Assembly: GCA_963677745.1 (NCBI GenBank)
Contig: OY782391.1
Coordinates: 1,088,001 to 1,152,000, forward strand
Direction: 5' to 3'
DNA from: Candidatus Altimarinota bacterium
GTDB taxonomy: Bacteria; Patescibacteriota; Gracilibacteria; UBA1369
Length of the DNA stretch: 64,000 nucleotides
The translations under genes were made by a program, and so were the position numbers. The notes under the pieces are model-generated. The model saw nothing but the letters and a program-made list of their open reading frames with translations, was not told the DNA's origin and searched no databases. This document shows positions 1 to 64,000 of the stretch, piece by piece; the first letter of the stretch is position 1, and each line of letters begins with the position of its first letter.

Positions 1-532
1 AGATATTTTAGACAGGTACAGCCAGGCCATTACTGCGGTTGAGGAAAACGGTGTAGTTACACTGCATGTGAGACCTGATCTTGTGATTGCCGAAATTAGA
101 AACAGAATTAATGAACTTTATTCACAAAAAAACGATTTACAACAGCGTAAATTCCTGCTGAAAGTCCAAATAACGGATAAGGATTCAATAATTGAGGCAA
201 TGCCAGCGGAAAGATTGAATCTGCTCAGGAACAGAAAGCAGGAGTTTCAATTTATAATAGATAATTCTTTCAGAAAATCGGGACAACACCGCTCCGCGGA
301 CAGGGATTTGCAGCTATGCCGCGAGGAATCACATAATATCTCATTGGTCTCTCACCAACTTGGTTCTCTGAAAACGGATCTTTATAATTATGATTTGGCA
401 GTAACCACGAAATCACTTTATGAAGAGGAACTGGCCGGTCTCCAACCGGAGATCGACCGCCTGTCCAGGCAAATTGAGGAATATGATGAAGCGATTATCA
501 AAATCCTGGAAGCTTGTATCAAAGGAGAATGA
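1..532 (+). CDS. hypothetical coiled-coil protein, 5'-truncated by the window edge
   Basis: The frame of ORF 68..532 is open back to position 2 with no stop; helical, charged composition. Confidence 0.6.
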   Translation, partial: DILDRYSQAITAVEENGVVTLHVRPDLVIAEIRNRINELYSQKNDLQQRKFLLKVQITDKDSIIEAMPAERLNLLRNRKQEFQFIIDNSFRKSGQHRSADRDLQLCREESHNISLVSHQLGSLKTDLYNYDLAVTTKSLYEEELAGLQPEIDRLSRQIEEYDEAIIKILEACIKGE

Positions 533-622
533 AGTGGTCAGCAGCAGATGCTTGGCGAAATTGATCGGAAAGGATTTTTAAACTTTTATTTACGGCAAAA
601 ATAAGTATAAGTTTTAGGTTGT

Positions 623-1504
623 ATGGAAGAATTCCCCGTAAAACACAATCCCAGACGGCAATTCTACCTGATCCTGACGGTGGTGGTAATTTTGATGATG
701 TCTGGCGGGGGATATCTTGCCAAAAAAGTTTGGGGATATCAGAAACAGCCGGTGCCGCCGGCGGTCAGTTTTGCTTCGGTCATTTCAGCCGGGCAAACCG
801 CAAATCAGGATCAAACTACTTTATTGCAGAATCAGGGAACTTTGCCGCTGGACTCGGCTGCCTCTCCTGAAGTTGCGGCAAAATCAGATCAACCAACTGC
901 AAACGATGCGCCAACCATCCCCCCCGAATTAAATCTGGAGGTCCCTTTTTACGCTCAGGCGCCTTATGCCAACTGGGATTACCCCTGGCAGGAAGCCTGT
1001 GAGGAAGCCAGTATTCTGCTGGTGGCCGACATCTATTTTGACCGTCAATGGGACCGCCAAACTTTCAATCAGCAAATTCTGGATCTGGTGGAATGGGAGA
1101 AAAAACGATTTGGAGACTACAAACATACTTCGGTGCAGCAGACCTCTGACATGCTGGCGGAATACCTGGAACTGAAAAGCGTCATCCATGAAAATCCCAC
1201 TTTCGAAGATGTTCAAAAAGTATTGGCTCGCGGTCATCTGATCGTGATGACTTTTGACGGAAAAACTCTGGGCAATCCCAATTACAAAAACGGAGGACCG
1301 GTCTACCATGCTATGGTTATCAAGGGGTATAAAGAGGGACAGAAAATTATCACCAACGATGTCGGTACCAGAAACGGTGAGGATTATATTTATGACTGGG
1401 CAACCATCCAAAATTCCCTGCATGATTACAGTGAACCCATGAAAGACGGGGCTAAAAGAATGATCGAAGTTTTACCGCCAGACCTTCAACCCCCGATGCC
1501 ATGA
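623..1504 (+). CDS. C39-like cysteine peptidase family protein, N-terminal membrane anchor
   Basis: VPFYAQAP...WQEACEEAS (Cys), YHAMVIKGY (His), ITNDVGT (Asp); one N-terminal TM helix. Confidence 0.8.
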   Translation: MEEFPVKHNPRRQFYLILTVVVILMMSGGGYLAKKVWGYQKQPVPPAVSFASVISAGQTANQDQTTLLQNQGTLPLDSAASPEVAAKSDQPTANDAPTIPPELNLEVPFYAQAPYANWDYPWQEACEEASILLVADIYFDRQWDRQTFNQQILDLVEWEKKRFGDYKHTSVQQTSDMLAEYLELKSVIHENPTFEDVQKVLARGHLIVMTFDGKTLGNPNYKNGGPVYHAMVIKGYKEGQKIITNDVGTRNGEDYIYDWATIQNSLHDYSEPMKDGAKRMIEVLPPDLQPPMP

Positions 1505-2895
1505 CCACCAGCACCACAACTCCTAATCCCTCGCTGACGGTACTGGGCAAAAAAATCGTCTTTTCTACTGCCGTTCAATATGCAGGCAGGGGACTGCAGA
1601 TGCTTTTAGCGGTGGTGGCGCTCAAGCTGATTTCCAATTTTCTGAGTCAGCACGATTACGGAATTTACGGAACCATCACCGAATATTCGCTGTTTTTTTC
1701 GGTGGTCGCCAACCTGGGTATCTTTGCCAACATTGTCCGCCGCATGGCGGACAACCCCCGCGACGGGCGGATTTTCATCAGCGGTTTGGCACTGCGTCTG
1801 ATTAGCGCGGGAATTATTTTTATCATCGGGATTTTTTATCTGCTGCTGTCCGGCAGCGATCCGCTTTTCATCGGTTGCGTGGCCCTGCTGCTGGTTTCTT
1901 TGTTTCTCGATTTTATCACCTCGGTCTGCGACGGAATGCTGCAGGCCAATTATCTAATGGGCAGGGCCACACTGGCTCTGGTCGCCGGCCGCCTGGTTAG
2001 TCTGGCGGGCATTTTTCTGCTCACTGTCCAAACTGCTGCACTGACAGGGATGGGAGCGCCCGCCGACACCGCTTCTCTCCCACCCATCCTGGCTGCGGCA
2101 GGCGCCCCCTCCGCTCTCTTCTGGATCTTCGGAGCTTCCATTGCCGGTTCTCTGGTCACAGCTCTGCTCAGTCTCTACTTTGTGCGCGCCAGAATCGACT
2201 GGAGCTGGAAGGCCGACCCGGAACTGATTAAAAAACTTTTCTGGACCAGTTTCCCGATCGGACTGGTCTCCACCGTCAACCTGCTTTATTTCCGTTTCCT
2301 GCCCGATTATTTTGCCACCTTAAGCCTGACCGAGGAGCAGTTTGCGACCTTTAATATTTCTTTCCGCATTGCCCAGGTGGTCAGTCTGCTGTCCACTTTT
2401 CTAATGTTCTCGGCGCTGCCCGGCCTGCGCGAATACCTGGCACAGAAACACTGGCAGAAAGTCCTGAAACTGCTTCGCAAAATCTGGATATTTCTGGCTG
2501 CCTGCGGGCTGGCACTGGTTGTGTTCGGTTCGCTTTTTGGTGCGCCGCTGATCGAACTTTTGACCCACAAAAAATATTTTCTGCCGGAATTCTGGTTTGT
2601 ACTGCCGCTGATGTTCGTGCTGGCGGCTGTTTCCTACGGTTACGACGTGATTCTGGTGGTGCTGTTTGCCCTGGAGAAAGATTGGTGGCTGTTCAAACGG
2701 GAGCTGCTGGCCCTGACCATCGCACTGCTTTTTTTCGGTGCGGGCTGGCTTATCCCGGCCGCTCTCCCTTCATCTGTTCAGCTCAAACTGCTCCTGATAA
2801 TTATTGGCGCCATCGCCGGTGAGACCACTATGCTGATTCTGGGTGCAATCAAAATAAAAAAGTCACTGGGACTTCTTACTCACGAAAAAAAATAA
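1501..2895 (+). CDS. Wzx/MOP-superfamily oligosaccharide flippase
   Basis: About 12-14 hydrophobic segments; N-terminal L...DYGIY...NLGI pattern typical of polysaccharide export proteins; overlaps the upstream stop (ATGA). Confidence 0.75.
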   Translation: MTTSTTTPNPSLTVLGKKIVFSTAVQYAGRGLQMLLAVVALKLISNFLSQHDYGIYGTITEYSLFFSVVANLGIFANIVRRMADNPRDGRIFISGLALRLISAGIIFIIGIFYLLLSGSDPLFIGCVALLLVSLFLDFITSVCDGMLQANYLMGRATLALVAGRLVSLAGIFLLTVQTAALTGMGAPADTASLPPILAAAGAPSALFWIFGASIAGSLVTALLSLYFVRARIDWSWKADPELIKKLFWTSFPIGLVSTVNLLYFRFLPDYFATLSLTEEQFATFNISFRIAQVVSLLSTFLMFSALPGLREYLAQKHWQKVLKLLRKIWIFLAACGLALVVFGSLFGAPLIELLTHKKYFLPEFWFVLPLMFVLAAVSYGYDVILVVLFALEKDWWLFKRELLALTIALLFFGAGWLIPAALPSSVQLKLLLIIIGAIAGETTMLILGAIKIKKSLGLLTHEKK

Positions 2896-2910
2896 TTTAA
2901 ACAAATAACC

Positions 2911-3207
2911 ATGGTTAAATGCATTCAATGCGGAAAAGAACTGGAAAAGTCTGAAGCCTCCATTTCCGGCAGCCAGCTGGGGGATGAAAACACCGATTCT
3001 TATTATTTATGTCCCGTCTGCGGAGTCTATACTCTGGAACATTATTTTGACGATTTTGACGGCGAGGGGTCCTCTTCCTTCGAAGGGCCGGTCAGCAAAG
3101 AAAAAGGCGACCAGGCCATCAATCTGATCCGCCAGTGCCCTGAACCCTGGGACAAAACCTGCCGCTGCCCGGCCCATCTGAAGTATTGGTCAGGCAATCT
3201 GGACTGA
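2911..3207 (+). CDS. small Cys-rich putative zinc-binding protein
   Basis: CxxC...CxxC...C-x7-CxCxxH in 98 aa. Confidence 0.6.
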   Translation: MVKCIQCGKELEKSEASISGSQLGDENTDSYYLCPVCGVYTLEHYFDDFDGEGSSSFEGPVSKEKGDQAINLIRQCPEPWDKTCRCPAHLKYWSGNLD

Positions 3208-3219
3208 CCTGACAAACTC

Positions 3220-3249
3220 AAAAAGAACTGTCCCGCGACAGTTCTTTTT
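3220..3249. terminator. bidirectional intrinsic terminator
   Basis: aaaaagaactgtc-ccgc-gacagttcttttt between convergent genes. Confidence 0.8.
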
Positions 3250-3267
3250 ATTAGTTTTTGATTGGAA

Positions 3268-3876
3268 TTACTCCTTGGAAACTTTCTTGGCAGCCTTTTT
3301 TACTTTGGCCTTTTTGACGGGTTCAGCGGCAGCTTTCTCAGCCTTGGCCTCTACTGATGCCTGTTCCTTTTTATTGACGATAATATCCGGAGGTGCCAAA
3401 AGTCTGATCAGTTTATCGAGTTTTGCGTTGAGCATCTCAAACTGTACCGTGTACAAGTCGGCGCCTTTATTTCCACCGTCTCTGCTATCCCGGCTGTCTC
3501 TGTCTCTGTCGCCGTATCCGCTTTCCTTGTGAAAAGAAGGTCTTCCCGAATCCCGGTTGTCCCTGCCGTAGCTGGGTTTGTCGAAATTTCTGCCGCCGGA
3601 TCTGTCGGAGTCACCCTCTCTCTTGAAACAATTGTTGCAGAAAACGGGTTTGTCTCCTGAAGGTCTGAACGGTACTTCGCATTCGTTACCGCATTCATCG
3701 CAAACAGCCGGATGCATGGAGGGTCTGCCTCCATCCCTGCCGCCTCCAAAGCCCCCGCGACCGCCGCCAAAGCTTGGTCTTCCGGAAGGTTTTCCGTAAA
3801 ATTTCTTCCCTCCGCCGCCTCCTCCATCGCGGCTGCCTCCTCCACTGCCGAATCTTTTATTCCTGTTAAATTCCAT
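3268..3876 (-). CDS. CxxC-x17-CxxC domain protein with RGG-rich N-terminus and Lys-rich tail
   Basis: MHPAVCDECGNECEVPFRPSGDKPVFCNNCF matches the CxxC-x17-CxxC family pattern. Confidence 0.85.
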   Translation of the reverse strand: MEFNRNKRFGSGGGSRDGGGGGGKKFYGKPSGRPSFGGGRGGFGGGRDGGRPSMHPAVCDECGNECEVPFRPSGDKPVFCNNCFKREGDSDRSGGRNFDKPSYGRDNRDSGRPSFHKESGYGDRDRDSRDSRDGGNKGADLYTVQFEMLNAKLDKLIRLLAPPDIIVNKKEQASVEAKAEKAAAEPVKKAKVKKAAKKVSKE

Positions 3877-4015
3877 GAAAATGATTTTTTAGCTATTACA
3901 AGGGCAAAAGGTATGCCTATTCTCTGAATTAGGCAATAGCATCTTACTTTTTAAAATGGTTTTGAGAAAAATACCCGAAAAGTCCATAATCGGATAAATC
4001 AATAATCTTACTTGC

Positions 4016-5260
4016 ATGGAAACCAATTTTTCGGGACCAGGACAAATCCCCCCGGATCTTCAGTCGAAGCTGGGCATTCAGGGCAACAGCCAGTTCCCTT
4101 TTGACCCCGAACGGATTAAAAGGAAAGTCAGACTGACGCTGATCACTACTGTGGCCTTTGTAGTCATAATTTTAGGGTTGATGGTCTCATTGATATTTTT
4201 CCCCTACCTGTTTTCCGGGATTTTCGAAATTTTTGATCGCGGGCCCATCAAAGGAGAAATGTTGGACCTCGCTTACTTTCCCTCTGAATCCGCTGGCGGC
4301 CGGGCCTGGATAGTGACCAATCCCTCCTTCAACTATATCCAGACGGTCAGCACTCCCGGCAGTTATTCCGTCAGTTCCGAATGTGTGGGGTGCAAAATCC
4401 GGGTATATATCTTTGATCCGCTGACACAGACTGTACAGACGCAGTGGGACATCCCCATTACAGGCAGACCGCTTGATGTAAATCTCGACCGTCAGCAGGA
4501 TTCTGTTTGGATGTCGGCCCGCCAGACTGATGATTTCGATCCTATCATCTACAAATATGACGCCAAAACGGGAGCGGAATTATTTAATACGAATTCATTC
4601 ATCAAGAATTTTCCGCAATTGACCGCTCCGATCGTGGAATTGATGCAGCTTGAAAATCCCCTGAGATACAATTTAAAACTGGCCGACGGTAAAGAGTTTG
4701 TTTTCGATCCCGGAGAGGGCAAATTGTATGCCGATCAGCAGGAATTCGACAAGTCCCTAAACGGTGAAAAGGAAGCCACCGTGTTCGCACTGGTAAAGGA
4801 ATCCTCCGATCAAAGGAAAAAACTTTTCAGTATCACCGGGCCCGGCAACAAAGTTCTGAATGGAAAATGCGATGCACACGCCAATGACTCTGACACGTTA
4901 AAATTTTTCTGTGCTGCAACCGCAAAACAGCTCAGTGAAGAAATATTTCTGGAACCAATCATCATTTACCAGGACGAACGGCTGGCGGTGATCTTTCATC
5001 AGGACAACCTGGGCAGAAGCGCCCAAAGACAACTAACCGCCTTTGGACTGGACGGAAAGAAACTCTGGACCGTGCCGCAGGACCGGCTTTTTAATGAAAT
5101 TAGATACAGCACGGAAGATCCATTTTCCGGAATTTTCTTTATTAAAGATCATCTTTCCGCGGAAAAGGCCGGCGATGTGTTTGTCTTCAGCGTTGAGGGC
5201 GTAGGGGCTGTTGGCATAAACACGGAGAATGGGGCTGAATTATGGAGGATCAGGCCCTGA
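4016..5260 (+). CDS. membrane-anchored putative beta-propeller protein
   Basis: One N-terminal TM; repeated D/N-xxTGxxLW-like motifs (DAKTGAELF, DGKKLW, NTENGAELW). Confidence 0.55.
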   Translation: METNFSGPGQIPPDLQSKLGIQGNSQFPFDPERIKRKVRLTLITTVAFVVIILGLMVSLIFFPYLFSGIFEIFDRGPIKGEMLDLAYFPSESAGGRAWIVTNPSFNYIQTVSTPGSYSVSSECVGCKIRVYIFDPLTQTVQTQWDIPITGRPLDVNLDRQQDSVWMSARQTDDFDPIIYKYDAKTGAELFNTNSFIKNFPQLTAPIVELMQLENPLRYNLKLADGKEFVFDPGEGKLYADQQEFDKSLNGEKEATVFALVKESSDQRKKLFSITGPGNKVLNGKCDAHANDSDTLKFFCAATAKQLSEEIFLEPIIIYQDERLAVIFHQDNLGRSAQRQLTAFGLDGKKLWTVPQDRLFNEIRYSTEDPFSGIFFIKDHLSAEKAGDVFVFSVEGVGAVGINTENGAELWRIRP

Positions 5261-5338
5261 TAATGCTTGTAAAGACGGAATGCTTGAAAAAAGCATTTTC
5301 AGGGTTAAATTGGACAGGCAGATATTTAAAATAAATTT

Positions 5339-5857
5339 ATGATCAAACGCACCGCCCTATTGTTTGTCGCTCTGTCCTCCCTTGTCTTTCTGTCCGCCTG
5401 TGGCACCGTAAGCACTCCGGTTGAAAAACAAGATAAACTGACCGTTGTTGAGACTCCCAAAGTTGAAACTCCCAAAATCGAAATCAAAGAAACTGAATCG
5501 GAAGATCAGAACACCGAACAACCGAAAACCGATGACAATGACAAAGTTGCCGTTATTGACGCACCTCTGAAAGACGCCAAAATCACCACGCCGGTCACCG
5601 TCTCGGGGACAGCACCTGCTTTCTGGTTTTTCGAAAATTCCTTTCCCGTACAGGTTCTGGATTCCGCCGGAACGGTATTAGGTTCCGCACAGGCCAATCC
5701 GGACACGGAGAGTATGCCCGAAGGAATGACTGCCTTCCACGCCGAAGTGGAATTTGAAAAGTCAGCTACTCCTACGGGGATTTTGCTATTCAGAGCCGAC
5801 AACCCCTCCGGTTTGCCGGAAAATGAATACAGCGTGAAGGTGCCGGTAACATTCTAG
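5339..5857 (+). CDS. lipoprotein with Gmad2-like immunoglobulin domain
   Basis: Lipobox LSAC; VSGTAP.WFFENSFPV...DNPSGLPE motif. Confidence 0.8.
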   Translation: MIKRTALLFVALSSLVFLSACGTVSTPVEKQDKLTVVETPKVETPKIEIKETESEDQNTEQPKTDDNDKVAVIDAPLKDAKITTPVTVSGTAPAFWFFENSFPVQVLDSAGTVLGSAQANPDTESMPEGMTAFHAEVEFEKSATPTGILLFRADNPSGLPENEYSVKVPVTF

Positions 5858-5858
5858 G

Positions 5859-6704
5859 ATGGGAAATCTAGACAATACAGCGTTGCCAAAAACTGCCAGT
5901 CAGCGCTTCTGGACGCGCGATTCATCTTTCCTGCTGGCTGGTTTTTTACTGGTGATCATTCTGATCGGTTACTTCTGGTGGCCCTTGGTTGAGGCGATCT
6001 TGAGACGGATTGACTGGAACGGGGACTGGTGGCTGCGACTGGATTGGCTGTTGCTGGGTATTTTTGCCTTCACGTCACTTACCATTGTGGCCCGGGCCGA
6101 CTTCAAAACCGACGCCTTAATCATCTTTGTGGGAATATGCGGCGGCTTGTTCATCGAGGCCTGGGGAACTCAGACCAATTTATGGCATTATTACACTTTG
6201 GAACGGCCGCCCCTCTGGATTATTCCGGCCTGGCCGATTGCCAATTTGTCTATCGACCGGATTACCAGGGCACTGGATTGGATCGTTACAAAGTTCTCCA
6301 AAGTCCACTCCAAAGACAAGCTTCAACGAAATGGAATTTTCAAGGTCGCGTACTGGATCATTTTTGGGGCTTTCCTGATTCTAATGATTTCTTTTGTCGC
6401 ACCGACCTTCGACAAATCTTTCACCATTTTGTCTTTGCTACTTTGCGTGATTATGATTCTCACCCCGACCGACTACCGTCATGTCACCCTGATCTTTATC
6501 GCCGGCTCGGCCCTCGGTTACTTTCTGGAACTATGGGGCACCACCAACCATTGCTGGACCTATTATACTAACCAAACTCCGCCACTCTTCGCCGTTCTGG
6601 CTCACGGCCTGGCCGCCGTGGCTTTCTGGAGGGCGGCACTGGTTTTGAAAATGATCCGGAACAGCGCAGTCGGGCAGTTGGACAAGCTGTTTGCCAAAGT
6701 CTGA
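5859..6704 (+). CDS. integral membrane protein with internal duplication
   Basis: Two copies of E.WGT....W.YYT...PPL (EAWGTQTNLWHYYTLERPPLW; ELWGTTNHCWTYYTNQTPPLF). Confidence 0.7.
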   Translation: MGNLDNTALPKTASQRFWTRDSSFLLAGFLLVIILIGYFWWPLVEAILRRIDWNGDWWLRLDWLLLGIFAFTSLTIVARADFKTDALIIFVGICGGLFIEAWGTQTNLWHYYTLERPPLWIIPAWPIANLSIDRITRALDWIVTKFSKVHSKDKLQRNGIFKVAYWIIFGAFLILMISFVAPTFDKSFTILSLLLCVIMILTPTDYRHVTLIFIAGSALGYFLELWGTTNHCWTYYTNQTPPLFAVLAHGLAAVAFWRAALVLKMIRNSAVGQLDKLFAKV

Positions 6705-6821
6705 ATATTTGCAATCACAATATTATTTTAAATACTGCAAACATTATACAGCAGAGAACTCAAAACAAAATTGGTGGGCGAATAAAAGAGCACGTTCGTG
6801 CGAGTCTTACTTTAACTAAAA

Positions 6822-7241
6822 CTAACGATTGGTTTTAATTGTGTCGGCCACCCTGGGCCACAGGTCCAGCTGTCCCAACAGAAGAGACGCCGACTCCGGT
6901 CTGGGCGGAATCATGCCGTTTAAATAAGCTGCGATAGCCAGAATGGCATATCGATTAATCCTAACCACTCTATAATGACCGTAACCCGCGTCTCCAATTT
7001 CTACTGCGTCCAGGAATGAATCTTTAACTATCTCCAACTGCTCATCGGAGAGTTGCACCGAATCAAGTGCTTCGGGTTTGAGCATTTTTTTAAGGAGTTT
7101 GATTACCATGCCTGCAGCTGTGTTTCTTACTGTATGCAGTTTCTGAAAATCAATATCTCTGTTTTCATAAGGTTCCAATTCGTTTTCCATTTGTACGAAA
7201 AAGTCCCTTAATAACTGAAATTTTGGTGCTTCAAGTCCCAT
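6822..7241 (-). CDS. hypothetical protein
   Basis: ORF with probable ATG at 7241 (MGLEAPKF); no recognised motif. Confidence 0.55.
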   Translation of the reverse strand: MGLEAPKFQLLRDFFVQMENELEPYENRDIDFQKLHTVRNTAAGMVIKLLKKMLKPEALDSVQLSDEQLEIVKDSFLDAVEIGDAGYGHYRVVRINRYAILAIAAYLNGMIPPRPESASLLLGQLDLWPRVADTIKTNR

Positions 7242-7367
7242 ATTTGTGTAATTAAACTTTAGCCTGCCCCGGCAGGAATAATACGACAAATGCTAAAAAC
7301 GTCAATAAATAGATGACACGCTGATTTAACCTCTAACTAGTTATCATTTTAGGCTATCTCTAGACAC

Positions 7368-7396
7368 TTGACAAAAGTGCAAAAAACAGGTACAAC
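7368..7396 (+). promoter_or_regulatory. sigma70-like promoter
   Basis: TTGACA-17 nt-TACAAC upstream of ORF 7426. Confidence 0.5.
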
Positions 7397-7425
7397 GTTA
7401 TACAAAGATAACTTAAAACACTTGT

Positions 7426-8601
7426 ATGGATTTCCTGAGGATAAATGAACAAATGGAGGGGAAAGTGCATAGGTCAGCCGTCGATTTAACGATCATCCAA
7501 GGTCTTGCGGCCATGACTTTAGCCGTTTCTTCGCTTGTGGCCGCTGTGGGATGTAAAGAAGCCGCAGCCGACAGGGAAAAACCGGCTGAAATCCAAACCC
7601 AGAAACCCTCGGTTTTCAGAAAGGCGGAGAAACTCAAGCAAATTGATCGAAATACCATTCCCGCAAGTCTGGCAGTAAGAATCAAAGGTCAGGGAACAGT
7701 CGAAATCGCGCCTGAAAAATATGATCCCAGTCTTCCCAACTTGTATTTGATCGGTGTTACGCATACTCGTGGAGACAATCAGGCCAAGGGGCTGGACTCA
7801 CAAAAACAGGCCTTAGAAATATTTCACACCTTGTATTCCCTGGGCACTGAGCGACAGATTATGGAAGGAGTTGACCGGAGTAAAGAACTTATTCATGACC
7901 GTCCCCAGCCGGGCTTTAACGAAACTCCCTATGAGGCCATGCCGGTCTATCTGCGTACAGGTAAAATCCATCGTGGTTACGTTGCTGTGGAGGGAATCTA
8001 TGGCTCATCAGTTGAATCACTTGGAGCAGAAGATGAAAAGCTGGAGCTAACATTCAGAAAGAATCCGGTTTTGACAGAATCAAATGAATTAAAAATCACA
8101 GGCGATATTCTTGCGCGATTATGTGACGAATTCAAAGTACCGGTAGAAAAGAGTAAACTGGCAAAAAGGGATTACCGAAGATCCATTGCCGCGCAGATCT
8201 GGAAAGATCATGTTTCCTGTTTACCTGCCGACAAAATTCAGGGACTGATAAACCGGACTGTGCTGGCCAATCAGGAGTATCAGGAATTTAATAAGACAAT
8301 GGCGGCCAGCAGGTTTCACACCTATCAGGGTAGAAACAAGACATTCAGGGATACACTGAAGTCCATTCCAACTAAAGATACCGCTTTTATAGTAGGCGCC
8401 GCCCATATGTCGGGCATTGCAGGTCTGGTCAAGAACTACAATGTTTTTGGAATAAAAACTGATGCTGTGAATTCTCAAAAGCTGCATTACTATCACGAAA
8501 AATTTTCTCTTCAGGAATATCAAAACGATCTGCTTAAATACGATTTGTACCTATACGGCTTGGGAGAAAAACCTGAAAAAACACTTTTTGACGATATTTA
8601 A
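7426..8601 (+). CDS. hypothetical putative lipoprotein
   Basis: Internal lipobox-like VAAVGC after a leader; LYLIGVTH...MEG...IVGAAH is loosely reminiscent of TraB/EreA-like folds (weak). Confidence 0.55.
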   Translation: MDFLRINEQMEGKVHRSAVDLTIIQGLAAMTLAVSSLVAAVGCKEAAADREKPAEIQTQKPSVFRKAEKLKQIDRNTIPASLAVRIKGQGTVEIAPEKYDPSLPNLYLIGVTHTRGDNQAKGLDSQKQALEIFHTLYSLGTERQIMEGVDRSKELIHDRPQPGFNETPYEAMPVYLRTGKIHRGYVAVEGIYGSSVESLGAEDEKLELTFRKNPVLTESNELKITGDILARLCDEFKVPVEKSKLAKRDYRRSIAAQIWKDHVSCLPADKIQGLINRTVLANQEYQEFNKTMAASRFHTYQGRNKTFRDTLKSIPTKDTAFIVGAAHMSGIAGLVKNYNVFGIKTDAVNSQKLHYYHEKFSLQEYQNDLLKYDLYLYGLGEKPEKTLFDDI

Positions 8602-8619
8602 AAAAACTATTTGTCCACC

Positions 8620-10257
8620 ATGGAGCCTTCAATAGATAAAAAAACACGCACTCCGGAAGAACTTCGACAAAGGCTTTCCCTGGCGATTCAATTGCCTCAG
8701 GATGCCAAAAGGTTTTTTAGCGGACAGCGCCTGGAAGAGCTGATCAGGGTCTTTCGTGACCCTGCGTTGGTCGAGCTGGATATGATGGCCAATGATCCTG
8801 CTATTGCTGAGGATATGGATTTTATTGAATATTGCACCTTTTTGCCGGAATGGAGGAGCGTAAACAAGAAATTTGACAAAGCCGGCAAGGAACTTTATGA
8901 GTTTCTTAAAAAAGGCGTACCTGCGGCTGTCCGCAAAGTTACGGACTGTACGCAATCGTTTCATCCGGGACCGGTATTGGAACTATATAGTGCCGTAACG
9001 CGCCTGATTATTTCCCTGTCTGTACATCAGCCAGGCATAAAAACGCCGTTTGCAGCCAATTTGCAGACCAATCTGCTGATCGATACCTATGCCCGCTTGA
9101 CTTATGCAGTGATTGAAGAATTCAGAAAGGCCCCGCGTACAGTGACTTACCGGGGTGCAGTCCAGGATGTTACTGATCTGCTCAGCGGCAGGTTGGGGGA
9201 TCTGGTGAATAATCTTTACCAGACCAACAAACATTTGTTTCCCTGGGGATTGCCCGGTTATGCGGAACAGAAGTCAATTTATCAGATTCTTCTCAACAAC
9301 GAGAACTTTTTCAGGAACTTGGCTGAATTGCAGAAAATCGGATCTGTCAGCAGGGATCCGAAAATACTTCAGGAGCAGATAGACGAAAAACACGAATTGA
9401 TTTTCGAACTTTTAAATGAAAATGATTTCGAGGATTTTGAGTTCACCGGAACAAATTTCCGCGTGCGATTTTCCAATATTCGCCGCCAGTTGGGAGCAGG
9501 TAGAAAAGCCAATTATCTGTTCAAGTGTAAAATTATTCTGGATCCCTCCGTCTCAGTGGTACCGGATGAACCGGTCGCCAAAAAGGGCCAGGATATGGGG
9601 CTTCTTGTTGATGTTCGTCCCGGTTATTATGATTTGATTGCCTATTCCAGCAACAGCAATCTGCACATCAGCAACGGATTAAGCTATGAAATGCTTTTCC
9701 AGGATCAGACAAAATATTTGCAAATACTAAATGCCATTTATCAGATATTTTTCGATAAAATCGGCGAAATTGACAGTGCCCGGATGAAAGAGGTCGTCAA
9801 ACAGAAAAGCGTGAAGGAGATGGCCGAGGATACGCATGAACAAATTACGGAAGATCTGGCCCCGTCTCAGCCGGCAGAAACACCGGAATTTTGGGAAACA
9901 GAATTGCCGGAAATGTCGTCACCGGAAGAATCACATGAACAACCAACTTCGGAGGTCACCCCGGACCAGACCATTCCGGAAGACCGCCCCGAACAAATTA
10001 TTCCCGAAGCCCGCAAAAGCAGCGGCGCCAACATCTCTCTGCGCGGACGCAAAGGAAATCGTGTGCTGCAGGTTCTGGAAAGCATCTTAGGGCCTTCCGT
10101 GCGCTGTGAGGGAACCAGCCACTTCATTTTTCGGGGGCGTTCCGGAAAAACCTATCCGATCTCGATTCATGGTAAAAAAGACGTTGGGGAGGGACTTCTG
10201 AAAAAATGCCTGGAAATGTACGGCATTTCCAAAACGGAGTTTGATGATGGATATTGA
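8620..10257 (+). CDS. large hypothetical protein with C-terminal HicA-like (dsRBD-fold mRNA interferase) domain
   Basis: The last ~65 aa (RVLQVLESILG...GTSHFIF...YPISIHGKKDVGEGLLKKCL) match the HicA pattern, after an acidic Pro/Glu linker. Confidence 0.65.
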   Translation: MEPSIDKKTRTPEELRQRLSLAIQLPQDAKRFFSGQRLEELIRVFRDPALVELDMMANDPAIAEDMDFIEYCTFLPEWRSVNKKFDKAGKELYEFLKKGVPAAVRKVTDCTQSFHPGPVLELYSAVTRLIISLSVHQPGIKTPFAANLQTNLLIDTYARLTYAVIEEFRKAPRTVTYRGAVQDVTDLLSGRLGDLVNNLYQTNKHLFPWGLPGYAEQKSIYQILLNNENFFRNLAELQKIGSVSRDPKILQEQIDEKHELIFELLNENDFEDFEFTGTNFRVRFSNIRRQLGAGRKANYLFKCKIILDPSVSVVPDEPVAKKGQDMGLLVDVRPGYYDLIAYSSNSNLHISNGLSYEMLFQDQTKYLQILNAIYQIFFDKIGEIDSARMKEVVKQKSVKEMAEDTHEQITEDLAPSQPAETPEFWETELPEMSSPEESHEQPTSEVTPDQTIPEDRPEQIIPEARKSSGANISLRGRKGNRVLQVLESILGPSVRCEGTSHFIFRGRSGKTYPISIHGKKDVGEGLLKKCLEMYGISKTEFDDGY

Positions 10258-10301
10258 CACGAGCCGAAGGTGTGTTAATGTAAGCCCTAAACTATCTAGT
10301 T

Positions 10302-11087
10302 ATGAAATTCACAGACAAAGTCGTGGTTGTCACCGGAGCCGGAACTGATCCGGATCAGGAAGTAATAGGTTTTGGACATCAGATAGCCAATGATTTGTAC
10401 TATCAGGGAGCTACCGTCGCCATCATCGGCACCAGCATTAGCCGGCTGCGCGATGCCACTTTCAGAATAACCGGAAGTCACAATCCCAGTGAAGAATTTT
10501 CCTATCACTCCTGTGACGTCGCCGATGAAGAGCTGGTGGAACAGGTCTTTGATTATATCAGGGAAACTCACGGAGCGGTCTATGGACTGGTCAACAATGC
10601 CGCGGTGAATATTATTAATCCGCTGGCAGAGCTGGAATTATCGGAAATGCGCCGGGTGCTGGACGTCAATCTGCTCGGACCGATGCTTTGCGCCAAACAT
10701 GCCATCAGGCAGATGCTGGAGACGGGCAGAGGCAGTATCGTCAATGTCAGCTCCATCGCTGCCAAGAAAAGAAGTACCTGGGCTGAAATGCCGGCTTATA
10801 ATACCTCTAAAAGAGGCCTGGAAGCTGTCAGTGACAGCATTTCCCGGGATTATGGACTATTGGGGATCAGATCGAATGTGGTGCGGCCCGGCTTTGCCAG
10901 AACACCTTTTACCAGCCTCCATTTTGCCGAAAATCCGGCTCTGGAACATTCCCTGTCCGCCCGCCAGCCGTTGGGTGGACTGGTGACACCTGAACAAATA
11001 GCCGGTGGAGTCCTTTATTTTCTTGATCCGGCCTGCCCGGACAATGGCGAAATCCTGGAAATAAGTAATGGGCACATTGCAGGTTGA
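10302..11087 (+). CDS. short-chain dehydrogenase/reductase (SDR)
   Basis: VVVTGAG...GFG, LVNNAA, IVNVSS, YNTSK (YxxxK), IRSNVVRPG. Confidence 0.9.
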   Translation: MKFTDKVVVVTGAGTDPDQEVIGFGHQIANDLYYQGATVAIIGTSISRLRDATFRITGSHNPSEEFSYHSCDVADEELVEQVFDYIRETHGAVYGLVNNAAVNIINPLAELELSEMRRVLDVNLLGPMLCAKHAIRQMLETGRGSIVNVSSIAAKKRSTWAEMPAYNTSKRGLEAVSDSISRDYGLLGIRSNVVRPGFARTPFTSLHFAENPALEHSLSARQPLGGLVTPEQIAGGVLYFLDPACPDNGEILEISNGHIAG

Positions 11088-11111
11088 CAAAAGGCAAAAT
11101 AAAGTTATAAT
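11084..11111 (+). promoter_or_regulatory. sigma70-like promoter
   Basis: TTGACA-16 nt-TATAAT; implies the downstream ORF starts at ATG 11137. Confidence 0.6.
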
Positions 11112-11136
11112 CATCTCTACAATTAATTTCAATTTT

Positions 11137-11610
11137 ATGAGAATGGTACCAAGAGAAACTGAAGGTGTACTAAATGTTACGCCCTCGGGCGAAGGGTCTG
11201 CTGATGATTTAGCTGGTCAATTGTCCGGTGAACAACAAGATTTCAATCATAGATTGGATGGTGTTTTGACTACTGAAAAAATTCTGGACAGAGGTGAAAT
11301 TGTCGGTCAGTACCCGAAAGCCAAAATTATGATTCGCGTTATTGGTGCTGCTTTGGGATTGGGCGAGCGATACCTGGTTATCTGGCTGGGACATTATTTG
11401 GAGAAACATGGCGATCTGCCGACGGCCCTCAGAAAACTGATCAGGTTGATCTGGCATGATGGTAACGCTACAGCCGCCCAGCTTAAAAGTTTGGTAGGAG
11501 TATTGGTTGATCTTGGTTTGATTGAAGAATGGGAAAAAGAGGTCCTGGACAGGATTCTTACCGGTTTCGAAGACCTGGAAAAGAAACGATTACTCGGCCC
11601 GCAGTTTTAA
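11137..11610 (+). CDS. hypothetical protein
   Basis: ORF downstream of a consensus promoter; no motif recognised. Confidence 0.55.
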   Translation: MRMVPRETEGVLNVTPSGEGSADDLAGQLSGEQQDFNHRLDGVLTTEKILDRGEIVGQYPKAKIMIRVIGAALGLGERYLVIWLGHYLEKHGDLPTALRKLIRLIWHDGNATAAQLKSLVGVLVDLGLIEEWEKEVLDRILTGFEDLEKKRLLGPQF

Positions 11611-11631
11611 GGAAAATTTTAAAAAAACTTT

Positions 11632-12801
11632 ATGTCATTAGAAAATCGATCCGGTGAGGAGCATCTTATTTCCCAACCGCAAAACAGATCATTCATGGTT
11701 GAAATGGCCAAGGCCATTGCTTTGGCCCTGCCTCTGGCCGCCACTGCCTGCGGAGGATCGGTGGAAACTACCGATGAAGATGAGCCTGTAGACGCTGCTC
11801 CGATAGCGGAAACATGCCAGAATATTATTCTCAGACAAGATCCCGATCATCCAATTGCACAAATGCTCCTGCGGGGTGATCACCCTGACGCCATCGGCTG
11901 CTGGCAGATTTCCAATCCCTGTCCCAAACCGCTGCAGGTAAACAGCGCAAAAATATCCAAAAACGGAACGGCCAAACTGGATGCTTTTCAAAATTATAAA
12001 ATTTCCAAAATTTCGGATCAGCCGGTTTTAAACTCCTTATCCCAGACCATTATTTTCCCGACCGGAAACTGGGAAATTCCACCTAAATCCGCTGTGGATT
12101 TCTGCCTGGAGGCCGACGTGTCACCGGTCACGGGATGCGAGATTTCCGCCAAATTCCAGATCAATGCCGCCACCGATCTGAACATCACCTATGACGGCCA
12201 GCCTGTCACTGCGGACAATTATTTAAATGATTTCCCGGTTCTGGGAGGTGAAGACGGCATCAACTGCCTGAATCTATTTGACGCCCAAACCAGTTCCATT
12301 CCGTTACAAACCGAAGCTACGATCGCCAGCATCATTACCTGTCTGTATGTGGACGCTTCCAATGCCGGCAGCAAGGACATCATTCTTAAAAACTTTACGG
12401 CAGCGGTGGAATTTGAGGGGGCGGACGGAGTAAAAGGCGGTTTGTTGGATACCACAGATCCCGCCAATCCGGTGGCCAATGTCGGGCCGATGCAGATTAT
12501 CCACTCTACCAAAGACTCCAGCCTGTGGGTAGGCACTCCGGAGTTTTCCATCGACGGTGACGACCAGCATCTGGAATACAGCCACACTTTTCCCAATATC
12601 CACCTTGCCCCTTTAACCACACACGGAATAGACCTGGTGGTCGACATTCTGGACGTCCAGGAACTGGTCGGCAGCAAAATCCGCTGTGTTTTCAGGGCCA
12701 ACCCGCAAGTCACCGATCCTAGCGGCAAGCCGCTTAATGAGGCGACAGTCGGACCTGATCAGGACATCGTTGGCAACTGGATCACGCTGACCGCTAAATA
12801 A
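11632..12801 (+). CDS. putative lipoprotein, beta-rich and Cys-containing
   Basis: Lipobox-like ATAC after a ~20-aa leader; beta-strand-rich body. Confidence 0.6.
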   Translation: MSLENRSGEEHLISQPQNRSFMVEMAKAIALALPLAATACGGSVETTDEDEPVDAAPIAETCQNIILRQDPDHPIAQMLLRGDHPDAIGCWQISNPCPKPLQVNSAKISKNGTAKLDAFQNYKISKISDQPVLNSLSQTIIFPTGNWEIPPKSAVDFCLEADVSPVTGCEISAKFQINAATDLNITYDGQPVTADNYLNDFPVLGGEDGINCLNLFDAQTSSIPLQTEATIASIITCLYVDASNAGSKDIILKNFTAAVEFEGADGVKGGLLDTTDPANPVANVGPMQIIHSTKDSSLWVGTPEFSIDGDDQHLEYSHTFPNIHLAPLTTHGIDLVVDILDVQELVGSKIRCVFRANPQVTDPSGKPLNEATVGPDQDIVGNWITLTAK

Positions 12802-12810
12802 TCAATAAAC

Positions 12811-13284
12811 ATGTCTGCAGAACATTACGGACAACCGGTAGATCTGCGTGCCCATCACCTGTACAGCCTGCAGCAGCAGTACTCTTTCCCAATATCCACA
12901 AAAGCTTTGAAGGCTATCAAGCTGGCCGTCCTGGGTTATCAGGATCCTGAATTTCCGGAACATTTAATGAATGTCGTCGATGATATTATTAACGGAACAA
13001 CGCAAAAAGTAAGAATTGTTGACCATCATGATGCGATTTGTGAAAAATGCTCGCAAAAAAGGGAGCACCATTGTCGGGTTGCCGGCAGAAATTATTCTTC
13101 TGCTTTTCTGTCTCTGCTGGATCAGGCAATTGCTGAAAATTCCGAATTGGAAATAGGGGCCACTTATACATCGAAAGAGATCGTCGGAAGAATAAAATCT
13201 GTTAGAAAAGGTCTTATCCGCACAGCAATTCAAATACCGGCACTTCTGGAAATTGCACGGTTAATGGAAATTTCCAAGAAATAA
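12811..13284 (+). CDS. DUF1284-like protein
   Basis: LRAHHL...GY...F...DAICEKC...C pattern. Confidence 0.65.
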   Translation: MSAEHYGQPVDLRAHHLYSLQQQYSFPISTKALKAIKLAVLGYQDPEFPEHLMNVVDDIINGTTQKVRIVDHHDAICEKCSQKREHHCRVAGRNYSSAFLSLLDQAIAENSELEIGATYTSKEIVGRIKSVRKGLIRTAIQIPALLEIARLMEISKK

Positions 13285-13397
13285 TATTCGGTAGCCGGGG
13301 CGTGGAGGAAGTTCAAAATATTGTCTGGGAAAAGTCATGTACTTTTATAATTCTGGGAACTAAATTAATATTGTCGGGAATTCTTGTTTAATTGCCT

Positions 13398-13937
13398 ATG
13401 GAAATCCTGGATATATTGGATGAAAACGGTGGTTTGACGGGAGAAAGGAGATACCGCGAGGAAGTGCATCAGAAGGGATTATGGCATCGGGTTGTGCATA
13501 TCTGGATTTTAAATTCCCGAGGCGAGGTCTTGATTCAAAAGAGGGCAGCCCGCAAATTAACCTATCCAAATTTGTGGGTAATGTCGTGTGAAGGACATCT
13601 TTCGGCAGGCGACACTGCAAATCAGGCTGTAATAAAGGAATTGCAGGAAGAGCTGGGCTTACATGTCGAGGCCTCAGAGTTACAGTTTTTAATGGGTTAT
13701 AAGCGGCAATCCGTTACCAATAACGGTACCTATTTTGGCAATCATTTCATTGATGTTTTTCTGGTCCGGCGTGATTTAAATATTGCCGATTTAAAACTTC
13801 AGGAAGATGAGGTTGCTGAAGTAAAGTGGATAAAAATTGATGAAATGGCAGATCGGGTCAGAGCCAAAGACCCGTCTTTCAAAGATTATCCCGGACAATA
13901 TCCGGAGATCTTCGATTTACTAAAACATCACAAATAA
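13398..13937 (+). CDS. NUDIX hydrolase (IDI-like subfamily)
   Basis: HQKGLWHRVVHIW, QKRA, GHLSAGD...KELQEELG Nudix box. Confidence 0.9.
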   Translation: MEILDILDENGGLTGERRYREEVHQKGLWHRVVHIWILNSRGEVLIQKRAARKLTYPNLWVMSCEGHLSAGDTANQAVIKELQEELGLHVEASELQFLMGYKRQSVTNNGTYFGNHFIDVFLVRRDLNIADLKLQEDEVAEVKWIKIDEMADRVRAKDPSFKDYPGQYPEIFDLLKHHK

Positions 13938-13965
13938 GCCAAAAACTTTGGAGCTCCATCGTAGA
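13935..13965 (+). repeat. 31-bp direct repeat, copy 1
   Basis: taagccaaaaactttggagctccatcgtaga; 30/31 identical to 15860-15890. Confidence 0.9.
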
Positions 13966-14054
13966 GGAGGTTCACACTGGTTTAATCGCGGACAGGCACT
14001 TGCAATATGAATAGAGCGTGTTATAATACCGTCTTAAGCCATGGAATTGCGTTT

Positions 14055-15029
14055 ATGGAAAGGGAAAACGATTCATCTGAACAATTGGAATTATTAAATA
14101 AGGAGGCAGAAATTGAAAAGCTGAAAATGGAGGGTTTTCACAGGGCAGCCCTGTATCTTGAAAACCCTGAATTGGTTGACGGACTGACACTAAATGACAT
14201 ACTCGTTTTGAATGACCACCTGAAGCGGGGCCGCCATGACCGGGAAAAATCTATAAACGGTCGCTTGATAAAACCTGAACAGATCCCCTCTATCACTGTT
14301 GCAACCATAAACCGGATCAGGGAAGTCCTTCCCAATCCTGATCAGTCGCTTTCTTTGGAAGATGCTTTTTTAATTGAAGATATCTATCGTCGGTCCTGTT
14401 TCAGTGGACAAGAAAGATTAGTGTACGCCAGTATTGCCTGCGGTCTGTTTCATGCCGCTTATTTTTTTTCGCCATTTCCTGCTGACAGAGAACCATATTT
14501 TGTCTATGCAACGCCGGCCGCGCTCATTCGGGAAGTGCTGTCCAAAGAACAGGAAAATCCCGAAAATTTTGCCTGGGCAGAAACTATCATGAAAAAAATT
14601 ATTAATTACATAAATACCGAATTTGCCCGGGAGTATATCTATTACAGCATCCTTTACCCTAGGAGTGATGCCTGGTATCAGACTAAAAATTTAAATAAGC
14701 AGGAGAAGCAGCGCCTGGCTAAATTTGCAGGAATTAATTTAAAGGGATATAGCGGTGCAATTCATGCTTCCGGAGGTAGACAGGGACGTTATCCCGGTAG
14801 GGCATTCTGTTCAAGCCTGGAACAGGCCCTGGATCCTTTTATCCGGCCGATTATGGGATCACATATGGAAGGTCTTAAGGATTTTCATCTTCTGGCCAGG
14901 ATGAAACAAACTCCCTATGCCGAAAAATTAGCTGAAACGTTCAGAGCTCTGGCCAGGGACAATCCCCCGCATAATACTGATATTTTGCTGCTCAAAGAGC
15001 TGAATCTTGGGGCCCAGGATTTCAAATAA
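14055..15029 (+). CDS. hypothetical protein
   Basis: Long ORF, probable ATG at 14055; no motif recognised. Confidence 0.6.
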   Translation: MERENDSSEQLELLNKEAEIEKLKMEGFHRAALYLENPELVDGLTLNDILVLNDHLKRGRHDREKSINGRLIKPEQIPSITVATINRIREVLPNPDQSLSLEDAFLIEDIYRRSCFSGQERLVYASIACGLFHAAYFFSPFPADREPYFVYATPAALIREVLSKEQENPENFAWAETIMKKIINYINTEFAREYIYYSILYPRSDAWYQTKNLNKQEKQRLAKFAGINLKGYSGAIHASGGRQGRYPGRAFCSSLEQALDPFIRPIMGSHMEGLKDFHLLARMKQTPYAEKLAETFRALARDNPPHNTDILLLKELNLGAQDFK

Positions 15030-15075
15030 TTTGGCATTCTGATATAATTAACTGATAACTAATTATTAACGTCAC

Positions 15076-15843
15076 ATGCTTAACAGTTCAGACCATTATG
15101 GTTCTGCAGAAGAGGAAGGAAGAGTATCTCTTCGGGATTTTTTGACCTACGAAAATCCGAAAATTGCGGAGTACCGGGAGTTGATGCGGCAGAACCAACA
15201 AGAAGGGTCTAGGATGGAGGACGGTTTTGCCATGCAATGGTCCGAAATTCTTTATAATCCGGGAAGTAATGATTCACAGGTAAATTATAATCCCTCCCGC
15301 TGGGAAGTGGCCCGCGACTATTTTAAAGAAAAACTATCAGGAGGCGTGCTTATTGACGTAGGAGGAAATACGGGCAATCAGATTGACACAATGCGTGCTT
15401 TCGCCAAAAAATTTGGTGCCCGCACCTATATTGATGTTGATCTGATGAATGGCGGCCCCCCGGATCCCTTTACAGCTGTCAGGGCAAACGAAAGCCAGTA
15501 TTTGGAATTACCACCCGAAGAACGCATTGGCGCAATGGATGAATACCTGGTTACCGCTGATATGCTCGATTTTGTATCCCGCCTGCCGGACAACTCCTGT
15601 AACTTTGCTGAAAATGGCATTGATCAATATATCTTGGGGACTGGCAGAAATGGTACGGAGTACGGCAAAGCCCTTTTCCGGGAGATGATCCGCGCGACCA
15701 GGGTTGGCGGCATTATCTTCGGTATTGAATCCGATATGTGGGGCAATAGTGATCCCAGACTGAAGGACATGACCGAATCATTGGGTTTCAGGAAAGGAGG
15801 ATGGGGAAACCGCCATCAAATCTATGAGAAGATCAAAGAGTGA
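15076..15843 (+). CDS. hypothetical protein, possible SAM-binding Rossmann fold
   Basis: VLIDVGG...YIDVD...ADMLDF...RATRVGG resemble class I methyltransferase motifs. Confidence 0.5.
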   Translation: MLNSSDHYGSAEEEGRVSLRDFLTYENPKIAEYRELMRQNQQEGSRMEDGFAMQWSEILYNPGSNDSQVNYNPSRWEVARDYFKEKLSGGVLIDVGGNTGNQIDTMRAFAKKFGARTYIDVDLMNGGPPDPFTAVRANESQYLELPPEERIGAMDEYLVTADMLDFVSRLPDNSCNFAENGIDQYILGTGRNGTEYGKALFREMIRATRVGGIIFGIESDMWGNSDPRLKDMTESLGFRKGGWGNRHQIYEKIKE

Positions 15844-15859
15844 TTAAAAGAGGCTTAAG

Positions 15860-15890
15860 TAAGCCAAAAACCTTGGAGCTCCATCGTAGA
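15860..15890 (+). repeat. 31-bp direct repeat, copy 2
   Basis: taagccaaaaaccttggagctccatcgtaga. Confidence 0.9.
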
Positions 15891-15917
15891 AAATGTCCAC
15901 ACTGTTTTTCTTTTGTC

Positions 15918-16697
15918 CTATGAATTTAAATAGTCCAGATCTTCCTTGGTTAGCAGGTCCTTTTCCAGTATTTTTGCGTACTCGAATCCAAAATTGAAAA
16001 TTGAACGCTGCGTGTCGGCGATGTTGATGTTTTCGATAATCACTCCTACGGCATCCTGATGTGACATAATTGCCACCTTGTCGTCATAAATATCGATTTC
16101 GTTTTTGAAAGGGAACTTTTCTTTCGGGATCAGGTGAACTTCACGCAGTTCGGCTTTTTCAGTCTTTTTAAATTCCAGAGCGCGCTTATCATAGCCCAAA
16201 ATAGCGTTGACCCAGACTTTGCGTTCCACCTTTTTCCTGATATAGGTGGGGTAATAATCGGCTAAAAGCGTTGTCGCAGCCAGGTCCGCATTTGCCCAGC
16301 CGCAGATAGGGGTCTTGGTGGTTAATGTATCTTCCATGATTTTGATCAATCCTTCCTTTCCTTCAAAAAGGCGCATCTGCGGTACGCTAAAAAATCGTTG
16401 GTGCAGACTCAATAGCTCCGGCAAAGATTTTTCCAGTGATTTGTATTTTGTAAACTGGTCTTCCACTAACATACGCGGATCCAGTGCCTGGAAGTATCTC
16501 TGTCCTTTTTTGTCTATATGACTCACCAGACCTTTCGCTGCGAGAGTTTCCAGAATCACATAAGTTGTCGGCCGTTTGACTCCCGTCTTACGCGAAATTG
16601 TACTGGGAAGGGCTTCTTTTAATTCGAGGAGCGAGAGATAAACTTTCGCCTCCTTTTCACTTAAGCCGTTTTGTTCCAGAATGGTTACCAGATCCAT
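15918..16697 (-). CDS. TrmB-family transcriptional regulator
   Basis: GLSEKEAKVYLSLLE...ISRKTGVKRPTTYVILETLAAKGLV wHTH; FEGKEG; C-terminal IYDDKVAI; ATG at 16697. Confidence 0.9.
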   Translation of the reverse strand: MDLVTILEQNGLSEKEAKVYLSLLELKEALPSTISRKTGVKRPTTYVILETLAAKGLVSHIDKKGQRYFQALDPRMLVEDQFTKYKSLEKSLPELLSLHQRFFSVPQMRLFEGKEGLIKIMEDTLTTKTPICGWANADLAATTLLADYYPTYIRKKVERKVWVNAILGYDKRALEFKKTEKAELREVHLIPKEKFPFKNEIDIYDDKVAIMSHQDAVGVIIENINIADTQRSIFNFGFEYAKILEKDLLTKEDLDYLNS

Positions 16698-16870
16698 ACT
16701 GTCAATAATTATGACAACAACTAATATATTAATTATAAACAAAGAAAACATTGAAAACAAGCCCAAAAAAGACAATTAAGTTGTTTGCAAAGTTGACAGA
16801 CCGTCAAGAAAGTTGACTAACACAATAGAAGTGATATCTTGTACTCTTCAATATATTAAAAAAATGTCAA

Positions 16871-17647
16871 ATGAGTACGCAAAAGATTGCAATACTGGCG
16901 GGAAATCCCAGGGTCGGACTGGATAAAAACGGCGGTCTGTTGATTGACCCTCAGTTGGAGGCTTTTGAGGAAGCCCTGAAAATTGCCGCTGATTGCCGCG
17001 ATCAGATTGCCAAGATAGTTGTACTTTTCGATCACCGGAGGGGCTTTAAAAAGAGATTCGTGGATGAAACACTGGAATTTGCTTCCAAAAAGCAAAAGAA
17101 GAAAGCTTTTGACCACTTGAAGATGTCACATTTATTGCCGGAGATCAGAAATGTTTATGAAGGACTTGCCCAAAAATACGGAGTAGCGCTCGATCAGATC
17201 AATGTTTTGAGTGAAGACATGTGCCGTCTGGAAATCTTTAAACGGATGGAGGGAAATCAGGAGTTGAAAAAATTTGCCACTAATAAACGTGAGCAGGTAT
17301 GCACCGGCGAGAAAAGCTGTTCTGTAGGAGGTAGTTGTGGAAGCTCTGACTGGGAAGAAGATGTGGATGATCAGGAAGTTCCGGAATTACGTCCGGAGCG
17401 GGTCAGCTGTCCCGGTATTGCGGCTGCAGCTATATCCTATCTGGCCAAGGGGCTCAATCAAGACGACAAAATCATCACCTGCTGGCAGTACGATCAGAAC
17501 AGGGTCAACAGCCGGAATGTGATAGTAGGTAGCCAGATAGCCAGGAATTTGCTGGGCGTGGAAAATCCGATTGAGGTTCGATATGTCCGTTGGCCGGTCG
17601 CGGCAGATGGTACTGTTGCAAGCGAAACGATTGTCAAAAATATCTAA
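16871..17647 (+). CDS. hypothetical protein, possible HUP/Rossmann-like enzyme
   Basis: IAILAGN...IVVLFDH...LSEDMCR...SCPGIAA; Cys-rich insert; divergent from the TrmB gene. Confidence 0.55.
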   Translation: MSTQKIAILAGNPRVGLDKNGGLLIDPQLEAFEEALKIAADCRDQIAKIVVLFDHRRGFKKRFVDETLEFASKKQKKKAFDHLKMSHLLPEIRNVYEGLAQKYGVALDQINVLSEDMCRLEIFKRMEGNQELKKFATNKREQVCTGEKSCSVGGSCGSSDWEEDVDDQEVPELRPERVSCPGIAAAAISYLAKGLNQDDKIITCWQYDQNRVNSRNVIVGSQIARNLLGVENPIEVRYVRWPVAADGTVASETIVKNI

Positions 17648-17666
17648 TAATTATCATCAATCTACT

Positions 17667-18800
17667 ATGAGTATCAATAAACTAGAGGAATCAGCAAAAA
17701 ATCCACTCGAACAATTGGTTAATTTCCACTCTCTCAAATTACTGCCGGAAAAATTATCAGAACGTCAGAGGCAATTTGCCCACCTGATTGATCCGCGTTT
17801 CTTTGAGGGAAATCTGAATCCCTCCCGCGAAGGGAAATCAAAAAAAGATTACAGCTATATCACGCCTATTGAGCTCGAAAAAGATTTGTTTTATCTCCAC
17901 CCGCTGATGGATCCCTCCGTACTGGAACAGGGGAATGTGCGGAGGTTTCCCTCGGGTGTGAATGAAAAGTATATCGCGGAAAAATATTTTGAAGACCAAT
18001 GGGTGTCGGAGGGCAACAATCTTCTTTCCCGGAAACTGGAATCTTATATCCTCGCAAATCTGGCTGAACTGGAAAGAAAAGACCGAATCAAACTGGTGGA
18101 TATCGGCCCCTGTGGCGGAGCAATTACCACGCTTTTTGCCTTAAAGGCATTGGAAAAATACGGTCTTCTGGAGAAAGTGGAAGTGTCACTTCTGGATATT
18201 GTTCCAAATGTCCTGGAGGCCACTTTACTGGGAAAATATCATGTTCCCAATGAATTATTGGAGGAGTATGGCCTGGGATATGCCGGAAAGGATGGGGAGA
18301 ATTATAAAAGTTTTCTGTCGGGCGGAGTACTGCACGGGGTGAAGGAATGGTATGAATCGGGTGACAACCCTTTGAGTGAAATGGCTGAAGCTGCCTTGAA
18401 AAAGAGCGGGGAGAATAAAGGAAGTTCAACCGGCAGTCCCGATGTTCACTATTACCGGGGTGATGGGGAAACCTTGCCTCTGGATATCCGGGATTATGAC
18501 ATCGTTTTGTCCGCCTATACCCATCATCACATGAACTTGTACGGCAGAAAATCGCTTTGTTTGCAAATGGAACAGGCGGCTTGCGATGGAGGATTTATTG
18601 GCATAGCAGATTTCTTTGTTCCAAGTTATGAGGACTATCTCGCCTGGTACAAACCGCATTTTGAAAAATACGGGGATGCACCGCCGGTTGAATGTCCATT
18701 GGTGGATGGGCAGACACTGGCATCATGGTTTGAACAGGTAGAAATTTCTGAAATTTCGAATATCGAAAAGAGTTTTGTGTTTGGCGGAGTAAAGAAATAG
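17667..18800 (+). CDS. class I SAM-dependent methyltransferase
   Basis: LVDIGPCGG, SLLDI, GDGETLP, YDIVLSAYTHHH, GGFIGIADF. Confidence 0.8.
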   Translation: MSINKLEESAKNPLEQLVNFHSLKLLPEKLSERQRQFAHLIDPRFFEGNLNPSREGKSKKDYSYITPIELEKDLFYLHPLMDPSVLEQGNVRRFPSGVNEKYIAEKYFEDQWVSEGNNLLSRKLESYILANLAELERKDRIKLVDIGPCGGAITTLFALKALEKYGLLEKVEVSLLDIVPNVLEATLLGKYHVPNELLEEYGLGYAGKDGENYKSFLSGGVLHGVKEWYESGDNPLSEMAEAALKKSGENKGSSTGSPDVHYYRGDGETLPLDIRDYDIVLSAYTHHHMNLYGRKSLCLQMEQAACDGGFIGIADFFVPSYEDYLAWYKPHFEKYGDAPPVECPLVDGQTLASWFEQVEISEISNIEKSFVFGGVKK

Positions 18801-18860
18801 TCTAAATCTAAGCTAAGGGATGTTCACATGAGGTGGGCTAGTTTATAACAAAACCAACAG

Positions 18861-18931
18861 TGGTGGAACCGCGGGGAGTCGAACCCCGATTCAACAATTG
18901 TCAAAACCGTGAATGGACCACTCCCGGTCCC
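18861..18931 (-). ncRNA. non-canonical 71-nt tRNA-like RNA with alanine identity (G3:U70) and encoded CCA
   Basis: GGGACCG-GGAGTGGTCCATTC-ACGGT-TTTGACA-ATTGT-TGAAT-CGGGG-TTCGACT-CCCCG-CGGTTCC-ACCA: fully paired acceptor and T stems, shortened D region. Confidence 0.7.
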
Positions 18932-19067
18932 ACGCGCTATTGGCGATTTATATAATATTTATTGGCCATTAACTAACCATAAATAAAAGTTAAAATATTC
19001 CTGAGATATTTGAAATAAACAGAAAATTTGGTATATTAACTATGTCAAAACTGTGAATGACCTTCCC

Positions 19068-19096
19068 AAAAGAGCCCGCGCATGCGCGGGCTCTTT
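19068..19096. terminator. intrinsic terminator-like hairpin downstream of tRNA-Gly
   Basis: aaagagcccgcg-catg-cgcgggctcttt inverted repeat. Confidence 0.7.
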
Positions 19097-19115
19097 GTTT
19101 GCTGTTATAAAATCT

Positions 19116-19307
19116 TGAAGCGGGTTAGGGGAATAAACTGCGCTGCGCTCGTTTCGCGGACTGCATTCGCTCGCATCTGAAAATAAATTTTCAATGACTC
19201 GCTTCATATGTCTGCACGAACCCACGCCCGCTTCGCGGGATCGGGTTCTCTTCCCCTTGCCCAGGCACAAATAAAAATATCACGCTCAAAAGAGCCCGAT
19301 ATTTTTA
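19116..19307. repeat. tRNA-Gly-derived palindromic element (duplicated tRNA 3' end plus nested hairpins)
   Basis: 19116-19134 is 18/19 identical to 19308-19326; an inverted partial copy gggttctcttcccct lies near 19243; internal hairpins cccgcttcgcggg and ataaaaatatc...gatatttttat. Confidence 0.7.
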
Positions 19308-19381
19308 TGGAGCGGGTTAGGGGAATCGAACCCCTGTCTTCAGCTTGGAAAGCTGTCATAATACCATTATACTAAACCCGC
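19308..19381 (-). tRNA. tRNA-Gly(TCC)
   Basis: GCGGGTT...CAGC-TTTCCAA-GCTG...AGGGGTTCGATTCCCCT-AACCCGC-TCCA cloverleaf. Confidence 0.95.
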
Positions 19382-19470
19382 CTGATTGTACTGATTGGAA
19401 AACAAAAACTTCGATCCGTGAAAATTTTCTTTGCCAGCTGATTCTAGCCAAAAAGCCGGCAGCTTTCAAC

Positions 19471-20493
19471 TTATTTTTTGCTGATCAGGTAGCAGTTGTG
19501 GATCTGGTTGGGCTCGGCAAACCATTTGGGATTGATGGTGTCGATCCAGAAATCCAGCGGAATTGTTTCATTCTGGATGTCCTGAATCCGGAAAGTCTGC
19601 TTGAGTCCGGTACTCAGCATAAAATCCTGGCAGTTATTGGAAAACAGTATCTGTCCGCCGTCTTTCAACAGTGTGGCGGCTGTTGCGATCAATCTATCCT
19701 GATCCCGCTGTACCGAAAAATTTTCGGTTTTGTTACGCGAGAAAGTGGGAGGATCGATAATGATCAGATCAAACAGTAAACTTTTGCGCGCCGCATAGCG
19801 GAAAAATTCGAAAGTGTCCATGCGGTAAATCCAGTTTTTGTCCTCCGGGAAACCGTTGAGCGTCAGGTTGCGGCGCGCCCAGTCACAATAGGTCTTGGAC
19901 AGGTCCACCGTATGAGTCATGGCGGCCCCTCCGGCGGCTGCATACACCGAAAACGATCCGGTATAGGCAAACAGATTTAGCACAGTCAAATCTTTGGCCA
20001 TTCTTTCCACCCTTCTCCTGGTTTCCCGATGATCCAGAAAAATTCCGCTGTCCAGATAATTGTTCAGATTGACAATGAATTTATGTCCAAATTCCTGAAT
20101 TATAAATTCCACCGGCTCTTCCTCCGGCTTTCCTCCGCTGTCCGGAGTTTCTTTTAGTTTGAAGCGCTTCTTTTCATAAAAGCCTTCCAGCGCAAAATCT
20201 TCCGTCAATATTGTCTTCAATCCCTCCAGCAGACCGCGCTCCAGTTCCTCCTGATAAATTTGCAGCACCGCTTTTCCGCCCGCAATATGGGCCGAGTCAC
20301 CCGACCCCTCTACTATCGCACCATAAACATCTACGGCCACCGGTATATCCAAGTCTTCTTTACTGGCCAGACGAAACGCTTCCAGTTTGTTGCCCGCCAC
20401 ATAGGCCCGGCGTCTCTTCCAGGACTCCTGCAGATTATGGCGCAGTCCGGAGTCGGGTCGGGAAAAAGTGTCATTTTTACCTGATTTAATCAT
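19471..20493 (-). CDS. RlmK/RlmI-like rRNA SAM-dependent methyltransferase
   Basis: DSGIFLDHR, VLNLFAYTGSFSV, VDLS, IIIDPPTFS, FSNN. Confidence 0.85.
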   Translation of the reverse strand: MIKSGKNDTFSRPDSGLRHNLQESWKRRRAYVAGNKLEAFRLASKEDLDIPVAVDVYGAIVEGSGDSAHIAGGKAVLQIYQEELERGLLEGLKTILTEDFALEGFYEKKRFKLKETPDSGGKPEEEPVEFIIQEFGHKFIVNLNNYLDSGIFLDHRETRRRVERMAKDLTVLNLFAYTGSFSVYAAAGGAAMTHTVDLSKTYCDWARRNLTLNGFPEDKNWIYRMDTFEFFRYAARKSLLFDLIIIDPPTFSRNKTENFSVQRDQDRLIATAATLLKDGGQILFSNNCQDFMLSTGLKQTFRIQDIQNETIPLDFWIDTINPKWFAEPNQIHNCYLISKK

Positions 20494-20512
20494 GGTAATT
20501 TGGTCATATCAA

Positions 20513-20827
20513 TTAGGGGAATTTAAATTTCGGCAAAATTTTCTTGAAAAACTCACCGTGTTTATAAACCCTGTCACAACCGGCTGCCCTGGCCGCCTTC
20601 AATTTATTTTCATCATCGGCGGAACCAAAAGCCAGACATTTGTGGGCCTGGCTTTTGAGCACCAGCATTGCCATCGGATCGTCCAGATCCACCATCAGCA
20701 GATCAAACCCCGAAGAGTCAAAGATCGGACTGCTGATGATTGTAACCTGATGTCCCAGCTCCTCCAGTTCATCGAAAATTCGCGTCTTGGTGATTACGTC
20801 TTTACTGAGTAAACCGATTTGTGCCAT
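20513..20827 (-). CDS. small degenerate receiver(CheY)-like protein
   Basis: FDLLMVDLD...AARAAGCDRV pattern; lacks the full phospho-acceptor signature. Confidence 0.5.
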   Translation of the reverse strand: MAQIGLLSKDVITKTRIFDELEELGHQVTIISSPIFDSSGFDLLMVDLDDPMAMLVLKSQAHKCLAFGSADDENKLKAARAAGCDRVYKHGEFFKKILPKFKFP

Positions 20828-20909
20828 TTCTTGGATTTATTAATTGATTAAAAACCGCGCTGTGTCGTGTTCTTTTCCGTATATTGTAACATTTTAGTTC
20901 TGCGTACCT

Positions 20910-21716
20910 TTATTGCGTTACCTGTGGCAAATTGATAATCGGAGTGCCGCCGCCTGTATACAGAGGGAGTACGCCGTTCCATTTCTCCACCATTTTCAGT
21001 TGGACCAGTCCAGCGTTTTCCCTAAGGGCTTCACCCTGGATGCGGATGGATTCGGCATCGGCCTTGGCGGTCTCAATCTGCTGTTTGGCTTCAATTTCAA
21101 TTCTCCTCAAATCATTCTCGGCCTTCAAAGCATTTTGTACGGCTGTCTGTTTGGATTCAATTGACCGGTTAAATTCCTCGGAAAAACTGAAGTTCACGAT
21201 CGACACGTCATCCACCATGATATTATAGGGTTTAAGCCTTTCTTCCAGAGCTTTCCGGATGGCCTCCTTGACTATTGAACGCTTGGTAATAAGTTCTTCC
21301 GCAGTATATTGGGCAGTGGCCGCCTTGACGCTTTCCTGGATGGCCGGGCTGATGATACGGGCGGAATATTCCAGACCCACCTGCTGGTAGATTTTATCGA
21401 CGGCCAGTGGATCAGCGTGATAGTTCAAAGCCACGGTACCTTCAATTGACTGCAAATCCTTGGAAGCGGCATCAACTGTATCTTCGGACTTCTGTGTCTG
21501 GACATCCATTACCACCACATTATTGACAATCGGCAGCTGGAAATGCAGGCCGGGTTCGTAAACCCCCTGAACCGTTCCCAGTTGCAGGAGGATGCCTCTT
21601 TCACCCGGGTTAATTACGGTGAAAAAGCTGAAAATATTGACCAAAATGATCAGGACAAGCAAACCTCCCAATATTTTTAGGGCCAGCTTGATAAACTCTC
21701 CAAATGTAAATTTCAT
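20910..21716 (-). CDS. prohibitin/SPFH domain protein
   Basis: PGERGI, PGLHF, ASKDLQ, AEELITKR, FSEEFNRSIESKQ, EKWNG.LP. Confidence 0.9.
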   Translation of the reverse strand: MKFTFGEFIKLALKILGGLLVLIILVNIFSFFTVINPGERGILLQLGTVQGVYEPGLHFQLPIVNNVVVMDVQTQKSEDTVDAASKDLQSIEGTVALNYHADPLAVDKIYQQVGLEYSARIISPAIQESVKAATAQYTAEELITKRSIVKEAIRKALEERLKPYNIMVDDVSIVNFSFSEEFNRSIESKQTAVQNALKAENDLRRIEIEAKQQIETAKADAESIRIQGEALRENAGLVQLKMVEKWNGVLPLYTGGGTPIINLPQVTQ

Positions 21717-21766
21717 GTTAAATGATTTTATGAATTATAAATTTTCAATTTGAATTAACAATGATT

Positions 21767-24424
21767 TTATCCCGGATTATTGACCTGCTCCGGTTGAGGG
21801 GGGATTTCAGGCAGTGTATCAACCTGAGGTAAATCAGGCGGGGATCCTGCATCGGTCGGAGACAAAGGCGCGGGAACCGAGTCGGGTACTGCCGGAGCCG
21901 GAGGTGTTTCGGCACCCGTGTTGATGGGTCTTTCGGGAGAGGCGGCTGCATTCTTGGCATCCTCGGCCGCTTTTTTGGCGGCATCATCTTTGGCTTGCTG
22001 CTCCTCGGATTTGCAGAGCAGAGGGTCCTTGGTTCGTTCTTCTTCCGTACAATCTTTACGTATCAGTGGTCTGAATCGGGAATCATAATTCTTCTTTTTA
22101 TCCCAGTTGGGCGGATAAAATTCCTTGCCAACCTGTGTGATGCTTTCCGGTTTTGTATATTCCACCAGCGGTTTATCCTTGAGTGTCATTTCCAGAAAAG
22201 CTTTATTGATTGGCGCTGCGGTGAATTCCCCCCAGGCCATCAGGGATACCTGTTTGCCGTCGGCGTTGCCGACCCAGGTGGCGGACAGAATAGTGGGGGT
22301 ATAACCGAGTGTCACCAGATTGTTAGGATAATTGGTGCGTCCGATTTTTTTATTGGAAGTACCTGTTTTACAGGCCAGATTTTGTCCCGGGATGGTTAGT
22401 ACGTTTCTCCAGGAGCCGGCCGGACGGGCGTAGATGTCGGAAAGTATTGAGTTAATTATGAAAGCGGTCTCAGGTCTCATTACCTGCTTGCCCTTGTCCT
22501 CATATTTTTCCAGGACATTCCCGTAACGGTCCCGGATTTCCAGAATCGGATTAACCGGATTGAATTTTCCGTCATTGGCAAAAGAAGCGTACGCGCCGGC
22601 CAGATCCAGCAGTCTGACTTCTCCGCTGCCGATGGCCATGGCCGGACCGTAACTAAAATCCCATTTGCGGTTGGGATTGCTGTTGTAGGCGTCTTTATAT
22701 TCTCTCAGCGACGTCACCCCCACTTTATCCAGGAAATCCAGCAGGCTCTGCTCTTCGCCTCCCACATACCAGGCTTTGATGGCGGGAATGTTTCTGGACT
22801 GGGCGATTGCCTGTCTGATTGTCATGCGGCCTTTGAACTGATTGTCGGAATTATTGGGGATATAGTTGTCTCCGAATTTGGTTTTGTAATCTCCCAGAAC
22901 GGTACCGGATCCGATTCCGGCATTCTCGATGGCATTGGCATAAACCAAAGGTTTGAAAGAAGACCCCGGCTGTCTGAGACTGGTGGTAATGTTAACCTGT
23001 CCGTCGATCGCTTCATCCCAATAATTCACCGAACCGACCATGGTCAGTATGCCTCCTGTCTTTGGATCTATTGAAACCTGGGCGGCATTGGTAGCTCCAT
23101 AACGTTTGATGTTCTGGTCATAACGCTCGGCAATGATTTTTTCCGCATTGGATTGAAGTACCGGATCCAGAGTGGTGATCACGTCCAGCCCTCCGCTTTC
23201 CACCATTTCCTTGCCGTATTTTTTCTCCAGGTAATCTTTTACGTAAAAAACAAAGTGAGGCGATACAATGGTTTGTTTGAGATCCTGGAATTTAATATCA
23301 AATCCTTCCCTCCACGCCTGCACCAGTTCATCATGGGTTATTTTCCCGTCCTCCTGCATTCTCTGCAGCACCAGATCCTTACGGCCCCAGACATAATTTG
23401 TATCGTCGGGGGAGTCGCAATTTTCTACTTTGCAATACCCCATCAACTCTTTGCGGTTGGACCCGTACGGAGAAAACTTGGAAGGGGCCTTGGGCAGGGA
23501 CGCCAGTATGCTGGCCTCGGCCAGAGTCATTTCCTTGGAAGGTTTGCCGAAGAAAGTTTTGGAGGCCGCCTCAATTCCAAAGGCGTTGGAACCATAGGGG
23601 ATTTTGTTAAAATACATTTCCAGAATTTCGTCCTTGGTGTAGTACCACTCTATTTCTACGGCCAGAATCAGTTCCTTGATTTTACGGTCAAAAGATTGTT
23701 CCGGTGACAGATAGAGATTTTTTGCCAGCTGTTGCGTGATGGTGGAAGCCCCCTGCACCGAATTTTCATCATTCATGTTGTTCAGCTGGGCGCGAATGAT
23801 GGCTGCCGGATCAAATCCCAGATGGTTGTAGAAAAATTTGTCCTCGATCGAAATGGTGGCGTCTATAACTTTCTGATTGATTTCTTTAAGCGGCACGTAA
23901 GTGCGGTTCTCGTCCCCGAAAATTTTATAAAGTATATTTCCGTCCCGATCGTAAATTGTGGTGGTTTCGGCAAAATTGGCCGATTTGAGCTGCCGCACAT
24001 CAGGCAGGTCGTGTCCCCAGATCATATAAATTGTAAACAGTCCCAAAATAAAAATCAGCACCAGCACCGCCACGGTAATCAGAAGCCAGCGGATCGAAGC
24101 AATAACACCTCCCACCCGGCCGGCGATTTCCCTGGAGTATCTTCTGATTTTACTGACGGGTTTTTTGGCCGGAGACAAATCTTCAGTGGTCGCCGTCCCG
24201 ATTACCTTTACCGGCTTGAAAAAACCGCCCACCTTCCCGACCTGTTCCAGCAGTTTGAATTTTTTCACCTCCTTTTTTTGTTTTTTTTGCCGCTGTTCAT
24301 TGTCTTCTATCTCTTTGCGGCGTGCCTCCTTTTGGGCTTCCAGTTGCATCCTGCGGCGTGCCGATTTGTTCATTTTCGGTTTCTTTTTATCTGCCCCCGG
24401 ATTTTTCTGTTTTTTTTCAGTCAT
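21767..24424 (-). CDS. class A penicillin-binding protein (PBP1A family)
   Basis: Transglycosylase EDKFF, GASTITQQLAKN, RKIKE; transpeptidase SSFK, SRN, KTG. Confidence 0.95.
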   Translation of the reverse strand: MTEKKQKNPGADKKKPKMNKSARRRMQLEAQKEARRKEIEDNEQRQKKQKKEVKKFKLLEQVGKVGGFFKPVKVIGTATTEDLSPAKKPVSKIRRYSREIAGRVGGVIASIRWLLITVAVLVLIFILGLFTIYMIWGHDLPDVRQLKSANFAETTTIYDRDGNILYKIFGDENRTYVPLKEINQKVIDATISIEDKFFYNHLGFDPAAIIRAQLNNMNDENSVQGASTITQQLAKNLYLSPEQSFDRKIKELILAVEIEWYYTKDEILEMYFNKIPYGSNAFGIEAASKTFFGKPSKEMTLAEASILASLPKAPSKFSPYGSNRKELMGYCKVENCDSPDDTNYVWGRKDLVLQRMQEDGKITHDELVQAWREGFDIKFQDLKQTIVSPHFVFYVKDYLEKKYGKEMVESGGLDVITTLDPVLQSNAEKIIAERYDQNIKRYGATNAAQVSIDPKTGGILTMVGSVNYWDEAIDGQVNITTSLRQPGSSFKPLVYANAIENAGIGSGTVLGDYKTKFGDNYIPNNSDNQFKGRMTIRQAIAQSRNIPAIKAWYVGGEEQSLLDFLDKVGVTSLREYKDAYNSNPNRKWDFSYGPAMAIGSGEVRLLDLAGAYASFANDGKFNPVNPILEIRDRYGNVLEKYEDKGKQVMRPETAFIINSILSDIYARPAGSWRNVLTIPGQNLACKTGTSNKKIGRTNYPNNLVTLGYTPTILSATWVGNADGKQVSLMAWGEFTAAPINKAFLEMTLKDKPLVEYTKPESITQVGKEFYPPNWDKKKNYDSRFRPLIRKDCTEEERTKDPLLCKSEEQQAKDDAAKKAAEDAKNAAASPERPINTGAETPPAPAVPDSVPAPLSPTDAGSPPDLPQVDTLPEIPPQPEQVNNPG

Positions 24425-24549
24425 CAAATCAATCAAAAAAATGTCATTAAACTAATAACACAAGCGGCATTTGGCGTGAAATGAAAAACAAATTAAAAAG
24501 CCCTTTTATTGAATTAGGGCTTTCTAAAAAAATAATTTATGATAATAAA

Positions 24550-24651
24550 TTATTTCTTCTTTTTCTTTGCTACCTTTTTTACAGCCTTCTTTACAACCTT
24601 TTTGGTCGCTTTTTTAGCTGGTTTCTTGGCAGCCTTTTTTTTCGTAGCCAT
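24550..24651 (-). CDS. 33-aa Lys/Ala-rich histone H1-like basic peptide (below the ORF track size cutoff)
   Basis: ATG 24651 to TAA 24550 translates MATKKKAAKKPAKKATKKVVKKAVKKVAKKKKK; hairpin aaagccct...agggcttt downstream. Confidence 0.75.
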   Translation of the reverse strand: MATKKKAAKKPAKKATKKVVKKAVKKVAKKKKK

Positions 24652-24797
24652 GTTTCTTTTTGCTTTAAAGAATGAAATTGTTTTTTGGTATTCCAAAAAC
24701 AAAATTACTATAACAAATCTTTTATTAAAATAGCAATATAATAAGCTGTCTTTTTCTTGGCATCTGTTTAAAATTTATTCAAATTTAAAAAAACAAT

Positions 24798-25316
24798 TTG
24801 GCCGAATTAACTGTTTATACCGATGGAAGTTGTCTGGGAAATCCCGGTCCGGGAGGCTGGGCTTTTATGCTTGTGGAAGACGAAAAACACCCCTCCGAAA
24901 AAGTCGTAGTCAGCCAGTCCGGCTATGTTTTTCATACCACCAATAACCGTATGGAAATGACTGCGTTTTTAATGGCGCTGAAATTTCTCGCGCAAAAATT
25001 CCCTGGCGCGCTTGTGGAAATAAATGCTGATTCCAATTTATTGGTACAGACTATTAACGAAGGGTGGAAGCGAAAAGCCAACCCGGACCTGTGGGTTGAA
25101 ATAGATCGCTATCTTTCCAAAATCAATTTTAAATTATTTTGGGTGAAAGCTCACGCGGACAATCACTACAATAACAGATGTGACGAATTAGCATTGCAGG
25201 AAGCCCAGAAAGCCAAACAGATGGTTTTGAAAAATCCCACTCTTTCTCCCGCCGAGTCGTCACCGCAGCAAAAAAAAACTGAAGAAAAAATCGATAATCA
25301 GTCTTCACTTTTTTAA
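24798..25316 (+). CDS. rnhA: ribonuclease HI
   Basis: YTDGSCLGNPGPGGW, TTNNRME, DS, N.DLW, WVKAH, N.RCDELA. Confidence 0.95.
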   Translation: MAELTVYTDGSCLGNPGPGGWAFMLVEDEKHPSEKVVVSQSGYVFHTTNNRMEMTAFLMALKFLAQKFPGALVEINADSNLLVQTINEGWKRKANPDLWVEIDRYLSKINFKLFWVKAHADNHYNNRCDELALQEAQKAKQMVLKNPTLSPAESSPQQKKTEEKIDNQSSLF

Positions 25317-25407
25317 AACTTCGAGAAAATTTAAACAGAAAAATAAAAAAAACTGCTCCCGGTGATGCAGTTTTTTTTGTGTGAAAATTATCCGGAAAAG
25401 ATTTCCT

Positions 25408-25728
25408 TTATTCCAGCAGCTTGTCCAGCATCTTTTTTAGCACCTCCTCACTCTTGAACCCCATGTCCCGGTGCACCGCTTTTCCATCCTTGAAAAAAAT
25501 CAGCGTGGGAATGCTTTGTACCATGTACTCGGCGCTTTTCTGTTCATTGGCGTCAACGTCCAGTTTCCCGATTAGAAATTTCCCCTCATATTCGGCGGCC
25601 AGTTTGTCGATGACCGGTGCCATCATTTTGCATGGGCCGCACCACTCGGCATAAAAATCCACCAGTACCGGAATTTTTGACTGCAATACTTCGCGGTCAA
25701 AATCGGCGTCGTTAAAATGTTTTGCCAT
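25408..25728 (-). CDS. trxA: thioredoxin
   Basis: VDFYAEWCGPCK, SIPT. Confidence 0.97.
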   Translation of the reverse strand: MAKHFNDADFDREVLQSKIPVLVDFYAEWCGPCKMMAPVIDKLAAEYEGKFLIGKLDVDANEQKSAEYMVQSIPTLIFFKDGKAVHRDMGFKSEEVLKKMLDKLLE

Positions 25729-25815
25729 GTAGAAAAAGTTTAATGATAAATTGCATAGTTCATTCTATCATAAAAAAAACACCCAACCCAAAAAAAACTT
25801 GCCGTTCGCCGGTTT

Positions 25816-27105
25816 TTATCTCAGCACCGGTTTATACATGTGGCGGTGTCTTTGCGGGGGGCTTTTCATCATACGCGCCAGGGTGAAAAAACGGTTGGCA
25901 TCATCCTTGAACTTCTCCTGGTCTGCCGCCTGGCTGAAACCGATCAGAGATTTCCTGAACAGCCTCAAAAAAGCCATGCGCAAAATTGCCACGCGATATT
26001 TGGTTTTGCGCAGCTCGTCTTTGTTTTTCAACAGGGGACTCAGATCATAATCAAACATCACCATACACTGATTTATTTCCAGAACTTTTCCCTCCATGCG
26101 GTCGATGGCCAGTCCCTGTTCCATCACAATGCGGAAGAAAAAGATCCTCCGGTCGGCAGGATTGTTACTGAGTCCCATCACAATGGTATTGAGTGTGGGC
26201 AGCGCGCACAGAAACCAGGCCCGCACTTTCACATCCCGCGCTTCCTGATCATTAACCAGCGAAAAACCTACAAAGAATTTTTCCTCTTTATCCAGACTTC
26301 TCACAAACTGAATTTTCTTTTCCAAATCGGGATTTCCGGCAAAAGCCAGTTCCATCACTCTGGCCGGCAGAGCGGCGTCCAGTTTCTTCAAAGCCGGGAT
26401 TTCCACTGCTTTTCCATCCTTGATGGCATAAGCCAGTTTTAGTAAAACCGGTAATGAGAATCCGGGCAGTACGGAATTAAGTTGGGTCAAAACCCGCTGA
26501 TACATTTTTTCCAGACATCCCTCCAGGCATTCGCGGACCGTATCAAAATGAGACCCCAGTCTGTAAACGTTGATTTTGGTACCGCTGTCAGCCTCGATCT
26601 GCAACAGATATTCATCATCCATAAACTGGTGGTGTCGCATAAAATTCAAATTCACTGCGAAAGCGTCCGAGAATTTTGGCAGGAAAAGGATGCTCTGTTC
26701 ATAAACCTGCATTACTGAAAAACCTTTGTTGATGGATTTGCCAAACTGATTGATCACCTCCACGCTGCAGTCAAACTGCTCCATCAGCATTCCCACGCGC
26801 ATAAACAGATTTTCGGCAAAAAACTCGTTTTTAATTCTGTAAAAATCACCCAAAAAATTTTCCACGCTGTCGCCGAAACGCGAGAGTTCAAATTGCTCCT
26901 TGGCAAAAGTGGTAAAGATGAATTTGTCTTTGTCAGCGCGGTTTTCCTTGATGTCGATAAAATTGACGATCTCCCCATGGTCATTGGCCCCTTTTCCTTT
27001 CAATCTGAAATATTTCCGGTCAAAGACGATTTCGCCTTCTTTTTCCAGAATAATTTTCCCTGAAAAGTTCAATTTTTTGAACTTCACACTATAAGCGACT
27101 GCCAT
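25816..27105 (-). CDS. hypothetical protein
   Basis: 429-aa ORF; beta-rich N-terminal half, possibly PH-like folds (weak). Confidence 0.65.
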   Translation of the reverse strand: MAVAYSVKFKKLNFSGKIILEKEGEIVFDRKYFRLKGKGANDHGEIVNFIDIKENRADKDKFIFTTFAKEQFELSRFGDSVENFLGDFYRIKNEFFAENLFMRVGMLMEQFDCSVEVINQFGKSINKGFSVMQVYEQSILFLPKFSDAFAVNLNFMRHHQFMDDEYLLQIEADSGTKINVYRLGSHFDTVRECLEGCLEKMYQRVLTQLNSVLPGFSLPVLLKLAYAIKDGKAVEIPALKKLDAALPARVMELAFAGNPDLEKKIQFVRSLDKEEKFFVGFSLVNDQEARDVKVRAWFLCALPTLNTIVMGLSNNPADRRIFFFRIVMEQGLAIDRMEGKVLEINQCMVMFDYDLSPLLKNKDELRKTKYRVAILRMAFLRLFRKSLIGFSQAADQEKFKDDANRFFTLARMMKSPPQRHRHMYKPVLR

Positions 27106-27240
27106 AAATTGGTTTTACTATTATCTCCAAATGAAAACTGCCCAAAAGCAGGTATGGAAAAATCTGCTTTCTTTTCCCGAAATCAATATACCCAGGCCTT
27201 TTTCAAAAGCAAGACAAAAGAAAATTGGCAGGGGGGGGCT

Positions 27241-27268
27241 TTGACGAAAACGAAAAAAGGTGTATAAT
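27241..27268 (+). promoter_or_regulatory. sigma70-like promoter
   Basis: TTGACG-16 nt-TATAAT upstream of ATG 27307. Confidence 0.6.
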
Positions 27269-27306
27269 TCTATGATTAGTTAAATAAATTGTTAACCAAA
27301 ACAAAT

Positions 27307-30300
27307 ATGCAAATTTCAAAGAAATGGCTAACCATTGCGGGAGGAGTTGCCCTCGTGGTGGTGATTGGCCTGGCCGTCGGACTCAATCAGGGCGGTCTGT
27401 TTAAAGGTACATTGACCCAGTTCAATACTTTGGGCACTACCAAGGAACTGACTACAATCACCAGACAAACGAACACTGAAGGTCAGGTGCTGGACACGGT
27501 CCTGACACGTAAAACTGACGCCAGCGGTGTTTCCCATGATATCCTTGTGGATCAAGCGGTCAAAGCTGCCTTTGTTGAACCTCTTGCTACAAAAACCGCC
27601 AGCTCTTTCGTCGGTACACCCGTAATGACTTTGGATATGAAGATGCTGAAAGAAAAAGGTTACTCGGCAATCTATTTCAAGGTTCAGGATGTTGCACCGG
27701 TAAGGTTGACACCTGCTCCCGAACCCAATCTTTCCGTTGCCCAGCCTTTGTTACCAATTCAACCTTCCGCAGACACTATCTCCATCGCTCCCACTGTCGA
27801 TACCGGATCTATCACTGATAAATTATCCGCTCCCGTCGAAAGCGCTACAGGTCTTACTGATTTGACGATCAGTCAGGATACTGGCATCACTACTATTACT
27901 GATCAACCCCTCACTATCAAAGATTCTGCGGTAATTAATAAAGATCTTACCCTGGCTCCGGCCACAGACACTCTGTCGGTCAGCAATGATCTGATCTTGG
28001 CACCCGCCCAGGACACCGCCACACTTAAAGACATTACTCTGGCGCCGGCCCTGAACGCCGTTGACACCATTACCAACACAACCACGGAGACAAGATCCGC
28101 CCCTTCCACTCTAAATCTTACTACCACTGATTCTCTTGTTAAGGGTACAACCACAACTACTACAACCACCACGGATACGCTAGCAGCTCCCCCAGCCAGT
28201 TTAAACCTTAGGACTTCTTGGATTCCTTCCGCCCACGCCGCTGTCGGTCAAATCAACCTTACTCTGGCAAGTGATAATATCGCCAAACTTGATCTGAGTC
28301 AGATTACGGCTGATGGTGATTATATGATCAACCTGGGTACTATCGGACTTTCCATCCCGATTAAGGCCAGCGGAGTTACACCGCTATTGCCCGCAGCACA
28401 GGAAGAAATACAGATCAGCTTTGGGCCGGCTGTTACCGGTCAACTACTTAGCAAAAATAGTGTTGATGTAAAAGTGTCCGATACCAAGGTCTCCAGCAGC
28501 TATCTGACTCCCAAGATGGTCAACAGCATTACCTATGTCGGTCAAATCGACGACAATGCTGACGGGAATTATGTAGACGGCAAGGAAAACATTGCTATCG
28601 CTTCGCTACTTCCGAGTTACCACTTAATGTATGGCACACAGGTAATGAGTCCCACAACACCTATCAATGCCGACGGGACAATTACTTTTGGATCATCCAA
28701 CGGTCCGGGTCTTCTGGGAGTCCAGCCTGATCAGACCAAGACCATGCAGTTGGTGGCCGATAGTGTAAAACCGCATCCAACTCTTCAAAATGATGTGAAA
28801 ATCAGGTTCCATGTCAAAGAATATACCTTCACGGAAGCCGGAGTAAATTCGGTGAATAACGCCATCAATAATCCTCCCGACATTGTCTTGCCAAAAGAGT
28901 GCCAGGCTATTGATAAATTTGCCTTTGATCCCATGATTCTGACTTATGATGGTGGAATTGCCACGCCGAAAGTACAATCAACCAAAATGAAAGCCTATGA
29001 AAGTACAAACGTGCTCAATCTCGACCTGGTCGGGTTCTGCCAGACCGATCTCGCCACCAAAGCCAATTTACCGGCAAACACAACAGGGCTCTATCTGGAA
29101 TTGGTTGACCAGACTGGTGTCGTAATAGACAACGAAAGTCTGGTGCTCGCAGCTTATCCGGCAGATGGTTATACCAATCTGATGAATGGGTTCCTGACCA
29201 GTGTTAAAAAAGTCGATGATCCGAATCTGGATTATGTGGAATTCACCAATGATTTTTCCAAGACTGATCTGGGCGGAGGGGTAACTCTCAAGAGCGGTCA
29301 GACCTATACTTTGAACGTTAAGGCTACCGATTCCAATGGCGTGACGTCCAACAATGTTACCGCCAGTTATAAGTTGGTAAATAATGCAAAAAGCCTGACA
29401 GTTGTCCCGAGATTATCTTCAACAACCACCACCACAACCACTCCGAGCACTACTACCACGACTCCCAGCACTACTACCACGACTCCCAGTACGACCACCA
29501 CGACAACCACTCCGAGCACCTCAACCACTCCTTCCACAGTCAATAATTATTACTATACCACACCCGCTACCACGACTATTCCCGCTACCACAACCACCGC
29601 TCCTGTAGCCGTACAGACTCCGGCCGCAACCACGTCTTCTTCCACGCCTTGTGTGGTTGGCGATAAGACTTTCTATCTCGCTGGTGGTCCAAGCTCTACT
29701 TATTGTAAAGATCTGCAGGTACTGGTTAATACCAATCTGCCGACACCAACCCCTACCATCTTTACCCTGGATCAGTCTGGTGATACTGCACAGGTTAGAT
29801 ACACAACTGGTTTGGCTACGTTGAGAATTCTTAAGGAAATGGGTGCAACCTTCAAAACCAGAAATCTTTCCAGCGACTGGTATATGGATTTCGCTGATTC
29901 CTCCAAAATCGCCGCTTCCACTGCTAACGAAATAAAGGATTTCCAGACTGTCTTCTCCAATGGTGTTCTGTTGGGACGTGAAAATGCAACAACCGGAACG
30001 AGAACTCTTGATGGAGCCGGAAGAGTAAACTACATCGAAATATTGGCCATCTTTAAGCAGGCTCTCAGTAACGGTTTGGGCGTAACCATCACCCTCAACA
30101 AAGCTAACCTGCCTGAATCCATCTTGAAGGCCTACAACAATGACCCTGCCGGCTGGCAGTGGATCGCCGAGGCCTATTCCTTCGGTGTACAATACAATCT
30201 GATCGAAAAAGATGACTATGATAGTATGACTGTCTTCAACTATGCTAACAGAGAAGACATGGCGAATTTTCTATCCAACTTCAAGACATTCATCCAAAAG

Positions 30301-30330
30301 TATCCTAATCTGATCAAGGGGACACTGTAA
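27307..30330 (+). CDS. large Thr-rich surface / S-layer-like protein
   Basis: N-terminal TM, LAPA repeats, poly-Thr linkers, C-terminal SLH-like motifs (NYIEILAIF, ANREDMANFL). Confidence 0.7.
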   Translation: MQISKKWLTIAGGVALVVVIGLAVGLNQGGLFKGTLTQFNTLGTTKELTTITRQTNTEGQVLDTVLTRKTDASGVSHDILVDQAVKAAFVEPLATKTASSFVGTPVMTLDMKMLKEKGYSAIYFKVQDVAPVRLTPAPEPNLSVAQPLLPIQPSADTISIAPTVDTGSITDKLSAPVESATGLTDLTISQDTGITTITDQPLTIKDSAVINKDLTLAPATDTLSVSNDLILAPAQDTATLKDITLAPALNAVDTITNTTTETRSAPSTLNLTTTDSLVKGTTTTTTTTTDTLAAPPASLNLRTSWIPSAHAAVGQINLTLASDNIAKLDLSQITADGDYMINLGTIGLSIPIKASGVTPLLPAAQEEIQISFGPAVTGQLLSKNSVDVKVSDTKVSSSYLTPKMVNSITYVGQIDDNADGNYVDGKENIAIASLLPSYHLMYGTQVMSPTTPINADGTITFGSSNGPGLLGVQPDQTKTMQLVADSVKPHPTLQNDVKIRFHVKEYTFTEAGVNSVNNAINNPPDIVLPKECQAIDKFAFDPMILTYDGGIATPKVQSTKMKAYESTNVLNLDLVGFCQTDLATKANLPANTTGLYLELVDQTGVVIDNESLVLAAYPADGYTNLMNGFLTSVKKVDDPNLDYVEFTNDFSKTDLGGGVTLKSGQTYTLNVKATDSNGVTSNNVTASYKLVNNAKSLTVVPRLSSTTTTTTTPSTTTTTPSTTTTTPSTTTTTTTPSTSTTPSTVNNYYYTTPATTTIPATTTTAPVAVQTPAATTSSSTPCVVGDKTFYLAGGPSSTYCKDLQVLVNTNLPTPTPTIFTLDQSGDTAQVRYTTGLATLRILKEMGATFKTRNLSSDWYMDFADSSKIAASTANEIKDFQTVFSNGVLLGRENATTGTRTLDGAGRVNYIEILAIFKQALSNGLGVTITLNKANLPESILKAYNNDPAGWQWIAEAYSFGVQYNLIEKDDYDSMTVFNYANREDMANFLSNFKTFIQKYPNLIKGTL
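29420..29540 (+). repeat. coding tandem repeat, ~21-bp unit encoding PSTTTTT
   Basis: actcc(c/g)agcactactaccacg repeated with degenerate copies. Confidence 0.8.
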
Positions 30331-30362
30331 GAGAAAATCACTGAGATTATTGAACTTGATGA

Positions 30363-30393
30363 AAGAAACCCCCGCCGCCGGCGGGGGTTTCTT
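30363..30393 (+). terminator. intrinsic terminator
   Basis: aagaaacccccgcc-gcc-ggcgggggtttctt. Confidence 0.85.
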
Positions 30394-30492
30394 ATTAACC
30401 ATTTGCCGTATAGTGTCAAGCTGAAGAGCTCTACGGGATGTTATATTCGGGCTATTTTTATGTTATAATTTCCAGATAAATTAATCCGCATC

Positions 30493-33400
30493 ATGAATAG
30501 AAACTTTTTCAGTTCCGCCCATGGAAAAATTTCCCGGATCCTGGCTGGTTTGATAATGTTCTCTCTCCTGGCAGGAAGCGTGTCCGCCCAAAAAATTGCC
30601 AACAAGCCCGTGGAACCCTTTTATCGTGCCGTATCTGCCACTGTTCCCGCTGAATATGAACCGGAAGTGACCTATCTCTCACCCGAAAAAGCAGCCCCCA
30701 TTGAATTCTCCAGTTTGGGAGCCAGTTGGAGCCAGCAGCAGCCCGCAGGTACATCGGTGGAAGTTGAAGTCAGACTGAAAAGTAAAGGCAAGTATTCCGC
30801 CTGGTATCAGCTGGACGCCAGCACCGACGACAAATATGGCGAAGAGAATCAGGGGGAAGTATCGTCTTTTTTAACTACCAGCCTGGCGGACGGATATCAG
30901 TACAGAGTAAGCCTTAATTCCCAGACCGGTACCGACACTCCAATCCTGGACAATTTAAAGTTTACTTTTATCAATGGTGGCACCCCGCAGCAAAGAACCA
31001 ATTTGCTGGCCGACAGTATTTCCCCCCAATCGGGGGCGGATCTGCCACTGGTCAGATCGACCGGCCTGGTTGCTCAAGCGGAATCGACCCTGATTCCCGC
31101 CAAACCGAAAAGCACTGTTACACCTCCCGCCCAGCCAATACGGCGCAAAAGTACAACTTCCTCCTCTCTGAAAATTATCAGCAGAGCCGACTGGGGGGCC
31201 GATGAAAGTCTCAGACTCTACAATCCGGATACCCAAAAAGATGCCAAGTTGGTAACGCTCGAAGACGATTATTATACAAAATTTGCGGATGAATTGAAGG
31301 AATCCAGGCGAGTGGAAACAGACGAAAACGGCAAACCACTCACTTGGCCGCTCAGTTATCCCGAATCCGTCAAAAAAATTATTGTCCACCACACTGCCAC
31401 CGCCAAGGATCTTGACGATCCCATGAAAGCCATCCGGGATATTTACATCTGGCATACGATTTCCAAGGGCTGGGGGGATATCGGCTATAATTACATAATT
31501 GACCAGCAGGGGAATATTTATGAAGGTCGCTATGGCGGTGAAATGGTGGTCGGAGCACATGCCGGCCGTGGTAATCATGGTTCCATCGGTATTGCGGTCC
31601 TCGGCAATTTCCAGGATGAGGATCCGCCGGAGGCGGTAGTTACAGCCTTAACCGCGCTGATCAAAGAAAAGGCCCAAAAATACAACATAGATACGGAAGG
31701 TGATGATCTTTTCCGCGGTGAGAATTATCCCAACATCATGGGACATCGCGAAATTATGTCCACAGCCTGTCCCGGTGACAAACTGTTTGAACTTTTACCG
31801 TTGGTCCGCCAACTGTCCAAGGTCAAAACCACAGCCATCGTCAGCGCCAAAACCAGTGCGGAATACAATTTTGGCTGGGCCGGCACGGGAGCTCCCGTCT
31901 TCACCATCCCGCCCAAAACCAAAAAGACGGTTACCCTTAGACTGAAGAATATCGGCTCCAGGAGCTGGGACAAAGCAACGTATTTTAAAGTCATCAATAA
32001 TAAAAATTCCCAGACTTTTCTGAAAAATTCCCAGGAAATATTGACCGGCACAACCGGCAGGGAAGTAAAACCCGGGGAAACCGTTGAGATCAAACTTCTT
32101 TTGAATGCCACGGCAGTCGGGGGATCCGGTTTGATCGATCTGCAACAGGTAATCGGTGGTAAGACCTCCAGTGGATATCTGAGTTTCGGTCTGCAGGTAA
32201 ACGCGCCGGCACCCAAAAAGAAATACGATTACAGCCTGATCAGCATCATCTACGGTAAAAACGAATTTAAGGCCGGGGAAACCGTGGACGTGACAATCAA
32301 ACTGCGTAACAAGGGGACCGCTCCGTGGCAGAAAACCGGCAGCAATAAGCTTTCTTTGGGAGCCGATAAACCGCGTGACCACAAGAATGTCCTTTTAGCA
32401 AAACCCGCTCCGCGGTTGGCTGCACTGCAGGAAGACCTGGTCCAGTCCGGAGAAATCGGAACCTTTAAATTTTCCATTAAGATCCCCGCTCAGGACGGTA
32501 TCTACCGGGAATATTTCACCCCGGTGGTAGAGGGGATACAGTGGATGGACAATCATAATACATTTTTGCAGGTGAAAGTCGGCAACTCCGACCGTCTGAT
32601 GACTCCCGATGTTGAAGACGCGGCCGCCCCGCAGTCGACCAAGACCGCCGCCGCTTCCACCGGTCCCAATATCGCGGTAACAACGATCAATACACAAAGC
32701 CGTCCCCGTGATATCCGCGTTGATCTGGCCTATCGCGGCAATCCGGCCGTCATCAGCGCCAACGGTAATTTCTCGCTGTTTGAAGGCAACCAAAAAGTGG
32801 CTGACTTCAAAGCCGATCAGCAGGTCAACGTCCAATATGACGGAGCGGTTTTCAAAGTCACGGGCAATCTGAAAACTCACACCATTTCCGGCCGGCCGCG
32901 TTTCCAGCCTTCACTCGGTACCATCATGAGAATAGATAACTGGGAGAGACGCAATACCTGGGGTGATAAGGCCAATAACAATCTGTTCCGCGGCGTGCTG
33001 GAGGTGTTGATTTACAATAAGGAATTGCACGTCATCAATGAATTGCCGCTGGAAGATTATCTGAAGGGGATTGCGGAAGAAAGTTCCACCGCCCCCGCGG
33101 AGAAAATCAAAACCATCATGGTGATCGCCAGAACTTACGCCCGTTTTTATATGGATGTAGTGAAAAAGTTTCCGGGCGCGCCGTTCGACCTGAACGACGA
33201 TCCCAACTATTCCCAGAAGTATCTCGGTTATGCCTTTGAGTCCCGCTCGCCCGAGACGGCGCGCCTGGCCGCCGCCACAGCCGGACAATATGTCACTTAT
33301 AACGGTAAACTGATCAAGACGCCTTATTTCAGCAAATCGGATGGCAAAAAGACTATTTCCGCCGCCGACAAATGGGGCTGGACCGATACACCATTTTTAG

Positions 33401-33561
33401 TCAGCGTCGATGATTCGATGTGCGATTCCACGGCATTCTCCGGCCACGGCGTGGGTTTGTCCGGCTGTGGCGCCACTGCTCTGGCCAAACAGGGAAAATC
33501 TTATCGGGAAATTATCAAATATTATTATCAGGGGGTGGAAGTTACCCAGACGGATTACTAA
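30493..33561 (+). CDS. secreted N-acetylmuramoyl-L-alanine amidase (Amidase_2/PGRP-like) fused to Ig-like domains and a SpoIID/LytB domain
   Basis: IISRADWGA, IIVHHTA, GWGDIGYNY, GHRE..STACPG; two LxNxGxxxW Ig-like repeats; NELPLEDYLKGIAE, ARTYA, QKYLG, GHGVGLS. Confidence 0.9.
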   Translation: MNRNFFSSAHGKISRILAGLIMFSLLAGSVSAQKIANKPVEPFYRAVSATVPAEYEPEVTYLSPEKAAPIEFSSLGASWSQQQPAGTSVEVEVRLKSKGKYSAWYQLDASTDDKYGEENQGEVSSFLTTSLADGYQYRVSLNSQTGTDTPILDNLKFTFINGGTPQQRTNLLADSISPQSGADLPLVRSTGLVAQAESTLIPAKPKSTVTPPAQPIRRKSTTSSSLKIISRADWGADESLRLYNPDTQKDAKLVTLEDDYYTKFADELKESRRVETDENGKPLTWPLSYPESVKKIIVHHTATAKDLDDPMKAIRDIYIWHTISKGWGDIGYNYIIDQQGNIYEGRYGGEMVVGAHAGRGNHGSIGIAVLGNFQDEDPPEAVVTALTALIKEKAQKYNIDTEGDDLFRGENYPNIMGHREIMSTACPGDKLFELLPLVRQLSKVKTTAIVSAKTSAEYNFGWAGTGAPVFTIPPKTKKTVTLRLKNIGSRSWDKATYFKVINNKNSQTFLKNSQEILTGTTGREVKPGETVEIKLLLNATAVGGSGLIDLQQVIGGKTSSGYLSFGLQVNAPAPKKKYDYSLISIIYGKNEFKAGETVDVTIKLRNKGTAPWQKTGSNKLSLGADKPRDHKNVLLAKPAPRLAALQEDLVQSGEIGTFKFSIKIPAQDGIYREYFTPVVEGIQWMDNHNTFLQVKVGNSDRLMTPDVEDAAAPQSTKTAAASTGPNIAVTTINTQSRPRDIRVDLAYRGNPAVISANGNFSLFEGNQKVADFKADQQVNVQYDGAVFKVTGNLKTHTISGRPRFQPSLGTIMRIDNWERRNTWGDKANNNLFRGVLEVLIYNKELHVINELPLEDYLKGIAEESSTAPAEKIKTIMVIARTYARFYMDVVKKFPGAPFDLNDDPNYSQKYLGYAFESRSPETARLAAATAGQYVTYNGKLIKTPYFSKSDGKKTISAADKWGWTDTPFLVSVDDSMCDSTAFSGHGVGLSGCGATALAKQGKSYREIIKYYYQGVEVTQTDY

Positions 33562-33567
33562 AACATC

Positions 33568-33828
33568 ATGAAGGCATTACCCAACGAGGGACAAAGTCCC
33601 TCCAAATCATCAGGGCGCGGCAGATCCAATATCAATCCCCAATTGGTACGCTACACTATTGCCGTTAAAAAAGTCTCCCGCCGGCTGGGGCAATTTGCCG
33701 ATCATGATCTGGATGAAAAATCAATTCTGGCGCTTCTGGACGATACCAGAAGCCAGGTATTAAGCCTGCATATCGCCCGCAAGCAGCTCAAAAACAATCA
33801 TAAAAGAAAACACCGTAACCGCACCTAG
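33568..33828 (+). CDS. hypothetical basic protein
   Basis: ORF starts 6 nt after the amidase stop; no motif. Confidence 0.4.
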   Translation: MKALPNEGQSPSKSSGRGRSNINPQLVRYTIAVKKVSRRLGQFADHDLDEKSILALLDDTRSQVLSLHIARKQLKNNHKRKHRNRT

Positions 33829-34505
33829 GATTCCGGGTGATTTTTACTTTTCCCGGCCATCATTACCACAAACTCCCCTTTGGGATTTTTTTGCGAAAAA
33901 TACTTTGATAATTGGTCGGCTGTGCCGGTCTGAAACTCTTCGTAAATTTTACTGATTTCCCTGGCAACCACTATTTTACGTTCCGGGAAATATTGTTCCA
34001 TTTCCTTGAGGGTCTTTTGGATACGATGGGGGGATTCATAAAAAACTACAGTGTTTTCCTCTTCCTGTAATCTTTTCAGCATAGTCTGGCGGCCCTTTTT
34101 CATGGGCAAAAACCCCAGATAAAGGAAATGGTTGGTAGGTAATCCGCTGGCCGAGAGCGCAGCCAGGAAGGCGGCCGGACCGGGCAGGGGGGACACGGCG
34201 ATACCGGCTTCCCTGGCCGCCCTGACCAGCAGAAATCCCGGATCGGAGATGCCGGGTGTACCGGCATCGGAAATCAAAGCAATATTTTTCCCTGCCACCA
34301 AGGCATCCAGCAGCTCCTGCAGTTTTCTTTCATCCGAAAAGGCATGGAAAGAAGTCATGGGCGTACCTATCTCGTACTTTTTTAAGAGAATTCCGGAAGT
34401 TCTGGTGTCCTCAGCCGCGATCAGATCAACTTCTTTCAGGATACGCAAAGCTCTGGCAGTAATATCTTCCAGATTTCCGATTGGTGTGGCGACTATGTAT
34501 AACAT
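33825..34505 (-). CDS. rsmI: 16S rRNA (cytidine1402-2'-O)-methyltransferase
   Basis: LYIVATPIGNLEDIT, AEDTR, SDAGTPGISDPG, YESPHR, REISK, KGEFV. Confidence 0.97.
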   Translation of the reverse strand: MLYIVATPIGNLEDITARALRILKEVDLIAAEDTRTSGILLKKYEIGTPMTSFHAFSDERKLQELLDALVAGKNIALISDAGTPGISDPGFLLVRAAREAGIAVSPLPGPAAFLAALSASGLPTNHFLYLGFLPMKKGRQTMLKRLQEEENTVVFYESPHRIQKTLKEMEQYFPERKIVVAREISKIYEEFQTGTADQLSKYFSQKNPKGEFVVMMAGKSKNHPES

Positions 34506-34513
34506 CCATTAAA

Positions 34514-34966
34514 TTAAAAAATTTTCTTTTTGGACGGAGAAATCATCGGTTCCGAAGCATAGACGGGTTTGGCTATTTTAACCGGAGGCCAGCCCGTCCG
34601 GAATTTCCCGGAAATCAGCTCCGCAAGTTTATCAGAAGCGGGACTCCGGTCTGTAGCAGAAGACAGTTTTAACTCGAAAATATCAACCTTGCCGCCTCCG
34701 GCTTCTATTGCCAGTGCTAAGATATTGGCCATCGTAACCCCGATGCGGGTCGCGGAAAAATTACCGACGCCGACAACCGAAACAATCCGTGAAATATCGT
34801 TCCATTCTTTCCGGGAATTTTTTAACAGATTTTCCATTTGCTGCGGCACTTTTCTAACCTCGTCCTTTTTTGAAACCCACCCTGCTTCGGCCAACATCCG
34901 TCCCTTTTGATCCAGGAGTAACAGCTCTACGCGGGGCAAGACGGTTTGTATCACCAGAGTAATCAT
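34514..34966 (-). CDS. tsaB: short, divergent TsaB-like protein
   Basis: GVGNFSATRIGVT resembles the TsaB GPGSFTGxRIG motif; C-terminal PVY...P; 150 aa. Confidence 0.6.
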   Translation of the reverse strand: MITLVIQTVLPRVELLLLDQKGRMLAEAGWVSKKDEVRKVPQQMENLLKNSRKEWNDISRIVSVVGVGNFSATRIGVTMANILALAIEAGGGKVDIFELKLSSATDRSPASDKLAELISGKFRTGWPPVKIAKPVYASEPMISPSKKKIF

Positions 34967-34970
34967 ATTT

Positions 34971-36092
34971 TTATCCTGACAGTTTGCAGATATCGACAGG
35001 AGGAGTACCCATGGTATAGGTATCCACCCCGCGATAACTCTTTACTTCAGACTGTATACGCGTGGAGATGGTTGTTTGCAAAGTGATTTTCGGGATTTCC
35101 GACTCATCCAGTCCACCGAATAAGATCAACTGATCCTTACTGGGTCTGGCTTCCAGTGTAATGGTTACTTTAGGCTGTTCCACGGATCCCTGTTCGGCAA
35201 AAGCTTTATGAGGATCCTCTCCCGGTGAGACATTGAAAACCAGCCGGGTGACCGTCGTGCGTTGCGGGCTGATTGCCACAAAACCTTTATAAGGATCGTC
35301 ATTGAGCAGGGAGGATTCCAATGTAGCCAGGCCTCCGCAATCATAATCTTCGGTATTGCAGCAAAAAGTTCCCCTGGTAACACAGTTCAACCACGTTTCC
35401 GTGAGGCCGTCTTTGTTCGTATCGTCCCCGATCTTTTCAATCATGGCCACGCCCCATTTTTCAGGGCTGCCGGATACTCTCTTTCGGGCAAACACGGTTT
35501 TTCTGGTTCCTTCTTTATTGATCAGATAGAGTTCGTCCTTCTTATTCTGGTTTTTAATGGTGCAGCCGGCTGCACCAAATTTATAAATCGGGCAAAAAGC
35601 ATTGGAATCGGGGGCCGGCACGGGGAGGGCTCCAAGATAAGGATACTTGCCGGTATTTAGATCTATTGACGGCTTAAATACCACGCATTCCTGTCCCGTG
35701 TAGGGTTTACCGTCATTGCATAGTGCGCCCAGTCCTCCCGGCTCGGTGATAATGTCGGTAGCTCCCGGTGGATAGGATTTTCCGATGCCCGGATTATAAA
35801 ACTGGGCGGCATAACAACCGTAAAACTCACCATATTGATGGGCGGAATTGGTTGATTTGTTAAAATATTCTTCATAATCAACGGCATTGTTTCTGATGCT
35901 CCGTGAAATTCTTTCCATCATAAACCTGGCATCTTCATAGATATTGTTTTCCAGGTTAAGTCTGGCCTGAATTCTGGTAACATTCATGAAAATATTCAGG
36001 GAAAGAGTCCCGATAAAGGCAAACAATCCCACCGCCACCATTATTTCCACCAGTGTAAAACCTCTCCGCATTATTGATGGTTTATTGATCAT
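34971..36092 (-). CDS. type IV minor pilin / pseudopilin
   Basis: RRG-FTLVE class III signal peptide followed by a hydrophobic helix. Confidence 0.85.
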   Translation of the reverse strand: MINKPSIMRRGFTLVEIMVAVGLFAFIGTLSLNIFMNVTRIQARLNLENNIYEDARFMMERISRSIRNNAVDYEEYFNKSTNSAHQYGEFYGCYAAQFYNPGIGKSYPPGATDIITEPGGLGALCNDGKPYTGQECVVFKPSIDLNTGKYPYLGALPVPAPDSNAFCPIYKFGAAGCTIKNQNKKDELYLINKEGTRKTVFARKRVSGSPEKWGVAMIEKIGDDTNKDGLTETWLNCVTRGTFCCNTEDYDCGGLATLESSLLNDDPYKGFVAISPQRTTVTRLVFNVSPGEDPHKAFAEQGSVEQPKVTITLEARPSKDQLILFGGLDESEIPKITLQTTISTRIQSEVKSYRGVDTYTMGTPPVDICKLSG

Positions 36093-36826
36093 TTATAACT
36101 GGCTAAAAGGCTGGTCAGCACGACCTTGTGAGTTACTTTTCTGGCTCCCTGCCACTGGACGGTCGAAGTCACGACCATCAGATTGGCGGTGGTTGGTAAT
36201 GCCGGACCAATAGTATAGGGAGGACCTGAGATTAATTTGTAATCAATATTAATACTGCGATAAAATTTTGTATTATCAACAAAAGTACCTGCGGCTTTGA
36301 AAGAACCTATAAAATCATAATCATCATTCTTATCTGTTAAAGCACCTATCTGTTTATATTCATTGTCGCTGTTCTCCAGGGGATTCAAATCAAAATTCTT
36401 CAGCATGTACGGGGCATCGTTTACGACACCGTTGGCCAGATTCAGAGCGGGAGTGACCGGTAAAGGATTGAGAACATCCCCCAGTATCATGCCGTTAGTG
36501 GTGTTTGTTGCCGGCAGACGTTCCGTTGGCGCCAGGCCCGTACAGGACAACAGACTGGGCCTGGCATTCCAGCATCCCTTGGGGTTGGCACTGTATTTCA
36601 TCCAGTTGGTATCGCGCAGATTGCGCATATATTCAATCCCTTCCTGCGCCAGATTGAGGGCGATCAGTGAGTCTTTGTTGTAGATACTGGCATCAATGGC
36701 GGTCAGGATCATCGAAGTGGCCGACGCAGAACCTATCACCAGCACCACCAGGGCAAACATAACCTCCAACAGGGTCTCAGCCCTGCTCAGGTTCCTCCAC
36801 CTGATTTTTCTTAATAAGTGTTTCAT
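36089..36826 (-). CDS. type IV minor pilin (PilV-like)
   Basis: RA-ETLLE variant prepilin motif; A.NLAQEGIE..RN.RDTN. Confidence 0.75.
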   Translation of the reverse strand: MKHLLRKIRWRNLSRAETLLEVMFALVVLVIGSASATSMILTAIDASIYNKDSLIALNLAQEGIEYMRNLRDTNWMKYSANPKGCWNARPSLLSCTGLAPTERLPATNTTNGMILGDVLNPLPVTPALNLANGVVNDAPYMLKNFDLNPLENSDNEYKQIGALTDKNDDYDFIGSFKAAGTFVDNTKFYRSINIDYKLISGPPYTIGPALPTTANLMVVTSTVQWQGARKVTHKVVLTSLLASYK

Positions 36827-36832
36827 TTTGGC

Positions 36833-37486
36833 TTAAGTGCAGGGACCAACTTCGGGAATACCCGCCAGTTTATGCATTGTGATAATGCGGCAACCCATCA
36901 GCTTGGGGTTACTGAGCTTAATAGTTATAAAAGGAGATGTACTGACGTCCAGGTTTTCAAAGTTGATATCGGCGTAATTGGGACTATAGAAAATGCTGCC
37001 GGAGGTCTTGGCGCCGGTACCGTCCTGCACATCCAAAATAGTGCCTTCCGGCAGGTACAGACTGTCCAACACCACGTCCTGCCCCAGATCATAGGTGGTC
37101 CCCTCGTCGTAACGCAGTCTTGCCCCCATGGCTCCGCTTTCGGGAGGATTGATATCGGCAAACAATACGACTTGTGGGGCGCTGTCCGTCTGGAAGTGAA
37201 TACCGTAATTGGCCGGAGTCACATAATCCGGGGGACTGGATAAATTGGTTCTTGTATCATGGTCGAAATCAGTGAAATCCAGCTGGCCTTTGCCTGTAAT
37301 AGCCTGACTGCGGGCATTACTGATCAGACTGAACAATTTGGCAAAATTATTGCTGAATAATTGCGTGCTCTGTGATTGTGACAAAGCGTTTAGGGAAAAA
37401 GCCAAAACAATCACTATAATCCCAATGACAATCAATAGTTCAATCAGAGAGTAGGCTTTTCTTGTGGGATAACTTTGTATTTTCAT
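36833..37486 (-). CDS. type IV minor pilin (FimT/GspH-like)
   Basis: KA-YSLIELL prepilin motif; ARSQA; YGIHF. Confidence 0.8.
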   Translation of the reverse strand: MKIQSYPTRKAYSLIELLIVIGIIVIVLAFSLNALSQSQSTQLFSNNFAKLFSLISNARSQAITGKGQLDFTDFDHDTRTNLSSPPDYVTPANYGIHFQTDSAPQVVLFADINPPESGAMGARLRYDEGTTYDLGQDVVLDSLYLPEGTILDVQDGTGAKTSGSIFYSPNYADINFENLDVSTSPFITIKLSNPKLMGCRIITMHKLAGIPEVGPCT

Positions 37487-37628
37487 GTTTATTTCTCGTT
37501 CCGGTCAATACTAACACACAGCCGGAATTTAGCAAAATTCTACTATAATTTTTTAGCGATATGTCTTCCCGTGATTGATAAAACAGTCATATTATGATAT
37601 AATCATCAGACGTAATAACCACAAAACC

Positions 37629-38087
37629 ATGCCAATACAAAACGAACAGGATTTGCACATCATTGCCAATATGCTCAAGCAGATAGACCTTTTTAAAGAG
37701 CTGGACGAAACACTGCACGCTGAAATAATCAAAAACGTCACTTTGGATTATTATCCGGAAAATTTTCTGGTTTTTAAGCAGGGCGAAGCCGGTGACAGGA
37801 TGTATATCATCAAATCGGGCATGGTGAAAATTTATCAGCCGGGAGAGAGTCCGAGTTTTGATAAGGAAATAGCGGTTTTGGCGGACAATGATTTCTTCGG
37901 TGAAATGGCTCTGATTTCCGACACTCCCCGCAATGCCTCGGCCAAAACCGTCGAGCCGACACAGGTCTTTATCATCAAAAAAACCGACTTTTTAAATCTG
38001 ATTTCCAGTAATGCCGGTCTGGCTGAGAAATTCAGTAAGGAATTCCTGGACAGGGTCAAAATGGGGACACGTGAAAAGAACGCTTAA
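37629..38087 (+). CDS. stand-alone cyclic-nucleotide-binding domain protein
   Basis: FKQGEAGDRMYIIKSG.V, FFGEMAL...PRNASA; no HTH. Confidence 0.9.
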   Translation: MPIQNEQDLHIIANMLKQIDLFKELDETLHAEIIKNVTLDYYPENFLVFKQGEAGDRMYIIKSGMVKIYQPGESPSFDKEIAVLADNDFFGEMALISDTPRNASAKTVEPTQVFIIKKTDFLNLISSNAGLAEKFSKEFLDRVKMGTREKNA

Positions 38088-38109
38088 ATTACCTATCTAA
38101 AAGCCGACC

Positions 38110-38703
38110 ATGCTTTTTCTCTACCTGTTGATGTCACATCTTGTTTCCGATTATCTGCTTCAGCCGGACAATCTGGTGGAGTGGAAAAATCAATCCAAAT
38201 GGGGGCTTACTATCCACGCTTTTATCCATTTTTTGTTCAATACACTGGTTTTATATGTTTACACCGGCCGACTGGCCGTGGCAGCCTTGGCCTTATTACT
38301 GGCCATCTTTCACTATACAATCGACCTTACCAAAGCAATCTATGACCGGAAAAACGGCCACCACAGTTTTTCCTACTGGGCGGATCAGCTGGTCCATTAC
38401 GTCAGCTTATTGGTTGTTACCCTGATTGCCTGGCGTTTTGACGGGGTTTTCGCCGGCCGGACAATCGGGACTGGAAACCTCTTCGAATTAATGTTTTTCA
38501 ACCCGTTCATTATCTCGTATTTTAGTCTGGCCATCTTCATTACATTGACCGTTGAATACAGTTCCGGTCTCTATTCAAAAAAGAAACACCGCAGTTTTTC
38601 CATGCTCGATAAAAAAAACATGATCAAAAGGCTGCTGCTGGTCACTATCGTCTATGTCGGACTGTTATTCGCTCTTGTCCCGAGCGTGGGGCTTAACTTC
38701 TGA
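38110..38703 (+). CDS. DUF3307-like membrane protein
   Basis: HLVSDYLLQ...K...H..IH...H..ID..K...DQ..H. Confidence 0.8.
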   Translation: MLFLYLLMSHLVSDYLLQPDNLVEWKNQSKWGLTIHAFIHFLFNTLVLYVYTGRLAVAALALLLAIFHYTIDLTKAIYDRKNGHHSFSYWADQLVHYVSLLVVTLIAWRFDGVFAGRTIGTGNLFELMFFNPFIISYFSLAIFITLTVEYSSGLYSKKKHRSFSMLDKKNMIKRLLLVTIVYVGLLFALVPSVGLNF

Positions 38704-39600
38704 AGTAAGTTTCAAAAAGGTGAAAGTCCAGACAGCCACGGCAAAAACGTGGATTATTCCGTTTAAATAGGAAGCCAGCATCAAGCCGACAACTCCCAGT
38801 CCGCCGCCCAGATAGATGCCGACATATGGTAAGTTGGCCAAGGTCATCAGATAAATCACTGCAATTACAACCACGGGGATCAGCATTACAAACAGCAGCT
38901 GAATTACGATTCTGATACCGATAATTAACATCAGGATGCTTAACAGGACTGTTTCCTCCAGGTTCCGTACCACCAGGTTAAAACTTTTGGTGATGGAGGT
39001 AAAAACTTTCTCTTCATCAATAACTATGTAAAATTCCGAATAGGTCAAAAAGATGGCGATTACAAAAACCGCCAATGAGGCCAGAATAAAGACCGGAGTT
39101 ACCAGTGGTAAAACTTTCCAGCCAAAATTGCGGAGAGAAGTGGCGAGAACCGTATAAATGGAGGTACCACCGACAATCTGGAAAAACAGCGTGTATTCAA
39201 AAAGCGGTAAAAAATACATCAGCCCGAAGGAAAAGCCTTTCCTGGCCGGAATGTCCTGCCCGTTTCTGCGTCTGGCAATCAGCTGTATCAAACCTCCCTG
39301 GCAAATTACCGGTACCAGAAAATAACAAATCACCATCACCACGGCCACGATGATCAAAGGAACGACGATTCCCCGATGTGTCTGTAAAAAATCCAGGCCG
39401 GTGGAGAAAATCAGATAGGTAAAACTCTTATTCCAATTCTCAAAAAGCCTGGAGGAAAGGAACGCGTAATACTGGTAGACCAGATAGACTATCCCTACCA
39501 CGGTCCCAAAAAAAGCGGGGAATGCTCCATACCACATCACCAGTTTTTTGTTTTCCTGGGTAAACTGCCAAGCCTCCGCAACTATTTGCTTATAATTCAT
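38665..39600 (-). CDS. integral membrane protein
   Basis: Six or more hydrophobic helices. Confidence 0.7.
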   Translation of the reverse strand: MNYKQIVAEAWQFTQENKKLVMWYGAFPAFFGTVVGIVYLVYQYYAFLSSRLFENWNKSFTYLIFSTGLDFLQTHRGIVVPLIIVAVVMVICYFLVPVICQGGLIQLIARRRNGQDIPARKGFSFGLMYFLPLFEYTLFFQIVGGTSIYTVLATSLRNFGWKVLPLVTPVFILASLAVFVIAIFLTYSEFYIVIDEEKVFTSITKSFNLVVRNLEETVLLSILMLIIGIRIVIQLLFVMLIPVVVIAVIYLMTLANLPYVGIYLGGGLGVVGLMLASYLNGIIHVFAVAVWTFTFLKLTSEVKPHARDKSE

Positions 39601-39721
39601 CTTTGATCTAAAACTTTGACCTGAATAGATGTAACATAAAAATAATGGCTTGCCAATGTGAAGCTGCTCTGCTAAATTATAGCTCGCGTGTAATAACCTG
39701 TATTTTCTTAGTAATTCACCA

Positions 39722-39982
39722 ATGAAAAGACCAGAAAAGAAGAAGATTATCCAGACCTTTGCGGTACATCCGAAAGATACTGGTTCTCCCCAGGTTCAGA
39801 TTGCCATTCTGACCAACAGGATCAAGCAACTTTCCTCACACCTGGAAGAACATCCAAAAGACAATCATTCCCGGCGTGGACTTTTGATGATGGTAGGTAA
39901 GAGACGAAAACTCCTCAACTACCTTAAGCTCAATGAGAAGGATGTTTATGACGAGCTGATGGGCAAACTTGAGTTAAAATAA
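39722..39982 (+). CDS. rpsO: 30S ribosomal protein S15
   Basis: DTGSPQVQIAILT.RI..L..HL..HPKDNHSRRGLL.MVGKRRKLL.YL. Confidence 0.98.
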   Translation: MKRPEKKKIIQTFAVHPKDTGSPQVQIAILTNRIKQLSSHLEEHPKDNHSRRGLLMMVGKRRKLLNYLKLNEKDVYDELMGKLELK

Positions 39983-40102
39983 TTGATATAATTATCAAAG
40001 TTTTTTCAGATCAGAATCCTTGAAAAAGTCTACGCTACAGCAGCTGGACTTTTTTGTTAAAAAATATCAACAATATAATTAATATTTAATAAGAATAAGA
40101 AA

Positions 40103-42199
40103 ATGCCAAATGAATACAAACTAGACCTGGCTGGACGGCAGCTGAAAATTGATACCGGCCTGTTGGCCAATCAATCGAGCGGTTCGGTAACGGTCTCACT
40201 GGGGGACACAGTGGTTTTTGCCAGTGTGGTGATGGGCGATGCCCGTCCTGGAAATGACTTTTTCCCTCTGACCGTGGATTTCGAGGAAAAATACTATGCC
40301 GCCGGCAAGATCAAGGGCTCCCGTTTCATAAAAAGAGAAGGCCGCCCCTCCGAAAAATCCATCCTGAGTTCCCGCATGATTGACCGTCCAATCCGCCCGC
40401 TCTTTCCCAAACACATGATCAATGACGTTCAGCTGATCTGCTCTGTACTGTCAGCCGATCTGGAAGTGGATCCTTCCCCGCTTGGACTGATTGCCGCATC
40501 TGCCGCCATCTGTATTTCGGGAATGCCTTTCGGCGGACCGGTTGGAGCCGTAAGAATCGGACTTGTCAATGATCAGCTGGTTGTAAATCCCACCTATGAT
40601 CAGGTAGCCACCGGCAAACTGGATCTGGTGGTTGCCGGAACTGCTGAAGCCATTACCATGGTGGAGGCGGGGGCCAAGGAAATAGATGATGAAACTCTTC
40701 TCAAAGCTTTGGATCTGGCACATGTCGAAATAAAGAAAATCTGCGCCCTGCAGAAAGAATTCATGAAGGAATTCCGCAAAGCCGATCTGGAGGTAATCAT
40801 GGCTCCCGAAAACCAGTCAGCCATTGATGCCGTGGAAAAAACCGTTACCAAAGAGATGCTGGATGATCTGACCGGACCCACCAAAGTGGCTATCAAGGAA
40901 AAGATCCATGCCCTGGAAAATATGCTGGTGGAGAAGTTCAAGGCAGAGATTGAAGCCGGGACCTACACCGAAAACGATTTGAAAAATCATTTTGATTATA
41001 TGTTCGGCAAGAACATGAGAAAAAACATCCTGGAAAAAGAAAAGCGTCTGGATGGACGGAAAATGGATCAGATCAGACCTCTCAGTGTCAAAACCAGTTT
41101 GCTCCCCAAAACACACGGTTCCGCCCTTTTCCAGCGCGGGGAAACCCAGTCCCTTTCCATTGCCACACTCGGTTCACCGGGCTCGGCCCTGATCGTGGAC
41201 AGCATGGATGAGGACAGTGAGAAATTTTATTTCCATCATTATAATTTCCCGCCATTTTCCGTGGGCGAAACCAAGCCGCTGCGCGGCCCTTCCCGCCGGG
41301 ACATTGGTCACGGCTATCTGGCTGAAAAAGCTCTGGTGCCCGTGCTCCCCGAACATGCCAAATTTCCCTATACCGTCTGGGTCGTCTCCGAAATCATGTC
41401 CTGTAACGGTTCCAGCTCCATGGCTTCGGTCTGCGGTTCCACCGTTGCCCTGATGGATGCCGGAGTTCCGATCACCAAGCCGGTTGCCGGTATTGCCATG
41501 GGTCTGGTCACTTATGACGGAGATCTGGCCAATGGTTACAAGATACTTACAGATATTCAGAGTTTCGAGGATTTTGCCGGAGACATGGACTTCAAGGTGG
41601 CCGGCACCCGTGACGGCATTACCGCTTTGCAAATGGATATCAAAGTCAAAGGTCTGTCCGTTGATCTGTTGCGCCAGGCCCTGGCCCAGGCCAAGAAAGC
41701 CCGCCTGGAGATACTGGATGAAATTCAAAAGGTCATTCCCGCACCGCGGGCCGAGCTGGCTCCCAATGCCCCGCGCATTACCAGTATTCAGATTGATCCT
41801 GATAAAATCCGTGAAGTCATCGGCAAAGGCGGAGAAACCATTCAAAAGATCACCAAAGAAACCGGTGTGGAGATTGACATCGAGGACAGCGGTTTGATCA
41901 TGATTACCGCTACCAACCAGGAAGCCGCCAAACTGGCGGAAGAATGGATCAACCGCATTACTTACGAACCAAAAATCGGTGATATTTTTACCGGAAAAGT
42001 CGTGAAGATTATGGAATTCGGGGCCTTTGTGGAAATGGCTCCCGGTAAAGACGGACTGGTTCATATTTCCGAACTGGCTGACCACCGCGTGGAAAAAGTT
42101 GAGGACGTGGTCAAGGAAGGTGATATCATCAAAGTTAAACTGGTGGATATTGATGAAAAAGGCCGCTACAAACTGTCCCACAAGCAGGCTATGAAATAA
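40103..42199 (+). CDS. pnp: polyribonucleotide nucleotidyltransferase
   Basis: DFFPLTVD, RMIDRPIRPLF, HGSALFQRGETQ, SNGSSS-like, GDMDFKVAG, KH and S1 domains; follows rpsO. Confidence 0.98.
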   Translation: MPNEYKLDLAGRQLKIDTGLLANQSSGSVTVSLGDTVVFASVVMGDARPGNDFFPLTVDFEEKYYAAGKIKGSRFIKREGRPSEKSILSSRMIDRPIRPLFPKHMINDVQLICSVLSADLEVDPSPLGLIAASAAICISGMPFGGPVGAVRIGLVNDQLVVNPTYDQVATGKLDLVVAGTAEAITMVEAGAKEIDDETLLKALDLAHVEIKKICALQKEFMKEFRKADLEVIMAPENQSAIDAVEKTVTKEMLDDLTGPTKVAIKEKIHALENMLVEKFKAEIEAGTYTENDLKNHFDYMFGKNMRKNILEKEKRLDGRKMDQIRPLSVKTSLLPKTHGSALFQRGETQSLSIATLGSPGSALIVDSMDEDSEKFYFHHYNFPPFSVGETKPLRGPSRRDIGHGYLAEKALVPVLPEHAKFPYTVWVVSEIMSCNGSSSMASVCGSTVALMDAGVPITKPVAGIAMGLVTYDGDLANGYKILTDIQSFEDFAGDMDFKVAGTRDGITALQMDIKVKGLSVDLLRQALAQAKKARLEILDEIQKVIPAPRAELAPNAPRITSIQIDPDKIREVIGKGGETIQKITKETGVEIDIEDSGLIMITATNQEAAKLAEEWINRITYEPKIGDIFTGKVVKIMEFGAFVEMAPGKDGLVHISELADHRVEKVEDVVKEGDIIKVKLVDIDEKGRYKLSHKQAMK

Positions 42200-42252
42200 G
42201 CCTGTCCGGATGCCCGGATCGGATTAATTTAATCTGAAATAACTTGGATTTT

Positions 42253-42280
42253 AAAAGCCCCGCCATACGGCGGGGCTTTT
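42253..42280. terminator. bidirectional intrinsic terminator
   Basis: aaaagccccgcc-atac-ggcggggctttt between convergent pnp and dnaX. Confidence 0.85.
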
Positions 42281-42300
42281 CTTGCAGTGAAAAAATTTTT

Positions 42301-43890
42301 CTAGGCCACCATTTCTCCGCCGAAGACATTGAGGGCGGACTCAATCACATTATTTTTGACGGAGGACTTTTCGGCGGGAAGACTTTCGGCAGCTTTGTCG
42401 GAGGATTCTTCAGCCGTTTCCCCCAGTCCGGAGGAAGTCGTATTATCCTTTACCAGACCGGGATCGACTTTCCCCGTCAACTTGATGGGTTGACCTGTCT
42501 CTTCCAGAATAGCCTTTTCCGAAACAGCCAGCAGTTCCGGCACAAACAGTTTGTCCTTGTTGAAATGATTGCTGAAAGCCAAAGTCAAATTGCCGTTTTC
42601 CAGGGAGACCGGTTTGGCGGCCATCAGACAGCGCTTGGCTAATGGCAGATGAATCCTTTCAATCACTTTGTTCCATTTTTTTAGAAAATCTTTCAGTTCA
42701 GGCGTGTTTTTTGTATCCTCGGACAGTTCCGACGGTTCAGGGCCGGAATACGGTTCTGCCAGTTCAGGGTCTTGTGTTTTCGTGTCCGGCTTTTTTATCT
42801 GTGTAATTTGAGTCGGTCGTGGCGTGGGTCTGGCCTGTTCATCCTGGTTCGGCATGTTTCTAACCCCGGATTTGGCAATGGCCACCTCCAACGGCAGTTC
42901 CGGTATATAGGAAAACTTTTGTTTCTCGTAGGCCTCCTGAAAATACCCGATTAGCTCAATAAATCTGGCTGTATTGGCTCCGCTCTCCTGTTTCACGGCT
43001 TCCAGCAGTCTTTGGCGTAAAAAGTCCAGAAAATCACGGTTGAATTGCACCAGGTCGACTCCCGCCTGGAATATCTGGTCGAGTTTCAGCATGGCGTCGG
43101 CGGTTTGTCCGTTTTGCATCATTTCCAGAATTTCCTCGCAGGCGGAATAATGACTGATGCCCAAAACGCTTTTGACTCTGGCCGCATCCAGCTTCTTGCC
43201 GGTGGCAATCTGTTCCAGCAGTGTCAGGGCATCGCGGGCGCCGCCCCGGGCATGTTTGGCAAGAATGCGGACAGCCTCGTCTTCCGCCTCAATTCCTTCG
43301 ATTTTTGCCACCTGTTTTAGATGTTCTACCAGTATTTCTTCGGTAATCCTGCGGAAATCAAATCTCTGGCAGCGGGAAATAATCGTCTCCGGAACTTTGT
43401 TGATTTCGGTGGTGGCCAGTATGAAATAGACAAAAGAAGGTGGTTCCTCCAGGGTTTTCAGCAGGGCGTTGAAAGCCTCCTTGGTCAACATATGCACTTC
43501 ATCGATGATGTAGACCTTGTTTTTGGCTCTGGTGGGGGAGTAATTGATTTTCTCGCGCAGGTCGCGTATTTCGTCAATTCCGCGGTTGGAAGCGGCATCA
43601 ATTTCAATCACATCGATCAGCCGGCCGGCATCGATTTCCTCGGCCAATTCCGAGTCGTCAAAACGGCCATCCTCGGTCATGGTATCCACGTTGATGGCTT
43701 TGGCCAGCAGACGGGCTGTGGTGGTTTTGCCGGTGCCGCGTGGACCGGTAAACAGATAGGCGTGGGCAATCTTGCCGGACTTGATGGAGTTCAGCAGCGT
43801 CACCTTAATATGTTCCTGCCCGATCAGACTGGGAAAATCTTTGGGGCGGTATTTTCTGTATAGTGACATAATTGCTACATTATTGGCCAT
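42301..43890 (-). CDS. dnaX: DNA polymerase III subunit gamma/tau
   Basis: LYRKYRP, GPRGTGKT, EIDAASN, IIDEVHML, SRCQ. Confidence 0.97.
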   Translation of the reverse strand: MANNVAIMSLYRKYRPKDFPSLIGQEHIKVTLLNSIKSGKIAHAYLFTGPRGTGKTTTARLLAKAINVDTMTEDGRFDDSELAEEIDAGRLIDVIEIDAASNRGIDEIRDLREKINYSPTRAKNKVYIIDEVHMLTKEAFNALLKTLEEPPSFVYFILATTEINKVPETIISRCQRFDFRRITEEILVEHLKQVAKIEGIEAEDEAVRILAKHARGGARDALTLLEQIATGKKLDAARVKSVLGISHYSACEEILEMMQNGQTADAMLKLDQIFQAGVDLVQFNRDFLDFLRQRLLEAVKQESGANTARFIELIGYFQEAYEKQKFSYIPELPLEVAIAKSGVRNMPNQDEQARPTPRPTQITQIKKPDTKTQDPELAEPYSGPEPSELSEDTKNTPELKDFLKKWNKVIERIHLPLAKRCLMAAKPVSLENGNLTLAFSNHFNKDKLFVPELLAVSEKAILEETGQPIKLTGKVDPGLVKDNTTSSGLGETAEESSDKAAESLPAEKSSVKNNVIESALNVFGGEMVA

Positions 43891-43980
43891 TAATTTTTAC
43901 ACGTTTCCCGCCGAAAGTTAAACCAAAATTTCTGGACAGAATAGGCAAACTGTTACTGTCGGACGGTCGCCTCAAAAGAT

Positions 43981-45126
43981 TCAGACGGCTGTTGATTCCA
44001 GCGATTTTTTGATAAATTCCGCAATTTCTTTTTCAAATCTTTCAGTGGAAAACCGCAAAGCATCCTTCCGGATGTTTTCAGCGTGGTATTTTTTTTCATT
44101 CAATAGCATCCTGGCCAGAGCATCCTCCATCGAAGCCAGGTTTTGTTCGTCAAAAAATTCACCGTTAAAACCGGGTTTGATAAATTCCAGGGCCCCTCCC
44201 GCCTTGTAGGCCAGAACAGGTTTGCCGCAGGCCAAAGCCTCAATCATGGTGATGCCAAAATCCTCCTCCGAAGGGAAAATATAGCCGCGGCAGTTTTCCA
44301 GATATTTTTTGCATTCCTGATCCGTGAGCCTGCCTTTGAATTCGATGTTAATATCGGCAGTCGATTCCAAAAATTGCCTTTCCGGCCCCTCGCCGATGAT
44401 CACCAGTTTTTTTCGGGTTTTATTAAACAGATTGACCGCCAGATCGATCTTCTTGTAATCGGTCAGCGTCGAAATTATCAGAAAATAATCATCATGATCG
44501 GGATTGGTCTCAAACCTGTCCGTGTCCACCGGTGGATAAATCAATTCTGATTTTAGACGGTAATATTTATCAATCCTTTCCTGTACGTGCCGGGAATTGG
44601 CGATATAAAAATCAGGCCGGTCCGCCGCAATCTTGTCCCACAGCCGGATTTTCTCCAGAGAACGGGTGGCCAGCCACCTTTTTACCGGTCCAAACCACTT
44701 CTGTTGCAGGTACTCATGAGTATAATCCCAGGCATAGCGCATCGGGGAATGGCAATAGCAGACATGCACCGTTTCCGAACCGGTCAGTGCTCCATGGGCA
44801 AAAGCCGAACTGGAACTGATCACCAGATCGTAATCGCTAAAATCAAATGACTCGATGGCAAAGGGCATCAAAGGAAGCAGCCAGCGGTAGCGGCGCCGTA
44901 TGAATTTCGGGAATTTCTGCAAAAACGAAGGGCGAACCCGCTCCTTGGGAAAATCTTTTCCGCATTTGGATTCATCGTAAAGCAGTGTATAGACGGTAGC
45001 TTCGGGATACATTTCCGAAAGCTTTTTTACGACTCTTTCCGCACCGCCCATTTTGACCAGCAATTCGGCTACCAGGGCAACTTTTGGTTGATGTTTGGTC
45101 TGATCTGCCTGTTTGAAACTATTCAT
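43981..45126 (-). CDS. glycosyltransferase family 4
   Basis: GGAERV, YCHSPMRYAW, IYPPVD, EDFGI..IEALACGKPV. Confidence 0.92.
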   Translation of the reverse strand: MNSFKQADQTKHQPKVALVAELLVKMGGAERVVKKLSEMYPEATVYTLLYDESKCGKDFPKERVRPSFLQKFPKFIRRRYRWLLPLMPFAIESFDFSDYDLVISSSSAFAHGALTGSETVHVCYCHSPMRYAWDYTHEYLQQKWFGPVKRWLATRSLEKIRLWDKIAADRPDFYIANSRHVQERIDKYYRLKSELIYPPVDTDRFETNPDHDDYFLIISTLTDYKKIDLAVNLFNKTRKKLVIIGEGPERQFLESTADINIEFKGRLTDQECKKYLENCRGYIFPSEEDFGITMIEALACGKPVLAYKAGGALEFIKPGFNGEFFDEQNLASMEDALARMLLNEKKYHAENIRKDALRFSTERFEKEIAEFIKKSLESTAV

Positions 45127-45128
45127 GC

Positions 45129-47240
<2,112 letters not shown>

Positions 47241-47326
47241 TCAAAGGTACTTTAACCAAAATTTCAGATTGTTTCAACCTGCCCGGAAAAATGTTATTAT
47301 TATTGAGAACAATTATTTGAGAATTT

Positions 47327-47797
47327 ATGGAAACTCAACTGGGCAGCCAGGTCGTCGAAATCAAAAACGAGGGCCAAAAAGTAATTTATCTGATCCGCAA
47401 AGCCTATCTGGAAGGTTCTCTGTCTGTCTCCTCCAATCCCACCGCCGAAGTTCAATTTATGCTCAATAAGCCGACTGCCATCGATAAGAAACAATATCAG
47501 GCTGATCCCAAAGACCAGGTGTTTTTGAAAGAAATTATTAAAAGAGTTGAATCCGGCGAAATCAAGTTGTATTCGCCTTCCACCTTGCTCAACCCGGCTG
47601 TTTATGAGCAGGCCCCTGCAGAACTAAAAGCCAAAGCAGACTATGATATTCTGATTTTGATTCACAAAATCCGCCAGATCAAGAAATTATGGGATGAGGG
47701 GGCTAAAGGCAGCTATCAGATTATGAATCTTGTCAACTCCCTGCGTTTGGCTAAAGAAAGCCTTGAAACCCAGCAAGGAGACATTTTTGTCATCTGA
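47327..47797 (+). CDS. hypothetical protein
   Basis: 156-aa ORF; no motif recognised. Confidence 0.6.
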   Translation: METQLGSQVVEIKNEGQKVIYLIRKAYLEGSLSVSSNPTAEVQFMLNKPTAIDKKQYQADPKDQVFLKEIIKRVESGEIKLYSPSTLLNPAVYEQAPAELKAKADYDILILIHKIRQIKKLWDEGAKGSYQIMNLVNSLRLAKESLETQQGDIFVI

Positions 47798-47872
47798 TTA
47801 AGGTTGCAGGCGGCTTTTATTGAAAATAAAGCGAAAAATTGGTATAATTAACGGATATCAATATAAAAACCA

Positions 47873-48505
47873 ATGCCAACAGATCCCAGCAGTGGTGACA
47901 TACAGATTACAGCGGCAGGACCCGCACCGACTTCACCGGCTTCCCAGACACCTGGACCGGCGGCTGCTTCAACAGGTCAACAGCCGGTCGCCCAAGCTCC
48001 GGTCGTAACAACTCCTGTGGTAGCGCCTGCAGCCGCTCAACCGGCTGTCCCCGCTCAACCGGCAGCTCCCGCCCAGCCTGTCAATAAAAAAGCCTTCAAC
48101 CTGGAGGAGGGGGTAGCGGAGGCCTCAACCGGCCCGGTCAAACCCGATAAATTTGCCATCCCCAAAATCGTCCGCGAAAAATATCCGGATCTGGTTGAAC
48201 TGATCAAAGTTACTGAGTCGATGGACGATCAGGAGCGACAATACTGGTTCCAGATTCTGCCGGTCATGACGCCCGAGCAGGTGGAAAAATTCCGCGGCAT
48301 TCTGGTCACGGAAAAAGAACAGCTGGCCCAGTTGGACAAGGAGTATGAAGATGAATTGAATCGTCTCAACGACAAGCATCTGCTGGAATGGAAAGAATTT
48401 GAATCAAAGGAAAAGAGCAAAGCCATCAAAGACGCCGAAGCCAAAAGCAGTGAGGAAGAGAAAAAAATGGAAGAGGATCTGCTGGCCAAACTCAGCAACG
48501 TATAA
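47873..48505 (+). CDS. hypothetical protein (Pro/Ala-rich N-terminus, coiled-coil C-terminus)
   Basis: SM...ERQYWF.ILP.M core; promoter-like TTGAAA-17 nt-TATAAT at 47820-47848. Confidence 0.7.
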   Translation: MPTDPSSGDIQITAAGPAPTSPASQTPGPAAASTGQQPVAQAPVVTTPVVAPAAAQPAVPAQPAAPAQPVNKKAFNLEEGVAEASTGPVKPDKFAIPKIVREKYPDLVELIKVTESMDDQERQYWFQILPVMTPEQVEKFRGILVTEKEQLAQLDKEYEDELNRLNDKHLLEWKEFESKEKSKAIKDAEAKSSEEEKKMEEDLLAKLSNV

Positions 48506-48514
48506 AAACACTTC

Positions 48515-49474
48515 ATGCCGGACTACCGCTTCGGGGACAAAGAGGAGCAGACTTCAAAAGCTACGCCGGAAAGCCGCCCGATTCCTGTTGAGGACGGCGC
48601 GGTCACTTTCAAAATCGGACATCCGGAAGTCCCTTCGGCATCAGCCGCTCCAAACCAGACTGCGCCAGCCGGTTCTTCCGTTGTTGCCAAGACTGCCCGG
48701 CCAGCCTCTGCCAGACCCCGTCAAACTGCTTCCAAAGGTTCTCTGCATCTGACCAACCGCATCTGGCATCTGCTGGAATTTATTGCTGTGACAGCGGTGG
48801 TTTTTACGGTGTTATTTTTTATCATCAATTTTGATTCATACAGCCGTCTGTTTATGAGCAAGCTGGATCAGCTGCGCGGACAGATGAACAGCAATCCTTA
48901 TACGCAGCAGGAGCAGCAGGCACTGAAAACAGCTTCCCCCGAGGGCCAGAAACCTTTGCCCATCATCAGCAATCCCCAGGCCACCAAAAAACAAATTCCC
49001 GAACTTAACCTGAGTATCGCGCCTCCCGACGACCGAATAATTATTCCCCGTATTGGACAGAATGTCCCGATTGTCCGGGTCCCCACCGACAAACTGATTC
49101 AACGCGACTGGTCGGCGCTGGAAAAACAGATTCAGGACTCATTGCGTTACGGCGTGGTGCACTTTCCCGGCACTGCTTTTCCCGGAGACAGCGGGAATGT
49201 TGTGATTACCGGTCACAGTTCGTATTTTCCCTGGGATCCGGGTCGTTTCAAAGACGTATTTGCGTTGTTGCATCAGGTGGACGTAGGGGATGAAGTGATC
49301 GTTTATCACGATCAGACCAAATATCGCTACATAGTCTCGGAAAAAAAGGTAGTCAAACCCAGCCAGGTTGACGTGTTGACTCAGGAGGGAGGAGATCGCC
49401 TCACCCTCATCACTTGTACGCCGGTGGGGACTGACCTCAACCGTCTGATTGTTCTGGCCAAACCCGAGGTGTAG
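48515..49474 (+). CDS. sortase
   Basis: TM anchor; GNVVITGHSS (His), LTLITCTP (Cys), RLIV (Arg). Confidence 0.92.
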   Translation: MPDYRFGDKEEQTSKATPESRPIPVEDGAVTFKIGHPEVPSASAAPNQTAPAGSSVVAKTARPASARPRQTASKGSLHLTNRIWHLLEFIAVTAVVFTVLFFIINFDSYSRLFMSKLDQLRGQMNSNPYTQQEQQALKTASPEGQKPLPIISNPQATKKQIPELNLSIAPPDDRIIIPRIGQNVPIVRVPTDKLIQRDWSALEKQIQDSLRYGVVHFPGTAFPGDSGNVVITGHSSYFPWDPGRFKDVFALLHQVDVGDEVIVYHDQTKYRYIVSEKKVVKPSQVDVLTQEGGDRLTLITCTPVGTDLNRLIVLAKPEV

Positions 49475-49802
49475 AAAATCGATCGGGACTATTTGAAACA
49501 AATGCAGCAGCATCTGGACCAGGGAGGTATGCCGGGGGAGGTGAATTGAGGCGTGGAGCGGCAGTCCATTTAATACACTGTTGATATTCGTAAAGGTAAG
49601 AAAATCTTACTTTTACGAAGAGCGTTTGTAGAGATTATGTTCCCCCTTGAACAGAACAAGTCAGATAGTCAAAAATGCCCCAGGCCCATTGTCAAAAAAC
49701 GTAAAATGTTGTACTATTATATATAGCGTATTGATTTATTCAAAAAATTCAATATATTCGATCTTCACCAAGTTTTTCTAACTATAAGTTACTAAATCAA
49801 AT

Positions 49803-51668
49803 ATGCAGAACCCAGTAATCCCGGAGTCGTCCAAACAAGCCGAACAATCCTTACTAGCCGTACAGCCGGAACAACAGGAACATCATGAACAGGCCGAACA
49901 CTCCGAACACATTGAATACTCCGATCAACAAATAGAACGCGCCCATGAAGTACTGGGAATTTCCGGTATGCCCTATCTGATTCTGGAAAGCGATGCGGCC
50001 AAATTTGCCGAACGAAATATTGATGTCAGTCAGTATTTGAAACAGCACGATACCTCTTTCTTTGCTCCCGGAGCTATTCCCAATCTCTTCAAGAAAAATA
50101 AATGGAATCAGGTATTTGTGGAAATCGGTAAGAATTCCAATGTCCAGGAAATCGGTAAAATGGAAATTACTCAGGGACAAGAAGTACAAATCAAGATTGG
50201 CGAAGGCACTTCCATTGCCCATGGAGTTAAATTTCTGCCATCGGATGGCGAAATGGTTAATTACACTATTGGAAATAATGTATTTATCGGTATTGGCACA
50301 CATTTGGCCGAGGGGGTTATTGGCAATAATTGCAATATTGGCTTCAATTGCCGCCTGGAAAATGACGTCGAAGTCGGAGATTATGTGACCATCTGTGACG
50401 GTGCGGTCATTGAGGAAGAAATCAAACTCCCACCGTTTACCGTGGTTCCACCGGGTCTCAGGGTTACGCGTGAAATAGCGGAGAAACCTGCTGTCAGCCC
50501 CGCAGAATATGTGGAAATGACAAAAAATGCCACCGAACCGGTAAAGACATTAATCAGGTTTACTTTTGAGCAACAGCAGGAAATTTTACATGCCGAAGCA
50601 CCTGACCAACTGAGTGAAAAGAACGGGGTAAACGGCAATCTGAAAGCCAATAGCATTCTGGATCAGGCTGGCGTGGAAGCCAGTTCACTTTTCCTGACCC
50701 AGTTTAACCGTATTGTTGTCAGTGAAAACCGGCTCTTCCCTTTGATGTACCGGTTGATTGGCAAATTCCACCCGGAACACGTCGAAAATAGTGACCGGTC
50801 TACTGAAGCCAATACTTATGGCAACAATGTCCAGATCATGGATTTACCGGTAGATCGTACCGCCTTTATTAAGCATTATATGGATCAGGTCAAGAATGGT
50901 GTACAGGAAGGAGATATTGCCCCTTATCAGGGCGAATTTACCACTTGCCAGGTGGACTGGGACCGGGTCAGATTTAAGGGAGATACTCATTTAATTGGTC
51001 CGATTGAAATCACAGGGAATAGTGAGTTTGGAAAACATTTTGTGGGAAGATTTGATGAAGGAAACAAAGGGGACAAGTTAAAACTTAACAAGTGTAATTT
51101 GGGTGCACATACTACTTTCCATGCCTCCGGCAGTAAGACTTTAGACTCAGTTGAGGCGGGTGATGAATGCGTCTTTCACGGAAGTATCTATCTGGTGAAA
51201 ACCGCTTTGGGCAGTTCAATTATTCTTCATAACGTCAGTGCTTTGGGCAGTAACCTGCATGGCGATTCAATTTTACTTGGTGCGACGATCAAGGACTCCA
51301 CTGTAGGAACAGGGAATGTTATCCTTGGCCACCACGGACAGATTGATTTGGAATATATCAATACCGCCAAACATATGGTGGTTTTACATAAAGTTAAAAT
51401 TTTGGGCAGAGGGAAAGAACGTGACCAGCTGATCTGGTTCGGTAACGGCAGCAAGATCAGAGAAAATACTGTTATCTATGGTCGCGGAGCCATTAAACGC
51501 AATCAACTTTTTGGTCCCAATGGAGTTTATGAAATTATTCCCGGCCAGGAAGTCAGAAAACTGACTCCTTCCGAAATGAGTAATTTTATAGAGAATCTAA
51601 CTGAACAGGGGGTTATACAACTCCAATCTATGATCAGCGATTCCACCGAGTCACAACTGCCATCCTGA
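49803..51668 (+). CDS. left-handed beta-helix (hexapeptide repeat) protein with two gamma-carbonic-anhydrase-like regions
   Basis: IGxN/xxIG repeats; SNVQE...IAHG in region 1; RFD...NLG...FH...FHG...LH in region 2. Confidence 0.65.
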   Translation: MQNPVIPESSKQAEQSLLAVQPEQQEHHEQAEHSEHIEYSDQQIERAHEVLGISGMPYLILESDAAKFAERNIDVSQYLKQHDTSFFAPGAIPNLFKKNKWNQVFVEIGKNSNVQEIGKMEITQGQEVQIKIGEGTSIAHGVKFLPSDGEMVNYTIGNNVFIGIGTHLAEGVIGNNCNIGFNCRLENDVEVGDYVTICDGAVIEEEIKLPPFTVVPPGLRVTREIAEKPAVSPAEYVEMTKNATEPVKTLIRFTFEQQQEILHAEAPDQLSEKNGVNGNLKANSILDQAGVEASSLFLTQFNRIVVSENRLFPLMYRLIGKFHPEHVENSDRSTEANTYGNNVQIMDLPVDRTAFIKHYMDQVKNGVQEGDIAPYQGEFTTCQVDWDRVRFKGDTHLIGPIEITGNSEFGKHFVGRFDEGNKGDKLKLNKCNLGAHTTFHASGSKTLDSVEAGDECVFHGSIYLVKTALGSSIILHNVSALGSNLHGDSILLGATIKDSTVGTGNVILGHHGQIDLEYINTAKHMVVLHKVKILGRGKERDQLIWFGNGSKIRENTVIYGRGAIKRNQLFGPNGVYEIIPGQEVRKLTPSEMSNFIENLTEQGVIQLQSMISDSTESQLPS

Positions 51669-51777
51669 AAACCGCCGCAACTCAAACGAAAATTATATCG
51701 CAAACACTTTCTCAGGCCGGATTGACAATTGTGGGGAATTTGGTTCAAAGTATGCCCGCTATTAACAGCAAATTAGG

Positions 51778-52836
51778 GTGAAAATCGCAGTGCTCGCCTC
51801 GGGCGGGGTGGACAGTTCGGTGGTACTGAAATTGTTGCAGCGTGAGGGCCACGATGTGACCGCTTTTTATCTTAAAATCTGGCTGGAGGATGAGCTGAGT
51901 TTCCTGGGCAATTGCCCTTGGGAAGAGGATTTGCAATACCTGAGGGAGATCTGTGCGGCCGGCGGCGTGCCTCTGCAGATTATCAATCTGCAAAAGGAAT
52001 ACCACCAGGAGGTGGTTTCCTATGCCCTACGCGAGATCAAAGCCGGCCGCACCCCCAACAGTGATCTTTTGTGCAATTCCAAAATCAAATTCGGGAAATT
52101 CTATGAAAAAATCGGTCCGCAATTCGATCTGGTTGCTTCCGGACATTATGCTGACAAAACCGTTATTGACGGACAGCATTTTCTGACCCGTTCCAAAGAC
52201 ACCTTCAAGGACCAGACCTATTTTCTGGCTCATCTCAATCAGGAGCAGCTGAAACGCGCGGTTTTCCCGCTCGGCCCCTACCTCAAATCCGAAGTCCGCG
52301 ATCTGGCCAAACAATTCAAGCTGCCCAACCAGGCCCGCAAAGACAGCCAGGGGATCTGTTTTCTGGGCAATATCAAGTATCCTGATTTTGTGCGCTTCCA
52401 TCTGGGGGAAAAACCGGGAGATCTGATCAACTACGATACCGGTGAAATAGTCGGCCGGCATGAAGGATATTGGTTCTACACCATCGGCCAGCGCAAGGGG
52501 ATTAAACTCTCCGGAGGACCCTGGTTTGTCATAAAAAAGGATATTGCTGCCAATACCGTTTATATTTCCAATACCTACCACGACCTTTCCAAAAAGCGTG
52601 ATCACTTTGAAGTGGAGGATTTACACTGGATTTCAGGTCCACCGACTCCCCAAAATTTGCAGAAGCTGCAGGTAAAAGTCCGTCATGGAGAAAAACTTTA
52701 TGATGCCACTCTCAGTCTTTTGGACGGCCGGCGGGGAAAAGTGACAATCGAAGGCTCCGACCAGGGTTTCGCCGCCGGCCAGTTTGCAGTCTTTTATAGC
52801 GGCGAATTTTGCCTTGGTTGCGGGACAATCATCTAG
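51778..52836 (+). CDS. mnmA: tRNA-specific 2-thiouridylase
   Basis: SGGVDS, GRTPN.D..CN..IKF, GHYA, KDQTYFL, DSQGICF, YTIGQRKG, GQFAVFY. Confidence 0.97.
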   Translation: MKIAVLASGGVDSSVVLKLLQREGHDVTAFYLKIWLEDELSFLGNCPWEEDLQYLREICAAGGVPLQIINLQKEYHQEVVSYALREIKAGRTPNSDLLCNSKIKFGKFYEKIGPQFDLVASGHYADKTVIDGQHFLTRSKDTFKDQTYFLAHLNQEQLKRAVFPLGPYLKSEVRDLAKQFKLPNQARKDSQGICFLGNIKYPDFVRFHLGEKPGDLINYDTGEIVGRHEGYWFYTIGQRKGIKLSGGPWFVIKKDIAANTVYISNTYHDLSKKRDHFEVEDLHWISGPPTPQNLQKLQVKVRHGEKLYDATLSLLDGRRGKVTIEGSDQGFAAGQFAVFYSGEFCLGCGTII

Positions 52837-52898
52837 GCCGGACTATTTGGAGAATTTCAAAAAGGTGTTATAATTATAACAGGAATATTTTAAGAATT

Positions 52899-54185
52899 AT
52901 GGCTAATCAAAACCCCTCAAAACCTGATCCGATCAACGACGATATTATTTCGGAGCAGGAGGCAAAAATAGACTCGGAGACGGTTCAATTCCGCCCTGAA
53001 CAGGTTACTGTTCCGGATATACGGCAAGTTGATCTGGTTGAAGAGATTTCCCGCGATGACACACTGCCCACGGCTGAAAGATCCAAAGTGGCCGAACTGA
53101 CCCTAAAATTCTCTTCCGAAGGCGATGAGGAGTCGCAGCGCGGACTTGCCGACACCGCCAGCGAAGCGATGGTTCACTACGATGCCGGAGCCCGGATGGA
53201 TCTGGAATCCCGCGAAGCCAAAGACGGTGTGGATCTCAGCAACAAAATCATGCGCAGGGGAAACTTCCCAACCGAAGAATATCTTTCGGACATGGGATAT
53301 TACGGATTTGACGTGAAACACGATTTCGATAAAAAGGAGACGGTTTATTCCCAGTCGACTTTTGGCAGACTGATGCTCACATTGGAAAAATGGTTCTATC
53401 GCAAACGTGATTCCGGCTCACTTAGAAAGGGCAGAACGGTCAGGGAAAAGATCACCGGCAAAAATCACGCCCCCCAAATTGTCGAACGGGCCAAAGTTCT
53501 TGGTCAGGAACAGTATTTTTCCCTGAATGATCAGGGCCAGGTGGTCGAAAAGACCTCCGATCTGACCGGCGGAGCCAGTCTGGATGATCTGTTGCGTTTT
53601 CATAAAAGGGAAGATGCTCCTGCGATTCATAAAAAAATGACGGAAAAGGAAAGAGAAATCGCCGCCAAAGGTTACCAATTCCTTCGTGATCTGGCACCTC
53701 AAATTGAAAACAGTCTGGCCATGTCAGCCCGGACAGTCCAAAGAATCCATGAACAGTCCGGCGGCGGAATCGGGGAGGTATTATGTAATGACCTTATTTT
53801 ACAATTGGATAACGGTAAAGTGACAGGAGTCCGCCTGGCCCTGCCCGACGTTCAATATGCGGAAGGTGTGGACGCCCTGGAACAAAAAGCCACCGACCTG
53901 GCCGATTTTTGCTTTTCGGCCGGCAGCGCGGGCTTCCAGGTCTATGGAGAAGATCAAGCCAGATCATATATCCGAACCATCCTTTCCAATTATGATGACG
54001 AAATGGTCAAATCCGCCCTTCTGGCGACGGTTCCCAGCCGTCCTCACTACGGTTATATCACCAACCGTCCCAGACTGGGATTTGACCGTATGAAAAATTC
54101 CAAACAAGTTTTTGAACAGGTCCGCCAATTGATTATCGATGAGTTGCATAAAAAACCGCCGCTGTTGCCGCAAAAAGCCGAATAG
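52899..54185 (+). CDS. hypothetical protein, possible atypical protein-kinase-like C-terminal domain
   Basis: IH...GGIGEVLCNDLIL...LPD...KATDL loosely parallels kinase subdomains VIb-IX; probable ATG at 52899. Confidence 0.45.
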   Translation: MANQNPSKPDPINDDIISEQEAKIDSETVQFRPEQVTVPDIRQVDLVEEISRDDTLPTAERSKVAELTLKFSSEGDEESQRGLADTASEAMVHYDAGARMDLESREAKDGVDLSNKIMRRGNFPTEEYLSDMGYYGFDVKHDFDKKETVYSQSTFGRLMLTLEKWFYRKRDSGSLRKGRTVREKITGKNHAPQIVERAKVLGQEQYFSLNDQGQVVEKTSDLTGGASLDDLLRFHKREDAPAIHKKMTEKEREIAAKGYQFLRDLAPQIENSLAMSARTVQRIHEQSGGGIGEVLCNDLILQLDNGKVTGVRLALPDVQYAEGVDALEQKATDLADFCFSAGSAGFQVYGEDQARSYIRTILSNYDDEMVKSALLATVPSRPHYGYITNRPRLGFDRMKNSKQVFEQVRQLIIDELHKKPPLLPQKAE

Positions 54186-54300
54186 ACAATTGCCTGCAGG
54201 ATGTGGTTTTGCCCCTTACTAATCACAAAAAAAAGTTATTTTACATCAGGAGAAAGAATGGTAAAATAGCTTGTACAGGAAACACCTCATTTAACTGCCC

Positions 54301-56730
54301 ATGAAGGTGAGCCCAAAAAACAGGGGACAGGATCTGCTGGAGATTCTGGAAAAAAAACACCAGATTGATCTGGAGGGATTAATAGACACCATCAAGGGCT
54401 ATAACCCTGAATTTGACGAGAGCAAATTTCGTGAAGCTTTTATCTTTGCAGCGGTGGCGCATGAAGGGCAAACCCGCAAACAGGTCGATGTTCCTTATAT
54501 TGTTCATCCCTTTGAAACGGCCAAGATTCTCACCCAGATTCACGCGGATGAGCCGACTTTGATTGCTTCACTCCTGCATGACGTGCCTGAGGACACCACC
54601 TACACGCTGGAACAGATTGAAGCTCATTTTGGCAAGCAGGTGGCCTACATGGTGGAGGGGATTACCAAATTATCCAAAGTCCACTATCGACATGACATGC
54701 AGCAGCGCGAAGTGGAAAGCATGAAAAAACTGTTCATCCACGTAGCCGAGGATCCCCGCACCATGCTGATCAAGCTGGCCGACCGTCTGCACAACATGCG
54801 CACGCTGGAATATATGGACGTCCCCGAGAAAAGACTCCGGAAAGCCCGTGAAACGCTCGAGGTCTTTACCCCGATCGCCAATTTGCTTGGTATCAAGGAG
54901 TTGCAGGCCGAACTGGAGGATTTATGTTTTATCAATCTCTATCCTGAAGATTACGCAAAATTAAAGGAAAGAGTTCAGCAGGAGAGGAAAGACCACGCCA
55001 AAGACATGGAGAAAATGATTACGGATACCGAAAAAGCTCTTAAGGATAATAAAATTGACGCGATTGTCTATTCCTATCAGGAAAATCTTTATCGAACCTA
55101 TAACCGTCTGAAGCGTGAAAAAAAGACCATCGACGAACTGGAGGTGACGTTTTTAATCAATGTGATCGTCAACGATGTGGCTGTCTGCTACGAAGCTTTG
55201 GGGGCGGTACATGGCCTCTACAGGCCGCATCCGGGCAAAATTCGCGATTATATTTCTTTGCCCAAGGCCAACGGTTATCAGAGCCTCCATACCACTGTTT
55301 TCGGGATCAAGGGTATCAATACCAAATATTGTATCCGTACCAACCAGATGCACTTCGAGGCTCAATATGGAATTGCCGCCAGTTATTTCACCCCTGACGG
55401 CCGTAAACACAAACTTTTCACCAGTGCCGATCCGCGCTCCCACTGGGTTGAGGACGCTTTGCAGATACAAAAAGAACACAGCGCCGAATCCAAATATTTT
55501 GATGAACTGAAAAATTATGTTTTCCAGGATCGCATCAATGTCCTGACCCCCAAAGGCAAAACCTGTGATCTGCCGGTAAGCGCCACCTGTATTGATTTCG
55601 CCTATTCCATTCATACCGAGGTGGGGAACCGGGCCATCCGGGCGGTGGTAAACGGCAACAATGTGCCGCTGGATTATCATCTGCAGACCGGAGACGTAGT
55701 AAAAATCATCACCACCGACTACCCCAAAGGGCCCAGCTATGAATGGATGAGCTTTGCCAAAACTCCCCAGGCCCGCAAGACCATGAAAGAGTATTTCAGA
55801 AGGGAAAGTTCCGCCTCCAAGGTTCAAATCGGCCGGAAAATGCTGCAGAAGGAATACGACCGTGCCGGCGAAGGACTGGTCAACAGTATGTCCAAATGGA
55901 AACTACAGAAAATTGCCCAGCAATTTCCGGCCCTCAACATCCAGACCACGGAAGATTTATTGGTTCATATTGCGGAAGGATCAATTTCCACACTGGAAAT
56001 AATCAACCTGTTGGCTACCGTCATCCCCAATGAACTTTCCGAAAACGGTGAGAACGGTTTCACCAGACGAAAGTCAACCAAGCTTTCCATCAAGGTCACC
56101 TGTGATTCCAGCGTCAATTTTGCCGAACTGATCAGCCGGCTCCAGAAAAGAAAAGAATCGTTTTTTCTGCTTTCCGGAGATACCAAATACAATTATCTCA
56201 ACAACAAGATTATCTACCGTGCCAACATGCTGGTAAAAGGATACAGCGACATCTCCAACATCTGCCGCGAACTGGAGAGTCTTCCCGGCGTGGAACAGGT
56301 ACAGCGTCTGTTCTGGGGTAAGAAACTGGTTTTCTTTTTGGGAAGCATCTTCACCTTCATGGTCTGGGCCGTACATCCCCTGGCGCTCTATTACATCACC
56401 AGCCAGTGGCAGACCAGTCCGGAAGCGGTGCGTCTGGTTGCCAACACGGTCTTGTTCGCAGGCTTGTTTATACTGTTTTCCCTGATCTTTTTTCTTAAAC
56501 AATACACCGAAAACAGCTTTCCCGAATTCCGCGAAGGCAGTCGCCTCTGGCAGGTTGCTTACGTACTTAGTTTCTTCGCCCTGGTCACGATTTTTCTGGA
56601 AATCTATCTCTACAAACTCAGTTTTGACTGGGCCTGGGTATTAGCCAGCGTTATTCTGATTTTCGCCTATCTGACCGGCCAATACATTTATTACCGGGAA
56701 AAAAATCCCCCTGAACATCTCGAAAAATAA
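54301..56730 (+). CDS. long RelA/SpoT homologue: intact HD hydrolase, degenerate synthetase, TGS domain, C-terminal transmembrane helices
   Basis: PYIVHP, LLHDVPEDT, KLADRLHNMRT, PKANGYQSLHT, DFAYSIHT; hydrophobic C-terminal ~130 aa. Confidence 0.9.
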   Translation: MKVSPKNRGQDLLEILEKKHQIDLEGLIDTIKGYNPEFDESKFREAFIFAAVAHEGQTRKQVDVPYIVHPFETAKILTQIHADEPTLIASLLHDVPEDTTYTLEQIEAHFGKQVAYMVEGITKLSKVHYRHDMQQREVESMKKLFIHVAEDPRTMLIKLADRLHNMRTLEYMDVPEKRLRKARETLEVFTPIANLLGIKELQAELEDLCFINLYPEDYAKLKERVQQERKDHAKDMEKMITDTEKALKDNKIDAIVYSYQENLYRTYNRLKREKKTIDELEVTFLINVIVNDVAVCYEALGAVHGLYRPHPGKIRDYISLPKANGYQSLHTTVFGIKGINTKYCIRTNQMHFEAQYGIAASYFTPDGRKHKLFTSADPRSHWVEDALQIQKEHSAESKYFDELKNYVFQDRINVLTPKGKTCDLPVSATCIDFAYSIHTEVGNRAIRAVVNGNNVPLDYHLQTGDVVKIITTDYPKGPSYEWMSFAKTPQARKTMKEYFRRESSASKVQIGRKMLQKEYDRAGEGLVNSMSKWKLQKIAQQFPALNIQTTEDLLVHIAEGSISTLEIINLLATVIPNELSENGENGFTRRKSTKLSIKVTCDSSVNFAELISRLQKRKESFFLLSGDTKYNYLNNKIIYRANMLVKGYSDISNICRELESLPGVEQVQRLFWGKKLVFFLGSIFTFMVWAVHPLALYYITSQWQTSPEAVRLVANTVLFAGLFILFSLIFFLKQYTENSFPEFREGSRLWQVAYVLSFFALVTIFLEIYLYKLSFDWAWVLASVILIFAYLTGQYIYYREKNPPEHLEK

Positions 56731-56800
56731 TAGCTGAAAAACACCACCTGTTTTTAGTTGGTCGGTTCGGTCGTTTTACCTGTTTCGGCGCGGTTTCCGG

Positions 56801-57889
56801 TCAGGCTGAATGACGGAAATGCATCACATCCCCGTCTTTGACTATATATTCTTTTCCTTCCAGTCGCAGCAGGCCTTTTTCCCGTGCCTGGACTTCGCCG
56901 CCGCAAGCCACATAATCGTCATAGCCAATTACCTCCGCCCGAATGAAGGCTTTTTCAAAATCGGTATGTATCACGCCGGCGGCGCGCGGTGCGGTATCTC
57001 CCCGGTGTATTGTCCAGGCCCGTACTTCCTTCGGCCCGGCCGTGAAGTAGGTCATCAGTCCCAGTGTGTCATAGGCCGCATGGATCAATGCGTTCAGCCC
57101 GCTCTCTTTAATCCCCAGCTCATCCAGCAAATCACGGGATTCTTCCTCGGTGAAATTAATCAGCTCCTCCTCCACTTTGGCCGAAATAGGAATGAGCTTG
57201 GCCGATTCCGGCAGGCCCATATCTTTCCGTACCTGTTGTACGATAATCGTTTTCAGATCGTTTTCGGAAATATTGAGAATATACAAAAACGGTTTGGCGG
57301 TAAGCAAATGAAGATCGCGGATTTCCTCACGTTCTTCAGCCGTCAAATTCAGATCGATGGCTTTTTTCCCGCCCTGCAGAAAGTCGTCGATCTTTTGCAG
57401 TAAGGCAGCATAGGCCACTTTTTTCTTGTCACCGGACTTGGCATCGCTATGGGCTTTGCCCAACCTTTTTTCCAGTGTCTGCAAATCAGCCAGTATCAGT
57501 TCGGTATCAATGATTTCCAGGTCGCGTCGGGCGTCCACCCCTCCATGCACATGTATAACATTGTCGTCCCGGAACAGTCTGATCACCTGTCCGATTGCAT
57601 CGCACTCGCGGATATGAGCCAAAAACTGGTTGCCCAGCCCTTCTCCGGTCGAGGCTCCTTTGACCAGACCGGCAATATCCACAAATTCCACGACGGCCGG
57701 TACCAACCGTTCCGGAGTAACCAGTTCGGCAAGTTTGGCGATGCGTGGATCCGGCACCTCCACAATACCCACATTCGGATCAATGGTGCAGAAAGGATAA
57801 TTGGCAGCCATCGCTCCGGAAGATTTGGTCAGGGCATTGAAAAGAGTTGATTTGCCCACATTGGGCAGTCCTACGATACCGATTTTCAT
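56801..57889 (-). CDS. ychF: redox-regulated ATPase YchF
   Basis: GIVGLPNVGKST, ANYPFCTIDPN, DIAGLV, IHTDF, GDVMHFR. Confidence 0.98.
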   Translation of the reverse strand: MKIGIVGLPNVGKSTLFNALTKSSGAMAANYPFCTIDPNVGIVEVPDPRIAKLAELVTPERLVPAVVEFVDIAGLVKGASTGEGLGNQFLAHIRECDAIGQVIRLFRDDNVIHVHGGVDARRDLEIIDTELILADLQTLEKRLGKAHSDAKSGDKKKVAYAALLQKIDDFLQGGKKAIDLNLTAEEREEIRDLHLLTAKPFLYILNISENDLKTIIVQQVRKDMGLPESAKLIPISAKVEEELINFTEEESRDLLDELGIKESGLNALIHAAYDTLGLMTYFTAGPKEVRAWTIHRGDTAPRAAGVIHTDFEKAFIRAEVIGYDDYVACGGEVQAREKGLLRLEGKEYIVKDGDVMHFRHSA

Positions 57890-57920
57890 GTTTTAGAAAT
57901 TATGCGGCGGATTGAAAGCG

Positions 57921-58919
57921 CTAGAATTTTACCAGCACCTTTTCCGGACTGAAAGAGATGATTTTAAGATCGGTTCCCGCCGGCAAAACGATATCGCCGG
58001 AATTAACAACATATATTCCTTTTTGCAGGCTGGAGGTCTTGATCAATAGTTTGAGCGAGTTGCTGTCCAGAGTCGCCAGCACTTCGGGAATTCCCTCTAC
58101 GGTCACCAGAATATTTTTTGGCAGCAGCTCTTTTACCGATGAACTCAAATCATCCGCCGTTTTTGCTTCGACCATCAGTGTCTTTCGTTCCTTGCCGGAT
58201 TCCACCGGAGTGTCCGTTCCGTCAACCACGGTCCCGGAATCCGTCCCGGAAGCATTTGTATCCGTAGTGTTATTCTTTTTTCTGATTTCAATATCCGCCT
58301 GAATTACCGGAGGATCAAAACTTACCGTTTTTCCGGAAAGACTCCACTCGGCCGGAGCTTCCAGAGTTATTTTGCGGCTGAAATCGGCTGTTTCCGTGCC
58401 ATCCAAAGTAATTTTTATCGGCAGATTTTGCAGTTCGGAAATGGCACTGGCGGCCCCGCTAATATTCACGGTTTCTGTATCTATTTTCAGGCTCTTGATC
58501 TCGTAATCCTTGGCCGGAGCGCCCGTGATTTCACTTTCCAGGGTAATGTACCTGCTGGTGATGGCCTCCAGTTTAAGTTTCAGTTTGGCCGGTTCCACCG
58601 CCACAATCGCCAGTTTAACATTTTTAGTGGTGAATCCGACCGGCAGGGTATATTCCCCCTCGCCCAGTCCTTCCGCGTCCAGAAACAAATCAAAATCATT
58701 GCTGTTGGCGGTGATGGATCCGGAAGGAGTCTTATAGAGAATTTTTACCCCTTCGATCTCGCTGGCCACACTGACATTTTTTCCCATGTTAATTATTTTA
58801 ACCGGAAGATTCCCGGGAAAAACATAAACATAATTTTCCACTCCCACCACAAACATCCACAAAATAACGGCCGAAATCACAGCCAGCAGTTTGAGATGTA
58901 GATTTTTAAATATATTCAT
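57921..58919 (-). CDS. cdaR: CdaR/YbbR-domain protein
   Basis: KLLAVISAVILWMFV N-terminus, repeated YbbR-like beta domains; directly downstream of cdaA. Confidence 0.75.
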   Translation of the reverse strand: MNIFKNLHLKLLAVISAVILWMFVVGVENYVYVFPGNLPVKIINMGKNVSVASEIEGVKILYKTPSGSITANSNDFDLFLDAEGLGEGEYTLPVGFTTKNVKLAIVAVEPAKLKLKLEAITSRYITLESEITGAPAKDYEIKSLKIDTETVNISGAASAISELQNLPIKITLDGTETADFSRKITLEAPAEWSLSGKTVSFDPPVIQADIEIRKKNNTTDTNASGTDSGTVVDGTDTPVESGKERKTLMVEAKTADDLSSSVKELLPKNILVTVEGIPEVLATLDSNSLKLLIKTSSLQKGIYVVNSGDIVLPAGTDLKIISFSPEKVLVKF

Positions 58920-59785
58920 TGGCTGTCGCGGTAAACCAAATGCTTTTCCTTCTTTTTTCTGTCTTTCGGCTCCAGGACAATTCGCAGCAGATGCTGCAGT
59001 CTGGCCGCATCGATGTCACGCTCCAGCCGGCCGTTCTTGGCAAAACTGATCGAGCCTCTTTCCTCTGAAATCACGATCACACTGGCGTCAGTGTGATCGG
59101 TCAAACCGATTGCCGCTTTGTGCCGGGTCCCATAACTCTTTTCCTTGTTGTCGAAGCTGGTCGGCAGTATGCATGCGGCAGCTTTGATCCTGCCGTTTTC
59201 CACGATCACCGCCCCGTCATGCAGGGGGCCCTTGCCGTGAAAGATCGAAATCAATAATTCCTTGCTCAGCAGGGCGTCCATTTTCACCCCGCTCTCAATA
59301 TATTCTTTCAGCGGAATACCGTGTCGGAACACAATCAGGGCTCCTTCTTTCCTTTCCGAAAGGTAGACGCAGCTGGCTACCGTCTCGGAAATCATTGCGT
59401 CCACCTGCGGGTTTTTCCCGCCGGTCAGAAAAGGCGTATTGCCGATTTTTTCCAGACCCATGCGCAGTTCCTGCTGGAACAGGATGGGAATGGAGATCAA
59501 TAAAATTGTGAAAAACCTGTCCAATAGCCAGCCTACGGCCAGCAGATTAAGTGATTTGCTGATCAGAAAAAGTATAAAAATAATGGATAGCCCCAGCAGA
59601 ACGCTTACCGACCGTGAGCCTTTCAGCATCGAAAAAATGAAATAAAAGGTCAGCGCCACAATTCCAATATCCAGAAGTACCTGCCACAGGCTCATGTCGG
59701 AATAAATCAGATTTTGCCAAAATTCCCGCGCAATATTGGCGATCTGCGATATGCCGCTGGCAATAAAACTGCTGATGGCGTCCAT
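58916..59785 (-). CDS. cdaA: diadenylate cyclase CdaA
   Basis: Three TMs, FQQELR, GALIV, PLHDGAV, GTRHKAA, SEERG. Confidence 0.92.
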   Translation of the reverse strand: MDAISSFIASGISQIANIAREFWQNLIYSDMSLWQVLLDIGIVALTFYFIFSMLKGSRSVSVLLGLSIIFILFLISKSLNLLAVGWLLDRFFTILLISIPILFQQELRMGLEKIGNTPFLTGGKNPQVDAMISETVASCVYLSERKEGALIVFRHGIPLKEYIESGVKMDALLSKELLISIFHGKGPLHDGAVIVENGRIKAAACILPTSFDNKEKSYGTRHKAAIGLTDHTDASVIVISEERGSISFAKNGRLERDIDAARLQHLLRIVLEPKDRKKKEKHLVYRDSQ

Positions 59786-59902
59786 GCCCGGGAGGGTTAA
59801 TTTAAGTACATTTTAGGCAATGGGGCCGGTTTTGCCAATAGAAAAGCAGTATTCCGCCGGGAAGGTAAAGTGAACAAGGAAAGGACATAGAAAGGAACAA
59901 GA

Positions 59903-59927
59903 AAAGGCCGCCCTGCGGGCGGCCTTT
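59903..59927 (-). terminator. intrinsic terminator
   Basis: aaaggccgccc-tgc-gggcggccttt downstream of the cupredoxin-like gene. Confidence 0.8.
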
Positions 59928-59965
59928 CTAATTATGGATCCGGCCACAACATTTGCCGGATTTTA

Positions 59966-61066
59966 TCAGTATGATTTGAAAGCTTTTTGCAGCTTTTTTC
60001 GATTGGCCCAGGCCAGTACCAGTATAATTCCCAGGTAAAGTGTTTCAGCCGGGCCGGTTTTGGCCAATTTCTTGGGAGCATCGGCGGCCGGTTTGAGTTC
60101 CTCAGTTACGGTTGTTTCCTGAGTTTCTGCAGGTTCCAGAGAGGTGATAGGCTCATTATTCTGGGCAGTCATTGTTTCATCAATGGCACTGGTCAGAACA
60201 TTTTCAGTGGTTTCGCCGGCGGCCGTTTCAGGCGTATCAGTGCCGGTTTCGGCCGGTGTTGTCAGAGTGGGACTTCCCGTCCCTACGGTTATGGAAGCTT
60301 TAAGCGCAGGATTATAGGTGGAGTAATATTCAAAAGTGCCATCCTGGTCGAACAAATAACTGAAACTCTGTCCGCTGGTAAGTACCGGGCTGGCAAAACT
60401 TTGTCCGTTGGTGGATGAGCCGATAATAGTCTGATCTTCAGTGCTGGTATTGGTCCAGACCACAGTTGCTCCTTTATCAATTTTTACTGTCGCGGGTTCA
60501 AAGCCAAACAGGGACACGTCAACATTGACGCTGGGGCCTGTACTTTGTGCAACGGTTTCGGGGGTAGTGGAAGAAGTATCGGTACTTTTTTCAGCTACTG
60601 TGGAAGTGTCAGTGTTTGTGGCGGTTTCAGTAGAGTCCAGAGAGGCTACCCCGGCTGTTGGTGTAGTCTGATTGGTTTCGCTGTTTACAGGCGTGGAGCT
60701 GAGCAGGTCGGATTTGAGTTGTAACGGTTCCTGTACCCAGTAAGCCACATATCCGGCAATGCCGACGATAACCAGTGCGGCGATAATTTTTGTCTTGGGA
60801 ATTTTGTCTTCCGATGGTTCAGTTTCTTCCGCGACTACCGCTGCAGCTTCTTCAGCTACTGTTGTTTCTGCAGCCGGGGCTGTTTCTGTCTGCACGGCTA
60901 CCTGGTCGGCGGTTTCAGCGGTTTTATGTGAAATATTCAAGGTGGTCGCCGGTGCTGCTTCCGCTGAACGCATGGTGGCTGGTCCGGTCTGTTCAAACAG
61001 ATCCATCTGATCGGGACTTACCGGTGTTTCGGTTGTCTCTTCTGGCTTGTTTTCTAGCTCGGTCAT
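59966..61066 (-). CDS. surface protein with cupredoxin-like fold and C-terminal xxKTGP sorting-like signal
   Basis: FEPATVKIDKGATVVWTN...SGQSFSYLF...GTFEY; C-terminus LAKTGP + hydrophobic helix + basic tail; internal TM. Confidence 0.75.
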   Translation of the reverse strand: MTELENKPEETTETPVSPDQMDLFEQTGPATMRSAEAAPATTLNISHKTAETADQVAVQTETAPAAETTVAEEAAAVVAEETEPSEDKIPKTKIIAALVIVGIAGYVAYWVQEPLQLKSDLLSSTPVNSETNQTTPTAGVASLDSTETATNTDTSTVAEKSTDTSSTTPETVAQSTGPSVNVDVSLFGFEPATVKIDKGATVVWTNTSTEDQTIIGSSTNGQSFASPVLTSGQSFSYLFDQDGTFEYYSTYNPALKASITVGTGSPTLTTPAETGTDTPETAAGETTENVLTSAIDETMTAQNNEPITSLEPAETQETTVTEELKPAADAPKKLAKTGPAETLYLGIILVLAWANRKKLQKAFKSY

Positions 61067-61189
61067 AGCTTTATTGGTATTTGATAAATCTTCACAGTAT
61101 ATCACAAAAACACCCCGGGATTAATGTTCCGGAGGCCTGTGCAAGCCAAAAGGACTATACAAAAAAAAGAAATGTATTGAAACTCAAAA

Positions 61190-61446
61190 TCCCTGAGTAG
61201 CAGAATCAATTTTAGGCATCAGATTGACCAAGTCCAACGGTAACCGTTTTAAAAGTTACATGCTTTCATTTTAATTGGGAAAGCAACTTTATAAATAAAG
61301 ATTGTTTTCTTTTTAAACTGAAAAATCCTGAAATTATTTCTGTACCCAGGGAAGAGGTTGCCTTTGGTCATACAGGGTTGCCTTGAGGACTGTGTGCCAA
61401 AAAAATTTTAGGCAAAAGTCACAGTCCAAAGGCAACCTTCTCCCTG
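61190..61446 (-). ncRNA. putative structured ncRNA, unit 3 of tandem array
   Basis: Leader hairpin 61347-61446; closing stem 61327-61352 pairs with 61190-61216; internal hairpins. Confidence 0.5.
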
Positions 61447-61479
61447 TGATAGAAACGCTGTTTTTTAATGTTCAAAAAA

Positions 61480-61843
61480 CTCCCTAAACTAACCTCAATC
61501 CCTTAAAAGTAACTTACAACCTGGAAGATTAAATTTCCTTGATAGTCACTTTTCCTTAAGCATTGCTGTTTAAGATTAGTAATTCTCTTTAATATTCTTT
61601 TCTTTTTTATCTTGCGATAAAAATCAGATTGGAACTTAAAGGTCTGTTCCGAAACTTCTCTATCCGGCTTTTGGATAACCACCGAACTGAATATTTCAGC
61701 ATTCTGAAAACCTGGTAGATTTTCAGTAACGACTTTTAAAGTAATTTTAGCTAGTTTAGGGAGAGAGTTTACACAAAATCGTATCAGCTTGATTTTGTGA
61801 AATGTTAATTCCACTTCGTTTTATGCAAACTTTCTCCCTAGAC
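61480..61843 (-). ncRNA. putative structured ncRNA, unit 2 of tandem array
   Basis: Paralogue of 61877-62250 with compensatory changes; 15-bp closing stem 61749-61763 with 61480-61494; two GCAA tetraloops. Confidence 0.7.
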
Positions 61844-61876
61844 CGGTCCTCCTTTTTTTCAAGTATCAATTTAAGA

Positions 61877-62250
61877 CCCCCTAAACCAACTGTCGCCCCT
61901 TAAAAGTAGAAAGCATCTCAGAAGCGCGAAGGATCCAAGATAGAAACTTTTCCCTGAGCATTGCTGCCCAAGACTAGTAATTCTCATTAAACTTTCTTTC
62001 TTACACTTTGTCTTGCGACAAAAGTACAAGATAAAAAATCCAAAAGTTTTCCCCAAAACCTCTTTACTCGGCCTATGGATAACCACCGAACCGATAATTT
62101 TGGCATCCCAGGAACCTGGTGGACTCCTGGAAACGGCTTTCAGGTAACTTCAGCAAGTTTAGAGGGAGAGTATGGCTTCAATCGCAGGTTTGGTTTTTAT
62201 GTTTGTTTTTAAAACCGGTTTGTTATTGAAACCAAACTTTCCCCCTAAAT
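61877..62250 (-). ncRNA. putative structured ncRNA, unit 1 of tandem array
   Basis: Shares tggataaccaccgaac, agcattgctg, tagtaattctc and cccttaaaagta blocks with unit 2; covarying stems. Confidence 0.7.
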
Positions 62251-62301
62251 CTCAATTGGTTACTTGTTAGTTTTTGTCTTTATTTCAAATATCATCATAC
62301 T

Positions 62302-62330
62302 ATGATATACCATAGATTTCACCCTGTCAA
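62302..62330 (-). promoter_or_regulatory. sigma70-like promoter pointing into the ncRNA array
   Basis: Minus strand TTGACA (62330-62325), 17 nt, TATCAT (62307-62302). Confidence 0.65.
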
Positions 62331-62434
62331 GTGTCTAATCCGAAAAAAACTGAAATAGTCCAAATATAGTTTGAAATCTGCATTTGTTTCAGTTAAATTT
62401 ATGCCGCTCACCAATCAAAACCCACCTCAATTGT

Positions 62435-62509
62435 GCCGGGGTAGCTCAGTGGTAGAGCGAAGGACTGAAAATCCTTGCGTCGCCAGTCCGATTCTGGCCC
62501 TCGGCACCA
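62435..62509 (+). tRNA. tRNA-Phe(GAA)
   Basis: GCCGGGG-TA-GCTCAGTGGTAGAGC-G-AAGGA-CTGAAAA-TCCTT...GCCAG-TCCGATT-CTGGC-CCTCGGC-ACCA. Confidence 0.93.
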
Positions 62510-62612
62510 TATACTTCGTAAAATTAACTTCAAACTGGCTGATTTAAAACGTTTGAAGTCTTTATTATGTACCGGGAAAATGGTAAAATGTTAAGATCAT
62601 TTAATTATTACC

Positions 62613-63485
62613 ATGAAGCCAATTGCCAAACTTTTTCCGGGCCAACAGACTGATGACAATTCCGGAGTCCGCAGGATCAACCGCGGAAACAAAACCATCG
62701 AAGAAACCCGGCAGGGTTATGCCGACGTCATAGAATCAATGGAACGGCATGAGTTACTGGGCCCGCTGGTTCGCGGGGGATTTCATAACGGAGTCAGGCA
62801 GGAGGGATTGTTACGCCGGCTAATTTATAAGCTAAATGCCGAGCTTTATGACCGGAGATTATTGAAAGAATCTGAATATCATAATCAGGACGCCGCACTT
62901 CGTTCTCTGGAACATATTTTTGAAACCACCATGAAGGACGTGATAGCCCTTTGGGCCAGGCTTTCCGCTCAAAAAGTTGAATGGAATGAACTTTGCGCCG
63001 TTCTGGAGGATTATTTTTATGACCTGGCCAGTCTGTTTGGAGTGGAACAGCAAATGCGCTTTTTTACACGCAACTGGTTTGATACCTATGCCCGTAATGA
63101 ACTGAATGCCAGCGCACTGGCTTCCTATCAGCAGTTGTCTTATCTTGGTGCGTCCGGCAGTGTTGAAGATCAGCAGAAAATCGCCAAGGAAATTCGGGGG
63201 AACATTACCTCAATCAATAATAAGCTCAGAAATCTTCCCATAAAACCTGAACATTACCCGGCTTTCAGCAAACTAAATCCCCAGAGCAAAGTACTGATAC
63301 AGCCCGGCAATCCCTCGTCTCCCAATCCCCATCATCTGGTGGTGAGCATGAAACACGGAAGGGGGGAAACGGCCAAAACCGAAACTTATCCTTCACCCTG
63401 GGTCGAACCGCCCTTTCTGCCCAAACCGGCCGAACAGAAAAAGTCCTGGTGGGGTAAACTTTGGGGGAAACTAACCGGTAAATAA
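62613..63485 (+). CDS. hypothetical protein
   Basis: 290-aa ORF ending in the amphipathic KKSWWGKLWGKLTGK. Confidence 0.6.
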   Translation: MKPIAKLFPGQQTDDNSGVRRINRGNKTIEETRQGYADVIESMERHELLGPLVRGGFHNGVRQEGLLRRLIYKLNAELYDRRLLKESEYHNQDAALRSLEHIFETTMKDVIALWARLSAQKVEWNELCAVLEDYFYDLASLFGVEQQMRFFTRNWFDTYARNELNASALASYQQLSYLGASGSVEDQQKIAKEIRGNITSINNKLRNLPIKPEHYPAFSKLNPQSKVLIQPGNPSSPNPHHLVVSMKHGRGETAKTETYPSPWVEPPFLPKPAEQKKSWWGKLWGKLTGK

Positions 63486-63633
63486 GATTAATATTGCAGT
63501 TCACAAAGGTAAGATTTTCTTACGTTTATTAAGTTTGTTTTTAGCTAAAATTATTATTAACTAAGCTTGCAAATTGCGCAGGCTTGAGGATAATTATGAA
63601 GCTTTTAAATTTCCATTTTATCCCGGATTACCA

Positions 63634-64000
63634 ATGCGCATCACCATCTTTGATACCGAAACCACCGGTCTGCCCAAAAGGGGAGCTGGATTGTCCGAAC
63701 AGCCCCATGTCATCCAGTTTGCCTCACAGACTTTTGAGTTTGATCCCGTCACCAGAAGATTTGTGGAAGTGGAACGTTGTAGCCAGTTAATTAAACCACC
63801 CGTACCTGTGCCGGAAGAAATTACCAGACTTTGCGGTATTACCGACCAGCAGGTCACCAATTCACCGGCCTTTGCCGAATTTGCCGACCGGATTGTGGAT
63901 ATTTTTGCCAGATCCGACCTCGCTGTTGCCCATAACCTCAGTTTCGACCGGGAAATTCTGGAATATGAATTTTCCAGAATCGGCAGAAGCAGGGACTTCC
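63634..64000 (+). CDS. DEDDh 3'-5' exonuclease (DnaQ-like), 3'-truncated by the window edge
   Basis: Translated by hand from ATG 63634: MRITIFDTETTGL...CGIT...VAHNLSFD (ExoI and ExoII motifs); absent from the ORF track because it has no stop in the window. Confidence 0.9.
   Translation, partial: MRITIFDTETTGLPKRGAGLSEQPHVIQFASQTFEFDPVTRRFVEVERCSQLIKPPVPVPEEITRLCGITDQQVTNSPAFAEFADRIVDIFARSDLAVAHNLSFDREILEYEFSRIGRSRDF

What the first reader, a model, noticed from the sequence alone, without database searches (positions are those of the whole stretch)
18861..18931. 71-nt non-canonical tRNA-like gene: Ala acceptor identity, shrunken D arm, tmRNA-like motifs but no mRNA domain
Seen in sequence: 7-bp acceptor stem GGGACCG/CGGUUCC with G3:U70, discriminator A and encoded CCA, and T arm CGGGG-UUCGACU-CCCCG. 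Only 14 nt separate the acceptor stem from the next helix (about 19 in standard tRNA). The apparent anticodon arm ACGGU-UUUGACA-AUUGU centres on UGA (would read Ser UCA) with a pyrimidine at 37. Established: G3:U70 is the AlaRS identity element, and tmRNAs have no D stem and a GG-N-UUCGAC motif near the 5' end, which ACGGUUUUGAC here resembles. Inference: a minimal tmRNA-like tRNA domain without a tag reading frame (as in some protist mitochondria), a non-ribosomal alanine donor, or a mis-decoding tRNA. Fully paired acceptor and T stems argue against random decay.
Basis: partly seen in the sequence, partly recalled or inferred. Interest (0 to 1): 0.75.

Follow-up and report, generated by a model that had tools for sequence, protein, structure and literature searches.

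The report
Alanine tRNA mimic with antisense partner
The 71-base feature is a real, conserved gene for a tRNA-shaped small RNA carrying the alanine-charging marks, and in this group of tiny-genome bacteria nearly every copy sits beside its own small antisense RNA gene, a pairing that no description I could find covers.

Summary
Window 18931..18861 (minus strand) encodes a 71-nt cloverleaf with G1-C72, G2-C71, G3:U70, A73, CCA, a 3-bp mini D hairpin, a 9-bp bulged arm and a standard T arm.

It is not a decayed tRNA, an attachment-site remnant or a tmRNA. It belongs to a multi-copy RNA family with 4 copies in this genome. Hits at E<=1e-6 occur in 73 of 151 genomes of the same order. Every named carrier among the strong hits is a CPR/Patescibacteria MAG. 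In 42 distinct sequences, 20 of 24 pairs covary and G3:U70 is invariant.

Almost every copy (49 of 58 by a strict test, 54 of 58 with a duplex test) has an adjacent small gene: a -10 box, then the complement of the copy's own loop, 5' arm strand and D hairpin, then a terminator. Here this is a roughly 58-nt antisense sRNA at window 19043-19101 (+). The arm is hypervariable and changes together with its partner. Partners occur in four gene arrangements, so the relation holds at the RNA level.

Best reading (inferred): an RNA-only, orthogonal effector/antidote module, like a toxin-antitoxin pair. No expression or activity data exist. The tmRNA-like motif claim is not supported.

The parts
18861..18931 (-). 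tRNA-like RNA gene (71 nt). Window coordinates, 5' to 3' on the minus strand: acceptor 5' strand 18931-18925; mini D hairpin (3 bp, loop GTGG) 18924-18915; extended bulged arm (9 bp, 7-nt loop TTTGACA) 18914-18889; T arm 18888-18872; acceptor 3' strand 18871-18865; ACCA 18864-18861.
   Evidence: ARAGORN; sequence; model R1 92.7 bits; covariation; G3:U70 found only here and in the three tRNA-Ala among 47 ARAGORN calls in the genome.
19043..19101 (+). Predicted cognate antisense sRNA (about 58 nt), transcribed divergently. The 5' part (about 19043-19067) is complementary to the tRNA-like RNA's loop, the 5' strand of its arm and its D hairpin (RNA positions about 8-33). The intrinsic terminator hairpin is at 19069-19096, followed by a T-rich tail.
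   Evidence: Direct repeat of the arm, 15/16, at -127. RNAduplex gives -38.9 kcal/mol for the cognate pair against -10.5 to -13.7 for this sRNA with the genome's other three tRNA-likes, and -13.0 to -19.3 for this tRNA-like with the other three sRNAs. Terminator found by the scan tool. The segment changes together with the arm in 5 cassettes of the genus. No transcript data.
19010..19037 (+). Sigma-70-type promoter of the antisense sRNA: TTGAAA, 16-nt spacer, TATATT, with a TG-extended -10. The -10 ends 5-6 nt before the complementary segment.
   Evidence: Scan tool, 10 of 12 matches. The same layout (a -10 box 3-10 nt before the complement) occurs in 41 of 49 pairs against 17 of 245 random control positions.
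18937..18943 (-). 5' leader strand (CCAATAG) of a leader/trailer helix that flanks the tRNA-like RNA. It probably belongs to the precursor.
   Evidence: Read from sequence. The leader and trailer change together in other copies, for example AGCTGGTCG/CGACCAGCT and GATCGG/CCGATC. This was read by eye and not counted formally.
18854..18860 (-). 3' trailer strand (CTGTTGG) that pairs with the leader, with one G:U pair.
18947..18952 (-). Possible -10 box (TATAAA) for the tRNA-like RNA, 3 nt upstream of the leader helix. Weak and inferred.
   Evidence: Read from sequence. The promoter scan did NOT call it. Analogous TATAAT-like boxes lie 0-8 nt before the leader helix in other copies.

Best explanation
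SHOWN BY SEQUENCE COMPARISON (about 0.9 confidence).
The feature is one member of a family of roughly 70-73-nt tRNA-shaped RNAs. Their acceptor end carries the alanyl-tRNA-synthetase identity set. Their 'anticodon' arm is replaced by a hypervariable 9-bp bulged stem with a U-turn-type loop (N-U-Y-R-N-C-A).
Each copy forms a two-gene module with an adjacent small RNA gene of about 55-80 nt (promoter, complement, terminator). That RNA's 5' end is complementary to the copy's own loop, 5' arm strand and D hairpin.

INFERRED MECHANISM (about 0.4 confidence).
The tRNA-like RNA is cut from a leader/trailer-paired precursor. It probably matures like a tRNA (RNase P, CCA end) and is charged with alanine, giving a stable effector that engages the tRNA or translation machinery.
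The cognate sRNA starts pairing at the U-turn loop and zips through about 25 bp. This unfolds the arm and D hairpin, so it inactivates or sequesters the mimic or exposes the duplex to RNase III.
The modules are multi-copy, mutually orthogonal, patchily distributed, next to variable gene content and sometimes decayed. I therefore read them as RNA-only addiction or immunity modules, analogous to type I / type VIII toxin-antitoxin pairs. The stable tRNA mimic would be the harmful or active partner and the strongly promoted sRNA its antidote.
For: Family and structure:
- 4 copies in the own genome.
- 19 of 36 genomes of the same family have 69-75-nt hits of at least 46 bits.
- 73 of 151 genomes of the order have hits at E<=1e-6.
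- 20 of 24 pairs covary. G1-C72, G2-C71 and G3:U70 are invariant in 42 of 42. An independent RNAalifold run gives the same fold.
- The D loop always contains GG; loop position 33 is U in 38/42, position 35 is a purine in 42/42, position 38 is A in 42/42.

Partner:
- 49 of 58 distinct members have a match of at least 13/16 to their own arm within +-250 nt, against 30 of 3306 non-cognate comparisons.
- 5 more are found by duplex energy, 2 have cut flanks and 2 have none.
- Partners lie on the same strand in 26 pairs and on the opposite strand in 23. They lie upstream or downstream, but always in the orientation that gives an antisense RNA.
- 41 of 49 have a -10 box 3-10 nt before the complement, 48 of 49 have a terminator after it, and 40 of 49 have both. 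Controls: 17, 41 and 6 of 245.
- Promoters and terminators are also found by the scan tool.

RNA-level pairing:
- Of 55 transition differences between arm and partner, 42 are G:U-compatible in the predicted RNA:RNA duplex and 13 are not.

Orthogonality:
- Cognate duplexes are -38.9 to -43.0 kcal/mol; non-cognate ones are -10.5 to -28.0.
- There is no third copy of any arm with 2 or fewer mismatches in the genome.

Selfish-module signs:
- The congener has 3 full type-1 cassettes plus one dead fusion copy, where the partner is joined to the 3' half at the loop and the T arm has decayed.
- Gene content next to the module differs between congeners.
- The family is sporadic in distant CPR families.
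- Type-2 copies place the sRNA's -35 box inside the mimic's acceptor strand. Read-through plus an internal promoter would then give an excess of sRNA.

Machinery present: RNase P RNA, AlaRS and RNase III.
Against: - There are no expression data. No RNA run holds this organism; the only holders are contig-level runs of unknown kind, and I did not lay them.
- There is no evidence of toxicity, charging or processing.
- No target of the mimic is known.
- Single-sequence folding prefers a non-cloverleaf fold.
- The scan tool does not call the mimic's own promoter.
- 2 of 58 members (L069, L092) and two extra hits (L203, L205) have no detectable partner. An orphan 'toxin' fits this model poorly.
- Arm divergence between orthologous modules (6 of 16) is not far above that of the flanking DNA (about 80% identity). 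Diversifying selection is therefore not shown; compensatory drift or gene conversion would also fit.
- The sequences are related, so the statistics overstate independence.
- The model does not require alanine identity.
Confidence: 0.4

Rival explanations
1. The roles are reversed. The tRNA-like RNA is the regulator or antidote: a stable, RNase P-processed antisense or decoy RNA, as recalled for the P1/P7 C4 and P4 CI immunity RNAs. The adjacent small transcript is then the thing being controlled, either an sRNA with other targets or a toxic or regulatory RNA.
For: The pairing is symmetric, so the sequence alone cannot say which partner acts. The tRNA shape would give processing and stability to an antisense arm presented on a U-turn loop. 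Leader/trailer helices suggest deliberate excision.
Against: It does not explain why the full AlaRS identity set, and not just an RNase P substrate shape, is invariant in 42/42. No other genomic match to the arms with 2 or fewer mismatches exists that the sRNA could also target. The sRNAs end in strong terminators with no consistent downstream gene.
Confidence: 0.2
2. It is a dedicated, antisense-regulated alanine donor for a non-ribosomal reaction, for example the FemX/MurM-type peptidoglycan branch transferases, which accept Ala-tRNA through the acceptor arm (recalled knowledge).
For: The invariant alanine identity set and the encoded CCA in 35 of 44 aligned hits. A pyrimidine at 37 and the variable triplet argue against decoding. 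The genome has two FemAB-family genes. Two copies in relatives lie within about 500 nt of a FemAB gene (G015:C4 and G122:C50).
Against: FemAB occurs in 144 of 151 genomes of the order but the RNA in only 73 of 151, so there is no discriminating co-occurrence. Two adjacencies among about 150 copies is about what chance gives (my estimate is about 1). A donor needs neither several orthogonal copies, nor hypervariable arms, nor private antisense RNAs. The own-genome copies are 65 kb or more from the FemAB genes.
Confidence: 0.15
3. It is a mis-decoding or ribosome-entering tRNA. Charged with Ala, it reads NCN-type codons (UCA here) or blocks the A site, and the sRNA masks its anticodon arm. This could also be the toxic activity proposed in the best explanation.
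For: A 5-bp inner stem with a 7-nt loop, U33 in 38/42 and A38 in 42/42. The middle base of the triplet is G in 38/42, so the codons would be NCN: Ser, Pro, Thr or Ala. A 9-bp arm without a stacked D stem could span about the same length as a D stem plus anticodon stem (inference).
Against: Position 37 is a pyrimidine in 40/42, which is unlike decoding tRNAs. 25 of 42 loops have 8 nt in the model alignment. U33 and R35 are equally explained as a U-turn loop for antisense recognition. Compact phage tRNA-Ala of similar length keep the UGC anticodon and a purine at 37, and 20 of the 21 scored viral-contig hits have no partner.
Confidence: 0.08
4. It is a minimal or two-piece tmRNA-like rescue RNA. 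The acceptor and T-arm domain works with SmpB, and the long duplex with the sRNA plays the part of tmRNA helix P2.
For: The global tmRNA model alignment gives E = 2.6e-10 locally. The identity set is shared with tmRNA. Several members share the GGGGATG.../...CATCTCCACCA acceptor of this genome's ssrA.
Against: The score is 29.7 bits against a gathering score of 47, and canonical tRNA-Ala genes reach 22-23 bits with the same model. There is no reading frame. A D stem is present. A complete ssrA and smpB exist. Several orthogonal copies per genome, and absence from half of the order, do not fit a core rescue function.
Confidence: 0.05
5. It is a DNA-level element: a recombination or attachment site, or a decaying tRNA or ssrA fragment, whose repeats are by-products of integration.
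For: It lies 376 nt from tRNA-Gly(UCC), beside a 15-nt direct repeat of that tRNA's 3' end. Gene content next to the module varies between congeners. In G058 two copies are followed by a repeat of their own 3' end.
Against: The 3' half is not identical to any tRNA-Ala or ssrA, and the 96-nt query matches only itself in the genome. There is full-length covariation. Partners occur as direct or inverted repeats, but always as a promoter-complement-terminator unit. The strand-specific G:U asymmetry is 42 against 13. The three tyrosine recombinase genes lie at 80 kb, 239 kb and 880 kb, far from the modules. The 'partial copy' in G002 is a partner/arm deletion fusion and not an att remnant.
Confidence: 0.04

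Closest known systems
tRNA-like domain of tmRNA (Rfam RF00023)
   Same: G1-C72, G2-C71, G3:U70, A73 and CCA. The T arm is GGGGTTCGAnTCCCC-like. Presumably charged by AlaRS. It is not a decoder.
   Different: It has no mRNA-like domain and no pseudoknots. A covarying D hairpin and a long arm are present. The score is below the gathering score (29.7 against 47). It is multi-copy, and a separate true ssrA exists. It has a private antisense partner.
Canonical tRNA-Ala, and the compact phage tRNA-Ala(UGC) seen in IMG/VR contigs
   Same: The acceptor identity set, the T arm, the cloverleaf shape and the 70-74-nt length of the phage forms.
   Different: There are no 8/9, 26 or variable-loop linkers. 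The D stem has 3 bp and the arm is 9 bp with a bulge. Position 37 is a pyrimidine and the triplet varies. The Rfam tRNA model stays below its gathering score. Of the 21 scored viral-contig hits, 20 lack a partner; most of them are compact tRNA-Ala forms.
mascRNA / MEN-beta tRNA-like small RNAs of vertebrates (Rfam RF01684)
   Same: A zero-linker cloverleaf with a 3-bp mini D hairpin, a variable middle arm and a GGGGTTC-type T arm. The model scores 41.9 bits against a gathering score of 42.5. It is cut out of a longer precursor (recalled for mascRNA).
   Different: mascRNA is a eukaryotic nuclear lncRNA by-product, has no G3:U70 requirement and is not aminoacylated (recalled). It has no antisense partner. 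The resemblance is architectural and homology is not implied.
Antisense-controlled toxin-antitoxin modules: type I (hok/Sok, Ibs/Sib) and RNA-RNA type VIII (SdsR/RyeA, CreT/CreA). Recalled from the literature.
   Same: Adjacent genes for a stable RNA and a strongly promoted small antisense RNA. Pairing starts at a U-turn loop. There are several paralogous copies with private specificity (as recalled for Sib/Ibs). They sit in variable regions and decayed copies exist.
   Different: There is no conserved toxin ORF (an ATG at the leader occurs only in copies A and B). The effector would be an aminoacylatable tRNA mimic. Toxicity is untested. No PADLOC or Pfam component is involved.
RNase P-processed antisense immunity RNAs of phages P1/P7 (C4) and P4 (CI); ColE1 RNA I / RNA II. 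Recalled.
   Same: A small structured RNA whose loop sequences pair with a nearby complementary transcript. It depends on tRNA-processing enzymes. Specificity is set by a few loop and stem bases.
   Different: No Rfam match to those families appeared among the matches up to E = 10 in the local scan. Those RNAs lack an AlaRS identity set and a T arm. Only one member here was found on a contig classed as viral (L244).

Membership tests
Canonical bacterial tRNA (ARAGORN's label is tRNA-Ser UGA) | Reaches the Rfam RF00005 gathering score | tested here: not met
   The gathering-threshold scan of the window finds only tRNA-Gly and tRNA-Phe.
Canonical bacterial tRNA (ARAGORN's label is tRNA-Ser UGA) | Long variable arm of bacterial tRNA-Ser, and being needed for decoding UCA | tested here: not met
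   There is no variable region. A 90-nt tRNA-Ser(tga) exists at C1:869953-870042.
Canonical bacterial tRNA (ARAGORN's label is tRNA-Ser UGA) | Purine at position 37, a 4-bp D stem and linkers at 8, 9 and 26 | tested here: not met
   C37 here; a pyrimidine in 40/42 family members; a 3-bp D stem and no linkers.
tRNA-Ala / AlaRS substrates | G3:U70 with G1-C72, G2-C71 and A73 | tested here: met
   Invariant in 42/42 distinct sequences; the discriminator is A in 43 of 44 aligned hits. In the own genome it is shared only with the three tRNA-Ala among ARAGORN's calls.
tRNA-Ala / AlaRS substrates | Actual alanylation | not testable with these tools
   An AlaRS gene is present. Charging is inferred from the recalled rule that acceptor minihelices with G3:U70 are substrates.
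tRNA-Ala / AlaRS substrates | NGC anticodon | tested here: not met
   TGA here. In the family: TGA 10, CGT 10, TGT 7, TGC 5, TGG 3, CGA 3, TAC 3, TAT 1.
tmRNA (RF00023) | Gathering score of 47 bits | tested here: not met
   29.7 bits, with only the two ends of the model aligned. The genuine ssrA scores 105.7.
tmRNA (RF00023) | An mRNA-like domain with a resume codon and a tag ORF | tested here: not met
   Only a 26-nt arm lies between the D hairpin and the T arm. ARAGORN finds a tag peptide only in the true ssrA.
tmRNA (RF00023) | No D stem, and a conserved 5' D-loop analogue | tested here: not met
   The D hairpin covaries, with 3 of 3 pairs changed on both sides. The proposed motif lies in the variable arm.
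mt-tmRNA (tag-less tmRNA of protist mitochondria) | Match to the Rfam model | tested here: inconclusive
   It is not listed in the local E<=10 scan. However, 2 lower-scoring overlapping matches from the same clan were suppressed and not named.
mascRNA-menRNA (RF01684) | Gathering score of 42.5 bits | tested here: not met
   41.9 bits. The resemblance is in architecture only.
Antisense-RNA toxin-antitoxin modules (type I / type VIII) | Adjacent genes whose RNAs are extensively complementary, with the small RNA independently promoted and terminated | tested here: met
   49 of 58 members (54 of 58 with the duplex test) have a partner. 40 of 49 have both a -10 box and a terminator, against 6 of 245 controls.
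Antisense-RNA toxin-antitoxin modules (type I / type VIII) | A toxic product (a peptide ORF for type I, a toxic RNA for type VIII) | not testable with these tools
   No conserved ORF was seen in the modules. Toxicity of the RNA is untested.
Attachment-site remnant of an integrative element | Identity of the fragment to the 3' part of a full tRNA or ssrA gene elsewhere, with only a partial gene present | tested here: not met
   The gene is full length, with paired ends. The 96-nt query finds only itself in the genome. Its 3' end differs from those of ssrA and tRNA-Ala.

The most novel reading that the evidence does not exclude
This would be a new class of RNA-only conflict module. The effector is an alanine-accepting tRNA mimic that interferes with translation, tRNA-handling enzymes or a phage process. 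Its private antisense sRNA is the antidote. A hypervariable U-turn arm acts as an address label that keeps several modules in one cell orthogonal. The modules spread patchily among CPR bacteria.
Probability: 0.35. Interest if true: 0.9.

Novelty: categorically new. Interest (0 to 1): 0.85.

Why it matters
AlaRS is known to charge tRNA-Ala and tmRNA. A third, widespread class of RNAs that keeps exactly the same identity set but is neither a decoder nor a rescue RNA would be a surprise to tRNA and RNA biologists.

Pairing each mimic with a dedicated antisense RNA gives a compact system of about 250 nt with no protein gene, programmable specificity and a simple test: swap the arms and swap the partners. 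If the modules behave as addiction or defence elements, they extend toxin-antitoxin biology to an aminoacylatable RNA. They would also give a handle on genome plasticity in CPR bacteria, whose small genomes are otherwise poor in recognisable mobile-element genes.

In practice these genes are liable to be mis-annotated as odd tRNAs. ARAGORN calls this one tRNA-Ser and misses its three paralogues.

Tried and rejected
- Rfam at gathering thresholds: nothing at the site.
- Local E-value scan: only sub-threshold tmRNA and mascRNA matches, plus chance hits to the terminator.
- Single-sequence folding: not significant.
- Attachment-remnant idea: rejected.
- Local integrase: none. Three tyrosine recombinase genes lie far away.
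- Third targets of the arms in the genome: none with 2 or fewer mismatches in 18 nt.
- Conserved neighbouring protein: none. Pfam on 18 flanking ORFs in the own genome and G002 gave unrelated or no families. Examples are TrmB, NUDIX, methyltransferases and a NERD-domain membrane protein between copies A and B.
- FemAB co-occurrence: uninformative. MprF-type LPG_synthase_C: not found.
- Phage origin: the pattern scan of viral contigs gave 92 stretches, of which I examined 80. R1 scored 21 hits. Most are compact tRNA-Ala(UGC) forms, 20 of 21 have no partner, and only L244 is a true module.
- Non-CPR hits of the genome contigs pattern: these were tmRNA 3' ends (the 67-nt actinobacterial class and acidobacterial ssrA), canonical tRNA-Ala, or single unpaired candidates (L092, L094, L078, L145) with no partner shown.
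- Expression: the look-up of sequencing runs found 5 runs holding at least half of the words. All are contig-level and of unknown kind. The RNA-labelled runs hold only 5% of the words. I did not lay them, so there is no evidence either way.
- Literature: eight searches of the open library, plus passages of PMC4736985, found no description of such RNAs. For the other papers I saw only listings and abstracts. Subscription journals and supplements were not searchable, so 'not in print' is limited to those searches.
I did not use the look-up of encoding contigs, because its description says it is closed.
Full report
WHAT IS AT THE SITE

On the minus strand, window 18931..18861 reads as a 71-nt cloverleaf. 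Its parts are:
- acceptor stem GGGACCG/CGGTTCC, with G3:U70
- a 10-nt mini D hairpin, GGA-GTGG-TCC
- a 26-nt arm, ATTC-ACGGT-[TTTGACA]-ATTGT-(T)-GAAT: 9 bp, one bulge and a 7-nt loop
- T arm CGGGG-TTCGACT-CCCCG
- discriminator A and an encoded CCA

ARAGORN reports it as tRNA-Ser(tga). Rfam's tRNA model does not reach its gathering score. In a local E-value scan, the best models are mascRNA-menRNA (41.9 bits, gathering score 42.5) and tmRNA (29.7 bits, gathering score 47, aligned only at the acceptor and T arm).

Folding the single sequence does not favour the cloverleaf: z = -1.26, and 24 of 200 shuffles fold as well. The case therefore rests on comparison with relatives.

IT IS ONE OF A FAMILY

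A search of the own genome (1.336 Mb, one contig) with the tmRNA model gave the true ssrA and two further ~72-nt hits. These hits share the same architecture and G3:U70.

I built a covariance model, R1, from seven sequences. It finds:
- four copies in the own genome: the feature, A at C1:320712-320783, B at 321832-321903 and C at 300202-300272
- 69-75-nt hits of at least 46 bits in 19 of 36 genomes of the same family, often several per genome
- hits at E<=1e-6 in 73 of 151 genomes of the order and in 12 of its 19 families; at least five of these genomes rest on a 77-nt hit only, which is probably a canonical tRNA
- in a class-level sample at E<=1e-7: 6 of 15 genomes of the own order, but only 2 of 135 from other orders, both 76-nt hits that I did not examine
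- in a phylum-level sample: clear members in two other families, G252 and G205

I examined 80 of them. All 14 hits of at least 48 bits and 70-73 nt lie in MAGs whose record titles read Candidatus Peribacteria, Peregrinibacteria, Gracilibacteria, Saccharibacteria or 'Patescibacteria group'. The family is therefore a CPR feature as far as I looked.

STRUCTURE AND IDENTITY ELEMENTS

The alignment holds 44 hits, 42 of them distinct.
- 94.7% of cells are paired. Shuffles give 68.1%, and partners slid by 1-3 columns give 41-59%.
- 20 of 24 pairs show changes on both sides.
- RNAalifold on a MAFFT alignment that knows nothing of the model predicts the same four helices, with 20 of 23 pairs compensated.

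G1-C72, G2-C71 and G3:U70 never vary (42/42), while acceptor pairs 4-7 covary freely. The 3' tail is ACCA in 35 of 44, and the discriminator is A in 43 of 44. Among ARAGORN's 47 tRNA calls in the own genome, G3:U70 occurs only in the three tRNA-Ala and in this feature.

The D loop always holds GG.

The loop follows N-U-Y-R-N-C-A:
- position 33 is U in 38/42
- position 34 is a pyrimidine in 42/42
- position 35 is G in 38/42 and A in 4/42
- position 36 can be any base
- position 37 is C in 37/42 and a pyrimidine in 40/42
- position 38 is A in 42/42

The anticodon-equivalent triplet differs among copies. This is the pattern expected of an RNA that AlaRS must recognise but that does not decode.

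THE PARTNER

Copies A and B sit in conserved ~270-nt cassettes. About 22 nt after the 3' end of each comes the reverse complement of that copy's own arm.

At the feature's locus the arm sequence recurs 127 nt upstream on the same strand, so it is complementary on the opposite strand. In all five cassettes of the genus this segment changes together with the arm.

Across 58 distinct members:
- 49 have a match of at least 13/16 to their own 16-nt 'arm 5' strand plus loop' within +-250 nt
- non-cognate comparisons reach this level in 30 of 3306 cases
- of the nine failures, two have truncated flanks
- five have a cognate duplex better than all ten non-cognate controls
- two (L069, L092) have none

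The partners come in four main arrangements:
- upstream on the opposite strand (as here)
- 21-23 nt downstream on the same strand, with the -35 box TTGCNT lying inside the mimic's acceptor 3' strand and TATAAT 17 nt further on (copies A, B and C)
- 35-76 nt downstream on the same strand, with a complete promoter of their own
- downstream on the opposite strand, sharing a two-way terminator

One more case, L112, has its partner upstream on the same strand.

As DNA the repeat is direct in 23 pairs and inverted in 26. As RNA the unit is always the same: a -10 box, 3-10 nt, then the complement of the loop first, then of the 5' strand, then of the D hairpin, then a terminator.
- 41 of 49 have the -10 box, 48 of 49 have the terminator and 40 of 49 have both
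- random positions in the same loci give 17, 41 and 6 of 245
- the T run starts a median of 38 nt after the complement

The scan tool independently calls TTGAAA-16-TATATT at window 19010-19037 (+) and a 12-bp terminator at 19069-19096 (+). For copy A it calls TTGCCT-17-TATAAT and a terminator.

Where arm and partner differ, 42 of 55 transitions would still give G:U pairs in the predicted RNA:RNA duplex and 13 would not. This asymmetry is expected for pairing RNAs and not for DNA repeats. The pairs are related, so the binomial p of about 1e-4 overstates the case.

In the own genome the four cognate duplexes are predicted at -38.9 to -43.0 kcal/mol and the twelve non-cognate ones at -10.5 to -28.0. 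No third copy of any arm with 2 or fewer mismatches in 18 nt exists.

A leader/trailer helix of 7-9 bp flanks the mimic in all arrangement types and changes in step. I read this from the printed sequences and did not count it.

CONTEXT

The feature lies 376 nt downstream of tRNA-Gly(UCC).

The congener G002 has two full cassettes and one dead copy in an array below the syntenic tRNA-Gly, plus one cassette 1 kb below tRNA-Gly(GCC). The 'partial' copy is a fusion of the partner segment to the mimic's 3' half, joined exactly at the loop. That is a deletion between the direct repeats. Its T arm and terminator have decayed.

In the own genome an 8.5-kb block (window 10263-18840) separates the mimic from a gene that abuts the module in G002.

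No recombinase gene is nearby and no protein family recurs beside the modules.

Most of the 21 scored viral-contig hits are compact tRNA-Ala forms that keep the UGC anticodon and a purine at 37; 20 of the 21 have no partner. This makes them a useful contrast.

- tmRNA-like: not supported. See the scores above. In addition, a D stem is present, there is no reading frame, the motif lies in the variable arm, and a full ssrA with a tag ORF and smpB are present.
- Mis-decoding tRNA: unlikely as a normal function, but it could be the way the RNA does harm.
- Non-ribosomal Ala donor: possible. Two FemAB-family genes exist. However, FemAB is nearly universal in the order (144 of 151) while the RNA is found in about half of it. 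This idea also explains neither the private antisense RNAs nor the several orthogonal copies.

MECHANISM PROPOSED

Shown by comparison:
- a tRNA-shaped RNA with conserved AlaRS identity
- a hypervariable arm
- a cognate, separately promoted antisense sRNA

Inferred:
- The precursor is trimmed like a tRNA; RNase P RNA is present.
- The RNA is alanylated; AlaRS is present, and I recall that AlaRS accepts G3:U70 minihelices.
- The sRNA nucleates at the U-turn loop and zips about 25 bp through the arm's 5' strand and the D hairpin. In the downstream same-strand type it also reaches acceptor positions 5-9.
- This destroys the tRNA shape and creates an RNase III substrate; RNase III is present.

The modules are self-contained, multi-copy, orthogonal, patchily distributed and sometimes dead, and they lie beside variable DNA. 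In one arrangement the sRNA's promoter sits downstream of the mimic, so the sRNA should always be at least as abundant. The most economical reading is an RNA-only effector/antidote pair, toxin-antitoxin-like or immunity-like. Which partner is the effector, and what it acts on, is open.

COMPARISON WITH WHAT IS KNOWN

The acceptor and T half works like tRNA-Ala or the tmRNA tRNA-like domain. The zero-linker cloverleaf resembles mascRNA. The loop-initiated antisense control and the private specificity of the paralogues resemble type I and type VIII toxin-antitoxin pairs and the RNase P-processed phage immunity RNAs; those resemblances are recalled and were not tested. The feature fails the membership tests for tRNA, tmRNA and mascRNA.

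Rfam 15 has no family for it. Eight full-text searches and passages of the Peribacteria genome paper PMC4736985 gave no description of it.

LIMITS

- There is no expression, charging or phenotype data.
- The tool did not call the mimic's own promoter.
- Model R1 was trained on one lineage, so absence elsewhere is weak evidence.
- The genomes and copies are related, so the counts are not independent.
- The genome-contig scan was truncated, and 40 or more stretches were not inspected.

Noticed in passing
window 19119-19133 and 19311-19325 (minus strand); L026:13376-13540 and 15270-15434: There is a 15-nt direct repeat of the 3' end of tRNA-Gly(UCC), flanking about 177 nt in the own genome. In the congener G002 the matching ~165-nt segment is duplicated around a 2-kb insert with two paralogous ORFs of 174 and 253 aa. 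This looks like an island, or its scar, at tRNA-Gly. It is separate from the tRNA-like module.
   Followed up: partly
window about 19140-19290 (minus strand); L026:15270-15440; L140:4370-4620: A conserved ~150-nt element lies directly downstream of tRNA-Gly. It contains GGGGAAGAGAACCCG and nested GC-rich hairpins. It is about 90% conserved between congeners and partly conserved in a Peregrinibacteria-labelled MAG. There is no Rfam match. Its function is unknown.
   Followed up: partly
L026:7511-7600 (G002, minus strand): This is a dead module. The partner segment is fused to the tRNA-like 3' half exactly at the loop, both promoters and the 5' half are deleted, and the T arm and terminator are mutated.
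   Followed up: yes
L203 and L205 (G058:C8): Two family members have no detectable antisense partner. Each is followed, about 60 nt after a terminator, by a direct repeat of its own T-arm 3' half plus acceptor 3' strand plus ACCA. This may be an attachment-type duplication or a different module subtype.
   Followed up: no
IMG/VR loci L213, L217/L236, L218, L226, L234, L249, L252, L254, L277 and others: These contigs classed as viral (7 kb to 435 kb long) carry compact 70-74-nt tRNA-Ala(UGC) genes with shortened D arms and short or absent variable regions. They have a normal anticodon loop (CTTGCAA-type or TTTGCAA-type) and no antisense partner.
   Followed up: partly
own genome C1:320928-321665 (between copies A and B) and C1:303036-303737 (2.7 kb from copy C): Two membrane-protein ORFs with similar N-termini lie near the same-strand modules. 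The first has a NERD nuclease-related domain (Pfam E = 2.8e-16). I did not test for linkage to the modules.
   Followed up: partly
own genome C1:1071653-1073020: The AlaRS open frame is only 656 aa, and the Pfam tRNA-synt_2c match covers profile positions 1-436 of 552. This may be a shortened AlaRS, which would matter for which RNAs it can charge.
   Followed up: no
window 10263-18840: This 8.5-kb block holds ORFs of 261, 180 and 389 aa, DUF1284, NUDIX, ORFs of 340 and 255 aa, a TrmB-type regulator, and ORFs of 258 and 409 aa. It lies between the tRNA-like gene and a 548-aa gene that directly abuts the module in the congener. No flanking repeat was found at its far end.
   Followed up: partly
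Genome-contig loci L077, L080, L081, L084, L102, L106, L110, L129, L131, L135, L139, L150, L156: A 67-nt class of pattern hits in Actinomycetota MAGs is most likely the 3' end of their ssrA genes. These hits share ...GGACGGGGGTTCGATTCCCCCCAGCTCCACCA and their 'acceptor' does not pair. They are not members of this family.
   Followed up: partly

Follow-up and report, generated by a model that had tools for sequence, protein, structure and literature searches.

The minus strand between positions 61100 and 62330 of the window (the whole 64,000-nt stretch of DNA that was analyzed) was found to be a non-coding operon with no convincing gene inside, and it is best explained as a single transcription unit whose non-coding RNAs are stable, highly structured, and specific to one bacterial family. 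In every unit of this array, a 5' purine strand and a pyrimidine shared strand flank a variable hairpin top and are followed by the core and then by a 3' purine strand; both purine strands of a unit compete for its shared strand. The feature is real and conserved. The cores are a new RNA family, and the competing third strand and its reuse around different cores are also new, while polycistronic stable-RNA operons with processing stalks are as such a known kind of system.

The operon is preceded by a single strong sigma-70-type promoter (62302-62330, minus strand) with the -35 box TTGACA at 62325-62330, a 17-nt spacer, and the -10 box TATCAT at 62302-62307. This site has 11 of 12 consensus matches and ranks first among eight candidate sites in the region, and relatives keep the TTGACA and -10 layout at the same place. 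Reading by eye revealed a 5' flank motif of the GAUAUUUGAAAUAAAG type at 62278-62293 (minus strand); the inter-unit spacers each carry a (C/U)UUGAA(A) word that, also by eye, is related to it. On the plus strand, a divergent tRNA gene with anticodon GAA (62435-62506; Phe, from the alignment) anchors the locus across the family.

The first two units, A1 and A2, are homologous and ~400 nt long, with a mean column identity of 82% in the pairwise alignment, where their differences often fall at complementary positions. The repeat search detected the direct repeats D1, D2, and D4, spaced 397-407 nt, and the inverted repeats I1 and I2. The A1 leader hairpin (62157-62251, minus strand, as are all unit coordinates below) has a variable top and is formed by the 5' purine strand UUUAGGGGGA at 62240-62249 and the shared pyrimidine strand at 62157-62170, which includes CCCUCUAAAC; the 3' purine strand GUUUAGGGGG at 61877-61886 is the alternative partner of the latter. 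Between them lies the A1 core (61879-62154), a candidate stable RNA of ~276 nt (z = -2.39) delineated by the covarying helices 2-11 and by RNA contigs, which contains a GCAA-loop hairpin and several covarying helices. The A2 unit repeats this plan with a leader hairpin at 61754-61844 (5' strand UCUAGGGAGA at 61833-61842; shared strand at 61754-61767, including CUCCCUAAAC), a core at 61482-61751 (candidate stable RNA of ~270 nt from helices and RNA contigs; z = -3.08), and the 3' purine strand GUUUAGGGAG at 61480-61489, which takes part in the conserved pairing and is followed by U6 at 61474-61479. The A1/A2 spacer (61843-61876) is 34 nt long and the A2/B spacer 33 nt. A CRISPR array or the repeat RNA of a type III toxin-antitoxin system was rejected, as the units are ~400 nt long with conserved cores and are not short repeats; the sole CRISPR-DR match scored 20.4 bits versus a cut-off of 41. 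We also discarded a loop-loop pairing of CCACC with GGUGG, which, as read from the alignment, is lost in the wider family.

The third unit, B, aligns with A1 and A2 at its start only. Its leader region (61344-61446) comprises a 21-nt 5' strand at 61426-61446, an inner alternative partner at 61377-61394, and the shared strand at 61344-61367. The 5' strand pairs with 61347-61367 (repeat I2; 21 nt, 90% complementary), positions 61344-61352 can alternatively pair with the 3' purine strand at 61190-61198, and 61347-61352 are able to join either purine strand. The core and 3' strand (61186-61343) include a conserved UGGUCAAUCU word, also found in single-unit relatives, and end in U4 at 61186-61189; a U-run (U4-U7) follows the 3' strand in all seven B units. 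Among these seven sequences, both pairings are ~96% paired versus 29-53% with a slid partner, and alignment column 112 switches between U and C in step with both its partners; variation is scarce in this set, and the shuffle controls are weak (11 and 16 of 500 shuffles). The first-pass annotation, made from the letters of the sequence, had described three units sharing the plan, and its positions for all three strands of each unit were confirmed on the minus strand, as were the opening word AGGG(A/G)GAA(A/G)GUU in all three units, the ~35-nt spacers, and the unit-specific variants (the G/A difference between A1 and A2 recurs in each strand). The picture of a three-unit array needs amendment, however, since the shared plan is carried by two paralogues and a different, older terminal element, B.

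The proposal that the two pairings are mutually exclusive was borne out, and both are conserved in relatives with compensatory changes in a close set (11 A units from six organisms, aligned) and a wide set (23 A-type units from 17 genomes or contigs). In the close set, the 23 pairs of the leader helix are 92.4% paired versus 41-54% when slid, and 13 of them changed on both sides, which none of 500 shuffles matched. The closing helix together with ten inner helices (111 pairs) is 91.7% paired versus 40-52% when slid, with 54 pairs changed on both sides. The closing helix alone (helix 1) accounts for 28 pairs, of which 91.4% are paired and 15 changed on both sides, with compensatory pairs at columns 96, 97, and 103. 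Its overlap with the leader covers 11 of the 28 pairs (alignment columns 95-105), and thus ~17 closing pairs are non-competing. The many G-U pairs indicate that the minus strand is the RNA strand.

For the wide set, the strands were extracted by position, as MAFFT displaced the 5' strand between two subgroups, and each unit's strands were compared with permuted partners. All 23 extracted units carry all three strands. The duplex energies of the 5' and shared strands sum to -417.9 versus a permuted mean of -370.0 (sd 12.1; 3 of 20000 permutations as low), and those of the shared and 3' strands to -512.3 versus -393.5 (sd 13.7; 0 of 20000), significances that, like all those from shuffles and permutations given here, are inflated by the kinship of the related sequences. 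In G191, G190, G189, G019, and M054_A1, the 5' and 3' strands are unlike each other, yet both fit the shared strand. As each divergent purine strand still fits, pairing is favored over a common protein word. In G011, both purine strands carry the same change and the shared strand shows no compensation, a case that a common recognition word fits as well as pairing does.

A BLAST search, a strict pattern, and a scan of metagenomes identified the same array in four related genomes and one metagenome contig. Throughout a family in which the relatives with names are Peregrinibacteria/Peribacteria, arrays of one to four units, as counted by reading, adjoin the divergent tRNA-Phe gene. This gene served as an anchor; it was found in 34 of 36 family genomes, and 30 loci were fetched. 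Counted together, the close form of the A unit and a diverged form are present in 18 of these 30 loci, the diverged one having the loop word GUCCCCCAGG and lying 3' of a divergent TTGACA promoter. In many family loci, one or two further units with the same leader and closing strands and another core precede the A unit, and the core of this first-unit type is probably paralogous to the A core. The last element of the array is a B-type unit or else a leader-type hairpin with U6-U8 directly behind it (the latter in G007, G182, and G016), and some genera have a short B-type unit only. The comparison of array length and unit order suggested by the first-pass annotation thus yielded one to four units and an order that differs between species of one genus, as expected of independent modules.

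Outside the family, the searches of the order, the class, and viral contigs found no such array, and by sequence it appears to be confined to this one family. One of the searches used model R1, which spans 129 positions of the A core and is too narrow, in that a diverged A unit visible by eye scores 13.8 bits; it matched G000, G014, and G024 among 151 genomes of the order and G183 among seven loci, and gave nothing new in the 151 genomes, negatives that mean little with so narrow a model. The strict DNA pattern occurred in 7 of 205 genomes of the order, five of them true and two (G103 and G109) coding repeats. In genome contigs, it returned 18 stretches: four true ones, which are identical to G001, G002, G014, and G024, and 14 in unrelated taxa, ~20 chance matches having been estimated beforehand. 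Three stretches came from metagenome contigs: L054 is true, L055 is without similarity, and L053 is an error-rich near-copy of L054 that was left out of all counts. Pattern searches of viral contigs gave one stretch, unmatched by R1, and none, respectively, and hence nothing real. When the shared-strand word was sought with up to two mismatches in 401 genomes of the class, the 10 single matches outside the family were at background level (~30 genomes matched in the reversed control). Its leader partner never exceeded 10 of 14 positions in the other-family loci inspected and at an off-array second match in G013, and reached 13 of 14 in two in-family arrays. The automated three-strand scans, whose output was noisy (matches across units and 9/10 matches by chance), served only to locate units.

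We further compared the array with contigs from four RNA-library runs of two studies, which carry neither strand nor true ends. Every contig that fits the array sits wholly inside the A1 or the A2 core. Six A1 contigs from the four runs cover 61879-62153, 61929-62152, 61906-62148, 61995-62154, 61899-62050, and 62021-62149, and three A2 contigs cover 61483-61739 (0 differences), 61482-61699, and 61545-61747. As coverage is limited to the A cores, nothing is concluded from the uncovered leaders, spacers, unit B, promoter, and downstream gene. Of the A1 contigs, five have one end at 62148-62154, which is 2-8 nt 3' of the shared strand, and the furthest-3' contig ends fall on equivalent G's of the 3' strand, at 61879 in A1 and 61482/61483 in A2. 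The contig ends (62148-62154 and 61879 in A1; 61739/61747 and 61482/61483 in A2) are thus in or beside the closing helix, are not offset by 2 nt, and do not show the true ends of the RNAs; no loose ends were seen at the ends of the core contigs. Three more contigs match 61976-62045 only and then diverge from the window, a sign that these libraries may also contain more remote relatives. The array is probably expressed, and the contigs give a weak hint that the A1 and A2 cores exist as discrete processed RNAs. The two modes of release put forward for the units fared differently: a processing signal that frees individual RNAs is weakly hinted at by contigs lying inside the cores and ending near the closing helix, whereas release as circular RNAs found no counterpart, with no circular or back-joined form among the contigs of the four runs.

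The units matched no known RNA family. With Rfam 15 at the gathering score, both matches in the whole window and all 20 matches in 20 related loci were tRNAs; with E up to 10, the best non-tRNA match in 60500-63000 was to a generic hairpin model (27.2 bits versus a cut-off of 79). The A1 leader hairpin weakly resembles such generic hairpin (miRNA precursor) models. Ribozyme models of Rfam gave no match in 60500-63000 even with E up to 10, and SRP RNA (RF00169, RF01854) had no match anywhere in the genome, nor in the region with E up to 10. Disguised housekeeping RNAs were rejected as an identity for the units, as RNase P RNA, tmRNA, and a sub-threshold 6S candidate sit elsewhere in the genome. 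The two local ORFs have no Pfam match, and no reading frame is conserved, the longest stop-free run being anywhere between 31 and 105 codons in the 23 units. The literature outside subscription journals yielded no account of an RNA of this kind, and the passages of the Peribacteria genome paper (PMC4736985) on RNA and on non-coding or repeated sequence do not concern this locus.

Folding predictions for the A units are consistent with a leader that forms first. Folds of growing prefixes place the shared strand with the 5' strand at all lengths tested for as long as the 3' strand is still missing. The minimum energies of forced leader and forced closure differ by -6.5 to +3.6 kcal/mol in 11 of 11 units, and the minimum-energy fold with flanks keeps the leader in both A1 and A2. 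Such near-equal energies provide no thermodynamic push towards strand exchange. The prefix folds and the near-equal end-state energies fit the idea of a co-transcriptional leader that is later displaced, the displacement itself being a prediction of the model.

The leading explanation, to which we give slightly less than an even chance, is that the leader holds the shared strand during transcription, after which the 3' strand takes over and builds a processing stalk that is trimmed by RNase III and RNase J/Y. In this model, the shared strand would first pair locally with the 5' strand while transcription proceeds, and the resulting leader hairpin would protect it against wrong pairings with purine-rich parts of the emerging core. 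After completion of the core, the ~17 non-competing closing pairs would dock the 3' strand beside the leader base, and by three-way branch migration the 3' strand would capture the shared strand, giving a ~28-pair stalk of the 5' and 3' flanks. RNase III would cut this stalk, and RNase J and/or RNase Y would trim the ends, leaving core RNAs of ~270 nt that retain part of the 3' strand. An extra step, the trimming of ~8 nt from the 5' side after the cut, is assumed because the contig 5' end is off the 2-nt-staggered RNase III position that would match the 3' end. As the shared strand lies outside the contigs, the closing pairing would be transient at best. Genes for RNase III (a single match above the cut-off, 140.9 bits; genome position 1178541-1178930), RNase J, RNase P RNA, and two RNase Y-like proteins are present in the genome, in which no RNase E/G turned up. 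The sequence of steps, the nucleases at work, and any role of the cores are inferred.

The same cassette surrounds at least three different cores, namely the A-type, the first-unit paralogues, and the B-type. A broader and more doubtful reading, which we put forward tentatively, would make the cassette a three-strand branch-migration device that times or licenses the nuclease release of undescribed, expressed, structured RNAs of ~270 nt in one CPR family; under it, the cores could be ribonucleoprotein scaffolds, ribosome-associated RNAs, or ribozymes. If this is true, the cassette would be a portable maturation module for RNAs, and if the exchange is functional, it would represent natural toehold-type strand displacement in RNA maturation. 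Large, strongly covarying bacterial RNAs without a known family are rare, and among those described earlier several proved to be guide RNAs, RNA assemblies, or ribozymes. In the present case, such an RNA operon is kept beside tRNA-Phe throughout a family of uncultivated bacteria with small genomes, environmental RNA libraries contain the RNAs, and the common cassette on every unit makes the foldability and excision of a long RNA directly testable.

Processing stalks are known from rRNA operons and from the precursor of the Bacillus subtilis small cytoplasmic (SRP) RNA, where RNase III acts and is followed by RNase J1 and exonucleases. The array resembles these systems in having several stable RNAs behind one promoter, a long helix of the 5' and 3' flanks (28 pairs), contig ends in or beside this helix, and genes for RNases III, J, and Y, a set that we take to be the toolkit maturing Bacillus rRNA and small cytoplasmic RNA via such flank stalks. 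It differs from them in that an upstream third strand competes for the 5' flank, so that stalk and leader exclude each other, and in that its RNAs are not rRNA, tRNA, or SRP RNA and have no Rfam match; cleavage is predicted only. In E. coli, transient leader-rRNA pairings guide the folding of 16S rRNA; there too, a part of the leader that is afterwards cut away pairs with a strand whose partner in the later fold is a different one, although in the array the competing strands are near-identical and the plan is repeated in every unit.

The hok-type mRNAs, with which the units had been loosely compared in the first-pass annotation, have metastable 5' hairpins and a 5'-3' fold-back. The likeness extends to the fold-back idea only: in both, folding starts with a local 5' structure, and a remote segment on the 3' side provides another possible pairing. 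In contrast to hok, the distant strand of the array pairs with the 3' arm of the leader and not with the extreme 5' end, and the units are tandem, large folded RNAs without a conserved toxin frame; a hok/sok-type identity was rejected as no small toxin frame is conserved in the 23 units. Like OLE, GOLLD, ROOL, raiA, and HEARO, the array has a narrow lineage distribution, lies beside a tRNA gene, and comprises RNAs of the same size class with GNRA loops and many covarying helices, but unlike them it is without any Rfam 15 match in the window and the 20 related loci. To our knowledge, tandem leader/closing-strand cassettes are not a feature of any of the five.

Several of these observations can be read in other ways. 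The leader may simply be a nuclease substrate, with the two purine strands sharing a recognition word of the UUAGGGAG type, so that the array carries a static processing signal and no functional exchange takes place. We consider this unlikely, although it is the likeliest of the alternatives. It would account for strands that are conserved beyond the needs of complementarity, including a recurrent A.C mismatch in the leader, for the parallel and uncompensated change in G011, and, weakly, for the contigs in which stable RNAs appear without the shared strand. The exchange reading gains from the covariation of the 3' strand with the shared strand in the very relatives whose 5' strand differs (the five listed above), from the shared-3' permutation test, and from the compensatory pairs of the closing helix. 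A transcription attenuator, in which the leader would be an anti-terminator and the shared-3' pairing with its U-run a terminator setting read-through along the array and into the downstream genes, is improbable. The U6 after the A2 3' strand, the U-runs of the B units, and the terminal leader-type hairpins directly followed by U6-U8 agree with it, but a U-run is missing behind the 3' strand of A1 and of most A units, and the supposed terminator stem would enclose 80-300 nt; moreover, another hairpin and U-run are closely followed by a promoter-like extended -10 belonging to the downstream gene itself, and spacers would be neither as large nor as conserved as the cores are.

Even less probable is pairing in trans, where a free 3' purine tail would bind the shared strand of another molecule, in dimers or assemblies, or the 3' end of 16S rRNA. 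The stable RNA seems, on the weak evidence of the contigs, to keep part of the 3' strand and not its cis partner; many relatives have the Shine-Dalgarno-like tail GGGAGGA, and the 16S 3' end of this genome reads ...ACCUCCUUUCU. The tails AGGGGG and AGGGAG found here nevertheless fit the 16S tail poorly, and purine/pyrimidine helices mimic Shine-Dalgarno/anti-Shine-Dalgarno pairs by composition alone. Mimicry of the anti-Shine-Dalgarno sequence was also rejected as such, the match in this genome being weak. Self-cleaving or circularizing RNAs (a ribozyme or rolling-circle relic) that release themselves would fit the tandem units, the cleavage-like 5' end adjoining a helix formed with upstream sequence, and the GNRA loops and A-rich bulges, which are typical of large folded RNAs. 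This origin is very improbable, given that the four RNA runs contain no back-join or other joint, that no Rfam ribozyme matches with E up to 10, that the sequence of the putative cut site is not conserved (columns 101-112), and that the locus is chromosomal and syntenic across the whole family.

On its 3' side, the array is followed by a 379-aa ORF that has no Pfam domain, by cdaA, and by a ybbR-type gene, in this order. The 379-aa ORF was rejected as an RNA-specific partner protein; it is present in 35 of 36 family genomes and has paralogues. The terminator scan called no minus-strand terminator. An imperfect G+C hairpin with a U-run at 61101-61134 (minus strand), whose loop is longer than the scan permits, is terminator-like by eye and overlaps the extended -10 of the next gene, TGTGATATACT (61096-61106).

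The two A paralogues of the RNA operon occupy window positions 61472-62252, and their order is reversed in the related genome G002 (loci L003/L075), where the unit A1 of the window genome G000 is 83% identical to the second A unit and 69% identical to the first. The two A units of another relative, G014, are recent duplicates, 86% identical. A word of the type (C/U)UUGAA(A) is repeated approximately 25-35 nt upstream of every leader (window 61843-61876, 61447-61479, and 62278-62293), with one copy located directly after the promoter, and also occurs in the spacers of the related loci; this word may be a cleavage or binding site.

In the relatives G023 (L068, 1-1040) and G019 (L090 region, 0-215), the intact tRNA-Phe gene is separated from the RNA operon promoter by partial copies of its 3' half, arranged in tandem. 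At the other end of the operon, within window 61096-61134, the terminal hairpin and U-run overlap an extended -10 element (TGTGATATACT) for the next gene. The start of this downstream gene is likely the ATG at 61064-61066, rather than the GTG at 61105 given in the ORF listing.

Parts of unit A2 gave short BLAST matches (~33 nt, 88-89% identity) elsewhere in G000 (C1:201684-201716) and in G027, a genome of another family (C14:76450-76481), both of which may be due to chance. Three RNA-library contigs match the window only at 61976-62045, the GNRA-hairpin segment, and then continue with sequence dissimilar to it; these contigs probably derive from RNAs in the same libraries that are more distantly related to the A RNA. 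The metagenome contig L053 is approximately a copy of L054, full of single-base deletions that look like sequencing error, and it was excluded from every count.

Searching the whole genome of G000 (97.9% complete, single contig) with the small and large bacterial SRP RNA models yielded no match; the SRP RNA of this genome may be divergent. RNase P RNA and tmRNA were both detected. A 6S RNA candidate at C1:602254-602414 scored 41.1 bits (E-value 3.5e-7), below the Rfam cut-off of 46.4. Two RNase Y-like genes are encoded in G000, one at C1:263847-265352 scoring 588.8 bits, over the curated cut-off, and the other at C1:714814-716304 scoring 353.4 bits, not over the cut-off.

What the first reader, a model, noticed from the sequence alone, without database searches (positions are those of the whole stretch)
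61480..62250. Two tandem ~370-nt paralogous structured RNAs with strong covariation and no family I recognise
Seen in sequence: 61877-62250 and 61480-61843 are diverged direct repeats that keep invariant blocks (e.g. tggataaccaccgaac at 62076-62091 and 61672-61687), while their stems change in compensatory pairs. On the minus strand, CCAGGAGUC-CACCA-GGUUCCUGG corresponds to CUGAAAAUC-UACCA-GGUUUUCAG, which is four double substitutions in one 9-bp stem. UUUGUC-GCAA-GACAAA corresponds to UUUAUC-GCAA-GAUAAA, and CUUGGGCA-GCAA-UGCUCAGG to CUUAAACA-GCAA-UGCUUAAG. G-U wobbles and GNRA loops only work on the minus strand, and a TTGACA-17-TATCAT promoter lies ~50 nt upstream on that strand. The conserved C(C/U)ACC at the hairpin loop is complementary to the invariant GGUGG downstream, suggesting a pseudoknot. 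Inference: a large structured ncRNA (ribozyme, scaffold or regulatory RNA) maintained under selection in two copies. I could not match it by eye to RNase P RNA, tmRNA, SRP, 6S, T-box or group I/II intron consensus motifs.
Basis: partly seen in the sequence, partly recalled or inferred. Interest (0 to 1): 0.92.

Follow-up and report, generated by a model that had tools for sequence, protein, structure and literature searches.

The report
New structured RNA family beside tRNA-Phe
Two neighbouring genes in a tiny-genome bacterium encode copies of a large, intricately folded RNA that matches no described RNA family, is kept across a whole bacterial family and turns up in environmental RNA samples, but its job is still unknown.

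Summary
Window 61875-62249 and 61478-61842 (minus strand) are two tandem paralogous units, about two thirds identical, of a structured RNA with no Rfam match. I collected 32 units from 27 of 36 genomes of the same GTDB family. None was found in 37 genomes of 18 sister families. The consensus fold has 78 pairs; 91.4% of cells are paired against 75% in shuffles, and 59 pairs change on both sides.

A hairpin loop 5'-NCCA pairs with 5'-UGGN', and N:N' is C:G, A:U or G:C in 32 of 32 units, with at least 4 switches.

Each unit is a 5' hairpin plus a body of about 280 nt. One promoter, divergent from tRNA-Phe, drives 1-3 units and a terminal hairpin. tRNA-Phe lies within 1.2 kb in 22 of 27 genomes.

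Contigs from four metatranscriptome runs of one study cover only the bodies. This suggests excision of a stable RNA.

It is not coding, not viral and not a leader. Function is unknown. My best guess is a processed, trans-acting RNA that is either a protein-bound core or a ribozyme.

The parts
62302..62330 (-). Sigma-70-type promoter TTGACA-17-TATCAT of the noncoding operon. It is divergent from tRNA-Phe.
   Evidence: 11 of 12 positions match, and no promoter-like site lies between the two units. The same layout (TTGACA...TAnAAT, then UAUGAUGAU.UUUGAAAU) appears upstream of the first unit in relatives (by eye).
62435..62509 (+). tRNA-Phe (GAA), the conserved divergent neighbour.
   Evidence: A divergent tRNA-Phe lies within 1.2 kb upstream of the first listed unit in 22 of 27 genomes and 2.9 kb away in one more.
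61875..62249 (-). Unit A, whole: 5' hairpin P1 plus body.
   Evidence: R2 scores its core at 134.8 bits.
62161..62249 (-). P1 hairpin of unit A. UUUAGGGGGAAAGUUUGG pairs with CCAUACUCUCCCUCUAAA. Its 3' strand is shared with the closing helix.
   Evidence: The base helix is conserved: 89.7% of cells are paired and 7 of 10 pairs change on both sides. No RNA contig lies on it.
61879..62154 (-). Body of unit A as covered by RNA-library contigs.
   Evidence: Contigs cover 61929-62152 (0 differences), 61879-62153 (23 differences, a relative), 61995-62154 and 61899-62050.
62117..62120 (-). Loop ACCA (NCCA) of hairpin P2 in unit A.
   Evidence: alignment columns 175-178.
62082..62085 (-). UGGU (UGGN') in the loop of hairpin P3 in unit A, the kissing partner of ACCA.
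   Evidence: Pair 175-215 reads CG:20, AU:8, GC:4 with none unpaired. Pairs 176-214 and 177-213 are invariant C-G. Pair 178-212 is A-U in 26 of 32 units.
61478..61842 (-). Unit B, whole: P1 plus body.
   Evidence: R2 scores its core at 113.4 bits.
61483..61757 (-). Body of unit B as covered by RNA-library contigs.
   Evidence: Contigs cover 61483-61757 (275 nt, 1 difference), 61483-61739 (0 differences) and 61482-61699 (a relative).
61713..61716 (-). Loop ACCA of P2 in unit B. Its partner UGGU is at 61678-61681.
61345..61448 (-). Terminal long hairpin (sHP). Its base helix GGGAGAAGGUUG/CAACCUCUUCCC is homologous to the base of P1.
   Evidence: inverted repeat I2: 21 nt, 90% complementary. (z-score -5.17). 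A motif search found it downstream of the units in 15 of 16 loci. In most relatives a U-run follows it (by eye).
61165..61250 (-). Operon tail: a UUGGUCA element, then CUCAGGGAUUUUGAG and a U-run, a probable weak terminator.
   Evidence: Similar tails ending CCGGGGAUUUUUU occur in close relatives (by eye). The terminator scan found nothing here.

Best explanation
This is a noncoding operon that produces stable, processed copies of a previously undescribed, lineage-specific structured RNA.

Transcription. One sigma-70-type promoter, divergent from tRNA-Phe, transcribes a leader, two paralogous units, a terminal long hairpin and a tail.

Unit layout. Each unit starts with a long hairpin (P1). 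The 3' strand of P1 (...CUCCCUAAAC) can pair in two ways: with the 5' strand of P1 (UAGGGAG...), or with the unit's 3' end (GUUUAGGGAG).

Proposed maturation (inferred). P1 forms first during transcription. Once the 3' end is made, a strand exchange forms the closing helix, and P1's 5' strand and loop are cut away, probably by a double-strand-specific endonuclease of the RNase III type.

Product. What remains is a compact RNA of about 275-290 nt. It has a terminal helix, five further hairpins or helix stacks and a GNRA loop. A 4-bp kissing contact joins a loop NCCA to a loop UGGN' on two neighbouring hairpins of equal length.

Role (guess). The mature RNA accumulates and acts in trans. It is most likely the RNA core of a lineage-specific ribonucleoprotein or a ribozyme. 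Its target is unknown.

Status of each step.
- Shown: the fold, the kissing contact, the two competing helices, the synteny, the restriction to one family, and the presence of body-only contigs in RNA libraries.
- Inferred: co-transcription of the units, the order of folding, the nuclease, and action in trans.
For: Fold. On 32 units the structure has 78 pairs. 91.4% of cells are paired, against 75.0% in shuffles (0 of 500 shuffles reach it) and 40-52% when partners are slid. 59 pairs change on both sides.

Kissing contact. N:N' is C:G in 20 units, A:U in 8 and G:C in 4, and is never unpaired. The state changes at least 4 times on a tree built without those columns.

Competing helices. The closing helix is 98.4% paired, with 5 of 6 pairs changing on both sides. 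The P1 base helix is 89.7% paired, with 7 of 10 pairs changing on both sides. Both use columns 122-127.

Conservation. 27 of 36 genomes of the family carry it, usually one hit per genome. A divergent tRNA-Phe lies within 1.2 kb in 22 of 27 genomes.

Single promoter. The promoter matches 11 of 12 positions, and there is none between the units.

RNA evidence. In four metatranscriptome runs, contigs lie only on 61482-61757 and 61879-62154. Depth is zero on P1, spacer, leader, sHP and tail within the same laid stretch. The longest contig on each unit ends 3' inside GUUUAGG(G): 61482-61483 for all three contigs on unit B, and 61879 for unit A, whose other contigs stop short at 61899, 61900 and 61929.

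Not coding. There is no conserved frame, and differences fall 31/37/33 over the three codon positions.
Against: - The RNA evidence is assembled contigs from one study. Contigs cannot give the strand, exact ends or abundance, and absence of cover over P1 proves nothing on its own (caveats printed).
- Contig 5' ends scatter: 62149-62154 for unit A, and 61757, 61739 and 61699 for unit B.
- No nuclease was tested, and self-cleavage would give the same picture.
- No partner protein, target or phenotype is known.
- 9 of 36 genomes of the family show no body. Five were inspected: three keep only promoter, leader and hairpin, and two have neither. The RNA is therefore dispensable in some relatives.
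- The terminator scan found no terminator in the window.
Confidence: 0.6

Rival explanations
1. Self-processing ribozyme array. Each unit cleaves itself out of the polycistronic precursor, at or near the U/AAAC junction in front of the body. The conserved junction nucleotides form the active site.
For: - Tandem units give unit-length, body-only contigs with the same relative 3' stop.
- The fold is compact, with a kissing loop, a GNRA loop and conserved unpaired stretches (UGAGAGA..UACUG, AAGUGACUA).
- Two competing helices surround the presumed cut.
Against: - No known self-cleaving class matches, even at E<=10.
- Contig ends are imprecise.
- A protein nuclease explains the same data.
- Nothing here tests chemistry.
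Confidence: 0.12
2. Cis-acting leader (riboswitch or attenuator) of the downstream cupredoxin-like surface protein and cdaA operon. P1 and the closing helix would be the two switch states.
For: - In the window and its nearest relatives the units lie upstream of those genes and on the same strand.
- Mutually exclusive helices exist.
- The terminal hairpin is followed by a U-run in many relatives.
Against: - Downstream genes differ between genera, and in several they lie on the opposite strand: nuclease-like, isochorismatase-like and Lon genes.
- The cupredoxin-like gene has its own extended -10 element after the operon tail, and the same element is there in relatives that lack the RNA (by eye).
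- There are 1-3 units per locus.
- RNA contigs stop at the body ends.
Confidence: 0.07
3. A trans-acting sensor or holder of tRNA 3' ends. UGGN' would bind the NCCA end of a tRNA, as the T-box bulge does. The internal NCCA loop would be a built-in competitor, and the tRNA-Phe neighbour would be the client.
For: - The contact has exactly the NCCA:UGGN' geometry, with a covarying N.
- tRNA-Phe is the constant neighbour.
Against: - N' follows the RNA's own loop: C:G in 20 units, A:U in 8, G:C in 4. The window's tRNA-Phe ends ACCA.
- The tRNA genes checked in 10 other genomes are 79-95% identical to it. So in most members UGGG or UGGC would not fit tRNA-Phe.
- There is no T-box match.
- I did not read the discriminator base in the other genomes.
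Confidence: 0.05
4. Relic or cargo of a mobile element, phage or satellite.
For: Tandem repeats lie next to a tRNA gene, which is a common integration site.
Against: - There is one locus per genome in a fixed place.
- The core pattern gives 0 matches in 2.9 million viral contigs.
- No integrase or other mobile gene was seen among the stop-free frames of at least 90 codons listed around 17 loci; I did not run the flank ORFs through a family search.
- Selection on structure is clear.
Confidence: 0.02

Closest known systems
Orphan large structured bacterial ncRNAs (OLE, GOLLD, ROOL, raiA/ModT, HEARO)
   Same: - It is several hundred nucleotides long, with many helices, a GNRA loop and a pseudoknot-type contact.
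- Covariation is strong, and the taxonomic range is narrow or patchy.
- The function does not follow from the neighbouring genes.
- From memory, not from a call: ROOL and GOLLD often lie near tRNA genes.
- GOLLD, ROOL and OLE form RNA-only homo-oligomers (abstract of PMC12286853, seen in the listing).
   Different: - No match to any of their Rfam models. Nothing reaches gathering score. At E<=10 the only such hit is GOLLD at 9.8 bits against a cut-off of 150.
- It sits at a fixed chromosomal locus, with no viral hit.
- Each unit has a removable 5' hairpin, and units come in arrays.
- Oligomerisation was not tested.
T-box riboswitch (RF00230): tRNA NCCA end paired to the UGGN bulge
   Same: A four-base NCCA:UGGN' pairing whose variable base covaries.
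   Different: - Here both partners are loops of one RNA.
- There is no specifier or Stem I match in Rfam.
- No amino-acid-related gene lies downstream.
Bacterial RNase P RNA (RF00010)
   Same: Similar size, ends brought together by a terminal helix, and a stable RNA close to a tRNA gene. The 5' GGGAGAAAG recalls the conserved GAGGAAAG stretch of RNase P RNA; I make that comparison from memory.
   Different: - The genome's true RNase P RNA lies elsewhere (G000 C1:405247-405740, 170.5 bits).
- The units do not match the model.
Stable-RNA precursors excised from flanking stems (rRNA operons; Bacillus scRNA cut by RNase III; both from memory)
   Same: - Polycistronic noncoding transcript.
- Sequences flanking the mature RNA pair with each other.
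- The mature RNA appears to be cut out in that stem.
   Different: - The product is not an rRNA or SRP RNA.
- This order lacks SRP54-type GTPases altogether.
- A competing 5' hairpin shares one strand with the processing stem.

Membership tests
Any Rfam 15 family | Covariance-model score at or above the family's gathering score | tested here: not met
   in the 64-kb window only two tRNAs reach it; at E<=10 over 61100-62450 there are 23 weak hits, all far below their cut-offs.
T-box riboswitch | Match to RF00230 (Stem I with specifier, and antiterminator with the T-box sequence) | tested here: not met
   No T-box row among the 23 hits at E<=10.
T-box riboswitch | Lies in the 5' leader of an aminoacyl-tRNA synthetase or amino-acid gene | tested here: not met
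   Downstream genes are a cupredoxin-like surface protein and cdaA in the window. Other genera have varied genes, some on the opposite strand.
T-box riboswitch | UGGN pairs with the NCCA end of a tRNA, and N matches the tRNA discriminator base | tested here: inconclusive
   UGGN' covaries with an internal NCCA loop in 32 of 32 units. Pairing to a tRNA cannot be tested here.
RNase P RNA (bacterial type A/B) | Match to RF00010 or RF00011, and being the genome's only such gene | tested here: not met
   RF00010 hits G000 C1:405247-405740 at 170.5 bits. The finding's region gives no hit. I did not run RF00011 over the whole genome.
SRP RNA | Match to RF00169, RF01854 or RF01857, and presence of Ffh | tested here: not met
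   No hit in G000 for the three models. No SRP_SPB or SRP54 domain in G000.
6S RNA | Match to RF00013 | tested here: not met
   The only hit, below threshold at 41.1 bits, is at G000 C1:602254-602414 and not in this region.
OLE / GOLLD / ROOL / raiA / HEARO | Match to the family's Rfam model | tested here: not met
   none; only GOLLD, at 9.8 bits against 150.
Known self-cleaving ribozyme classes in Rfam | Match to the class model | tested here: not met
   None among the hits at E<=10.
Known self-cleaving ribozyme classes in Rfam | Site-specific self-cleavage in vitro | not testable with these tools
   This needs a bench assay.
Protein-coding gene | Conserved reading frame with an excess of third-position changes | tested here: not met
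   The longest stop-free stretch is 31-112 codons and sits in different frames across the 32 units. Differences between A and B fall 31/37/33 over codon positions.

The most novel reading that the evidence does not exclude
A new class of catalytic or self-assembling RNA confined to one lineage of ultra-small bacteria. It would be made as an array of units, each carrying a disposable 5' guide hairpin that holds the RNA in an inactive fold until a strand exchange and cut release the active body of about 280 nt. The tRNA-end-like NCCA loop and its UGGN' receptor would form the core of the active or assembling fold. This would be a built-in RNA maturation switch of a kind not described for bacterial stable RNAs.
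Probability: 0.15. Interest if true: 0.9.

Novelty: categorically new. Interest (0 to 1): 0.7.

Why it matters
Large, intricately folded bacterial RNAs with strong covariation are rare. The few known ones turned out to be ribozymes, RNP cores or RNA-only assemblies.

This one comes from Peregrinibacteria/Peribacteria-labelled bacteria with genomes of about 1.3 Mb that lack much standard machinery. The whole order sampled here lacks the SRP GTPases.

The RNA has held a fixed place beside tRNA-Phe through the divergence of at least 16 genera. It has been duplicated repeatedly and is abundant enough to assemble from environmental RNA. Such an RNA is likely to do something important for these organisms.

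It also offers a clean, testable example of two conserved, mutually exclusive helices around a maturation site, and of a tRNA-end-like NCCA:UGGN' contact used inside one RNA.

One limit applies. The family is narrow (one GTDB family, 36 species representatives held), and nothing here points to a function.

Tried and rejected
Known families. I tested RNase P, tmRNA, SRP (three models) and 6S over the whole genome. RNase P RNA and tmRNA lie elsewhere. SRP RNA is absent together with Ffh and FtsY.

SRP replacement. I considered that the RNA replaces SRP RNA and dropped the idea. The SRP54 domain is missing in all 41 genomes sampled from the order, where only P-loop hits of about 20 bits appear. 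The RNA was found in one family only. Loss of SRP subunits in many CPR bacteria is already in print (passage read in PMC8080830).

CCACC:GGUGG fails at its central pair, giving C.U in most members (sequences). It is replaced by NCCA:UGGN'.

Wider searches.
- R1, built from close relatives only, found 12 of 36 genomes and was superseded by R2.
- R2 over 150 other genomes of the class found nothing. Stricter filters applied there and only 21 candidates per genome were scored, so this is weak evidence of absence.
- The genome contigs pattern scan gave 25 loci. R1 confirmed 17 of them. The other 8 (Streptomyces, Pseudomonas, two Frankia, Turneriella, Anaerolineales, Desulfobacteraceae and a betaproteobacterium) are chance matches without an R1 hit at E<=0.01.

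P1-like hairpins elsewhere. A loose search of G000 gave only noise apart from the three in this locus.

The CAUUGAAA(A) motif. I considered it as a boxA-like antitermination signal or a general processing signal. It follows the two tRNAs downstream of 16S, but few of the other 45 tRNAs. The rRNA leader has only a loose likeness. I left it as an unexplained motif. The boxA consensus was recalled, not checked.

RNA runs. No cover over P1, spacer, leader, sHP and tail in the contigs of X6, X7, X8 and X12 is not evidence that those parts are absent from RNA. The runs with small shares that I did not lay (X9-X20) say nothing about habitat.

Literature. No paper describing this RNA turned up in five searches (listings and abstracts only). 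Subscription journals and supplements were not searchable.

The metagenome-contig scan, structure prediction and protein tools were not used.
Full report
WHAT IS THERE

On the minus strand, window 61875-62249 (unit A) and 61478-61842 (unit B) are tandem paralogues. About two thirds of their 384 aligned columns are identical; this follows from the 82% mean column identity for two rows.

- The invariant block lies at 62076-62091 and 61672-61687.
- There are four double substitutions in the 9-bp stem and one each in the two GCAA hairpins.
- The promoter TTGACA-17-TATCAT lies at 62330->62302 and matches 11 of 12 positions.

The minus strand folds with z-scores of -4.37 and -5.35, against -2.25 for the plus strand of copy A. 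No Rfam 15 family reaches its gathering score in the region. A scan at E<=10 lists only 23 weak hits far below their cut-offs.

THE GENOME AND THE FAMILY

The window lies in a single-contig genome of 1.336 Mb. BLAST found homologues in near relatives.

I built two covariance models of the 142-nt core:
- R1, from 9 close sequences, found 12 of 36 genomes of the same GTDB family.
- R2, rebuilt from 23 diverse sequences, found 27 of 36 genomes and 16 of 25 genera.

Outside that family R2 found nothing. It hit 0 of 37 genomes from 18 other families of the order. It hit 0 of 150 other genomes of the class, though that search used stricter filters and scored few candidates per genome.

A pattern scan of one genome per GTDB species gave 25 loci. 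R1 confirmed 17 of them. Their record titles name Candidatus Peregrinibacteria, Peribacteria, Gracilibacteria or 'Patescibacteria group' MAGs. For 16 of the 17, coordinates or unit boundaries coincide with a family genome. I did not tie L043 to a family genome. The other 8 loci are chance hits in unrelated bacteria.

The same pattern has no match in the viral contig collection.

STRUCTURE

I aligned 32 units from the 27 genomes. The RNAalifold consensus plus one pseudoknot gives 78 pairs in 13 helices. The counts are:
- 91.4% of cells form standard pairs. Column shuffles give 75.0% (0 of 500 reach the observed value), and sliding the partners by 1-3 columns gives 40-52%.
- 59 of the 78 pairs show changes on both sides.

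The body has a long terminal helix, two neighbouring hairpins of equal length (P2, P3), a helix stack enclosing a third hairpin, a hairpin with a GNRA loop in nearly all members, and a sixth hairpin.

The P2 loop reads C-N-C-C-A and the P3 loop contains U-G-G-N'.
- The N:N' pair is C:G in 20 units, A:U in 8 and G:C in 4, and is never unpaired.
- The two C-G pairs are invariant.
- The A-U pair holds in 26 of 32 units.

On a tree built with those eight columns masked, the N:N' state changes at least four times.

The geometry matches that of a tRNA acceptor end on the T-box bulge, but here both partners belong to the same RNA.

UNIT ANATOMY AND TWO COMPETING HELICES

Each unit begins with a long hairpin, P1. 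Its base is UAGGGAGARAGCUG paired with CAGCUYCCUCCCUA. The 3' strand of that base continues as CUCCCUAAGC, which also pairs with the unit's 3' end, GUUUAGGGAG.

Both helices are conserved and both covary:
- The closing helix is 98.4% paired, and 5 of 6 pairs change on both sides.
- The P1 base is 89.7% paired, and 7 of 10 pairs change on both sides, with a conserved A.C mismatch.

They share six columns and so cannot form together in one molecule.

THE LOCUS IS AN OPERON OF UNITS

Only one promoter-like site precedes unit A, and none lies between the units.

Downstream of the last unit lies a hairpin of about 100 nt (sHP, window 61345-61448). Its base helix is homologous to the base of P1. A motif search found it in 15 of 16 loci, and in most relatives a U-run follows it (by eye). 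A further tail with a UUGGUCA element and a weak terminator-like end follows.

R2 finds two units in G000, G001, G002, G014 and G011. In a further 10 of the 12 intervals I inspected, the 550-1030 nt between tRNA-Phe and the R2 hit hold one or two more diverged units. Each has its own P1, a CCCCCAG loop and a GAUGGGC partner. G047 has three units in all. In G021 the interval holds a protein gene instead. Arrays of 2-3 units are therefore common.

Within the genus, the order of the two paralogues is swapped between G000 and G002.

SYNTENY

tRNA-Phe (GAA) lies divergently upstream within 1.2 kb of the first listed unit in 22 of 27 genomes, and 2.9 kb away in one more. It was not seen in four genomes:
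- G045, with 7.5 kb of upstream sequence available.
- G009, with 1.4 kb available.
- G005 and G022, where the contig ends about 600 nt upstream.

Genes downstream of the operon differ between genera, and several are on the opposite strand.

I inspected five family genomes without an R2 hit:
- Three (G017, G004, G003) keep the promoter, leader and a P1/sHP-like hairpin beside tRNA-Phe, but no body.
- Two (G006, G018) have the cupredoxin-like gene directly beside the tRNA.

Five genomes of other families have ordinary coding genes there.

EXPRESSION

Eight runs on record as RNA hold part of the stretch. I laid four metatranscriptome runs of one study, kept as Logan contigs. Their contigs lie only on the bodies:
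- Unit B: 61483-61757 (275 nt, 1 difference), 61483-61739 (0 differences) and 61482-61699.
- Unit A: 61929-62152 (0 differences), 61879-62153 (a relative, 23 differences), 61995-62154 and others.

Depth is zero over both P1 hairpins, the spacer, the leader, sHP and the tail in the same laid stretch. That argues against DNA carry-over.

The longest contig on each unit stops 3' inside GUUUAGG(G): 61482-61483 for all three contigs on unit B, and 61879 for unit A, whose other contigs end short at 61899, 61900 and 61929. The furthest 5' ends lie at or just after the AAAC of the closing helix.

Contigs cannot give the strand, exact ends or abundance, and all four runs come from one study. I read this as a hint, not proof, that a stable RNA of about 275-290 nt is excised and P1 is discarded.

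WHAT IT IS NOT

- Not coding. There is no conserved frame, and differences between the copies fall 31/37/33 over codon positions.
- Not RNase P RNA or tmRNA. Both lie elsewhere in the genome.
- Not 6S RNA.
- Not SRP RNA. The genome has no SRP RNA, no SRP_SPB domain and no SRP54 domain. None of the 36 family genomes matches the small SRP RNA model, and none of 41 genomes of the order has a real SRP54 domain. Loss of SRP subunits in many CPR bacteria is already in print (passage in PMC8080830). That loss is order-wide, while the RNA is family-wide, so I see no link.
- Not a leader of the downstream genes. Those genes vary, and the cupredoxin-like gene has its own extended -10 element.
- Not mobile. 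It occupies one fixed locus, has no viral hits, and no mobile gene was seen in the flanks.

HOW IT MOST LIKELY WORKS

My reading, with about 0.6 confidence in the 'what' and much less in the 'why':
1. One transcript carries the leader, the units and the terminal hairpin.
2. P1 folds first.
3. The 3' tail then takes over the shared CUCCC strand and closes the body.
4. A double-strand-specific nuclease, or the RNA itself, removes P1.
5. The compact body, locked by the NCCA:UGGN' kiss and probably by GNRA docking, accumulates and acts in trans as the core of an RNP or as a ribozyme.

The fold, the kiss, the competing helices, the synteny and the body-only contigs are shown. The order of events, the nuclease and action in trans are inferred.

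A tRNA-sensing role for UGGN' is unlikely. N' follows the RNA's own loop and is G or C in most members, while the window's tRNA-Phe ends ACCA.

NOVELTY

Five literature searches found no description (listings and abstracts only). I could not search supplements or subscription journals. No Rfam model matches.

I rate it a new RNA class. Its function may still turn out to be of a known kind.

Noticed in passing
whole genome G000, and 41 genomes of the order: The SRP system seems to be missing. G000 has no SRP RNA (RF00169, RF01854, RF01857), no SRP_SPB domain and no SRP54 GTPase domain. RF00169 hits 0 of 36 family genomes. Across 41 genomes of the order, PF00448 gives only P-loop hits of about 20 bits. 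A passage in PMC8080830 already says SRP subunits are absent in many CPR bacteria.
   Followed up: partly
window 61345-61448 (-), and L084, L085, L082: A terminal hairpin of about 100 nt (sHP) shares its base helix with P1 and is conserved across the family. Three family genomes without the big RNA keep promoter, leader and this hairpin beside tRNA-Phe. The hairpin module may therefore be older than the body, or the body may have been lost there.
   Followed up: partly
L058, L038, L062, L063, L073, L075 (P1 loops): In six genomes the P1 loop carries GACCCACCUC(C/U)UC. It resembles the anti-Shine-Dalgarno tail of 16S rRNA. It is also complementary to the GGUGGGUC of the P3 loop in some of these genomes, so P1 may compete for the kissing site in the precursor. 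The window's own units lack this motif.
   Followed up: no
window 61845-61880, 61455-61475, 62270-62295; G000 C1:143950-144045: A motif (A/U)CAUUGAAA(A) or a near variant lies near the presumed transcription start, between units and just after the last unit in many genomes. It also directly follows the two tRNAs downstream of 16S. Its meaning is unknown; it could be a processing site or a boxA-like signal.
   Followed up: partly
L003 (G002) compared with window 61478-62249: The two paralogues are in swapped order in a genome of the same genus. The window's upstream unit is closest to G002's downstream unit, and the reverse also holds. This points to recombination within the array.
   Followed up: no
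L074 (G019), about 500-750 nt upstream of the unit: The interval next to tRNA-Phe holds two direct repeats of about 110 nt that include a partial copy of the tRNA-Phe gene (by eye).
   Followed up: no
window 59966-61105 (-) and 58916-59785 (-): Downstream genes are a cupredoxin-like protein with an LAKTG sortase-type C-terminus and a diadenylate cyclase CdaA-like protein (named by eye without a family search). The first gene probably starts at the ATG near 61064, behind its own extended -10 element, and not at the GTG that the ORF listing reported at 61105.
   Followed up: no
G000 C1:602254-602414 (-): The only 6S RNA candidate in the genome scores 41.1 bits, below the cut-off of 46.4.
   Followed up: no
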